Of a DNA stretch of 39,851 bases, positions 1-39,851 are shown in pieces. The stretch spans positions 1 through 39,851 of the forward strand of contig CANHYD010000001.1 of NCBI GenBank assembly GCA_947464705.1, given 5' to 3'. The notes under the pieces were generated by a model. It searched no databases. It was not told the DNA's origin and saw only the letters and a program-made list of their open reading frames with translations. The position numbers were made by a program, and so were the translations under genes. The stretch is from Verrucomicrobiota bacterium. GTDB lineage: Bacteria; Verrucomicrobiota; Verrucomicrobiia; Limisphaerales; UBA9464. How positions within the stretch are numbered: the first letter of the stretch is position 1; each line of letters begins with the position of its first letter.

Positions 1-393
1 GACACTCAGGCCGCCACGATGGATCGCCCGGTGGCCGCGCTGATCCAAGATCTGAAGCAGCGAGGCATGCTGGAGGACACCCTCTTTGTCTGGTCGACGG
101 AGTTCGGCCGGAGTCCCGTCACCCAGGGCGTTGATGCCCCGGGACGGGATCATCATCCGAGTGTGTTCACCTCCTTTTTGGCGGGTGCTGGAGTCCGGCC
201 GGGGTATCAGTATGGGTCGTCCGATGAGATCGGTTACTCGGTGGGCGAGAATCGGGTGAGCATCCCGGATTTCCACGCGACGATTCTCCACCTCTTGGGC
301 ATCGATCACGAAAAACTCACCTTCTACCACAACGGCATCAATCGACGTCTGACCGATGTCCACGGTGAGGTGATCCAGGGAATTCTGGCCTGA
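1..393 (+). CDS. DUF1501 (sulfatase-like) protein, C-terminal part; 5' end lies outside the window
   Basis: The frame is open from the window edge. Motifs WSTEFGRSP, GRDHH, FHATILHLLGIDHEKLTF and GRxxRLTDVHGEVI are typical of the DUF1501 C-terminus. Confidence 0.8.
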   Translation, partial: DTQAATMDRPVAALIQDLKQRGMLEDTLFVWSTEFGRSPVTQGVDAPGRDHHPSVFTSFLAGAGVRPGYQYGSSDEIGYSVGENRVSIPDFHATILHLLGIDHEKLTFYHNGINRRLTDVHGEVIQGILA

Positions 394-484
394 GGGGCGG
401 TCCTGATCGGTTGCATCCGGAATCTCCCAAGGTTGACTTCGGCCCGTGCGCCGCTATTGCTCCGCCCGTCCTTTTTTAAACGCC

Positions 485-772
485 ATGGCCACGATCACCA
501 TTCTGCCCACCCAGAAGTCCGCCGAAGTCCCCGATGGAGAGTTGCTGGTGGAGGCCGGCGAGTTGGCCGGAGTAGAAATGGAGGCCGGCTGTTTCAATTG
601 CTCCTGCGGCACCTGCGCCGCCGAGGTGGTCTCCGGCATGGAGAATCTCTCGCCCCCCACCGACGAAGAGTTGGACGTGCTGGATCAGTGGAACAAAGAC
701 CCCGAGCGATTCCGTCTGACCTGTTGTGTCCGCCTGATGAAGGATCAATGCACCTTGCGCGCCGGTCATTGA
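485..772 (+). CDS. 2Fe-2S ferredoxin-like protein
   Basis: Cys cluster CFNCSCGTC (C-x4-C-x2-C) plus a downstream LTCC cysteine. Size is about 95 aa. ATG 485 (MATITIL) is preferred over GTG 446. Confidence 0.7.
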   Translation: MATITILPTQKSAEVPDGELLVEAGELAGVEMEAGCFNCSCGTCAAEVVSGMENLSPPTDEELDVLDQWNKDPERFRLTCCVRLMKDQCTLRAGH

Positions 773-860
773 TCCGCACTGCCTGAACCGTCGGTTTCGG
801 GTAAACCAGCCAATCGACGGTTGCCGATGACGGAGTAGAACCTCCAGACTGCTGCGCAAC

Positions 861-2057
861 ATGAAGTCTGGTTCTCCGCTGCTGGTCATCTTTCTAACGG
901 TCTTCATCGATCTGATCGGATTCGGCATCTGCCTGCCGTTGCTGCCCAAATACGCGGAGCGATACGGCGCCCAAGGATGGCAGATCGGCGCGGCCATGGG
1001 GGTGTATTCGCTCATGCAGTTGGTGTTTGCTCCGTGGTGGGGGCAATTGAGTGACCGGATCGGGCGGCGGCCGGTGCTGCTGGTGAGCAACTTCGGCTCG
1101 ATCATCGCCTACGGGCTCTTTGGGCTTTCGGCGAGCTACGTCGGAGACACTGGTTTCTGGATTCTCGTGGGTTCCCGTATCTTTGCTGGCATTTGTGGCG
1201 CCAATTTATCCGTCGCCTCCGCCTTCATCGCCGACGTCACCACCCCCGAAAAGCGCTCCAAAGGGATGGGGCTCATTGGCATGGCCTTCGGTTTGGGCTT
1301 CATTCTGGGGCCGGTCCTTGGGTCGCAGGCCTTCAAGCACTTCGGGTTGGCAGGGCCCGGAGCCGTGGCCGCGGGCATTTGTGCGCTGAATTTCTTGTTG
1401 GGCTGCTTCATTCTGCCGGAAACACGAAAGAAGGACGCCGTTCCCGCCATCCGACGTCCGCGATTGGCCCAGATCCGCCACGTGCTAGGCATGAAGGAGG
1501 TCGGATTCTTGATCGGCATCTACTTCCTCGGGACCTTCGCCTTCACGGCTTTCGAATCCACCCTGCCCTTGCTGTTGGACACCAAGCTGCACTTTGACGA
1601 GGAGCATGTCGGTTATGTCTTCGCCTTCTGTGGCATCATGGCTGCCCTCGTTCAGGGCGGAGGCATCGGACGCCTGGTCAAATCTTTCGGTGAGCGCCGC
1701 CTGATTGGGGCGAGCCTCATTGTGGTGGCCGTAAGCCTAGTACTCATGCCCTTGGCCAACTCCTTGACCACAATGCTCGCGGCCCTGGCTGTTTTTGCCA
1801 TCGGATCGGGCATCAACCGCGCGCCCACCATGGGCCTCATCTCGCAACTCAGCCCGGTGGACGAACAAGGAACCACGCTCGGAATCGCCCAAAGCGCGGG
1901 CACCCTGGCCCGCGTGCTCGGACCGACGGTGGCCACGACCCTCTACGACCTGTGGTTGCCGGCCCCTTACCTGGCCTGCGCCACCATCGCCCTGCTGGCC
2001 GGACTGCTTGCTGCGCTGCGCCTAATGGGGTCCACTGCAAAATCCCCATCGGCATGA
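861..2057 (+). CDS. MFS transporter (TetA-like drug/H+ antiporter type)
   Basis: Multi-TM hydrophobic pattern throughout. MFS motif A is present as GQLSDRIGRRPVLL after TM2. Confidence 0.85.
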   Translation: MKSGSPLLVIFLTVFIDLIGFGICLPLLPKYAERYGAQGWQIGAAMGVYSLMQLVFAPWWGQLSDRIGRRPVLLVSNFGSIIAYGLFGLSASYVGDTGFWILVGSRIFAGICGANLSVASAFIADVTTPEKRSKGMGLIGMAFGLGFILGPVLGSQAFKHFGLAGPGAVAAGICALNFLLGCFILPETRKKDAVPAIRRPRLAQIRHVLGMKEVGFLIGIYFLGTFAFTAFESTLPLLLDTKLHFDEEHVGYVFAFCGIMAALVQGGGIGRLVKSFGERRLIGASLIVVAVSLVLMPLANSLTTMLAALAVFAIGSGINRAPTMGLISQLSPVDEQGTTLGIAQSAGTLARVLGPTVATTLYDLWLPAPYLACATIALLAGLLAALRLMGSTAKSPSA

Positions 2058-3349
2058 AATACGTTTTCCTCAGTCTAATGACCGCGGCCTCAGTGCTGGC
2101 GGCCGACAAAAACTGGCCCGAATTCCGCGGGCCTCGAGGCGATGGCGTTAGCACCGCAGCGAAGCTCCCGCTGAAGTGGTCCGAGCAGCAGAACGTGGCG
2201 TGGAAGACCGCGGTCCATGACAAAGGGTGGTCATCACCGGTGATCTGGGGCGATCAGGTTTGGGTGACCACGGCGACCGAGGATGGCCGCCGGCTCTATG
2301 CGCTGTGCTTCGACCGGGATTCCGGGAAGGCGGTTCACGACATCCTGGTCTTCGAAGCCGAGCAACCGGATCTTTGGAAGCGGTACAACAGCTATGCCTC
2401 GCCCACTCCGGTCATCGAAAAAGGCCGGATTTACGTGTCGTTTGGCGAAGCAGGTACGGCCTGTTTGGATACGCGCTCTGGCAAGAAGCTGTGGGAGCGC
2501 CGCGACCTGAAGTGCAACCACTTCCGGGGAGCGGGCTCATCGCCGATCCTGCATCAGGGGGCCCTCTTTCTGAACTTCGATGGCAGCGACCGGCAGTTCT
2601 TGGTCGCGTTGGACGCCAAGACCGGAACCACCCGCTGGTTGAAGGATCGATCGGTTGACTACAAAGACCTCGGGCCCAACGGTAAGCCCGAGGCCGATGG
2701 CGACATGCGCAAAGCCTTCGCCACCTGCTCGGTAACCACGGTGGACGGCATTCCGCATCTGGTCAGCCAGGGAGCCAAGGCGGTGTACGGGCTGGATGCC
2801 CGGGATGGACGCGAGTTGTGGCGGGTCGAGGAGCGCACCAGCCATTCGGCAGGAACGCGTCCCGTGATCGGGCATGGCTTGATCTTTGTTCCGAGCGGAT
2901 GGTCGCAAGGACAAACTCTGGCCATTCGCCCTCATGCTGCCGGTACGGTGCTGGACGCCAATGGGGAGTCTGCTCCCGTGGGCGGTGTTCAGTTGGCATG
3001 GAAGTCCAAGCGGGGCACGCCGAAGAAACCGTCGTTGACGTTGGTTGGCGATCTCCTCTTCGGAGTTGAAGATGGCGGTGTGGCCAATTGTTGGGAGGCC
3101 ACCACCGGTAAGCTGGTCTGGAGCGAGCGGTTGGGAGGCAATTACTCGGCCTCACCCTTGGCCACTCGGGATCGACTTTATTGTTTCAGCGAAGGGGGCG
3201 CCGCGGTCGTGATCGCCGCTGATCGGACGTTTCGTCGTTTGGCCGACAACCAGCTCGATGGAGGCTGCATGGCTTCCCCTGCGGCCGCTGGCGAGGCTCT
3301 CTGGGTTCGGACACAAACCCACCTCTATCGGATCGAAGACCACCGCTAA
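2054..3349 (+). CDS. Secreted PQQ-like (BamB-like) beta-propeller repeat protein
   Basis: ATG 2054 overlaps the MFS stop (ATGA). Signal peptide is MKYVFLSLMTAASVLAA. Recurrent blade motifs are seen: AWKT, KLWERR, TRWLKD, ELWRVE, LVWSE. Confidence 0.7.
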   Translation: MKYVFLSLMTAASVLAADKNWPEFRGPRGDGVSTAAKLPLKWSEQQNVAWKTAVHDKGWSSPVIWGDQVWVTTATEDGRRLYALCFDRDSGKAVHDILVFEAEQPDLWKRYNSYASPTPVIEKGRIYVSFGEAGTACLDTRSGKKLWERRDLKCNHFRGAGSSPILHQGALFLNFDGSDRQFLVALDAKTGTTRWLKDRSVDYKDLGPNGKPEADGDMRKAFATCSVTTVDGIPHLVSQGAKAVYGLDARDGRELWRVEERTSHSAGTRPVIGHGLIFVPSGWSQGQTLAIRPHAAGTVLDANGESAPVGGVQLAWKSKRGTPKKPSLTLVGDLLFGVEDGGVANCWEATTGKLVWSERLGGNYSASPLATRDRLYCFSEGGAAVVIAADRTFRRLADNQLDGGCMASPAAAGEALWVRTQTHLYRIEDHR

Positions 3350-3362
3350 AACTTCTGCGCCA

Positions 3363-3396
3363 CGGACTCGGGATGAAGTAGGGCGTTCCGAGTCCG
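3363..3396 (+). terminator. Perfect 9-bp stem hairpin 14 nt after the propeller gene stop; possible terminator or RNA structure
   Basis: CGGACTCGG (3363-3371) pairs with CCGAGTCCG (3388-3396) across a 16-nt loop. No U-tract follows. Confidence 0.25.
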
Positions 3397-3516
3397 ATTG
3401 ACTCTCACGGGGATCACCATGCATGCGAAAAATGCGTCGATCCCATGAATAGATTTCTTCGGTTCGCAGCAAACTCCGAGATTCTCCTGATTCCAATCCG
3501 GGTGTATTCCTAAGGA

Positions 3517-4956
3517 GTGCTGAGCGCTTACGACCCGAGCGGCTACTTCGATGAGATGTCCCCGCAAACCGGCAGTTTCCGGAAACCCTACGAAACGTTC
3601 GCGCAGCGCTTCCAACAGATCACTCCCGAAGACTTTGACGATCGCCGTCGTGCTGTGGACACGGCGTTCCTGCGGCAAGGCATCACCTTCAATGTTTACG
3701 GCGACTCGGCAGGCACCGAGAAGATTTTCCCGTTCGATTTGATGCCGCGGATCATTTCCGCGAAGGAGTGGGAGTATTTGGAGCGAGGCCTCATTCAGCG
3801 CATCACCGCGTTGAATTTGTTTCTCCATGACATCTACCACGAGCAACGGATCCTGAAAGACGGCGTGGTGCCGCCCTACTTCGTGCTGTCGGCCAAGCAC
3901 TTCCGTCGCGAGTTCGTCAATTTCAGCGTCCCCAAGGACATTTACATCCACATTTGCGGCTCTGACCTCATCCGCGGCGGGGATGGACAATGGATGGTGC
4001 TCGAAGACAACGGGCGTTGTCCGTCGGGTGTCAGTTACGTGCTGGAAAACCGGCGCGCCATGAAACGGACCTTCCCGGCGATGTTCGAGAGCGTTGGTGT
4101 GCGGCCAGTCGACCAGTACCCGCAGGAATTGCTCAAGATGTTGCAATACATCGCTCCCTCGGGTGTGGCCGACCCGACAGTGGTGTTGCTCACGCCCGGT
4201 GCGTACAACTCGGCGTACTTCGAGCACACCTACTTGGCTCGGGAAATGGGTATCGAGATCGTGGAGGGCCGGGATCTGGTGGTGCGCAATGCCCGCGTCT
4301 TCATGCGGACCACCAAGGGGTTGCAACCAGTCCATGTCATCTACCGGCGGGTGGATGACGACTTTATCGATCCCACCGTATTCCGTCGGGATTCGATGCT
4401 GGGAGTCCCCGGGTTGGTCCACGCCTACCGATCGGGCAATGTGTCGCTGGCCAATTCCATAGGCACGGGGATCGCCGACGACAAGGTGATGTATTATTTC
4501 GTGCCGCGGATGATCAAATACTACCTGGATCAAGACCCGATCATCCCCAACGTTCCCACCTACCTGGCCAGCGAAGAAGCCGACCGGAAATACATGCTGG
4601 CCAACCTCGACAAGCTGGTGGTGAAGGCTGCCAACGAGTCCGGCGGCTACGGCATGCTCATGGGCCCCATGGCCTCGGCGGCAGAGCGGGAGGCCTTCCG
4701 TGGTGCCATCGAGAAAGATCCCCGCAATTACATCGGTCAGCCGATGATCAATCTCTCCACCCACCCGACCCATGTGGGCGGGGGGCGGTTCGAGCCGCGG
4801 CACATCGACTTCCGTCCCTACATCTTGTACGGAGAAAAGCCCATGATCATCCCCGGAGGCTTAACCCGGGTAGCACTGACCAAGGGCTCCCTGGTGGTCA
4901 ATTCCTCCCAAGGCGGAGGCAGCAAGGACACCTGGGTGCTCTACGGCGACGAATAA
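3517..4956 (+). CDS. Circularly permuted ATP-grasp type 2 protein (former DUF404/DUF407 family)
   Basis: GTG start is the first possible start after an in-frame TAA. Motifs: [61 protein letters not shown]. Confidence 0.85.
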
Positions 4957-4980
4957 CCGCAATCCACCACCCCGACGACC

Positions 4981-6024
4981 ATGCTCTCCCGAGTCGCCAA
5001 TTCCCTGTACTGGATGTCCCGGTACATCGAGCGCGCCGACAACACGTCGCGCATCGTCGATGTCAACCTGCAGTTGCTCCTGGATCATCGGAGCATGAAT
5101 TCGCAGCAGTTCTCCGAGCACTGGCTGCCCATCATCGAAGCGACGGGTGATCCATCGGCCTTTTGGAAACTCAAGGATGTCGCGACGGCCGAAACCGTGA
5201 CGGACTACCTGGTCTTCGAACCCAAGAACACCAATTCGCTCCTCGCGTCCATCTCACAGGCGCGAGAAAACGCCCGCATGGTCCGGGACCAGTTGACCAC
5301 AGACATCTGGGAAGAGCTCAACCGCCTTTACCTCTACCTGCATTCCCAGAAGGCTCGGGAAGAGTGGGAAACCAGCCCCTTTGTTTTCCTCCACGAGGTC
5401 AAATCCAGCTCGCTGACCCTCCAAGGCCTGACCGACGCCACCATCCCGCACAATGAAGGATGGTTGTTCCTGCAAGCGGGCAAATTCCTCGAACGGGCCG
5501 ACATGACCTCCCGCATTCTCGACGTGCGCCACGGGCTTCTGCCGGAGCGAGGGGTTCCTTCGGCCGTGAGTCAGGTAGACGCTCTGGCTTGGGCTTCGGT
5601 CCTCCACTCATGCAGTGCCTGGGATGCTTACAAATCCATCCATGGAGCCGAGGTGCACCCACGGTTGGTCGCTGAATTTCTGATGCTGTCGGATAATTTC
5701 CCCCGATCGGTCAAATTCTGTGTCGAGCGGCTGAACCGATCGCTGCGAAGGATTTCTGGGGTCGCTGACGGTCGATTCTGCAATGACTCTGAAAAGTTGG
5801 CCGGCCGGTTGGTTGCTCAGCTCCAGTTCGGAACCATCGACGAGGTCTTCCAACTGCTGGGGTTGCATCAGTACATCGATGCGTTGCAAATCCAGTTGAT
5901 CGACATCGGCAATGCCCTCTTCAACGCCTATATCTTTCAACCCTTCCAGAACCTGGAGGCCGAGATTCTCGTTCAGCAGGAAGAACAACAACAGCAGAGT
6001 CTGGCACCTTCGCAGACCGCTTGA
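4981..6024 (+). CDS. Alpha-E domain protein (former DUF403)
   Basis: Hallmark N-terminus MLSRVANSLYWMSRYIERADNTSR. It lies directly downstream of the ATP-grasp gene, as is usual for this pair. Confidence 0.85.
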   Translation: MLSRVANSLYWMSRYIERADNTSRIVDVNLQLLLDHRSMNSQQFSEHWLPIIEATGDPSAFWKLKDVATAETVTDYLVFEPKNTNSLLASISQARENARMVRDQLTTDIWEELNRLYLYLHSQKAREEWETSPFVFLHEVKSSSLTLQGLTDATIPHNEGWLFLQAGKFLERADMTSRILDVRHGLLPERGVPSAVSQVDALAWASVLHSCSAWDAYKSIHGAEVHPRLVAEFLMLSDNFPRSVKFCVERLNRSLRRISGVADGRFCNDSEKLAGRLVAQLQFGTIDEVFQLLGLHQYIDALQIQLIDIGNALFNAYIFQPFQNLEAEILVQQEEQQQQSLAPSQTA

Positions 6025-6153
6025 ATCGGCGCGCTGGAGCCGTCGGTGTCGTGAATGAACCGGTCTCTGTCGAGACGGCTCGCAAAGTCCCACTCTCATT
6101 GCCTTGCGAGTGGTCTTTGACTTCGGAGCCAACCTCCCGTTTCTTGTGTGCGC

Positions 6154-6477
6154 ATGTCGTTCGACGGTAAAAAACTTGGGATCCTGATCTCTGCGCCGCC
6201 CGAAGCCCCGGCCTTCCTTCACGGGGTCCGTTTCGCAGCAACCGCACTGAAGGCGGGTTGCTCGGTTTACCTCTATTGCATCGATTCAGCCGTAGCGGGT
6301 GTGGGCCACCCGGAGTTGCAGGCTCTGCGTCCGCAGGGGCTGAAGTTTTACGCGTGCGCCTATGGAGCACACCACCACGGCGTCCCCGTCGATGATCGAG
6401 CGATCTTTGCCGGACTGACCGTGGTGAGCGACCTCATCGCCAGCACCGACCGATTCGTCAGTTTCAACGCACCATGA
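6154..6477 (+). CDS. DsrE/TusD-like sulfur-relay family protein
   Basis: FYACAYGAHHHGV aligns to the active-site Cys block (ICVAAALRRGV) of TusD. The C-terminal GLTVVSDLIASTDRFVSF aligns to GLGALAEASLTCDRVVQF. ATG 6154 is preferred over GTG 6148. Confidence 0.65.
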   Translation: MSFDGKKLGILISAPPEAPAFLHGVRFAATALKAGCSVYLYCIDSAVAGVGHPELQALRPQGLKFYACAYGAHHHGVPVDDRAIFAGLTVVSDLIASTDRFVSFNAP

Positions 6478-6824
6478 AGCCCCGGGTTCTGATTGTCGTG
6501 GAATCGAATCCTCGGACCAGCGGTCGGCCGGCCGAGGCCATACGAGTCGCTGCAGGTATCGGTACCTGGAAGAAGGTTGAGGTGCTCCTCTACCTGCGAG
6601 GCGCTGCCATTCTCTCGTTATCGGAGTATTCCGATGAGTGGATCGACGAGGACAACTTCAGTCGGTACCTGCCGATTCTTCAAGAATGGGGACGACCGGT
6701 TTACGTCCAAAAGGGCGCGCCCGAGTTGGCGCTGTTGGGCGAGGCTTTGACCTCATTCGAAGAAGTTTCCGATGCCCAATGGGCCTCGTTGGCCGGCCAA
6801 TCTACCTACGTGCTCCGATTCTGA
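6474..6824 (+). CDS. DsrF/TusC-like protein
   Basis: ATGA overlap with the preceding gene. The N-terminus MKPRVLIVVESNP...GRPAEAIRVA and the C-terminal YVLRF parallel TusC (...VILRF). Confidence 0.6.
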   Translation: MKPRVLIVVESNPRTSGRPAEAIRVAAGIGTWKKVEVLLYLRGAAILSLSEYSDEWIDEDNFSRYLPILQEWGRPVYVQKGAPELALLGEALTSFEEVSDAQWASLAGQSTYVLRF

Positions 6825-6837
6825 GCCTCCGCGTCTC

Positions 6838-7017
6838 ATGAAGCAAATCCTTCACATCCTGACCCAACCCGCGTCCCCCGCTGTGGAACAGCTGATCTGC
6901 GACCAGCGCCAAACGGCGGATCAGGAGGTTTTGGTCCTCTCGTTGAACCAGGCCTCTCCCGATTACCAACTCCTTTTGGAGAAGGTCTTTCAGGCCGATT
7001 CCATTGAGTGCTGGTGA
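6838..7017 (+). CDS. Short DsrH/TusB-like protein (59 aa)
   Basis: MKQILHIL start and terminal ECW resemble TusB (MLHTLH...MAW). It is third in a DsrE/F/H-order trio. A Cys sits at residue 21. It is much shorter than canonical DsrH. Confidence 0.4.
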   Translation: MKQILHILTQPASPAVEQLICDQRQTADQEVLVLSLNQASPDYQLLLEKVFQADSIECW

Positions 7018-7048
7018 ATCCCACCGGCTTCCGACGGAGACCGACCTT

Positions 7049-7426
7049 TCAAGTAAAGTGCTCCCAGAGAGACGGACTCGGTGCCGGAGTGCCATAGCTC
7101 CGACGCAATTGGTGCGACTGCTTGAGCATGACGTTGGAATGCTGACGCTCGCCTTCCAAAGCCAACAGGGCCCGCTGGAACTCCAGCCCCATCGCTGCCT
7201 CTTGTTCCAGTACGGCCCTCAGGTGCCGTCGCTGATCCGCTGTCAACGCGTGGCTGGGTGGTAGAAGTCCCTCAAGGGCCCGCTGGCAGTTGGATTTTCG
7301 CTCCAGAATCGACTCCACTTCGGTCCAATCCTGATGCGAAATCGCCTCCTTCAAAAGTCCGTTGAACTCTTCCCAAGACCGCAAGGTGTTTTGGATCAGG
7401 TCTGAGACCGCCGGGATGGTATCCAT
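7049..7426 (-). CDS. FliT-like flagellar chaperone (putative)
   Basis: ATG 7426 overlaps the fliS stop by 1 nt. The protein is 125 aa and looks helical. The segment HQDWTEVESILERKSNCQRALEGLL resembles the FliT W..l...l..R motif. It is positioned after fliS. Confidence 0.45.
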   Translation of the reverse strand: MDTIPAVSDLIQNTLRSWEEFNGLLKEAISHQDWTEVESILERKSNCQRALEGLLPPSHALTADQRRHLRAVLEQEAAMGLEFQRALLALEGERQHSNVMLKQSHQLRRSYGTPAPSPSLWEHFT

Positions 7427-7899
7427 CAGGCACTCATGTTGAACTTGACCCGTTCGGAAGACGGCGCACTGGTGGGACGAGTTGGGGCTGACTCCACAAC
7501 GGATCCAGAGATTTGAGCGGCCAACATCTCGCGCCATGCCTCTTGGATGACTTGCAGGTGGCGTTGAGCTTCCTTCAGAGGGGCCGGATCCTTACGAAGA
7601 TTGCCCTGGATCAAGTGGTCCCCAATGTAGCCGTACAGACCGAAGAGCTTCCGGGAAAAGTCACCGCCTACCTCCAGATCCAAAGCCACTCGCAGTTGGG
7701 AGACAATCGCCGCCGCCTTGGTAATTTGGTTATGAACGGTCTGCTGACGCAGGCCGAAATCGTCGATTTCGAACCCATCCACGGCTCGCTGGATAGCAAC
7801 CACCGCACCATCCAGCAGCATCTGAACGATACGTTGCTTCGAGACGCTGGCCTCCGTGGCGGAACGGTAGGCCGCGAACGCAGTACGGGCCTGTGACAT
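7426..7899 (-). CDS. fliS: Flagellar export chaperone FliS
   Basis: AYRSATEASVSKQRIVQMLLDGAVVAIQRA and ITKAAAIVSQLRVALDLEVGGDFSRKLFGLYGYI match the conserved FliS helices. Confidence 0.85.
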   Translation of the reverse strand: MSQARTAFAAYRSATEASVSKQRIVQMLLDGAVVAIQRAVDGFEIDDFGLRQQTVHNQITKAAAIVSQLRVALDLEVGGDFSRKLFGLYGYIGDHLIQGNLRKDPAPLKEAQRHLQVIQEAWREMLAAQISGSVVESAPTRPTSAPSSERVKFNMSA

Positions 7900-7922
7900 A
7901 GGCTCAGGTTTCTGAATTCAAT

Positions 7923-8192
7923 TCAGACCTTTGAAAGACCAAAAAGATTCGCAATGCGATCCACACCATCCAATGGAGGGTAGGCACTATCCGGGCTGGC
8001 TTTGCGGACCAGTTCTTTGACCATCTTGAAATCATTCTCCGCTCGCACCTTGGCTTGGATCAACTCCTCGCGCGAGATCTTCGGGGCCGGTCGCAAAGAA
8101 ACCGATTCACCCGGCTCGGGCGGTCGGCCCGTTTTGACCTTGGTCTCTGTGGACAGGGTCGGTTCCTGAGTTTTTATGGCTTCTATTTTCAC
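7923..8192 (-). CDS. Small flagellar-cluster protein of unknown function (FlgM- or FlaG-like position)
   Basis: GTG start is preceded by GAGGAGG 4 nt upstream. It lies between the fliD-lipoprotein pair and fliS. There is no convincing family motif. Confidence 0.5.
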   Translation of the reverse strand: MKIEAIKTQEPTLSTETKVKTGRPPEPGESVSLRPAPKISREELIQAKVRAENDFKMVKELVRKASPDSAYPPLDGVDRIANLFGLSKV

Positions 8193-8212
8193 AATACCTC
8201 CTCAGCCAAGAG

Positions 8213-8238
8213 GTTGCGGCAGGATCAGCCTGCACTTA
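8213..8238 (-). promoter_or_regulatory. Candidate sigma-28 (FliA) promoter for orf89-fliS-fliT-like
   Basis: The minus strand reads TAAG-N14-GCCGCAAC against the consensus TAAA-N15-GCCGATAA. It lies in the only sizeable gap (65 nt) of the minus-strand cluster. Confidence 0.3.
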
Positions 8239-8257
8239 AGGGGAAATGTGATTCCCA

Positions 8258-9013
8258 TCAGGATTTTTTTGACTGAGGCCCCGAGGAGGCCTTCTGGAGG
8301 TCATTGGTCGTGGCCAAAGGACTCGGTGCCGGTTGGAAATCCCTCTTGAGCAGGCGCACAGTCCGCGAAACGCCGTATCGGATGAAGCGCTGCGGACTGT
8401 CCACCGATAACGCCGGTGGTGGATCGGTCTCGATACCCATGGATTCTCTCAGGTATTTTCTGGCGTCATTCAAGGTGGGGGCCTCTCCGGCATTGAATCC
8501 GTCATCGAACTGCCAAAGCACTACCCCGTCATGGACTCGGACGAGACTGAGTTTGATCCCGATTCGCAGGGGTGGGTAGGGCTGGTAGGTCGACAGGCTG
8601 GAAAACAGGATCGCATCCGCCGAAGTCTGCCGTTGGACATCCTGCAGCAGTTGGCTCGGGAGAGCCTCGGTGGTCCGCAATTCCAAGGCACCCTGCAACC
8701 AGCGTCCTTTGGGCGGCGTGTAAAACACCGCCTCAAACGGGCCGTCTTGTCTCAGTTCGGCAATCAAACCCGCCTGAACCTCGGTGGCCGCTTCGGATTG
8801 GGGTGTTCCCAAGCCACCTTCCGGCAAGGCCGTGGGCAGAATGGCCACACGCGAGACGGTTTTCAGGGAGTCAAAACCCACCGAAGAGTGGTTGTACTGG
8901 GTCCGAAAGGGGCCGGTGTAGGAAGGGTCCGTCAGCCGCTTGGCCACTGAGCTGCAACCCATGGCCAGACAAAGCGCCACTCCCAGATTAAGGACATGCA
9001 CCGGCCGGATCAT
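8258..9013 (-). CDS. Lipoprotein of unknown function embedded between fliD and fliS
   Basis: Lipobox LAMGC after a signal peptide. There is a 4-nt overlap with the fliD stop. The pattern VAILP...ADAILFSSLSTY...IKLSLVRVHDGVVLW resembles LpoB/TolB-N/DUF799-type lipoproteins. Confidence 0.65.
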   Translation of the reverse strand: MIRPVHVLNLGVALCLAMGCSSVAKRLTDPSYTGPFRTQYNHSSVGFDSLKTVSRVAILPTALPEGGLGTPQSEAATEVQAGLIAELRQDGPFEAVFYTPPKGRWLQGALELRTTEALPSQLLQDVQRQTSADAILFSSLSTYQPYPPLRIGIKLSLVRVHDGVVLWQFDDGFNAGEAPTLNDARKYLRESMGIETDPPPALSVDSPQRFIRYGVSRTVRLLKRDFQPAPSPLATTNDLQKASSGPQSKKS

Positions 9014-10848
9014 GCGGATATTCCAAGTTTCTGGTTGAGGAACTGTATCTGAGAGTTGGATTTGGCTTGAGCGGCCTCCATGGCCCGGAACCCCGCCAAC
9101 AGTCGCTCACGGTTGGACTGGACACGCCGTTCCATGGCCACCAACTGCTCATCCAGCCGCGTGGATTGTTCGGTCAGCCCTTTCTGCCGCTGAGGCAGAG
9201 TGCCCGAGATCTCGTCCACCATCGGTTTCACAAAAGCAGTGATCCGGGCACTCAGGCCAGTCGTGGTCGTCGAGAAAAACTTCTGAACTTCAGTCAACTG
9301 GCCCGACAGAGCACTGGTCAGAGCCGCCGAGTTGGTGGCGCTCAGCTCATTGGTATAACCCGAAGTGCTATAACCCAAATCTGTGAGTCCACGAATCGTG
9401 GTGCTGGGCCCACCCGACAATTGGGGGGCCAGCAAACTGCGGAGGTTGGAGCCCAGTTGAAACACCGTCTGATCGTAAGCCAGAACTCCGGCGGTTATCT
9501 TGCCCGCCGCATCGCGATTGCTGACCGTCAACGATGAGATGAGTGATTGGACCCGATTGACCGAGCTGATCAACGCATCGACGGCGGATCGGACTGCGCT
9601 CGTGTCGTTGGCGCTGGCGATGGTGGTAGTCCCCACCTTGGAGGCGGTAATTGTCAAACCGGTCAACCCCGAATCAGCATCCGTGATAGTGTTGGAGCGG
9701 GCCTTGGCAGTGGCTCCACCGTTGATCGAATACTCTAGGTCCGTCCCACCGCTGAGCGTGCCTCCTTTTTGGCTAGTTAAGCCAAAGGCTGTCAGGAAAT
9801 TACTCGAGCCACTTTGCGACAGCACAACGCCTCGGTTTCCCGGTTCCTTGTTCTTGAGAACAATCCGGTTCATTCCGGAGTCGAAGGAAGCCTGAACACC
9901 GGCGGCCGAGTCGTTAATGCTGTTGAGCACCGAAGACAAGGTGCTGCTGGAGGAGTAGTCGATGGAAACCCCGTTGATGGAGAAAGACCCGGTCGTTGCG
10001 GTTGTCCCGTAGGCCAGCGGTGTCACCAAGGGCTGACTAGACAGAGCGGAGGCGAGTTTGAGAGAACCCAACTTGGAGTCGCTGACCGCGCTGGCACCGG
10101 AGGCAGGAGTAAACAGTTTGAGGCAACTGAGGAGGTTGGATGTGTCCGAAGGGGCTCCTAGGATAAGGCTCTCCCCGGCAACCGGAGCCAGGGTGACCTG
10201 ATCGTTGCTCGTCGAATAGGTGGCGCCTGCCGTTGAACCGCTGACGTTCCTCGTCGAACCGATGGCAGTATCTAGTTTGACCAGCAGGTCCCTAAGAGTA
10301 TCGGTCGTAGCTACGGTCACGGTCGTATTGGTCACCAAACCTGAGGCGTCCCTACGTCCGATGGTCACGGTTCCGGCTGTCAGCAAACTCCCCCACCCTG
10401 CTTCCGAAAGCACGGGGCCTGTGGCGCTGTTGACAGCGACCGGCGGGTTTGCCGTGGTGTAGGTGTTGACGTCCTGAGAGTGCAGCGGGCTGATGATTCC
10501 GGTGTTCGCCCCCAACCAACTGGCCGGTGTCGCGAGGGTAGCCACATTGATGGAGTAGCTTCCAGTCACGGCTCCTGTCGCCGCACTTACCGAAGCGATG
10601 GTCGAGTCTGAAGTGCTGACCGATCTGCGGGTGTACAAGCTGGAATCACCGAGCGCCGTGGCCTTGGTCTGGAGATCGTTCAGTTGCGAGGTGATCTGCC
10701 CGAGGGCGTCGCGGCGTTTGGCCAAGGTGGACTGCTCGATCCGGACTGTGTTTTGCGGAGTCCGCTCCACCGCCGTGAGTTGATCCACCACCGACTTCCA
10801 GTCGAAACCGGAAGCCAGACCCGAAATGGACATGTCCAAGCCAGCCAT
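9010..10848 (-). CDS. fliD: Flagellar filament cap protein FliD
   Basis: N-terminus SISGLASGFDWKSVVDQLTAVERTPQ and a C-terminal coiled coil (RLDEQLVAMERRVQSNRERLLAGFRAMEAA). The start is ambiguous: TTG 10854, ATG 10848 or ATG 10833. Confidence 0.85.
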   Translation of the reverse strand: MAGLDMSISGLASGFDWKSVVDQLTAVERTPQNTVRIEQSTLAKRRDALGQITSQLNDLQTKATALGDSSLYTRRSVSTSDSTIASVSAATGAVTGSYSINVATLATPASWLGANTGIISPLHSQDVNTYTTANPPVAVNSATGPVLSEAGWGSLLTAGTVTIGRRDASGLVTNTTVTVATTDTLRDLLVKLDTAIGSTRNVSGSTAGATYSTSNDQVTLAPVAGESLILGAPSDTSNLLSCLKLFTPASGASAVSDSKLGSLKLASALSSQPLVTPLAYGTTATTGSFSINGVSIDYSSSSTLSSVLNSINDSAAGVQASFDSGMNRIVLKNKEPGNRGVVLSQSGSSNFLTAFGLTSQKGGTLSGGTDLEYSINGGATAKARSNTITDADSGLTGLTITASKVGTTTIASANDTSAVRSAVDALISSVNRVQSLISSLTVSNRDAAGKITAGVLAYDQTVFQLGSNLRSLLAPQLSGGPSTTIRGLTDLGYSTSGYTNELSATNSAALTSALSGQLTEVQKFFSTTTTGLSARITAFVKPMVDEISGTLPQRQKGLTEQSTRLDEQLVAMERRVQSNRERLLAGFRAMEAAQAKSNSQIQFLNQKLGISA

Positions 10849-10857
10849 AAGCAAAAA

Positions 10858-11256
10858 TCAATAAACGCAGTCGAGTGAGATCCGCTCACCGCAGGGGCAT
10901 TCCACGGTGACCTTTTGCACTACCTCCCCTACTCGAGTGACCACGATACCGGGCGCCTTGGGCTCCTGGGTCTCGACCGGAGGCACCACTTCGGGAGCGT
11001 ACAAATCTCGCAACGAAATCGGCCGCGACTTGGTCATCGTTCGGGGGGAACGAATACCGGAAAGAATGGTTTCGATGACGGCCTCATCGAGCCCCATGCG
11101 AAGTGCCTCCGAAAGATCGGCCATCGCCTTGTCGGCTGGAATCGAGACCGAGGGCTTGGTGTCGACCGGTTGGGTGACCGGGGAAAACTCTGGCACAACC
11201 GAAGCCGGAGCAAATTCGTACCGAGGAAATGGAACAAACTCAGCGGCCATGATCAC
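10858..11256 (-). CDS. Hypothetical protein (132 aa) between motB and fliD
   Basis: GTG start overlaps the motB stop by 4 nt, and its stop lies 3-9 nt from the fliD start. The C-terminus is VECPCGERISLDCVY. No family was recognised. Confidence 0.5.
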   Translation of the reverse strand: MIMAAEFVPFPRYEFAPASVVPEFSPVTQPVDTKPSVSIPADKAMADLSEALRMGLDEAVIETILSGIRSPRTMTKSRPISLRDLYAPEVVPPVETQEPKAPGIVVTRVGEVVQKVTVECPCGERISLDCVY

Positions 11257-11984
11257 TCGTTCTTGGAAGGCATCTTCCCGGCCCGCACCACAATGGCGAC
11301 CCGCCGGTTGCCGGGATCGTCACGCGGGCGATCCGGCAGCGGTTGCTCGCTGCCCATCCCTGAAATCTTGCGGATCTGTGACGGTTTCACGCCAAAAGAT
11401 TGCAGCAATTGGCGGGCCGAGTTGGCTCGGATAGCTGATAATTCCCACGGATCCCCGTCCGCTGTTCCCGCCTCTCCAGCGGTGTGTCCGTTCAATTCCA
11501 ACTCCACCTGAGGATAGCGGGCCAATTCCCATCCCACGGTCTCGAAGACCAACTGACCATATTCGGTCATACCCCGGGCTCCGGATTGAAACAGCGGTTT
11601 CCCGGGATTGTCGAAGAACGTAATGAGCAATCCTTCGCTCGTCCGCTCCACCTTCACTGAACGGGTGTCCTTCCACTCGGGATTGTCCATCACAGCTCTC
11701 TCCAGGCGTTCATCCAGTCGCTGCATGTAATCCAGCGGGACAGCCGACTGATTTACGAAGAGTTGCGAACGGTTCGGAGTACCATCCGATTCAGAGGTCT
11801 TCTGAGGCAGGACTCCCAGAGAGTTCTTAACCGTGGACATCATCCGGTTGCGGAAGTAACTGGCCAGTTCGCCCTTGGTCTTCTCGTCCTGAGCAACGAT
11901 CCACATGACCATGAAGAATGCCATCATGCCCGTCACAAAGTCGGCATAAGCCACTTTCCATGCACCACCTCCTCCAGCTCCCAT
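11253..11984 (-). CDS. motB: Flagellar stator protein MotB (OmpA-like C-terminus)
   Basis: AWKVAYADFVTGMMAFFMVMW carries the conserved channel Asp. The C-terminal OmpA-like block is ELSAIRANSARQLL...NRRVAIVV. Confidence 0.9.
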   Translation of the reverse strand: MGAGGGGAWKVAYADFVTGMMAFFMVMWIVAQDEKTKGELASYFRNRMMSTVKNSLGVLPQKTSESDGTPNRSQLFVNQSAVPLDYMQRLDERLERAVMDNPEWKDTRSVKVERTSEGLLITFFDNPGKPLFQSGARGMTEYGQLVFETVGWELARYPQVELELNGHTAGEAGTADGDPWELSAIRANSARQLLQSFGVKPSQIRKISGMGSEQPLPDRPRDDPGNRRVAIVVRAGKMPSKNE

Positions 11985-12010
11985 AAGTCAGTTTGTTTAG
12001 AAAACCCTGC

Positions 12011-12865
12011 TCACTTCATGGTCTTGAGCATCGTCTCCAGCTCGGAAGATGCCGGGCGAACGTCGTCGCTGAGGACGCGGCGGCCCACTTCGCAGGCCAA
12101 CAGAGGTGCGGCTCCATTGGCAAAGCTCACGGTCGCCTCCTTGATGGCATTCATGTACATGGACTCAGCGCGGCCGATGAAGTCGATGTTCGTGGCCAGC
12201 GGTGCAACCACGCCGTAAGAAGCAAAGATGCCGTAGAACGTTCCGCACAGGGCGGAGCTGATGCTCGCTCCGACGACCGTGGTTCCCTGGTCGATCTTAC
12301 CCATCGTCAACACGATGCCCAGAACCGCCGCAACGATTCCGAAGGCCGGCATCGAGTCGGCCACCTTACCCAGCACCTCCACCGGCTCATGGTGCTCGGC
12401 ATGAGCGGTTGCCAGGGATTGCTTCATGAGGGACTCCAGCTGGTCGGGTTTGATTCGGCCATCGACCACTGGCTTCAGACCATCACAGAGGAAGTCCATG
12501 GCGTGATGGTTTCCGTAGAACTTGGGGTACTTCTTGAACAGGCTGCTCCCGGCAGGGTTCATCACGTGTTCTTCCAAGGCGATCATGCCACCGCGACGCC
12601 CAAGGACGAAGAGCTCATAGAGGCACTTCAACAGTTCCTCGTAGTTGGCCTTGTTGTAAGGAGCCCCTTTGAGGGTCGCAGTCAGACCATGAACGATTCC
12701 TTTCAGTGTCTTGACCGGGGCCATGATGACCAAGGCGCCGGCACCCATTCCGAAGATGGGAATGACCTCTCCGGTGTGATACAAGCCCGCTGGGTTGCCA
12801 CCGTTCATGACGAAGCCAAGACAGGTGAGACCGATGATGATGACGAATCCGATGATGACGACCAT
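12011..12865 (-). CDS. motA: Flagellar stator protein MotA
   Basis: Four-TM layout. C-terminal conserved blocks are PAFGIVAAVLGIV and ALCGTFYGIFASYGVVAPLA. Confidence 0.9.
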   Translation of the reverse strand: MVVIIGFVIIIGLTCLGFVMNGGNPAGLYHTGEVIPIFGMGAGALVIMAPVKTLKGIVHGLTATLKGAPYNKANYEELLKCLYELFVLGRRGGMIALEEHVMNPAGSSLFKKYPKFYGNHHAMDFLCDGLKPVVDGRIKPDQLESLMKQSLATAHAEHHEPVEVLGKVADSMPAFGIVAAVLGIVLTMGKIDQGTTVVGASISSALCGTFYGIFASYGVVAPLATNIDFIGRAESMYMNAIKEATVSFANGAAPLLACEVGRRVLSDDVRPASSELETMLKTMK

Positions 12866-12870
12866 AGGGT

Positions 12871-13671
12871 TTAGATGGGATTGACTCGCTTGATGTAGGC
12901 ACTCAGTGCCGAGACGGCCTGCACATGGATCTGACAGGCACGCGCTTCGGTGAATCCGAGGATTTCTCCGATGTCCTTCAATCGGAGCCCCTCGTAATAG
13001 AACATGTTCAGAACCTTTTTTTGAACGTCGGGCAACACTTGGATCCGGTCGCGGATCTGCTGGTGTAATTCCCGTTGGAGCAGCATTTCGGAGGGACCCT
13101 GCTGATTCAGATCCGCCAACTCCCGAGACGGCAGCTCGTCGCTCGCCAAGAAGGCAGGTTCCGAGAGACTTTCGAAGATCACTCCGCGCAACCGATCGAG
13201 CAGTAGCCGGTACTCCGGCATGCCGATTCCAAGTCGCGAGGCGATTTGCTCTTCCGATGGAGGCCCGCCCAATTCGGTGGTCAGTGTATCAATGGTCTCC
13301 TCAAGCGCTTGGCGACGCGCCAGGTCGGACCGGGAGAGCGGGCTGATACGGCGCAGTTCGTCGAAAATCGCATTTTTGATGCGAATGCGGGCAAAATGGG
13401 GAAAGGAAGCGCCTTTGAGCGGATCGTAGGTCCTTCCCGCTTGGACCAAGGCAAAAAGCCCAAGATTAATCCAATCATCCAAATCGGTCCCTGCAGGAAG
13501 CGCCGGGCAGTACCGTTGAACGGTTCTGACCACCAACGGAGCGTATCGGCGCAGCAAGTCCTCCTCACCGTCCGCGGGCCCAACGCTGTCCCGATAGCTA
13601 TGCAGCGCCCGAACCTTATGGGTCAAGGAACTCGGTGCTGCCGGTGCTATTGTGAACTCAGTGGCTGGCAT
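12871..13671 (-). CDS. fliA: Flagellar sigma factor FliA (sigma-28)
   Basis: Region 2 (LINLGLFALVQAGRTYDPLKGASFPHFARIRIKNAIFDELRR) and the region 4 HTH (LKDIGEILGFTEARACQIHVQAV) are both present. Confidence 0.9.
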   Translation of the reverse strand: MPATEFTIAPAAPSSLTHKVRALHSYRDSVGPADGEEDLLRRYAPLVVRTVQRYCPALPAGTDLDDWINLGLFALVQAGRTYDPLKGASFPHFARIRIKNAIFDELRRISPLSRSDLARRQALEETIDTLTTELGGPPSEEQIASRLGIGMPEYRLLLDRLRGVIFESLSEPAFLASDELPSRELADLNQQGPSEMLLQRELHQQIRDRIQVLPDVQKKVLNMFYYEGLRLKDIGEILGFTEARACQIHVQAVSALSAYIKRVNPI

Positions 13672-13915
13672 TACCCCTCGTATTCGCTGGATTTTCCATG
13701 GCCGCCTTCTCGTTACCCGCGGTGGTGGCCAAGTCCGACTCCTTACTGGCTCGATAAATCAACCGGCACCACTGGCGGGAAATGAGCGCCATGACGCCGC
13801 CCGAAATGGCCGCATGAAACAGGCTTTCTACCCAATCAACGCCATTAAATAGGGAGATCGCCAGCAGCAGCAGGGCGACTCCGGTTCCGATGGCGGCGCT
13901 GACAAGTTGAATCAT
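13658..13915 (-). CDS. Small two-TM membrane protein, unknown function
   Basis: Two hydrophobic helices (AAIGTGVALLLLAISLF and AAISGGVMALI). ATGA overlap with the upstream gene and a 14-nt overlap with the fliA start. Confidence 0.5.
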   Translation of the reverse strand: MIQLVSAAIGTGVALLLLAISLFNGVDWVESLFHAAISGGVMALISRQWCRLIYRASKESDLATTAGNEKAAMENPANTRGNASH

Positions 13916-15039
13916 ACGCTGCGAGGCTCTCGGACCTTCGGATGGGATTGCAGCACTTCGAGGATGGCATCATCGCTCAGGAAGGGCTTCCGGGCATCCA
14001 ACACACCTTCCCACTCGATCATCGCGGACGAGAGGAGCCGGGCCTTCATGGCAGGATGGGTTGGAACCTCGTCTTGTGAGGCGTGGTTGCGGACCGAACG
14101 CATCTCCCGCTCGAGCCAGGACACCGAAGCCAAGGGTGTCTGAAGTTCGCGGGGCAAATCCACGACCGAGAGTGCCGAGGCCTGACCCGGACCCGGTGCC
14201 TTCACCCAGGCTGAAATGGGGTGACCTTCGGACAAGTGCTTCGCCCAGCCCTCAGCCAAAGCCATCGGATCGCCACGGAAACCCGGATCGGACCGCCGCC
14301 CTTTGACGCTGGCGGTCGCTCCGCGAACCCGTGACAGAAATTGTTTCTGGCAAACCTGTAATCGGGCCTGCGGCCACTGGTTGGCTGCAGCCTCGAAGAG
14401 CCCGGGGGTCATCCGGGCGGTCAAACCACAAATCTCTCCCATACCCCGCTGTTCCAGGGCGCGAAAAATCTCAGACCATTGGGGATTGCTGGTCGTACCC
14501 AACGCGAAATCGGCGACCATCCGATACCCATGCTGATCCACCGCGACCAGGCAAGTGGCCGGCAGGCACTCCGATCCGGAGTTTTGGCTGATCCGCTCCC
14601 GCCAGGTCAGCACGAAGAGCCAGAAGTGCCTCGGGAGTCTCCGGCGGCGCCATCCCCGGATTTGGGAATCCAAAGTGAGGGCCGCCCGCTCCACCTGGGA
14701 CTCGTCAAAGCGCAGCCCGCATCGTTCATCGAGCCAGTCTCTGGCCGCATTGGGTGCCTCTCTTCGGAGCACGGCTGCAGCGACGGCTACCTGCCGGGCT
14801 CGATCCATCCAGGTGCCTTGGTCCAGAGGCGGTGGTCGAAACGGTGTGAAGACAACAGCTCCATCCTCGGGTGATCGAGATCCCGGAGTTGATGTCGGGA
14901 ACTCTTGGGGCAAATTGGCCACCAATTCCCGCAGGATTGAAGCCAGGCGTGAGTGCCCTTCGCGGGCCAAGACCTGGATCGGGTTCTGAGGAACCACGGG
15001 ATCCTGGAGCTCCATGGCAGATGAGTTTTCCAAAGTCAT
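13912..15039 (-). CDS. IS256/mutator-family transposase homologue, apparently catalytically inactive (domesticated?)
   Basis: Colinear blocks against IS256 Tnp, ours first. CGLRF...WRRRRL...WLFVLTWRE against CGKSVS...W.NR.L...YPYLMTDVLYIKVRE. AVDQHGYRMVADF...WSEIFRALEQRGM against AIGITKDGDREIIGF...W..F...LKERGL. CGLTARMTPGL against LVISDAHKGL. RLQVCQKQFLSRV against WQRCQVHFLRN. SWLEREMRSVR against ERLNQEVRRR. Confidence 0.6.
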   Translation of the reverse strand: MTLENSSAMELQDPVVPQNPIQVLAREGHSRLASILRELVANLPQEFPTSTPGSRSPEDGAVVFTPFRPPPLDQGTWMDRARQVAVAAAVLRREAPNAARDWLDERCGLRFDESQVERAALTLDSQIRGWRRRRLPRHFWLFVLTWRERISQNSGSECLPATCLVAVDQHGYRMVADFALGTTSNPQWSEIFRALEQRGMGEICGLTARMTPGLFEAAANQWPQARLQVCQKQFLSRVRGATASVKGRRSDPGFRGDPMALAEGWAKHLSEGHPISAWVKAPGPGQASALSVVDLPRELQTPLASVSWLEREMRSVRNHASQDEVPTHPAMKARLLSSAMIEWEGVLDARKPFLSDDAILEVLQSHPKVREPRSV

Positions 15040-16811
15040 GGAAGTAGTGATGAATAAGCCGTCACGTGGACCAGAGAGTTGTTGGCGACCATCGGTGCGG
15101 GCGGAGCCACCTCACCCCGCTCCTCGACCTGCATTCCGGGTTCGGCGTCGACGCCACTGACGCGAAGGAAGTCATGAATGTAGCGGGCTGAAAGAGCGAT
15201 TGCCCCGGAGTTGGGGTGGGACTTGGGTGCTGGGTCGGTCACGATTCCCAGGATTTGACCCGATACATCGAGCACCGGGGCGCCCACCGTGGATAAGGGC
15301 ATCCGGTCGGAGAGAGTGAAGTAGCGTGGATCGGCCTTGAGCCCCGAATTTCGCACCACACGCGCCCGGTGTGCCTTGGGCTGGAGGCTATCGCGCGAAC
15401 TGGCTCCTGGCTCCATGTGCATGCAGAACACCCAAGAACCCGGAGCGATGGAGCTGCGGTTGGTTTGGACCGCCAACGAATGAAAAGACCGGGCTCCGCC
15501 TTGGATTTGCACAATGGCTAAGCCCAAGAAGGGATCCACTTTGACTGGGCTCGCCCGAAGTTTGCCACCGACAATGCCCACCGTAATGCTGCGGGCAGAA
15601 CTGGGCACATGCGCCGCACTGGTCAAGACATGCCCGGCTCCGGAGACAATGAATCCCGCGCCGAAGGCACTGGGCATTTCGTCGGTCATCCGGGAGTCGG
15701 CTTGGATGGCGGCCACCCCGTCATCTCGGAACGAGGAAGGAACGGGCCGAAAATCACTAACCAAAGCGCGGCCGCGATCCAGATCGACCGGCGCCATGAT
15801 CCGAAGCAACTGACGCCGAGCCGCTGAGGCGACCTCCAGTCCGCTCATCTCGGACAGCGTCCACCAGCGGTAAGCTTCTGCCATGTCTGCGCTCATGACC
15901 CGACCTCGGTAGTAATACTGGCCCAAAAGGTACTGAGCCTCCCGATGCCCATGCTCTGCGGCCTTCCGCAGGTAGTTCTCGGCCATGACTGGATTTTGAA
16001 CACTGCTTCCCGAATCGTAGATCACGCCCAATTGATACTGGGCAGGCACGAAGTCGGAGTCCGCTGCCCTCCGGTACCATTGAATCGCCCGGGCCATATC
16101 CACAGGCACCCCCCGACCATAGTGATGGAGGCTCGCCAGGCTGCACATGGAAGGAACAAAGCCGTGCTCCGCAGCGCGAGTGAACCAAACCACCGCATTG
16201 GAGGCTTGGTTTTGATCCAAATTGAGCTGCCCTAACAGGTGCTGAGCGGCGACAAGTCCTTCACCGGATGCATGGTCCAGGTACTTCCGGGCCGCCGACC
16301 AATCCAGAGGCAGACCGTTGGTCCCCGTGTAATAGCTGCGTCCCAAATTGTAGAGAGCCACCGGATTGCCCAGTTCGGCTGCCTGCCGGTAGTAGGACAT
16401 GGCCTTGGCAATGTCCTTGGGCACTCCCCGCCCTGTTTCATGCAAGTATCCCAGATTCACCAAAGCCGGTGAGCTCTGGCTCTGGGCGGCCCGTGAATAG
16501 GCGTCCAGAACGACCGGGGTCGCGCTCGTGGCCTGCTTGAGTTGGTTGGAGAGACCGACGTTGAACCAAGACCAAGAAGTGTCGGACGGGCCCGAGGGGT
16601 CGGTCACCCGGACCACAGGTTGCAGTACCTCATTGGTCACCTCTGCCGAGGTTCTCAATGGAACCAGCCCCCCTTTTTCAGCGCCTTCGGACGGCGGATC
16701 GGCTGCCCACAGCGAGCCCCCCACCGCGGACACCATCATGCCCAGAAGGAGCCCAGACAGGGCCCTCCGGATCCGGGTTCCCGTGGATTGCTTTTGGAGC
16801 GATACCGACAT
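15036..16811 (-). CDS. Secreted Sel1-repeat protein with C-terminal trypsin/HtrA-like domain
   Basis: ATG 16811 gives the signal peptide MSVSLQKQSTGTRIRRALSGLLLGMMVSAVGGSLWA; TTG 16841 is an alternative start. About 6-7 Sel1 repeats are present (for example A..YYRQAAELGNPVALYNLG, AIQWYRRAADSDFVPAQYQLG). The C-terminal GAGFIVSGAGHVLTSAAHV...GLAIVQI...STVGAPVLDVSGQILGIVT is colinear with the HtrA protease fold. Confidence 0.75.
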   Translation of the reverse strand: MSVSLQKQSTGTRIRRALSGLLLGMMVSAVGGSLWAADPPSEGAEKGGLVPLRTSAEVTNEVLQPVVRVTDPSGPSDTSWSWFNVGLSNQLKQATSATPVVLDAYSRAAQSQSSPALVNLGYLHETGRGVPKDIAKAMSYYRQAAELGNPVALYNLGRSYYTGTNGLPLDWSAARKYLDHASGEGLVAAQHLLGQLNLDQNQASNAVVWFTRAAEHGFVPSMCSLASLHHYGRGVPVDMARAIQWYRRAADSDFVPAQYQLGVIYDSGSSVQNPVMAENYLRKAAEHGHREAQYLLGQYYYRGRVMSADMAEAYRWWTLSEMSGLEVASAARRQLLRIMAPVDLDRGRALVSDFRPVPSSFRDDGVAAIQADSRMTDEMPSAFGAGFIVSGAGHVLTSAAHVPSSARSITVGIVGGKLRASPVKVDPFLGLAIVQIQGGARSFHSLAVQTNRSSIAPGSWVFCMHMEPGASSRDSLQPKAHRARVVRNSGLKADPRYFTLSDRMPLSTVGAPVLDVSGQILGIVTDPAPKSHPNSGAIALSARYIHDFLRVSGVDAEPGMQVEERGEVAPPAPMVANNSLVHVTAYSSLLP

Positions 16812-16824
16812 TCGAGGCCCTCGC

Positions 16825-16840
16825 AGCAACTCGCAGGCCA
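16825..16840 (-). promoter_or_regulatory. Candidate sigma-54 promoter for the Sel1/fliA/motAB string
   Basis: The minus strand reads TGGCCTG-CGAG-TTGCT against the consensus TGGCACG-N4-TTGCW. The predicted +1 is near 16814, 3 nt before ATG 16811. Confidence 0.35.
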
Positions 16841-16859
16841 ATCATTACTGCCGAACCTA

Positions 16860-16875
16860 TGGCACGACCCGTGCT
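16860..16875 (+). promoter_or_regulatory. Candidate sigma-54 promoter for the flgB operon
   Basis: TGGCACG-ACCC-GTGCT has a single mismatch to the consensus TGGCACG-N4-TTGCW. The predicted +1 is near 16886, 1 nt before ATG 16887. Confidence 0.4.
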
Positions 16876-16886
16876 GCGGGGCAGGT

Positions 16887-17270
16887 ATGACCGAAGCGCT
16901 GTTTGGCAGCGTCAACTACATGGCGGAGAAACGAAGCCTGGATGCGTGCGTCGAACGGCAGCGCGCCCTGGCGTCGAACATCGCCAACCTGGAGACGCCC
17001 GGTTTTCGGCGGATGGACGTCCCGGCGCAGTTCCGGAGCCAACTCTCCGAGGCGGTCCGCCGCCAGGATGTGTCGACCATGAATACGCTGCGGCCCAGTG
17101 CCTCGGTGGACTATTCGGCCCCGGCGAGGACCCCGGATGGGAATTCGGTCAACCTGACTGACGAGTTGATTGCCATGCAGGACAACGGATTGGAGCACAG
17201 CCTTCATGTTCAAATGATTTCCGGTCGTATGTCGCGGCTCCGGGCCGCCATCAGCGGGAGGATGTCGTGA
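16887..17270 (+). CDS. flgB: Flagellar basal-body rod protein FlgB
   Basis: SNIANLETPGFRRMDV is the rod-family N-terminal motif. An in-frame alternative start exists at ATG 16920. The longer ORF from 16542 overlaps the divergent gene and was rejected. Confidence 0.85.
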   Translation: MTEALFGSVNYMAEKRSLDACVERQRALASNIANLETPGFRRMDVPAQFRSQLSEAVRRQDVSTMNTLRPSASVDYSAPARTPDGNSVNLTDELIAMQDNGLEHSLHVQMISGRMSRLRAAISGRMS

Positions 17271-17692
17271 ACCTTATCCCAGGAGCCAATAGCGCCTCGC
17301 AGGGGCTGCGCGCCGAGCAAGTTCGACTGGAGATCATCAGTCAGAACATTGCCAACGCACGCACGACCAAGACCGCCGATGGCGGGCCTTATCAGCGTCA
17401 GTCCGTCCGATTCAAGGCGGCTCTTGGTGATGCCATGGCGGCGCAATCGTCGTCGTCGGCCAAGAATGAACCCACTTTGGAGATCGTCCGGGATCCCCGC
17501 CCCGCCGTCCGAGTCTACCAGCCCGGTCATCCGGATTCCGACAAGGAGGGATTTGTCGCCTATCCCGCCATCAATGTGCACGAGGAGATGGCCGACCTGA
17601 TTTCAGCCAACCGTTCGTATGAGGCGAACATCGCCGTGATGCGCAACGGACGGGCATTGGCGCAACAGGCCCTCTCCATTGGGAAGCGTTGA
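17267..17692 (+). CDS. flgC: Flagellar basal-body rod protein FlgC
   Basis: GTG start overlaps the flgB stop. Motifs: QNIANARTTKTADGGPYQRQ, the C-terminal VNVHEEMADLISANRSYEAN and MRNGRALAQQALSIG. Confidence 0.9.
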   Translation: MNLIPGANSASQGLRAEQVRLEIISQNIANARTTKTADGGPYQRQSVRFKAALGDAMAAQSSSSAKNEPTLEIVRDPRPAVRVYQPGHPDSDKEGFVAYPAINVHEEMADLISANRSYEANIAVMRNGRALAQQALSIGKR

Positions 17693-17718
17693 GCACTGAC
17701 TAACCACTGCCCGACACC

Positions 17719-18060
17719 ATGACTCCCATCACCAATAGCTTCTCCAGCAACCTCGCCGCAGCGTGGGCACGGCCCGCGATGGCCAAGACGGCGGGCACGG
17801 CGTCCAGTGTCTCCGGCGAGTCTTCCGTAGCAGCACCCGGTTCCCGATTCGGGGATCTGCTCTCGGAAATGGTCCAAAAGACCGATGCCGGCCAGAAAAC
17901 TTCTGCCGCGACCACCGGTGCCCTGCTCTCCGGTCAAAACGTACCGCTTCACCAGGTGATGATCGCCTCAGAGGAGGCCAGTGTTTCGTTCCAACTGATG
18001 TTGGAGGTCCGCAACAAGCTGCTCGATGGCTACCAGGAACTCATGCGCATGCAGGTCTGA
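17719..18060 (+). CDS. fliE: Flagellar hook-basal body protein FliE
   Basis: The C-terminal LHQVMIASEEASVSFQLMLEVRNKLLDGYQELMRMQV is the conserved FliE block. Confidence 0.85.
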   Translation: MTPITNSFSSNLAAAWARPAMAKTAGTASSVSGESSVAAPGSRFGDLLSEMVQKTDAGQKTSAATTGALLSGQNVPLHQVMIASEEASVSFQLMLEVRNKLLDGYQELMRMQV

Positions 18061-18093
18061 GACCACCCCTGAGTCCACGTTCAGAAGCCCCGT

Positions 18094-19845
18094 TTGATTT
18101 CATCCATGGAAGTTGTTCAAAACCTGACCAAACAGTTGCGAGAGATCCTCGCCAAACTGAGCGTCACCCAGCAGGTGCTGTTTGGTTTGGCCGGTCTCGG
18201 CATCGTGATCGCCGGCGTCGCGGTCGCCCTGCTGGGCGGCAGGACCGACTGGCGCCTGTTGTACGGTCGATTGGATGCCGCCGAGGTGGGACGGATCGTG
18301 GGTGTCCTGGAAGCCCAGAAGATTCCCCATCGCATCGTCTCAGGTGGATCGGCGATCCAAGTCTCCGCCGAACAAGTGCATTCCGTGCGGGCTCAGCTCG
18401 CGGCCAAGGGCATGCCCAAGGCAGATGGCACGGGATTCGAGATTTTTGACCGCCCTGCCTTTGGCATGTCGGACTTCGTGCAAAAGGCCAACTACGTCCG
18501 AGCCCTTCAAGGCGAGCTAGCCCGCACCCTGCAGCAAATCGACGGTGTCGAGAGCGCACGGGTGATGATCGTGCTCCCGGAAAATCGGCTGGTGATCGAC
18601 GCACAGCGCAAAGCCACAGCTTCGATCTTCCTGAATGTCCGCATGGCAGGTTTGCTGACGCAGGAAGCAGTCAGCGCCATCCGGTTCTTGGTGTCCAACT
18701 CCGTTGAAGGCTTGCAAGCGCGAGATGTGACTGTGGTGGACAACTACGGTGCGGTCTTGTCGGAGCCATCCGATGAGAACGGAGGGGCCTCAGCCGTGGG
18801 TGGTCAACTCCAGCAACGCAAGAACATCGAACGTTACCTCACTGAGAAGCTGCGTTCGATGTTCGAGACCATACTGGGTCCTGGACAGGCTGTGGTGCGT
18901 GTCTCTGCAGAAATCTCCTTCGACGCAGTGACCCGCAGTTCGGAATACTATGACCCGGCCGGATCAGTTCCGAAGAACCAAAAACGCACCCAGGAAATCA
19001 CCGATTCGGTGAATCCGATCGCTGGCGGCGTGGCCGGGGTGGCTCCGAACACCGGCACCAACCTGAATGCTGCTGGTTCCCAGGGGTCCCGCCTCCAGAA
19101 GATTGATCAGACCGACGACTTCTACGTGAGTCGAAGCCAGACCAATGTGGTGGGGGGTATTGGCGGTCTCCGCAAGGTCAGCGCAGCGATTTTCGTCAAT
19201 CAGCGCTACGAGGGCAAAGGGGCAGATCGCAAGGCGACCCCTCGCACCCAGGCTGACATCGACAAACTCAAGCGGGCCGCTGAACGCGCTCTGGGCCTGA
19301 CCAAGGGTGACGAAGCATTGGGGGAGGTAGCCGTCGAAGAACTCCCCTTCAACGAGGAACCCAAGATCGAGGAAACAGCGCGATTGGATCGTGAAGCGCT
19401 TTGGTTCAAGGGCGTCGAGGCGGCCCGCGTGGGCGGCATGTTGTTGGGTAGCCTTCTGATCTTGTTCCTGCTCTGGCGAATGCTGCGGCGCGGCTCGGAG
19501 GAGATGATTGCTGCCGGAGTTCCCGTCGGCCAGCTGATGGCGGGCCAGCAGATGATCCTAGCCAACGGCTTGGTCGTGGGTGGAGGGGCACCGGGAGCCG
19601 CCGGGACCGCTGCCGCCGCAGCCGGCGCACCCAAGGGCGAGGGAGACGCCAGTGGCGAGGAGGAGGACAACGAGGCTGCTCAAGAGCAGAAGAAGAAAAT
19701 GAAGATGGATTTCGGCCTGAGCAAACAGCGTCCGGAGCGTGTGACCCTAGAAGTTCTCAAAGACCTCATCCGGGACAACCCGCAAAAGATGACCCAGGCC
19801 GCACGTGCCTGGCTCACCGCGAAGCCTGAGGAGGGCGGCGAATGA
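18094..19845 (+). CDS. fliF: Flagellar MS-ring protein FliF
   Basis: An N-terminal TM helix, then YGRLDAAEVGRIVGVLEAQKIPHRI, YVRALQGELARTLQQIDGVESARVMIVLPE and a second TM helix near the C-terminus. TTG 18094 or ATG 18106 may be the start. Confidence 0.9.
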   Translation: MISSMEVVQNLTKQLREILAKLSVTQQVLFGLAGLGIVIAGVAVALLGGRTDWRLLYGRLDAAEVGRIVGVLEAQKIPHRIVSGGSAIQVSAEQVHSVRAQLAAKGMPKADGTGFEIFDRPAFGMSDFVQKANYVRALQGELARTLQQIDGVESARVMIVLPENRLVIDAQRKATASIFLNVRMAGLLTQEAVSAIRFLVSNSVEGLQARDVTVVDNYGAVLSEPSDENGGASAVGGQLQQRKNIERYLTEKLRSMFETILGPGQAVVRVSAEISFDAVTRSSEYYDPAGSVPKNQKRTQEITDSVNPIAGGVAGVAPNTGTNLNAAGSQGSRLQKIDQTDDFYVSRSQTNVVGGIGGLRKVSAAIFVNQRYEGKGADRKATPRTQADIDKLKRAAERALGLTKGDEALGEVAVEELPFNEEPKIEETARLDREALWFKGVEAARVGGMLLGSLLILFLLWRMLRRGSEEMIAAGVPVGQLMAGQQMILANGLVVGGGAPGAAGTAAAAAGAPKGEGDASGEEEDNEAAQEQKKKMKMDFGLSKQRPERVTLEVLKDLIRDNPQKMTQAARAWLTAKPEEGGE

Positions 19846-20885
19846 GCGGTATGGAAAGCGCAGCCCGGGACATGCTGCGCGGGAAAACCGTCCCAACCGG
19901 TCCGGTTCGACTCACTCCTTCGCAAAAGATGGCGGCCCTTCTGGTGCTGCTCGGCGAGGAAAGCGCCAGCATCTTGCTCAAGAGTCTCGATGACAACGAG
20001 CGCGAGTTGGTGTCGTCAGAAATGGTCAATTTGCCGCTGATGACCGTCGAGCAGCAGACCTCTGTGCTCAAAGAATTTACGGAAATGGCCATTCAAGCCA
20101 ATTCCGGGGTGAGTGGATCCGTCGAATACACGCGGATGGTGCTCGAAAAGTCGGTGGGTCTGTTCAAGGCGGCCGAGGTCATCGGGCGCGTGGGCACTCG
20201 GCGCACCTCGGTGGCCGCGATGCAACAAATCATCGATCTTGATGCCACCTCGATTTGCAACCTCCTCAAGGAAGAGCAACCCCAAACCGTCGCTCTGGTG
20301 GTCAGCTATCTGACGGCCCAGAAGGGATCAGAAGTGCTCAAGAGCCTTCCTGAGAGCCTTCAGGAACAGGTCATCGAGCGCTTGGCGACACTGGCTTCCA
20401 CCCCAATCGAGGTGGTGGAAACGGTGGGAGAAGTGCTGTCCAAGAAGATCGGTCGAAAGGTGACCAAAGCACTCAACCAGACCGGAGGTATCAAGGCGGC
20501 CGCGGCCACCCTCAACGCGATGGATAAGACCATCCGCTTGGGCATCCTCAACAAACTCGATGAGCGGGTGCCGGATCTGGTGCGGTCCATCCGCATGAAG
20601 ATGTTCACCTTCGACGATCTGGCCACGCTGGACGTCAAGTCCCTGCAAAAGATTCTTCGCGAGGTCGAGGCCGCCCGTCTGGCCATCGCACTGAGCGCGG
20701 CCAACGAGAATTTGAGACAGACCCTTCTGGGGGCGTTGTCGAAGCGTGCGGCCGAAACGGTCAACGACGAAATTTCCAACCTCGGGAAGACCAGTCTCCG
20801 CGAGATCGAGCAGGCTCAGGAAGGCATCGTGGATGTCGTCCGCAAGCTCGAGACCGATGGTGAGATCTCCCTCGACTCCGCCTGA
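19842..20885 (+). CDS. fliG: Flagellar motor switch protein FliG
   Basis: ATGA overlap with fliF. Motifs: KMAALLVLLGEESASILLKSL, EEQPQTVALVVSYL and the C-terminal torque-helix region MFTFDDLATLD...LREIEQAQEGIV. Confidence 0.9.
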   Translation: MSGMESAARDMLRGKTVPTGPVRLTPSQKMAALLVLLGEESASILLKSLDDNERELVSSEMVNLPLMTVEQQTSVLKEFTEMAIQANSGVSGSVEYTRMVLEKSVGLFKAAEVIGRVGTRRTSVAAMQQIIDLDATSICNLLKEEQPQTVALVVSYLTAQKGSEVLKSLPESLQEQVIERLATLASTPIEVVETVGEVLSKKIGRKVTKALNQTGGIKAAAATLNAMDKTIRLGILNKLDERVPDLVRSIRMKMFTFDDLATLDVKSLQKILREVEAARLAIALSAANENLRQTLLGALSKRAAETVNDEISNLGKTSLREIEQAQEGIVDVVRKLETDGEISLDSA

Positions 20886-20893
20886 TTCATCCC

Positions 20894-21526
20894 ATGACTC
20901 AAACACTGTTACAACATTCCTCAGCGCTTCGGGACATCCGTCTTTCGGTGCTGGGTTTCCACCGCGAAGAGCGACTGACTCCACCGGTGGATCTCGAAGC
21001 CCAACGTCGGAAGATCGAGCACGAAGCCTATCGCCGAGGCGTGGCCACGGCCACTGAAGCCTGCGAAGAGCGGGTCCGGGTCTTGCGCGAAGAACTCGAG
21101 CAGAGGCACCGTGAAGAAGTTGGAGTTTTCCTGGAACAGTTGTCCCAGAAGATGTCCACGCAGTTGGCCGAGCGGATGGAAATCCTGGAGAAGGCGTTGC
21201 TGCAACTGACGGTTGAGGCGGTGGCCAAGATCGTCGGCAGTCTGCCCATCACCGTAGACGTCATCGAAGCCAGTCTTCGAGAAACTTTGGGTGCCGCTCT
21301 CGGCACTCCGGTGGTGCGGGTGTTGCTCCATCCCGAGGATATGAAAATGCTCGAGAACGCCTCCTACAGCGAAATTCGCTCACAATGCGCGGCCCGTGGG
21401 ATTCAGCTGGCGCCTGATTCTGCCGTCGATCGTGGCGGATGCCTCGTGGAGACCCAGTCGGGTTTCGTCGACGGCCTCCGGTCCTCGCGCATCGCCAGCT
21501 TCAGCAGCGCCCTTGAAGGGGCTTGA
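20894..21526 (+). CDS. fliH: Flagellar export protein FliH
   Basis: It sits between fliG and fliI. A helical, charged N-terminal half is followed by the C-terminal GGCLVETQSGFVDGLRSSRIASF block. Confidence 0.7.
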   Translation: MTQTLLQHSSALRDIRLSVLGFHREERLTPPVDLEAQRRKIEHEAYRRGVATATEACEERVRVLREELEQRHREEVGVFLEQLSQKMSTQLAERMEILEKALLQLTVEAVAKIVGSLPITVDVIEASLRETLGAALGTPVVRVLLHPEDMKMLENASYSEIRSQCAARGIQLAPDSAVDRGGCLVETQSGFVDGLRSSRIASFSSALEGA

Positions 21527-22938
21527 TGTTTCAACTGGTTCCAGACAGCCCGACCGGTCTCAAGTTTGTCCAGCAGGCGCAGCAGCGCCTGCGAGAGGCC
21601 CGCTTGACCACCCCGGTGGGATCGGTGGTGCGGGTCGCGGGCCTGACGGTCGAATCCCTGGGCCCCAAAGCGGCGCTTGGGGACGTGTGCCAAATCCGCT
21701 GCTCAAACGGTCGGGAGATCAGCGTCGAGGTCGTGGGCTTCCACAATCAGAACCTGATTCTAATGCCCTTAGATACGATCGACGGATTGTGTCCTGGGGA
21801 CGAGGTCCGTGCCAGTCCACAGCGGCGACGTGTGCCCTTGGCCTCAGGTCTCTCCGGGAGAGTCATCGATGCGTTGGGAAAGCCCATGGACACTGGACCT
21901 GCCCTCCAATGGGTCACTCCCACGGGGGATGGAATGGTCCCCAATCCGTTGACTCGTGCCCGAATCCAACATCCGCTCATCACCGGAATTCGGGCCATCG
22001 ATAGTTTCACGCCACTGGGCCGTGGCCAACGGGTAGGAATCTTCGCTGGCAGCGGTGTGGGCAAATCCACGTTGCTGGGAATGATCGCCGGCCGCTCCGA
22101 TGCGGACATTAACGTGGTCGCTCTGATCGGTGAGCGTGGACGCGAGGTCCGTGAGTTCATCGAGAATGATCTCAGCGAAGAGGGGCGGGCCCGCTCCATT
22201 GTGATCGTGGCCACCGCCGACCAACCGGCATTGCTCCGGGTCAAGGCGGCCTCACTGGCACTACAAATCTCAGAGCAACTCCGTGATGAGGGTCGCAAGG
22301 TGTTGCTCATGATGGATTCGGTCACCCGATTTGCCATGGCCCAGCGCGAAATCGGTTTGGCCGTCGGAGAACCGCCCACTGCACGCGGATACACGCCGTC
22401 GGTCTTCGCCGCACTACCTCGGCTCTTGGAGCGCGCTGGAAACTCGGATCGCGGGTCGATCACCGGCATTTTCACAGTTCTGGTGGAGGGTGACGATCTT
22501 ACCGAACCGATTGCCGACGCCACTCGTTCCATTCTCGACGGCCACATCGTTCTGACTCGCGAACTGGCCGACCGCAACCACTGGCCAGCCATCGAGGTGC
22601 TGGGCAGCATCAGTCGCTTGAATCGAGATCTGCTGGGGTCCGATCAAATCACTCTCCAAGGAGAAGCCCGCGAATTGTTGGCGTTGTACCGCCAAAACCG
22701 GGATCTGATCGGAGTGGGCGCCTATGTGGCCGGATCGAATCCCAAACTCGATCGAGCCATTGCGACGCTGCCCCACCTTGAGGGATTCCTGCGTCAGGGG
22801 CAGACCGAGACACCGTCTCCGACCCCATTGTGGGAGTTGCTGGCGCTGGCCTTGCGTCAGGGAATGACATCGACCGGCAACGCCGTGGGAGACCGCTCGA
22901 AACAGGCTGGCTCGTTTCGTGCTGCGTCGGCTCGATAA
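21523..22938 (+). CDS. fliI: Flagellum-specific ATPase FliI
   Basis: Walker A is GSGVGKSTLLGMI and Walker B is VLLMMDSVTRFAMAQREI. An F1-beta-like fold pattern is present. ATGA overlap with fliH. Confidence 0.95.
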   Translation: MMFQLVPDSPTGLKFVQQAQQRLREARLTTPVGSVVRVAGLTVESLGPKAALGDVCQIRCSNGREISVEVVGFHNQNLILMPLDTIDGLCPGDEVRASPQRRRVPLASGLSGRVIDALGKPMDTGPALQWVTPTGDGMVPNPLTRARIQHPLITGIRAIDSFTPLGRGQRVGIFAGSGVGKSTLLGMIAGRSDADINVVALIGERGREVREFIENDLSEEGRARSIVIVATADQPALLRVKAASLALQISEQLRDEGRKVLLMMDSVTRFAMAQREIGLAVGEPPTARGYTPSVFAALPRLLERAGNSDRGSITGIFTVLVEGDDLTEPIADATRSILDGHIVLTRELADRNHWPAIEVLGSISRLNRDLLGSDQITLQGEARELLALYRQNRDLIGVGAYVAGSNPKLDRAIATLPHLEGFLRQGQTETPSPTPLWELLALALRQGMTSTGNAVGDRSKQAGSFRAASAR

Positions 22939-22941
22939 GGT

Positions 22942-23355
22942 ATGGGTCGATTCCGTTTCAGCCTGGAAACATTGCTTAAGATACGCGCCTCTCAGGAGAG
23001 TTCCGCGGCTCAAGCTTTGGCTCAGGCCAATCAGGAACAGTCCCGTTGCCAAACCGATCTGGACCAGGTGATGTTCGACAGTCGATCACTGAACGACTCC
23101 CTCTCCGAGGGCGGAGTCGCCGCATCCATCTCCATTGCGTTACGGCCTGGTCTGCGACTCAACGCCGAGCGCGCCCGAGTCGCTTTGGCGGCCAAACAAG
23201 TGGTTGTTAGCCAATGCTTGGCGGAGTGGCAGCAGGCCAAGCTCCGGTTGAGCCTCCTCGAAAAACTTCGCGAAGCCCGCCTCAAGGAACACCAGCGATC
23301 GGAACGGTTGGCCGAAGAGCGCTGGCTCGACGAGCGCGTCATCCAAAGCCTCTGA
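22942..23355 (+). CDS. fliJ: Flagellar export protein FliJ
   Basis: 137-aa coiled-coil protein with N-terminus FRFSLETLLKIRASQE. It lies directly after fliI. Confidence 0.65.
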   Translation: MGRFRFSLETLLKIRASQESSAAQALAQANQEQSRCQTDLDQVMFDSRSLNDSLSEGGVAASISIALRPGLRLNAERARVALAAKQVVVSQCLAEWQQAKLRLSLLEKLREARLKEHQRSERLAEERWLDERVIQSL

Positions 23356-23360
23356 CTCCC

Positions 23361-24116
23361 ATGCGCACCCTCCTCCTGGCCTTTTTGATCGTTCTGCTCG
23401 GTATTGGAACTTCGGTCGCCACTTTCCTCTGGGGAGGCAAGATGGCACGGGCCCGCATTCAGGCGGCCCTTTCCCAGATCATCGAAGCGTCTCAGGCATC
23501 GGCGGCGATCAAGGCTCCGGAACAAGACATTCTCCAAGATCCGCCCGATGTCCAACCGGCTGGCAACGAGCGTCAGACCGAGCTGAGTTTGGCCGCTTTG
23601 GAGGCCATGCGGGAAACTTCCGAGCCGGGATCGCTGCGATTCGACAATCCGGATGTGGTCAATTTGCTCAACCAATTGCGCAGTCGCCAGGAGTATCAAG
23701 ACAGTCGCGAAAAGCGTCTGAAGGAACTTGAAGAGCGGATCCGCATGGAAATGCAGAACCTGAATTTGGCCACCCAGTGGATTGCTCAGGCACGAGTCGC
23801 CCAAGACAACCTGTTGACCAATCGGATCACCTACCTGCGAGTGGAAGAGCAGAGAAGTCTCTTGGAGCACGGTCGCCGACTCTCGGCTCTGCCGCCGGTC
23901 CAGGCGGTGGCCATCCTGACCAACTACACTCCCGATGAGATCGCCCGGACCCTGACCGTAATCAACTCGACCAATGCGTCGTCTCTGTTAGGAGCCTTGG
24001 TCGGCACGGGCGATTCGGGGGTCCGACTGGCTGCCGATATCTCCCGCCGGATGATGCACATTTCGCTGCGGTCGCCCGACGGGACCAATTCCAGCGCAGC
24101 GGCACCCACACCATGA
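23361..24116 (+). CDS. MotE/FlbB/YlxF-like flagellar protein (MgtE-N-like domain)
   Basis: An N-terminal TM helix and a coiled coil. The C-terminal LSALPPVQAVAILTNYTPDEIARTLTVINSTNASSLLGAL resembles the MgtE-N/FlbB motif. Its position between fliJ and fliK matches B. subtilis ylxF. Confidence 0.5.
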   Translation: MRTLLLAFLIVLLGIGTSVATFLWGGKMARARIQAALSQIIEASQASAAIKAPEQDILQDPPDVQPAGNERQTELSLAALEAMRETSEPGSLRFDNPDVVNLLNQLRSRQEYQDSREKRLKELEERIRMEMQNLNLATQWIAQARVAQDNLLTNRITYLRVEEQRSLLEHGRRLSALPPVQAVAILTNYTPDEIARTLTVINSTNASSLLGALVGTGDSGVRLAADISRRMMHISLRSPDGTNSSAAAPTP

Positions 24117-26590
24117 TATCCGGCAATTTGAAGGCGCAGGATTCAATCCCGCGTGCCTCCCTGCCCTTTTCGTGGAATGCCGATGGAGATTCGGGATCGC
24201 AGTCCGCCGGGCCAACTGGAGGGGCAGCCTTCTTGCAGCATCTCGATACTGCCCAGTCTGTCCATTCTCAGGCGACCGGGGGTGCTCCTAAATCTAAGGA
24301 CCCAACGTCTCACGACAGAGAGTTGCCGTCCGATGCACCCTCCAATGAGATCTCCCTGCCGCCCTCGGTTCAGCAGTCGGCTAGGCCTTTGGTCAAGCCG
24401 AGCCGGAAGGTAGCAGCCCCTCCCCGGGCAATGATCCATGCCAAGGCAAGATTTGTGGGTCCGAGCGCCGGTTCAGCCCCCGCGTCCCACGGGTTGGGCG
24501 TGACCCCGTCAGCGATTGCGGCCCGGCTTTCCTGTGACAATCCTCAGGCACACTCCCCCAGATTAAATGCGGAGTTGCCCAACCGGCCTCTCCCAACCTC
24601 AGCGGTTGATACCCGAACTGAGTGGCCACACGGATTTCCGCAACGTCCGCTCATGGATTCCCTGCGTTCGACGGAATCCAAGATTGTCTGGTCGCACGAA
24701 CAATCTTCGGATCATTACCCATCATCGGGTTCCCTGCGGCCTGCCAACGATACGTTGAATAGACCCTCGCCGGGTGTTGCGTCACCTGTGTTGAAAGAGT
24801 CCGGCTCCAGGCCAGCGTGGGCATCTCCATCGAATCCGCTCTCCGGGGGGCACCCCCCGGTTGCGTCGGTCCTCGACGAGGTGGCACCAAAGCTTTCGAT
24901 GGAAGCACACGGGGGGGCATCGGCTTCAGAAACCCTGGCGAATCCATCCATTGACGACACAACCGTCGTAGCGGCTTTGAATCGAGCCAATCGGGCTTCA
25001 CGGGTGGCCGGTGCGATGGAATCTCTCCAGTCGAACACCAGTTCCCGTTCGTCAATCAGCTTGGTCCCGTCGGATCTAAAGCAGCCGATTTCAAGCGAAG
25101 TCCGTGACGCTGCTCGTCGGGCCGTGGCGCAATCACAAATACTGGAGTTCCCGTCGATTTCCGAACCGCCTGTTCGTCATACCACCAATGATGCATTGCG
25201 CAGCCTTGTTCTAGATCTCAGCACCAGCGCTGGTTCCAATTCCATTTCGGAATTCGGTCCTGCCTTGGCTGAACGTTTGGGGAAAACTGACGGGAGGCCC
25301 TCTTCAGAACCACAAGTGGCCTTAGGGCAGGTTTCTGTGAGTCCAAGACCAGTGACCGCGTCGCTCACCTCGGAGATCGTTGTTCAGCCTGCCTCAGAGT
25401 TCAGCCGACGGGCTCACGTTCCCGGCGGAAACCCAGATCCGGGCTTGGATCCATTTCGTGGAAAAATCTCAACGACCCATCCAACGCCTCTCCACGCAAG
25501 TGAGTCACCTGCCACTTGGGTGAGTGATTTACCATCGGAGTTGGTGCCCTCAGACGTTCCCGAAGATTTCGCCGATTCAGGAAAATCATCAGTTTCAGTG
25601 GCGACTACCGAGTCGGGCTTTCAGTCGGTGAAGCACATCGAATCGCGCTTGCAAGACGGTGAGTTCATTCCGCGAGAAAAAAACTCGATACCTCCCGGTT
25701 CAGAGTCTTTGGCGAGCACATCGACGACGGACGACATCGAACTGAGTTCAACCATCGATTCCAGTCTCACCGTCGCGCAATCCCAGCCCCTGCCGTCGGG
25801 ACCCTCTTCACGGTCGGCGATGCGATCTCCTCTGGCACGAAATCCCAATGCTGGAGAATTCAATGACACAGCCGAGGTGTCCCTCGATTCTGAAAAGAGT
25901 TTTCCGACACTCTTAGACCTGAAGCAAGGCACCGAGGCTTCTAAGACCTCAGAGTCCCTTGCCCGAGACGGTGGTTCCGACTCCCCGTCACCTCGAGACC
26001 CAGACAGCTCACCAGGCGTTGTCGTTCCTACTGCCGCACCATTTCCAGGGGGCCCTCAGAGCGGACCTATCCAAGAACGTTTGGATGGCAGAATTGCCAA
26101 CCAATCCAAACCCGAAGAATCCAACCTATCGCCCTCAGTCCTTCAGGAAACCCAGAAACCGGGCGCTGTTCGGCTGGTTCAACTGGATTCGCCGGGATCA
26201 GGCAGTTTGGAGCTCCGCATTCAAGAGGTGGGTGAAAAGCTCATTATCCGGACACAAGATCTAGTGGGTTCCCTCGAAGGCCAAAGCGCCCAGTGGAAAG
26301 AGCTTCAGCAACGTCTCGAATCCAACGGCATTGTCCTCATGCCCATCGAGCATTCTATCAGTGGCATTGCTACGCCGATCGAATCTCAAAATGTCTCTAC
26401 CGATTCGCGGCACACAGTCTGCTACGACGGAGGCATGGGCTCCTCAGGTCGCGACGGTTCGGATCCTCGTTCGTCGAGTGGTCGAGCCCGCGCACTCCAC
26501 CAATCCGCTCACCCGGACTCTTCGGAGTCATCCGATGAGTCCATAAAATCTGGCGAAGCGGTGCCGGCTTCCCGGCAGTGGTGGGCCTGA
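24113..26590 (+). CDS. fliK: Flagellar hook-length control protein FliK (very long, Ser/Pro-rich)
   Basis: ATGA overlap with the upstream gene. The C-terminal block VRLVQLDSPGSGSLELRIQEVGEKLIIRTQDLVGSLEGQSAQWKELQQRLESNGIVL matches the FliK C-terminal (Flg_hook) domain. It lies before flgD. Confidence 0.7.
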   Translation: MISGNLKAQDSIPRASLPFSWNADGDSGSQSAGPTGGAAFLQHLDTAQSVHSQATGGAPKSKDPTSHDRELPSDAPSNEISLPPSVQQSARPLVKPSRKVAAPPRAMIHAKARFVGPSAGSAPASHGLGVTPSAIAARLSCDNPQAHSPRLNAELPNRPLPTSAVDTRTEWPHGFPQRPLMDSLRSTESKIVWSHEQSSDHYPSSGSLRPANDTLNRPSPGVASPVLKESGSRPAWASPSNPLSGGHPPVASVLDEVAPKLSMEAHGGASASETLANPSIDDTTVVAALNRANRASRVAGAMESLQSNTSSRSSISLVPSDLKQPISSEVRDAARRAVAQSQILEFPSISEPPVRHTTNDALRSLVLDLSTSAGSNSISEFGPALAERLGKTDGRPSSEPQVALGQVSVSPRPVTASLTSEIVVQPASEFSRRAHVPGGNPDPGLDPFRGKISTTHPTPLHASESPATWVSDLPSELVPSDVPEDFADSGKSSVSVATTESGFQSVKHIESRLQDGEFIPREKNSIPPGSESLASTSTTDDIELSSTIDSSLTVAQSQPLPSGPSSRSAMRSPLARNPNAGEFNDTAEVSLDSEKSFPTLLDLKQGTEASKTSESLARDGGSDSPSPRDPDSSPGVVVPTAAPFPGGPQSGPIQERLDGRIANQSKPEESNLSPSVLQETQKPGAVRLVQLDSPGSGSLELRIQEVGEKLIIRTQDLVGSLEGQSAQWKELQQRLESNGIVLMPIEHSISGIATPIESQNVSTDSRHTVCYDGGMGSSGRDGSDPRSSSGRARALHQSAHPDSSESSDESIKSGEAVPASRQWWA

Positions 26591-26634
26591 AGGCAAAGAC
26601 GAGAGCGACAGAGCGACCGAACGACGAAACCGAC

Positions 26635-27090
26635 ATGATCCCATCCTACATTACCCCCGCGACAACCACTCAGGCGACTCAAGCCAGCCCGGCTGCTCAA
26701 CGTCCTCTGACCAAGGTTCTGGGTCAGGATGACTTCCTGAAGCTGCTCACTATGCAGATGCAGAATCAGGATCCGATGAATCCTCAGACCAACACGGATT
26801 TCGTCGCTCAGATGGCTCAGTTCACCACGCTGGAACAGTCGCGCAGCATGACCAACAGCCTTCAAAACATCCAGGCCCGCCAAGATGTCCAGACGGCCGT
26901 CCAACTGTTGGGGAAACCGGTGCAACTGGCCGACGGTAGTATGGGGATGGTTGAGAAGGTCACCCTCGACAAGGCCGGAGCTCCAACCCTGCAAGTGGGA
27001 ACCAAGAATTACTCTCTGGCGCAGGTCGTGGCCTACGACCAACCCGCCAATCCGTTGGCCAATCCATCCCGGTCCCCGGTTGGTCCGTAA
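26635..27090 (+). CDS. flgD: Flagellar hook assembly/cap protein FlgD
   Basis: LGQDDFLKLLTMQMQNQDPMNPQTNTDFVAQMAQFTTLEQ is the canonical FlgD N-terminal motif. Confidence 0.85.
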   Translation: MIPSYITPATTTQATQASPAAQRPLTKVLGQDDFLKLLTMQMQNQDPMNPQTNTDFVAQMAQFTTLEQSRSMTNSLQNIQARQDVQTAVQLLGKPVQLADGSMGMVEKVTLDKAGAPTLQVGTKNYSLAQVVAYDQPANPLANPSRSPVGP

Positions 27091-27136
27091 GCGCCCCCTT
27101 TAATGCACTGAATCACAACCCGCCACCGATACACTC

Positions 27137-28054
27137 ATGATCAGGTCCCTCAATACCGCCAGCCTCGGCATCCGACAATTCCAGGCTTCCTTGGACGTTC
27201 TGGCCAACAACCTCGCCAACCTGAACACGGTTGGCTACAAAGGTAGCCGCGCGGATTTTGTTGAATCGCTGAACTCCGTGCTACGGGCACCCACTCCAGA
27301 CACTGCCACGGCCAGTGGCACCTCGGGTGTGACGGTCGGCAACGGTGTGGCAACGGCGGCCATCCGCTCTAATTTCTCTCAGGGATCCATCAATCAGTCG
27401 GGATTGGCGACCGACTTCTCCATCACCGGAAACGGCTACTTCCTGGTCCGGAATTCGACATCCGGTGAGGTCTTCGCAACACGCTCCGGCAACTTCCGCC
27501 TCGACTCAGCGGGTTACCTAGTCACCGACGGTGGCCTGAGAGTTCAGGGTGTGGAAGACACCCAGAAGGATCCCGACAAGATCGGCGACATTCGCTTTGA
27601 CAAGGGGACAGTGCCCTCAACAGCCGCAGCCACGGCCGCCTCGGCTGCCATCACCAACATCAGCGTGGATGGTTCGGGGCGTCTGAACACGTTGCTCGAT
27701 GACGGCACGCAGTATGTGCGGGCCCAAGTGGTGCTGCAGAGTTTCAGCAATGAGCAGGCCTTGGTTCGCGCGGGAAACAATTTGTTCACCAATCTCGGCG
27801 CATCGGGTGCCGCTTCAGCACCTGCCACTGGGGCCTTCACCTCGGCTCCTAATAGTCCAATTTTGAATGGGGCCCGCAAGGCCAACCAAGATGGCATGGG
27901 CCGCATTGAGCAGGGCTCTCTGGAGCTCTCCAACGTGGATGTTTCGCGCGAGTTCTCGAACATGATCACCACCCAACGTGCCTTTCAGGCGAATGCTCGC
28001 ATGGTCACCACCAGCGACTCGATCCTCGAAGAGTTGGTCAACCTGAAGCGCTGA
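27137..28054 (+). CDS. flgE: Flagellar hook protein FlgE (short form, 305 aa)
   Basis: N-terminal LDVLANNLANLNTVGYKGSRADF and C-terminal LELSNVDVSREFSNMITTQRAFQANARMVTTSDSILEELVNL. It lies after flgD. Confidence 0.8.
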   Translation: MIRSLNTASLGIRQFQASLDVLANNLANLNTVGYKGSRADFVESLNSVLRAPTPDTATASGTSGVTVGNGVATAAIRSNFSQGSINQSGLATDFSITGNGYFLVRNSTSGEVFATRSGNFRLDSAGYLVTDGGLRVQGVEDTQKDPDKIGDIRFDKGTVPSTAAATAASAAITNISVDGSGRLNTLLDDGTQYVRAQVVLQSFSNEQALVRAGNNLFTNLGASGAASAPATGAFTSAPNSPILNGARKANQDGMGRIEQGSLELSNVDVSREFSNMITTQRAFQANARMVTTSDSILEELVNLKR

Positions 28055-28073
28055 TCCTCTCACGGAGATCCCC

Positions 28074-28859
28074 ATGTCCGACGCACACGAAAAAGACAAG
28101 AAGCCGGCAGCAGAGGAAACTGCGGGCGCTGCCAAAGCAGCCAAGGGAGGAATGCTCGTCCCGCTGATCGCGGCCGCTCTCATCTCGGTCGGTGGCAGTT
28201 TCGGTGTGGGCTTCTTTCTCAACAAGCAGCTCCTCAGCGGCATCAACAAGGAACTAGCGCTGACTCTTGCGCAAGTGGGAGCCTCCGAAGATCACGGCGA
28301 TGGCCATGGGGCTGCCAAGGATCCCAAGGCGGCTGCCGGAGCTCATGGGGCTGATTCGAGCCACGGCAAATCGTCGAAAGATGACGCTCATTCTGGTGGC
28401 TCCGACCATGGCGCCGCACCCAAGAAAGCCGATGCAGCGGCTGGCCATGACGCTCCAAAAGCCAAAGATGATGGCCACGGGGGTGGTGGTGGGCATGGCG
28501 GCGCTCCTGCCAAGAAAGAGACTCCCGAGGAGATCGCCAAAGCGGCGCAGATCAAGGCCGGCCTTTTCCCTCTGGGTGTCGATCCCATCGTGGCCAACCC
28601 ATCGGGCGATACTCGATTTGTTGTGGTCAAAGTGACGCTCCTCAGCGTCGGACAGGCCGATATCTCTGGCCCCGTGGAGGCCAACATCGATCGTTTGCGA
28701 GATGCGGTTTCGGCTTTCTTGGCGGACCAGCGCATTGATGACATGCAGAAGCGGGGCTTCCGCAGTCAAATGGCTGCCCAGTTAGCATTGGCATTCAATC
28801 GGATCCTGGGTCCCGGGACGGTCAAGGAAATCATCTTCCCTCAGTTCGTCATTCAGTGA
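28074..28859 (+). CDS. fliL: Flagellar basal-body-associated protein FliL with His/Gly/Asp/Lys-rich insert
   Basis: GGAG lies 6 nt upstream of the ATG. A single TM helix is present. The C-terminal FliL domain is FPLGVDPIVANPSGDTRFVVVKVTLL...LRDAVSAFL...IIFPQFVIQ. Confidence 0.75.
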   Translation: MSDAHEKDKKPAAEETAGAAKAAKGGMLVPLIAAALISVGGSFGVGFFLNKQLLSGINKELALTLAQVGASEDHGDGHGAAKDPKAAAGAHGADSSHGKSSKDDAHSGGSDHGAAPKKADAAAGHDAPKAKDDGHGGGGGHGGAPAKKETPEEIAKAAQIKAGLFPLGVDPIVANPSGDTRFVVVKVTLLSVGQADISGPVEANIDRLRDAVSAFLADQRIDDMQKRGFRSQMAAQLALAFNRILGPGTVKEIIFPQFVIQ

Positions 28860-29782
28860 GTGCTCCCGAACCAGCCGCTTCGGCATTGGCTGCCAAGAAG
28901 CCCACCGAGGTGAAGCCCTTCGTGGTGGGACAGGCCAGTTCCCTGTCTGCCCAGGAGTTGAATCGTTTCCGGATCCACAATGAGGGGATCGTGCGCTCCG
29001 TAGGCGCACGCCTGTCGCTGTTTCTGCGCGCCGAGTTCGCCTTCGATCTGGAACACCTCGATGCCATGGAATTGGGACGCTACGCCTCCAAGGCGGAGCC
29101 TATCGGCAACTACCTGCTCTTTCAGGTGGATCGTTTTCCCGGTACCGGAGTGGTCGGTTTTCCCAAGCCCCTGGCATTGGCCATCGGTGACCGGATGCTC
29201 GGAGGCCGTGGGTTTGGTGCGAACCCCGACCGCGAGTTGCGGGAAGTGGAATTGGCTCTTCTGAACCAGGCGGTGTTGCTGGCCCTCAAGGAGTACTTCT
29301 CCAAGTGGAGTGATTCCCAAGACGAGGCCAAAGTCCGCATCGTGGGCAGGGAGACCAACATCAAGCTCCTGGCCGAAGATCATCCCACAGCCATCGTCTA
29401 CATCCTCAAAGTGCAAGCGGTCATCGGAGATTGCTTCGCTACGGTGGATATCATCCTCCCGTTGGAGATGATGGCCCAAAGCATCCAGAGGGCCATGGTG
29501 AGCATGGCAGAAGCGGGTTCGGACGCCGGCGATATACCCAAGGATGCTGTCCTTTGGAATCCCGCCTTCAACGACCTGGCAATGCGCATCTCCGCTCTGT
29601 GGGCCGGTTTGTCCATTACCCCCCGAGAAATCCTTCAGATGCGGGCCGGAGACATGATCCCGCTCGATCCAGCGAAAATCGACGAGGTAGAACTCCGGAT
29701 CGAGGGACTTCCGCGGTTCCGCGGTAAACTCGGCAGTGCCAACCGCAAGGTGGCCATCGAGATCACTGAACGACTCACCTGA
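28856..29782 (+). CDS. fliM: Flagellar motor switch protein FliM
   Basis: GTG start overlaps the fliL stop. VKPFVVGQASSLSAQELNRFRIHNEGIVRSVGARLSLFLR aligns to the E. coli block IRPYDPNTQRRVVRERLQALEIINERFARHFRMGLFNLLR. A C-terminal SpoA-like region is present. Confidence 0.85.
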   Translation: MSAPEPAASALAAKKPTEVKPFVVGQASSLSAQELNRFRIHNEGIVRSVGARLSLFLRAEFAFDLEHLDAMELGRYASKAEPIGNYLLFQVDRFPGTGVVGFPKPLALAIGDRMLGGRGFGANPDRELREVELALLNQAVLLALKEYFSKWSDSQDEAKVRIVGRETNIKLLAEDHPTAIVYILKVQAVIGDCFATVDIILPLEMMAQSIQRAMVSMAEAGSDAGDIPKDAVLWNPAFNDLAMRISALWAGLSITPREILQMRAGDMIPLDPAKIDEVELRIEGLPRFRGKLGSANRKVAIEITERLT

Positions 29783-29790
29783 CTACAACC

Positions 29791-30069
29791 ATGCCCAACG
29801 ACAGCAGCGACAACCCGTCCATCGAGTTCCTCCTCGACGTCCCCATTCAGTTGAACGCGGAACTGGGCTCGTGCGAGATGACCTGCCGCGAGTTGCTCAA
29901 ACTCGACATCGGGTCCGTGGTCCAGTTGGACAAACCGGCACACGCCTCAGTGGATCTTTTTGTGAACACGAAGTTGGTCGCTCGCGGCGAGGTCGTCGTG
30001 GCCGAAGGGAACTTCGGCATCAAGATTAAGGAAGTCGTTTCCCGCCCGGGTTCCCTGCCCAAGGCATGA
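29791..30069 (+). CDS. fliN: Flagellar motor switch protein FliN
   Basis: SpoA domain: LLDVPIQLNAELGSCEMTCRELLKLDIGSVVQLDKPAHASVDLFVNTKLVARGEVVVAEGNFGIKIKEVV. Confidence 0.9.
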   Translation: MPNDSSDNPSIEFLLDVPIQLNAELGSCEMTCRELLKLDIGSVVQLDKPAHASVDLFVNTKLVARGEVVVAEGNFGIKIKEVVSRPGSLPKA

Positions 30070-30467
30070 CCAACCTGACCCCAGCACTGCCTGCTGCCGC
30101 CGCCAGTTCGTCGATGCTGGCGGACTGGACCCGGATGTTGGGGACGCTCTGCCTGCTGCTAGCCACTGTCTGGGTGGGCCTCCTCTGGCTGAAGGGGCGC
30201 AACTGGTTTCGATCGGCGTTGGATCGCCGTATCCGCCTCCGAGTCGAGGAGAGCCGCGGACTCGGAAACCGATCCTTCCTGCATCTGGTTTCCTGCGGCA
30301 GTCAGCAGTTCTTGGTTTCTTCATCTCCTGCCGGGGTTTCGATGATCGCTGAACTGATGCCTGAGGAATCCCATTCATCAGGAACGCCCCCGGAACCGAC
30401 TGATTTTTCACAGCGTCTGAAGGAGGCTCTTCCCAAAGTTCCCGCCGGCAGGCCCGTTGCACCATGA
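30066..30467 (+). CDS. fliO: Flagellar biosynthesis protein FliO-like
   Basis: ATGA overlap with fliN. A single TM helix (LGTLCLLLATVWVGLLWL) is followed by LRVEESRGLGNRSFLHLVSCGSQQFLVSSSPAGVSMIAEL. It lies before fliP. Confidence 0.55.
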   Translation: MTNLTPALPAAAASSSMLADWTRMLGTLCLLLATVWVGLLWLKGRNWFRSALDRRIRLRVEESRGLGNRSFLHLVSCGSQQFLVSSSPAGVSMIAELMPEESHSSGTPPEPTDFSQRLKEALPKVPAGRPVAP

Positions 30468-31306
30468 ACTCCGCGGCCCCTCTCGTTGGATTCCTGCGTT
30501 CGACGCCGAAGCTCCGCTGGAGTGTGATCGTGTCCGGATTTCGATGGGCTTTCCCCATCTGGATGTTGGTTTTAGGCACCCTTCACCTCCAGGCACAAGG
30601 CGACTCATCGGTCGTCACCAATGCCGCCTCCGCGGTACCCACCGGAGTTACCTTCAGCATCAACGGACTTCCGAAGCCACAAGATGTGGATGTTACCATC
30701 CAGATCGTTGGCGCACTCACCCTGCTCTCCTTGGCCCCCTCGCTGCTGATCCTGATGACTAGTTTCCCGCGGGTGATCATCGTTTTTTCCTTGGCCAAGA
30801 ATGCCTTGGGAGTGGCCTCGGCTGTTCCGAGCCAGTTGGTGATGGGTTTCTCGCTCATTCTCACCTTCTTCATCATGCGCCCGGTGATCCGGGACATTGA
30901 GACGACCGCACTGGCACCGTACCGCGCGAGTCAGATCACCAGCACCGAGGCACTCGATCGGGCGTCCCTCCGAATCAAGGCCTTCATGCTCCGCCAAACC
31001 CGGACTGATCAAGTGGAGTTCTTCGCGGGATTGGCTGCTATTCCTCCGACCGAAGCCAAGGACCTGCCGTTGTCGGTGGTGGTTCCAGCCTTCCTCATCA
31101 ATGAATTGCGGACGGCATTCCAGATGGGATTCCTGGTGTTTCTACCCTTTCTGCTCATCGACTACGTGGTGGCAATCATCCTCATGAGTTTGGGGCTCAT
31201 GTTCCTGCCGCCTGCCAACATCTCCATGCCCCTCAAGATCCTTTTGTTCGTCCTCGTGGATGGTTGGGGCCTCATCACCAAATCCTTGGTCAACAGCTTC
31301 CTCTGA
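30464..31306 (+). CDS. fliP: Flagellar export apparatus protein FliP
   Basis: ATGA overlap with fliO. Motifs: LTLLSLAPSLLILMTSFPRVIIVFSLAKNALG, PAFLINELRTAFQMGFLVFLPFLLIDYVVAIILMSLGLMFLPP. Confidence 0.9.
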   Translation: MNSAAPLVGFLRSTPKLRWSVIVSGFRWAFPIWMLVLGTLHLQAQGDSSVVTNAASAVPTGVTFSINGLPKPQDVDVTIQIVGALTLLSLAPSLLILMTSFPRVIIVFSLAKNALGVASAVPSQLVMGFSLILTFFIMRPVIRDIETTALAPYRASQITSTEALDRASLRIKAFMLRQTRTDQVEFFAGLAAIPPTEAKDLPLSVVVPAFLINELRTAFQMGFLVFLPFLLIDYVVAIILMSLGLMFLPPANISMPLKILLFVLVDGWGLITKSLVNSFL

Positions 31307-31337
31307 GCGCTGTCACTCGAATCAAGAAACACATCGC

Positions 31338-31607
31338 ATGACACCGGAACTGGCAGTGGACCTCCTCAAGCAACTGGTCGAGCGGATCTTCGTCGTGGCT
31401 TCCCCCCTGCTCCTGACGGCCATGATCACGGGGCTTATTGTCAGTTTGATCCAGACAGTCACCTCGCTGCAGGAGCAAACCCTGAGTTTCGTGCCCAAGG
31501 CACTCACGGTCCTGGGAGTCTTACTGGTGATCCTGCCGTGGGCCCTCCAGATCGTCATGGACTACACAATCGGCGTCATCGGCCTCATGGGACGCATTAA
31601 CCGTTAA
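31338..31607 (+). CDS. fliQ: Flagellar export apparatus protein FliQ
   Basis: 89 aa. SPLLLTAMITGLIVSLIQTVTSLQEQTLSFVPK is the conserved FliQ core. Confidence 0.9.
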   Translation: MTPELAVDLLKQLVERIFVVASPLLLTAMITGLIVSLIQTVTSLQEQTLSFVPKALTVLGVLLVILPWALQIVMDYTIGVIGLMGRINR

Positions 31608-31615
31608 GACGCCTA

Positions 31616-32398
31616 GTGGACCAATTATGGACAGGTTGGTGGGTGCTGTGGAGAACGGGCGCCTGCTTGTCTGCATCCCCGATCACCTCGGGGCGTGGGA
31701 TTCCAACACGCGTCCGACTGATGGTCACGTTGGCCGTGGTGTGGGCCATGATTCCGGTGGCCCAGCGGCTGCCAGTCCCGTCGATGACCGGCGGATGGCT
31801 TGAGGTCTCACTACTGACAGCCCGGGAAACGCTCATCGGTTTGATCTTGGGATTCAGCTCCCGCTTTGCGGTGTTCTCTGCGCAGGCTGCAGGTCACTTG
31901 ATCTCCAATGAAATGGGCCTCCAAAGCGCCCAGATCTTCTCCCCAGGCTCCGGCGAGCCCTCCAGTGAACCCAGCGTCATGCTCGAATTCCTGGCCCAAT
32001 TGATCATGTTTGGAGGTGGTTTCTACGATCGATGGTTGCTGGCCTTTGCCGAGAGTTACCAGTTGTTGCCGATGGTCTCGACCGGATCGGCGGACGCCTC
32101 GGGACTGCTCAACTGGGTCGGAGGAATGACCGCGGCCACGCTGCTCCTCTCCATCAAGCTGGCGATGCCGGTGATTGCCGGTGGATTCCTTCTCAATGTC
32201 GCCCTGCTGCTTCTGGGGCGAGCTCTTCCCCAGCTGCCTGTTTTCCAAGACAGTTTTCTGTTCCGTGCGGTGATCGGGCTGTTCCTCTTCGGTGCCAGCC
32301 TCCATTTGGCGGCCCTGCACCTGAGCGCGCGCGCCCAACGATTGCCGGGAGACCTGCTCGATGCGGCCGGCTTGTTACGGATGATTCCGGGCAACTGA
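31616..32398 (+). CDS. fliR: Flagellar export apparatus protein FliR
   Basis: GTG start. Multi-TM protein with LTARETLIGLILGFSSRFAVFSAQAAGHLISNEMGL. It lies between fliQ and flhB. Confidence 0.85.
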   Translation: MDQLWTGWWVLWRTGACLSASPITSGRGIPTRVRLMVTLAVVWAMIPVAQRLPVPSMTGGWLEVSLLTARETLIGLILGFSSRFAVFSAQAAGHLISNEMGLQSAQIFSPGSGEPSSEPSVMLEFLAQLIMFGGGFYDRWLLAFAESYQLLPMVSTGSADASGLLNWVGGMTAATLLLSIKLAMPVIAGGFLLNVALLLLGRALPQLPVFQDSFLFRAVIGLFLFGASLHLAALHLSARAQRLPGDLLDAAGLLRMIPGN

Positions 32399-32408
32399 GA
32401 GGCACGCC

Positions 32409-33500
32409 ATGTCTGACGATCCCGAGAGCAAAACAGAGCAGGCGACACCCAAGCGCCTTGAGGAATCCCTGTCCAAAGGCCAGTTCGCCCGAAGCGCCGA
32501 GGTTAACACGATTTTCAGCATTCTAACAACGCTCCTCATCCTGAAATGGATGGGCCCGGATCTTTGGAGCGAACTGTCCTTCCAGTTCCGCGGCCTCTTG
32601 GGAAATATCCGACCGGATCTTCCTTCGGCCGACTCGGTGGTGGCTGGAGCCTATGCCAGCGGACTGAGACTGGCTGGTTTCATCCTACCACCGCTCGGAA
32701 TGGCCATCGTGTCCGGCATCCTTGCGTCGGGGGTTCAGAGCCGATTCCACTTCACTCCGGGCGCCTTGAGCCTCAACTGGGGACGTTTGAATCCCCTCGA
32801 CGGACTTCAGCAGCTCTTCAAGCCCGGTATGCTGGTCCGGACAGGGGTGAAGATGCTCAATCTGGTGGTGATCCTCCTGGTCGCCTGGACTCTCGTGTGG
32901 GACCTGGTCAACCACCCGGTTTTCCTGACCGACGCCAGCCTCGAAGAACTCCTGCGCTTCATGGGCAATGCGGTGGAGAAGCTCCTTGGTCGGTTGCTCT
33001 TCGGATTGGCGCTCATCGTCGGGGCCGATTACGGCTATCAGCTCTGGAAGACCTCCAACGATCTCAAGATGTCGAAGCAGGAGGTCAAGGAGGAGTCGCG
33101 GGCCAGCGAGGGTGATCCAGAGTCTAAGGCCCGCATGAAGAAGGCGCAGCGGAAGATGCGCTCGAGTTGGCGCAAGACGGTTCCAACGGCGGATGTGGTG
33201 GTGACCAACCCCACCCATCTTTCGGTGGCTCTCAAGTTCGATTCCGCCGTGGACAAAGCACCCCGGGTTGTCGCCAAAGGTGAGGGCTTCAACGCCCTTC
33301 GGATCCGGGAGATCGCCCGGGAATTCCAAGTGCCGCTGGTGGAGAACAAGCCGGTTGCCCAGCTGTTGTTCAAGATCTGCGAAGAGGGCGACGCCATCGA
33401 CCCGAGGGTTTACCAGGCAGTCGCCGAGATCTTGGCCTTCGTCTACCGGACCAATCGTTACCGCTACTACCTCGGCAAGAACACACCACCGAATGGCTAA
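32409..33500 (+). CDS. flhB: Flagellar export switch protein FlhB
   Basis: N-terminal KTEQATPKRLEESLSKGQFARS, the autocleavage site VVVTNPTHLSVALKF, and C-terminal ARVVAKGEGFNALRIREIAREFQVPLVENKPVAQ. Confidence 0.9.
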   Translation: MSDDPESKTEQATPKRLEESLSKGQFARSAEVNTIFSILTTLLILKWMGPDLWSELSFQFRGLLGNIRPDLPSADSVVAGAYASGLRLAGFILPPLGMAIVSGILASGVQSRFHFTPGALSLNWGRLNPLDGLQQLFKPGMLVRTGVKMLNLVVILLVAWTLVWDLVNHPVFLTDASLEELLRFMGNAVEKLLGRLLFGLALIVGADYGYQLWKTSNDLKMSKQEVKEESRASEGDPESKARMKKAQRKMRSSWRKTVPTADVVVTNPTHLSVALKFDSAVDKAPRVVAKGEGFNALRIREIAREFQVPLVENKPVAQLLFKICEEGDAIDPRVYQAVAEILAFVYRTNRYRYYLGKNTPPNG

Positions 33501-35574
33501 TCCCCTCTCATCTCCGGGTCTGACGATGCGGATGCCAAAGTCCCAATTGGCGGTCGCGTTCTTCGTCCTAGGCTCGTTGCTGCTGCTGATCCAGCCAATC
33601 CCGTCGTTCCTACTCGACGTCTTCATCGTGGTGAGTCTCGGGAGCGCCGTCCTCACGCTGATGGTGGTGCTCTTCCTCCGCGATCCGGCGGAATTCTCGA
33701 CCTTCCCCACGCTCCTGCTCATCACCACCTTGTTTCGGTTGGGTCTGAACGTGGCTTCGACCCGGTTGATCCTGAGCACTGGGGAGGCGGGCCAGATCAT
33801 CTCCGCCTTCGGTGAACAAGTCGTCGGCGGCAACTACGTCATCGGCGTCATCATCTTCGCGCTGCTGACGGTCATCAATTTCGTGGTCATCACCAAGGGC
33901 GCAGGGCGCATTGCCGAGGTGGCAGCACGTTTCACGCTGGACGCAATGCCTGGCAAGCAGATGGCCATCGACCAGGAACTCAATTCCGGGGCCATTTCGG
34001 AGGTGGTGGCGCGGCAACGCCGTCTGATGCTGCAACGCGAAATCGATTTCTACGGAGCCATGGACGGTTCCTCAAAGTTCGTTCGCGGTGATGCCATCGC
34101 GGCCATCCTCATCGCGGTCATCAATATCGTCGGCGGGTTTCTCATCGGCGTCTTCCAGCGCAACGAGTCCGCCTTGGAGGTGTTGAGTCGGTACACCATC
34201 CTGTCCATCGGTGATGGTCTGGTTTCGCAAGTCCCCTCCTTGATCTTCTCGACCGCGGCGGCATTGCTGGTCACCCGAGCCGCTGCCCGGGATGACCTCG
34301 GAACGGCGCTGGGTCAACAGTTGGTGCTCCAACGCCGGCCCGTTCTACTCACCGCCATCGCGATGGGATTCGTGGCATTGATGCCCGGGTTTCCCACGAT
34401 TCTGCTGCTCTGTGCCTCAGGCCTCCTCTTTGCCTTGTGGCGGACGCTGCCCGAGCGACCGGCCGCCGTCGAGGGGGCAGAGTCCGGAGCCGGTGAAGCG
34501 GCCGCCAAAGACGCCCCCAAACCCGGTCACGAACCCATTCAGCAACTCCTCTCCGTGGATCCGCTGGAGGTTCAATTGGGATTTGGATTGGTGACTTTGG
34601 CCGATGTCAGCAAGGGCGGTGACCTGCTGGAACGAGTAACCGGGGTCCGAAAGAATTTCGCCCAAACCATGGGCTTCGTGGTCCCTTCGGTCCGCCTTTG
34701 GGACAACCTCCAGTTGGACTCGCAGGAGTACCAGATCCTGTTCCGCGGAAACATGGTGGGTCGAGGCACGTTGCGCCCGGGGCGATGGCTCGCGATGAAC
34801 ATCAGCCATAGCGACCAGGTCATTCCGGGTGAGGCCACCACCGAGCCGGTCTTCAACCTGCCGGCCGTCTGGATCGATGAACTCCACCGCAGCAGCGCGG
34901 AGTTGGCCGGATACACGGTGGTGGATTCCACATCAGTGCTGGTCACGCATTTCCAGGAATGCATCCGCCGCCATGCCCACCAATTGCTCAGCCGACAAGA
35001 TGTGGACGGTCTCCTCGATAATCTCAAGAAGACCCAAAGTGCTCTGGTCAACGAGCTGGTGCCGGCGCAACTGAATCTGGGCCAGATCCAGCGCATCCTC
35101 CAAAACCTCCTCATCGAGGGTATTTCAATCCGTAATTTGGTGAGCATCCTGGAGCGGGTGGCAGACAGCGCGGCGATCACCAAGAACATCGATGAATTGT
35201 CCGAACAGGCCCGGCGTTCCATCGGACCGGAGCTGGTCAAGGGCTACCTAGATGACCGGGGCAATCTTGCGGCCATCACGTTGGAGAGTTGGTTGGAAGA
35301 GGAGTTGGCCAAAGGACTCCATCCGGGAATGACCGAAAATACGTTGGCACTGACACCTATGTCAGCCCAGCACCTGAGTTTTCATATCGGTAAGGCGATC
35401 CAGCCGGCAGTGGCTGAGGGACGCATTCCGGTGTTGCTGTGTTCTGGAGTCATCCGCCTCGGACTCCGGAAGTTCTTCGGTCCCACCTATCCCGACCTGC
35501 GCTTTCTGGCCTACGAGGAATTGCCTCCACGACTCCGGGTCAACACCGAGTACTCGATCCCCAGTCTGCCTTGA
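33493..35574 (+). CDS. flhA: Flagellar export gate protein FlhA
   Basis: ATG 33493 overlaps the flhB stop. Motifs: FPTLLLITTLFRLGLNVASTRLIL, GAGRIAEVAARFTLDAMPGKQMAIDQELNSG, FYGAMDGSSKFVRGDAIA. Confidence 0.95.
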   Translation: MANPLSSPGLTMRMPKSQLAVAFFVLGSLLLLIQPIPSFLLDVFIVVSLGSAVLTLMVVLFLRDPAEFSTFPTLLLITTLFRLGLNVASTRLILSTGEAGQIISAFGEQVVGGNYVIGVIIFALLTVINFVVITKGAGRIAEVAARFTLDAMPGKQMAIDQELNSGAISEVVARQRRLMLQREIDFYGAMDGSSKFVRGDAIAAILIAVINIVGGFLIGVFQRNESALEVLSRYTILSIGDGLVSQVPSLIFSTAAALLVTRAAARDDLGTALGQQLVLQRRPVLLTAIAMGFVALMPGFPTILLLCASGLLFALWRTLPERPAAVEGAESGAGEAAAKDAPKPGHEPIQQLLSVDPLEVQLGFGLVTLADVSKGGDLLERVTGVRKNFAQTMGFVVPSVRLWDNLQLDSQEYQILFRGNMVGRGTLRPGRWLAMNISHSDQVIPGEATTEPVFNLPAVWIDELHRSSAELAGYTVVDSTSVLVTHFQECIRRHAHQLLSRQDVDGLLDNLKKTQSALVNELVPAQLNLGQIQRILQNLLIEGISIRNLVSILERVADSAAITKNIDELSEQARRSIGPELVKGYLDDRGNLAAITLESWLEEELAKGLHPGMTENTLALTPMSAQHLSFHIGKAIQPAVAEGRIPVLLCSGVIRLGLRKFFGPTYPDLRFLAYEELPPRLRVNTEYSIPSLP

Positions 35575-35583
35575 TGCATCAGC

Positions 35584-36591
35584 ATGAATCCCCAATTCTC
35601 TGATCGATCCACGATTCCCCAAACGGGCTTGATGCTCTTCAAAGGCCATACGGCTGAAGAAGCGTTGGCCAAGGTGCATCAGAGTCTCGGGTCTTCGGCC
35701 ATTGTGGTGCAACTCAAGCGTGTCCCATCCGCCGGCGTTGGTCGGATCTGGGGAGCTATGGAGATTGAAGCGTGGGCGCAAGCACCGGCACCGCCCGCAC
35801 CGCCCCCGCCCGCACCAGTCTCACCTGTTGCCAAGGTGCGCTCCGCTCCGAAAGAAGCCCGGACTATGGATCTGCTGAGGAGCCTGGGTCTCAATGAGGA
35901 ATCGGTCCGGCGAGTGCACCAGTCCATTCCTGTTTCGAGCGCGCCGTTGACGAACCAGGAAGCCTGTCTCCAGTTGGGAGCGGCCCTGCTCGCTGCGTGG
36001 GACAACGCCACTCGGCGGATTCCGAAGACACCCCGGCGGATAGCTCTGATCGGCGCAGCAGGATCTGGAAAAAGCGTCGCAACGGCCAAGTGGATCACCA
36101 TTGAGTCGCTCCGCCACCAGCAGGAATGCCGGATCTGGTGCCTCGATGGAATCGTCGCCAACTCGGCCGAGTTTTTATCTCAGCACGCCGAACTGTTGGG
36201 GATTCCCGTGGAGACTACCTGGAATCCCGGGTTGCCGCCGTGTGCCCGGGAGTTTCTCGACCTGCCGGGTTGGAACCCCTCCGATCCCGATGTCTCTGAT
36301 CGGATGGCCAATTTGCTCGACCGCTTTGAGCCCGACTGCCTGCTGCTGACCCTCAACGCCGCCTATGAGGCATCCATTCTCCAGAATCAGACGATGCAGT
36401 TCATGCCATTCCGGCCGCATGGGTTGCTCCTGACGCATTTGGACGAGTGTGAGTCACCAGCCAAAGTCTGGGACCTCGTCCTTGCGAGCGGGATAGCTGT
36501 CTTCGGGACGTCGAGCGGTCGCTTTATCCCAGGCGGCTTCGATCGCACGGGTGGGGAGACGTGGATGGAGCGCTTGTTCGAGCAGGTGTGA
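35584..36591 (+). CDS. flhF: Flagellar SRP-type GTPase FlhF
   Basis: N-terminal B-domain-like FKGHTAEEALAKVHQSLGSSAIVV. G1 is IGAAGSGKS, the G3-like motif is LDLPG and the G4-like motif is LLLTHLDE. An alternative start is ATG 35632. Confidence 0.75.
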   Translation: MNPQFSDRSTIPQTGLMLFKGHTAEEALAKVHQSLGSSAIVVQLKRVPSAGVGRIWGAMEIEAWAQAPAPPAPPPPAPVSPVAKVRSAPKEARTMDLLRSLGLNEESVRRVHQSIPVSSAPLTNQEACLQLGAALLAAWDNATRRIPKTPRRIALIGAAGSGKSVATAKWITIESLRHQQECRIWCLDGIVANSAEFLSQHAELLGIPVETTWNPGLPPCAREFLDLPGWNPSDPDVSDRMANLLDRFEPDCLLLTLNAAYEASILQNQTMQFMPFRPHGLLLTHLDECESPAKVWDLVLASGIAVFGTSSGRFIPGGFDRTGGETWMERLFEQV

Positions 36592-36612
36592 ACGGAGGCG
36601 CTTCTGCCATCA

Positions 36613-36644
36613 GTGGGCCGGTCGCGCTCGGCCAAACAGCCCAC
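36613..36644. terminator. Hairpin between convergent flhF and HDOD genes; candidate bidirectional terminator
   Basis: GTGGGC (36613-36618) pairs with GCCCAC (36639-36644). An alternative inner stem is GGCCG/CGGCC. It lies 22 nt after the flhF stop and 2 nt after the HDOD stop. The T-run (CTTT) is weak. Confidence 0.3.
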
Positions 36645-36646
36645 CT

Positions 36647-37936
36647 TTAGAAAAGCTTCGCGAGTTCAGCCGCCTTGCTGACGGATTCGTTGCAGACCTG
36701 ATCCAAGGCCTCTCGGGGGACCTGATACCGCTGGCTGACCTTGTTGGCGAAGATCTCGTTCCACTCCTCGCCGTGGGACGGATGGAGCGAACTCACATAG
36801 TGCGCCGGATCAGGACGAGTCGGGGCCGCGCTATCATTGTGGTCCTTGAGGCACAGCATCACATCCTCTGGCAATTCCCAGTTGAGTGCCACCAAGGCCC
36901 CGACCTCGGCATGGTCCCATCCGAGAGTCTCATGTTCCAGCGCGTGGAGATCCCGCTTCTCTTCGACGGCGGTCGAAAAGATCTTCATATAGTCGTCCTT
37001 CTTGCTGCTGACGATCAACGGCACGCTGAGATCCTGCAGGAACCCGGCGGTGAAGGAGAGGTTGGCTTTGGAGGGTTGGACAATGTCTGCCAGTTCCCGG
37101 GCCAGGACCGCGCGACGGGAGCTGGCCTTCCAGAAGTCACCCAGCGCGAACTTCGGATGGGTTTGGCTGGGCAATGCGGCCTTCGAACCGACGATCATCA
37201 CGATACGCTCGAGGTCGGCATTGCCCATGAGCATGATGGCGTGATCCAGGGACTGGACCTTACTTTTCGGCGAGTACGCGGTGGAGTTCACCGTGTTCAT
37301 GACCTTGCCGACCAACTGGGCATCGACCGACATGACCTCCATGATCTTTCCGGGAGTCGTGTCAGGATCCCGGAGCCGCCGCAGGGTTTCGAAAACGGCT
37401 TTCCGAAAACGCGGGACCTCGACATCCCCGAGGAGTTGGCGGATACGATCTTTGACGTCGTTCTGAGACCACCCCGCGTACGGATTGACGATCGCCGGTG
37501 CGTCTGGAACGACGATGCCAGACGGCGTGGTGGCCGATCCCGGCACCCCCACCATGGCTCCCCCCACCGCAGTGCCACGAATCAACCGGGGCCGAGGCCG
37601 CTCGATGACCTGGATGATCGGTCGGCGCGGAGCGATGATGGCTCCCTTGCCTCGGCGACCGCCCTTCCCGGCTGGTGACTTTGGCTTGGGTGTCGGCTTC
37701 GGCGGGGAGGGCGGAATGACCGGCTTGGTCCCTCCATGCCCATGGGTTGCCTTCCAAACCGACAAGGCTGGGTTGGCTTCGGCCTCGTGGCTTCCCAGTT
37801 TCAGGCCCTTCCCTAGCAAGGCACCTTGAACCAACGAGCCGAGCGAACGAGCCAATCGAGCGGCTCTTCCGGGTTTCGCGACCGGAGCAACCGAGGAAGG
37901 CGCTGGTTTTAGGGGAGATCCCTCGACTGGTTTCAT
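36647..37936 (-). CDS. HDOD-domain signalling protein with Pro/Lys/Gly-rich N-terminal region
   Basis: Motifs: VMSVDAQLVGKVMNTVNSTAYSPKSKVQSLDHAIMLMG, SFTAGFLQDLSVPLIV, LGWDHAEVGALVALNWELPEDV. Start is set at ATG 37936 because the longer ORF would overlap the upstream gene. Confidence 0.8.
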   Translation of the reverse strand: MKPVEGSPLKPAPSSVAPVAKPGRAARLARSLGSLVQGALLGKGLKLGSHEAEANPALSVWKATHGHGGTKPVIPPSPPKPTPKPKSPAGKGGRRGKGAIIAPRRPIIQVIERPRPRLIRGTAVGGAMVGVPGSATTPSGIVVPDAPAIVNPYAGWSQNDVKDRIRQLLGDVEVPRFRKAVFETLRRLRDPDTTPGKIMEVMSVDAQLVGKVMNTVNSTAYSPKSKVQSLDHAIMLMGNADLERIVMIVGSKAALPSQTHPKFALGDFWKASSRRAVLARELADIVQPSKANLSFTAGFLQDLSVPLIVSSKKDDYMKIFSTAVEEKRDLHALEHETLGWDHAEVGALVALNWELPEDVMLCLKDHNDSAAPTRPDPAHYVSSLHPSHGEEWNEIFANKVSQRYQVPREALDQVCNESVSKAAELAKLF

Positions 37937-37944
37937 GAGGTTGG

Positions 37945-39417
37945 CTATTCGCCGCGACGCCCCAATTGGTTGCTGAAGATGGTCAGCAATCCGCCCAGCC
38001 CCACGTAACCTACCAGGGTCAGCAAATTCACGACGAATTGGGCAGGCACTGTCTTGGGGAGCACATCCCCGAAACCGAGGGTCAGTGCCACAACGAATGA
38101 AAAGTAAATGGTTTCGTACCAACTCCGTTGGAAATCCGTTGGAACAAACAGGGCCGGTGTCACCACTCCCAGGGGGGCAGAGCTCCGCCAGCTGGATCCC
38201 TGGCCTTGCAACTCAGCCAAACTCGAGGCCGCAAGAAGATTTCCTCCATCCTGGTCCTTCAGGTCCAGGGACGACCGCGTCGACCACAAGGCCAGAGCGT
38301 CCTCCTTGGGCAGGTAAGCAGCAGTGATCTCCTGATGGGTGGCGGCATGGATGCGTTCGCACAGCTGGTTGAGCGAATCCTTCTCTGGATCGTAGGGAAC
38401 CACAGTTCCATTGATCTTGAGAGCTCCTGTGGTGAGGGCGGTGGCGAAGCCGGCCGTTTTCATCGGAACGTCCGGATCGACCTTCGTGAGGCTGTCCGGC
38501 AAGAGGGCAAAGACGAGGGCAAATGCACCGATGAGTATGAAATTCAGCACCACCCATCGAAACAGGCTTCGCCCGCAATCGGAGGTCAGCCACCAAAGCC
38601 AATAAATCACCCGAGCCATTCGGCCTTGGTTGCGAAACTCCTCGAGATAGTTTTCATCCACGATGTGGCGGCGCACCAAATACGCGCCGGTAAAATCGAT
38701 GTCTCGAATGTCGGAACCGATCCAGTTCGCAGTCGTGTAGTTCTTCAGACCGCGCAATTGAATCGCATGCAAGTCGGCCTTGCCGAAATCCGCACGGGTG
38801 ACATCGCATTCGCGCAGGTCGCTTCCGGTGAGATTGGCCTGGTTGAACTCGGTCTCCTGCAATTTGCACTCCAAGAGTCGCGCATCCTGAATGGACGCCA
38901 GATGGACCCGAGCCTTCGCCCAGCTCGACTTGATCGCGCTGGCACCGTCGAAGTTGGCTCGTATCAAATTGGCACCGTCGAAGATCGCATCGCCAAAGCC
39001 GGCACCCTGCGCCGAGGCCTCACTCAAATTGGCTCCCCGAAAGGAGGACGCCATAAACTCACCACCATCCAGGCAAGCTTGGAACAGCGTTGCCTCATCG
39101 AACTTGGCATGAGTGGCGACCACCCCCTTAAAGTTGCAGCGACTGAGTTCACTGCCCGTGAAGTCACAACCGGAAAGGTCCAGTCCGCTGAAATCCCGAC
39201 CGAGAAAGTTCATGCCCGAGAGGCGCTGCAACTCGATGGGGAGCGCCTCTCCAGCCACCTGTGCTTGGCGGTAGCGGATGAGAATCTCATCTTCCCGACT
39301 CAGTGTCTCGGTGGTGACCGGGGCTGCCGTCTCCGATGAATCCGGCACACCCGGAACCTCTGTTTCAGAAGGCAACGGGTTCTCAATGGGATCGTTTTCG
39401 GTCAACTCGGTGGACAT
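37945..39417 (-). CDS. Pentapeptide-repeat protein fused to a two-TM K+-channel-type pore domain
   Basis: About 180 aa of A(D/N)LxX repeats (for example ANLSEASAQGAGFGDAIFDGANLIRANFDGAS). TM1 is FRWVVLNFILIGAFALVFALL. The pore helix plus filter is YETIYFSFVVALTLGFGDV, followed by TM2. Confidence 0.8.
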   Translation of the reverse strand: MSTELTENDPIENPLPSETEVPGVPDSSETAAPVTTETLSREDEILIRYRQAQVAGEALPIELQRLSGMNFLGRDFSGLDLSGCDFTGSELSRCNFKGVVATHAKFDEATLFQACLDGGEFMASSFRGANLSEASAQGAGFGDAIFDGANLIRANFDGASAIKSSWAKARVHLASIQDARLLECKLQETEFNQANLTGSDLRECDVTRADFGKADLHAIQLRGLKNYTTANWIGSDIRDIDFTGAYLVRRHIVDENYLEEFRNQGRMARVIYWLWWLTSDCGRSLFRWVVLNFILIGAFALVFALLPDSLTKVDPDVPMKTAGFATALTTGALKINGTVVPYDPEKDSLNQLCERIHAATHQEITAAYLPKEDALALWSTRSSLDLKDQDGGNLLAASSLAELQGQGSSWRSSAPLGVVTPALFVPTDFQRSWYETIYFSFVVALTLGFGDVLPKTVPAQFVVNLLTLVGYVGLGGLLTIFSNQLGRRGE

Positions 39418-39657
39418 GGCAATGGTCTTGGAGACACAGGTCGGTACCGTTCCCCGGAGTAGGTATGCGTCAGGACTGCGGCCGCCTTAAGGACGTATTG
39501 CGGTTTGATTGGATTTCCGACGGCTGTATTCTGGTAGGCGAGGGTGTTCGGAGGCGGCGCACCCGGACAGCGCGGGTTGGAACTAGGCTCGATGCGCCAG
39601 CTCGATACAGCCCATTGAGCGTCCGTCTTGCTGGTTGAATCACCGATTGAGAGTCCC

Positions 39658-39851
39658 ATGACCACTGTTCTCCTTGCTGACGACCATGCGATTGTGCGTC
39701 GGGGCTTCAGCATGATCCTCGCGGCTCAGTCGGACTTCCGTGTCATCGCCGAAGTGTCTAACGGTCGCGAGGCGGTCGAACAGGGAGAAAAGCTTCAGCC
39801 GGCACTGTGCGTGATGGACGTGAGCATGCCCGACCTCAATGGCATCGAGGC
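39658..39851 (+). CDS. NarL/FixJ-type response regulator, receiver domain N-terminus; 3' end lies outside the window
   Basis: Not in the ORF track because it runs off the window. My translation is MTTVLLADDHAIVRRGFSMILAAQSDFRVIAEVSNGREAVEQGEKLQPALCVMDVSMPDLNGIE, with the typical LLADDH...D(V/I)SMPxxNG receiver motifs. Confidence 0.8.
   Translation, partial: MTTVLLADDHAIVRRGFSMILAAQSDFRVIAEVSNGREAVEQGEKLQPALCVMDVSMPDLNGIE

Follow-up and report, generated by a model that had tools for sequence, protein, structure and literature searches.

On the reverse strand of the 39,851-nucleotide stretch of DNA analyzed here (the window), a tightly packed operon holds a gene for an exported Sel1-repeat protein, a gene for a 375-aa protein, a small membrane-protein gene, and the genes fliA, motA, and motB. 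We call the 375-aa protein TnpL; all of its copies are annotated as "hypothetical protein." The operon and its upstream element are as follows.

16825..16840 (-): sigma-54-type -24/-12 element, TGGCCTGCGAGTTGCT, upstream of the Sel1/trypsin-like gene (conservation, pattern match)
15036..16811 (-): Sel1-repeat protein gene, first in the operon; 591 aa, exported, with Pfam Sel1 and Trypsin_2 (the Sel1/trypsin-like gene)
13912..15039 (-): TnpL gene (name used here), 375 aa (ORF, Pfam, NCBIfam, hhalign, Foldseek, dN/dS)
13658..13915 (-): gene lying between TnpL and fliA; 85-aa product, two predicted membrane helices
12871..13671 (-): fliA (sigma-28), with Pfam Sigma70 regions 2, 3, and 4; the sources name its homologues FliA
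12011-12865 (-): motA, downstream in the operon (ORF, Pfam)
11253-11984 (-): motB, downstream in the operon (ORF, Pfam)

The start of the Sel1/trypsin-like gene at 16811 was set by promoter position together with gene calls. Spacings within the operon run from -14 to +26 nt. The Sel1/trypsin-like gene ends and TnpL starts in an ATGA stop/start overlap at 15036-15039, a further ATGA at 13912-15 joins the end of TnpL to the start of the 85-aa gene (an overlap of 4 nt), and the 85-aa gene overlaps fliA by 14 nt. The initial annotation of this DNA had described a gene within a fliA-motAB operon with ATGA overlaps to both neighbors; both overlaps are present, and fliA, motA, and motB were confirmed by Pfam. 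TnpL is predicted to be co-transcribed with fliA, motA, and motB and translationally coupled to its neighbors, so that, given the shared operon and this coupling, it would be made whenever sigma-28 and the stator genes are made. Judged by gene arrangement, operon membership suggests that TnpL may have a flagellar role.

Across 10 loci, the divergent intergenic region shows just two conserved blocks, of which the sigma-54-type box is one, and the conserved motifs in this upstream region are two sigma-54 boxes and no other. The same type of arrangement is also found upstream of the homologous first gene in outgroup loci. The pattern occurs 3 times in the window versus 1.6 expected, which is not above chance alone; the sigma-54 assignment is therefore based on conservation of the box across loci, not on the window count. 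We infer that the element at 16825..16840 may function as the promoter of the operon. A sigma-70 promoter scan returned none, and terminator-like sites were no commoner than chance and fewer than in shuffled controls.

We also considered that FliA, the trypsin-like protein, and the small membrane protein might form a DegS/RseA/sigma-E-like module into which TnpL had inserted. When aligned with HtrA2 and with its orthologues, the trypsin-like domain proved to lack the catalytic Ser and Asp, and the module in this form was rejected because the nucleophile is absent in all orthologues. Every locus, with or without TnpL, had a positional counterpart of the 85-aa gene with the same architecture.

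Homology, fold, and catalytic residues of TnpL

We compared TnpL with profile libraries and found that it matched Pfam Transposase_mut (PF00872) with an E value of 3.2e-8 and 33.3 bits, over the cut-off of 21. Against the NCBIfam IS256 model it scored 60 bits (E value 1.9e-16), whereas real IS256 transposases score 290-400 bits; because 60 bits is below the equivalog cut-off of 150, we treat TnpL as an IS256 homologue and not as an equivalog. Using hhalign, the TnpL family aligned with 26 bona fide IS256 transposases over residues 66-363 (probability 99.45%, E value 4.8e-22), with matching blocks CG, W..R.L, VDxxGYR, W..F..L..RG, QxCQxxF, and LER. In a Foldseek comparison of the predicted fold, the only matches at E <= 0.001 were to the ISCth4 (IS256-family) transposase, five chains in all, with E values of 5.5e-13 to 2.3e-10 and TM scores of 0.5-0.58; the next match was Hermes at approximately 6e-3. 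The relation to ISCth4 emerged from this fold comparison only; a PDB sequence-profile search with the TnpL family gave nothing relevant, and its sole match (E value 0.9) was by chance. When Pfam was run on the whole protein and on residues 1-140 and 230-375, up to E = 10, only Transposase_mut was returned. TnpL had no Pfam match to a FlgM domain and has a transposase-like fold instead. The lack of a FlgM domain stays compatible with FliA binding by other means.

The family is small and isolated. When 1.84 billion representatives were searched exhaustively, only two full-length 50% clusters were found, beyond which scores fall from 389 to 85 bits, and the nearest real IS256-type proteins reach <=85 bits at about 20% identity. 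In the tree the family is monophyletic with a long stem. Its sequences derive from uncultured metagenome-assembled genomes. The closest divergent IS256-like relatives (P0028, P0031, P0032, and P0034) were considered as source elements and lie on short non-flagellar contigs; some of them also have substituted catalytic residues.

To display the domain map, we list segments and key codons of TnpL from the N terminus, with conservation values within the family and AlphaFold2 (AF2) confidence where these define a segment.

14917..14982 (-): leucine-rich helical hairpin, residues 20-41; AF2 helices 20-27 and 29-41, pLDDT about 73-77
14851..14916 (-): proline-rich disordered linker, residues 42-63; pLDDT below 50
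14632..14850 (-): motif FTPFRPPPLDQGTW(M/L)DRARQVA, then a three-helix domain of helix-turn-helix fold, residues 64-136 (conservation, AF2)
14353..14631 (-): RNase H-like core strands and helices, residues 137-229; AF2 pLDDT above 90
14608-14610 (-): L144 codon, within the core
14413-14415 (-): R209 codon, within the core
14140..14352 (-): helical insertion domain, residues 230-300; conservation 0.54
14350-14352 (-): C230 codon, insertion domain
14341-14343 (-): Q233 codon, insertion domain
13996..14139 (-): C-terminal core helices, residues 301-348, with E310 at codon 14110-14112 (hhalign, site counts)

Within the family, L24, L32, L36, and L39 of the N-terminal hairpin do not vary. The hairpin lines up with the helices at the N terminus of IS256 proteins, in the place of the dimerization domain as defined for IS256 transposases in PMC7780238; we infer a dimerizing role for residues 20-41. 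The linker that follows is the least conserved segment of the protein (mean 0.44) and sits in place of the N-terminal DNA-binding (NDB) domain of IS256 transposases. Conservation peaks at 0.98 in the 22-residue block 64-85 and is 0.82 for residues 86-136, and the AF2 helices of this region (77-91, 97-107, and 113-131) have pLDDT above 87. The insertion domain is the most variable structured part of TnpL; its role in IS256 transposases, and that of the CxxH motif, are described in PMC7780238.

We counted residues at the catalytic positions in 18 TnpL family members versus 42 transposases, using hhalign column mapping with the codons checked. The position of the first catalytic Asp is L144 in TnpL and is L, H, F, or V in 18/18 members, compared with D in 39/42 transposases. 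At the second, R209 in TnpL, all 18 members have R or K and 41/42 transposases have D. The Glu of the triad is retained as E310 in every member (18/18). At the His position of CxxH, 40 of the 42 transposases have H and 17 of the 18 members have Q (Q233 in TnpL), the sole exception among members being the most basal one (P0024), which keeps the His; C230 of the motif is kept in TnpL. The initial annotation had read the protein as colinear with IS256 transposases, listing matching blocks, and had noted substitution of the first two DDE aspartates with retention of the glutamate. Its reading of the homology was borne out by Pfam, NCBIfam, and hhalign, and that of the triad by the profile alignment. 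The change of the CxxH His to Q233 was absent from it. The retained E310 and C230 might hint at residual chemistry.

Copy number, synteny, and selection

Eleven inverted pairs were found near TnpL, all of them short, imperfect, and inside coding sequence; none brackets the ORF, and terminal inverted repeats flanking it are thus absent among these pairs. The window contains one TnpL copy and no other IS256 copy was seen there. Each of 12 species-level representative genomes has a single locus, in a copy scan based on two peptide patterns that badly degraded copies could escape. The order Sel1/trypsin-like gene, TnpL, small two-helix membrane protein gene, fliA, motA, and motB was found in 20/20 family loci (L001-L019 and L025), at identities down to 41%, and TnpL identity declines in step with FliA identity across loci.

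Three related lineages, with FliA at 43-46% identity, have the Sel1/trypsin-like gene, the small membrane-protein gene, fliA, and motA, with motB also visible in the two complete loci, and no trace of TnpL was found in these three outgroup loci, where the flanking genes are coupled directly. An operon that lacks TnpL in the outgroups points to a clade-specific insertion that was then fixed. As sister lineages have the operon without it, TnpL is an accessory and not a core part.

The protein is under strong constraint. Ten orthologues have 375 intact codons with no frameshifts or stops, and dN/dS for TnpL is 0.06-0.10 at unsaturated dS values of 0.29-0.75, comparable to the 0.10-0.14 of the flanking genes (a dN/dS of 1.1 for the Sel1/trypsin-like gene versus L016 was left out as an artefact of extracted coordinates). 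Along the body of the gene synonymous change is even, dropping in the 25 codons at either end; non-synonymous change reaches its minimum in codons 76-175, and across the 20 loci synonymous divergence is saturated. The proposal that the gene has no room for terminal inverted repeats and is domesticated rather than an insertion sequence accordingly agrees with what we found: no flanking repeats, a single copy, synteny, low dN/dS, and sister operons without TnpL.

DNA-binding determinants and alternative explanations

In ISCth4, the NDB domain makes base-specific subterminal contacts (PMC7780238). The NDB block of IS256 proteins, GYRNG..R.L.TRvG.l.l.vP, has no counterpart in the TnpL alignments. 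Mutation of four helix-turn-helix residues abolishes or strongly reduces DNA binding by IS256, according to Hennig & Ziebuhr 2010 as cited in PMC7780238. These contact residues, Y, G, T, and R, correspond to V90, R93, P96, and N97 in TnpL. Across the family the G is replaced by R or K, the T by P or S, and the R by N, D, or E, this last site being acidic in 12/18 members; the Tyr position is variable. The pI of family members ranges from 6.2 to 9.6 with a median of 8.6, compared with 9.25 for transposases, and net charge is unremarkable. If TnpL binds DNA, these replacements suggest that it would do so otherwise than the ancestral transposase. What TnpL binds instead does not follow from the loss of the ancestral contact residues.

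TnpL could be a sequence-specific DNA-binding regulator of flagellar genes resembling FHY3/FAR1, perhaps one that reads relics of the old transposon ends. The initial annotation had offered a DNA-binding regulator as its candidate function, and part of this stands: TnpL keeps the helix-turn-helix three-helix fold, which AF2 predicts at high confidence. This region is also the most conserved part of TnpL and has several invariant arginines in residues 80-134, the gene is predicted to share a transcript with that of a sigma factor, and most domesticated transposases in the literature retrieved are DNA binders. However, the proposal is weakened by the missing NDB domain and by the consistent replacement of 3/4 IS256 DNA-binding residues, with the fourth variable. 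In addition, about half of the family has a pI of roughly 7.1 or below, and the upstream intergenic region offers no conserved motif beyond the two sigma-54 boxes. We consider such a regulator possible, though rather unlikely.

The other explanations fare worse. The Transposase_mut score over the Pfam gathering threshold, and the fact that insertions into operons are common, would fit an ordinary IS256 insertion sequence, active or recently decayed, that lies in the flagellar cluster by chance. This is refuted by the replacement of both catalytic aspartates in 18/18 members and of the CxxH His in 17/18, the absence of terminal inverted repeats and of room for any, the single copy at a position fixed in 20 loci despite saturated synonymous divergence, the intact frames with dN/dS of 0.06-0.10, and the 60 bits on the NCBI IS256 model versus the cut-off of 150, leaving it almost no probability. 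It is also very improbable that TnpL is a dominant-negative transposition inhibitor, a dead transposase that still dimerizes and poisons active ones, with its place in the operon incidental. Truncated or inactive transposases do inhibit in other systems, for example the Tn5 inhibitor, and the leucine-rich helices in the place of the dimerization domain are conserved; however, heterodimerization is unlikely because the nearest real IS256-type proteins are so distant (<=85 bits, about 20% identity), the determinants of DNA-end binding are lost, and no IS256 copy appears in the 40-kb window. An inhibitor would also leave unexplained the strict retention in a sigma-54-controlled motility operon, an arrangement that would leave non-motile cells without the protein. 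Finally, the ATGA overlaps at both ends and the reduced synonymous change in the first and last 25 codons could suit a protein without function, whose frame is kept for translational coupling or for an embedded signal that expresses downstream genes including fliA. We give this little credence, as amino-acid constraint is strong throughout (dN/dS 0.06-0.10, with the 22-residue block 98% conserved), evolution at synonymous sites is unconstrained within the gene body and therefore indicates no hidden nucleotide element, and outgroups couple the flanking genes directly without TnpL.

Proposed origin, role, and parallels

Overall, we conclude that TnpL is a domesticated pseudo-transposase and propose a non-enzymatic flagellar role for it, a combined reading to which we assign a probability of roughly 0.7. 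TnpL appears to be an uncommon example, among bacteria, of a transposase that became a host gene. In the ancestor of a clade of freshwater Verrucomicrobiales, a single ancient IS256-family insertion entered the flagellar operon downstream of the sigma-54-type box, separating the small membrane-protein gene from the Sel1/trypsin-like gene. The element then shed its terminal repeats, catalytic aspartates, CxxH histidine, and subterminal DNA-binding domain while keeping the transposase fold (leucine-rich hairpin, three-helix domain, RNase H-like core, and insertion domain), and has since been inherited vertically as a single copy under purifying selection. Within the flagellar programme, we favor binding or regulation over enzymatic activity: TnpL would act without catalysis, probably as a dimer. 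Its remodeled, near-invariant surface 64-136 may bind a partner and thereby adjust the transition from sigma-54 to sigma-28 in flagellar expression, or motor assembly. A protein, for instance FliA or the membrane protein encoded by the neighboring gene, is a plausible target, at a little under even odds, and newly evolved DNA or RNA is a less likely one. That TnpL, in fixed ratio with sigma-28, directly controls FliA activity or flagellar promoter use is a tentative suggestion that we rather doubt.

Compared with IS256 family transposases, represented by ISCth4 TnpA (PDB 6XG8, 6XGW, 6XGX), TnpL is colinear over residues 66-363, shares the three-helix domain, RNase H-like core, and helical insertion domain, and retains the motifs LCG, W.xR.L, GxDxxGxR, W..F..L..RG, QxCQ, and LER. 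Unlike them, it lacks both catalytic D residues, the CxxH His, the NDB domain, and the ancestral helix-turn-helix contact residues, and unlike IS256 elements it has no inverted repeats and is single copy, syntenic, and vertically inherited.

In eukaryotes, the domestication of transposases has ample documentation; FHY3/FAR1 and MUSTANG are plant host genes from Mutator-like transposases. Like TnpL, these are immobile host genes of Mutator-superfamily origin under purifying selection. However, FHY3/FAR1 are eukaryotic and known transcription factors, with an N-terminal FAR1/WRKY-GCM1 zinc finger and a C-terminal SWIM domain, neither of which Pfam detected in TnpL, and the DNA-binding determinants of TnpL are eroded. 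The Tn5 Inh protein is a non-catalytic transposase derivative that keeps oligomerization surfaces; proteins of this type are encoded within, and act on, active elements, whereas TnpL occurs by itself within a host operon and is only very remotely related to active transposases. Bacterial recruitments have mostly involved other enzyme classes, namely Cas1, TnpB/Cas12/TldR, and tyrosine or serine recombinases. TldR, a TnpB-derived RNA-guided repressor of flagellin genes, is likewise bacterial, and in it a transposon-encoded nuclease that lost its catalytic activity was taken up into flagellar gene control (PMC10705468). It differs in having an unrelated fold (RuvC-like TnpB with a guide RNA) and in being prophage-encoded instead of part of a core flagellar operon. 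The TnpL locus gave no pointer to a guide RNA. A review from 2022 on how prokaryotes have recruited mobile elements makes no mention of DDE transposases or IS256, and our targeted literature searches found no precedent for a case like TnpL.

If TnpL does directly control FliA activity or flagellar promoter use, it would be the first bacterial DDE (IS256/Mutator-type) transposase made into a dedicated component of the flagellar regulatory hierarchy, and would parallel plant FHY3/FAR1 in a prokaryote. At this locus, sequence shows where the element inserted, what the ancestral operon looked like with that site empty, how catalytic and DNA-binding residues were lost stepwise, and that purifying selection has acted over the long term. 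TnpL offers a test case for the reuse of an RNase H-fold transposase scaffold after loss of catalysis and end recognition, and an unannotated gene is flagged as belonging to the flagellar programme of abundant freshwater Verrucomicrobia in a lineage-specific way.

Homology of TnpL to IS256 transposases

TnpL is encoded between two other genes of the fliA operon:

15036-16811 (-): Sel1/trypsin-like gene, product exported, five Sel1 repeats plus a trypsin-like domain
13912-15039 (-): TnpL ORF, 375 aa
13658-13915 (-): small membrane-protein gene, 85 aa, two membrane helices predicted, charged tail

The TnpL start ATG shares an ATGA with the TGA of the upstream gene (15036-15039), and its stop TGA shares another with the ATG of the downstream gene (13912-13915). 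Pfam Transposase_mut matched residues 101-236 (E = 3.2 × 10−8, 33.3 bits versus a gathering score of 21), and the NCBI IS256 model matched residues 84-322 (E = 1.9 × 10−16, 60 bits, under the cut-off of 150). Comparing the TnpL-family profile with that of 26 genuine IS256 transposases gave a probability of 99.45% (E = 4.8 × 10−22, residues 66-363). We modelled TnpL with AlphaFold2 from a 64-sequence alignment (mean pLDDT 85.8, pTM 0.78); in Foldseek against the PDB, the sole matches at E ≤ 0.001 were five chains of the transposase of ISCth4, an IS256-family member (PMC7780238), with E values from 5.5 × 10−13 to 2.3 × 10−10 and TM 0.5-0.58. Hermes followed at E ~6 × 10−3, and our first structure model gave the same ranking. 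TnpL is homologous to IS256 transposases, and it fails as an insertion-sequence transposase on every functional criterion.

Outside the family, the nearest relatives (P0028, P0031, P0032 and P0034; loci L020, 266-1357, and L021, 65-1237) are IS256-type proteins exceeding the NCBI IS256 threshold at 172-225 bits. They have an N-terminal helix and an LDKGxRSERAxKLA block in common with TnpL. In several, one catalytic residue is exchanged in the alignment (E for S or K, or D for A), so that they may be decaying elements, further domestications or cases of a shifted alignment. P0028 and P0034, which we looked up, are on short non-flagellar contigs.

Residues were mapped by profile-profile and multiple alignments of 18 TnpL-family members against 42 transposases.

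Catalytic-domain positions in TnpL of the window, the TnpL family (n = 18) and transposases
First Asp: window L144; family L5, H11, F1, V1; transposases D in 39/42
Second Asp: window R209; family R16, K2; transposases D in 41/42
Cys of CxxH: window C230; family C18; transposases C in 42/42
His of CxxH: window Q233; family Q17, H1; transposases H in 40/42
Glu: window E310; family E18; transposases E in 40/42

No counterpart of the N-terminal DNA-binding (NDB) block (GYRNG..R.L.TRvG.l.l.vP) was found in the TnpL alignments; its place is taken by a disordered, proline-rich, variable linker (residues 42-63). The three-helix domain is kept in the predicted structure (helices 77-91, 97-107 and 113-131, pLDDT above 87). 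Mutation of Y111, G114, T117 or R118 in IS256 abolishes or strongly reduces DNA binding (PMC7780238). At these positions the TnpL family is variable (Tyr), has R/K in 17/18 members (G114), P/S in 18/18 (T117) and N/D/E/P/T with no R in any of the 18 (R118); in 12/18, an acidic residue has replaced the recognition-helix Arg. Roughly half of the family members have pI values at or below about 7.1. With these losses of catalytic, NDB and helix-turn-helix residues, TnpL has neither the catalytic chemistry of the enzyme nor its ancestral way of recognising transposon ends. It is unlikely that TnpL is a transposition inhibitor.

Conservation, copy number and origin of the TnpL locus

The order Sel1/trypsin-like gene, TnpL, small membrane-protein gene, fliA, motA, motB was the same across the 20 loci of the family (L001-L019 plus L025, TnpL identity down to 41%), as was the divergent upstream series flgB-flgC-fliE-fliF-fliG-fliH-fliI. 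Percent identities of TnpL and FliA fall together (94/97, 87/95, 77/90, 56/78 and 51/74). Three outgroup loci (L022-L024), with FliA at 43-46% identity, have the Sel1/trypsin-like gene, a small membrane-protein gene of the same two-helix architecture, fliA and motA, with motB also seen in the two complete loci; no trace of TnpL was found in them. The simplest reading is one insertion into an already existing operon, followed by fixation. In L023 (4522-7701) and L024 (4526-7702), the Sel1/trypsin-like gene is nearly double in length (~1,058 aa) and shares 4 nt with the small membrane-protein gene, which follows it directly, so the insertion site is an otherwise tightly coupled junction; in L022, the closest outgroup, 107 nt separate the two genes.

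An ordinary insertion sequence is an unlikely explanation of TnpL: neither inverted repeats bracketing the ORF nor a second copy was found in the window. Scanning one genome per species (185,579 species) with two peptide motifs returned 12 TnpL loci in 12 assemblies, one locus each, all of them Verrucomicrobiota metagenome-assembled genomes (some mislabelled Akkermansia); family sequences come from uncultured organisms throughout. When 1.84 billion representative proteins were searched exhaustively with an HMM, the family consisted of fragments and just two full-length 50% clusters; scores then fell from 389 to 85 bits at the first ordinary IS256-type proteins. Genuine transposases among the matches scored 290-400 bits on the NCBI IS256 model, and the TnpL family formed a single clade with a long stem in a neighbour-joining tree. 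All database copies carry the name "hypothetical protein."

It is likewise unlikely that the frame is retained solely for translational coupling. Pairwise dN/dS of TnpL was 0.06-0.10 at dS 0.29-0.75, compared with 0.02-0.04 for fliA, ~0.10 for the flanking Sel1 gene and 0.10-0.14 for the small gene, and the frame of 375 codons is uninterrupted in ten orthologues. Synonymous differences were even over the gene body (0.24-0.36) and fell only within 25 codons of either end, while non-synonymous differences reached their minimum in codons 76-175. Conservation was highest (98%) at residues 64-85 (FTPFRPPPLDQGTW-DRARQVA) and lowest in the linker and insertion domain. These results show that TnpL derives from a transposase, has lost catalysis and mobility, is present in single copy and evolves under purifying selection.

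Putative promoters and flagellar gene cluster

flgB (+, start at 16887) and the Sel1 gene (-, start at 16811) diverge from an intergenic region of 75 bp, which holds two conserved blocks, and no others, across ten loci:

16860-16875 (+): sigma-54-type -24/-12 box TGGCACGACCCGTGCT, facing flgB
16825-16840 (-): sigma-54-type -24/-12 box TGGCCTGCGAGTTGCT, facing the Sel1 gene

Because the ORF finder's TTG start (16841) falls inside a sigma-54 box, the true Sel1-gene start is ATG 16811 (591 aa). Equivalent back-to-back boxes occupy the same places in L022-L024. The promoter assignment, made by pattern and conservation, suggests that both flagellar operons, fliA included, may be RpoN-dependent. From 16811 to at least 8258, neighbouring genes overlap or lie ≤26 nt apart, and a sequence scan found no enrichment of terminator-like sites; the operon is probably co-transcribed.

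The trypsin-like domain of the first operon gene is catalytically dead when aligned to HtrA2 (nucleophile Ser to Val, Asp to Gly), and the nucleophile is missing in all orthologues, including those of TnpL-less lineages; fliA is thus preceded by two consecutive pseudo-enzymes. In NCBIfam, this protein is weakly similar to MotX, a stator-ring protein of Vibrio (E = 7 × 10−12). It may be a periplasmic stator scaffold. The 85-aa gene lies directly upstream of fliA with a 14-nt overlap and is without a Pfam match. All related loci, whether or not they carry TnpL, have a gene of the same architecture before fliA, and the 85-aa protein is a possible membrane-bound partner of sigma-28.

The window as a whole is a large cluster of flagellar genes, also with rod or hook genes, fliL, fliM, fliP, fliR, flhB, flhA and probable flhF. 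Further genes are as follows:

35584-36591 (+): probable divergent FlhF, 335 aa, after flhA, with a weak SRP54-type GTPase match only
36551-37678 (+): 375-aa ORF without a Pfam family, next after the probable FlhF gene
23214-26590 (+): ORFs of 300 aa and 825 aa without a Pfam family, after fliJ
8258-9013 (-): 251-aa ORF without a Pfam family, after fliD
10858-11256 (-): 132-aa ORF without a Pfam family, after motB

The ORF at 36551-37678 is at the place held by flhG and fliA in many other bacteria. The 300-, 825-, 251- and 132-aa ORFs have orthologues at the same positions in related loci.

Proposed role of TnpL and known parallels

The TnpL gene is placed for joint production with sigma-28 and the stator proteins. 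TnpL would act through binding and not catalysis, probably as a dimer formed via its conserved leucine-rich N-terminal hairpin, with residues 64-136, remodelled and nearly invariant, as the likely surface for binding. From these sequence features, we consider it somewhat more probable that TnpL binds a protein (FliA, the neighbouring membrane protein or some other part of the flagellar system) than that it has acquired a new nucleic-acid target, because the DNA-contact residues and NDB are lost, the former Arg is so often acidic and pI is low in about half of the family.

The eukaryotic Mutator-derived host genes FHY3/FAR1 and MUSTANG resemble TnpL in kind, though their zinc-finger domains are absent from it in Pfam scans. 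Among bacteria, the closest thematic parallel is TldR (PMC10705468), a catalytically dead TnpB co-opted to control flagellin, whose fold is unrelated. DDE transposases and IS256 go unmentioned in a review on how mobile elements are recruited in prokaryotes, and we found no description of the TnpL family or of any IS256-derived bacterial host gene in full-text literature searches. On the basis of these comparisons, we classify TnpL as a case of transposase domestication, known in kind, in an unusual host and context.
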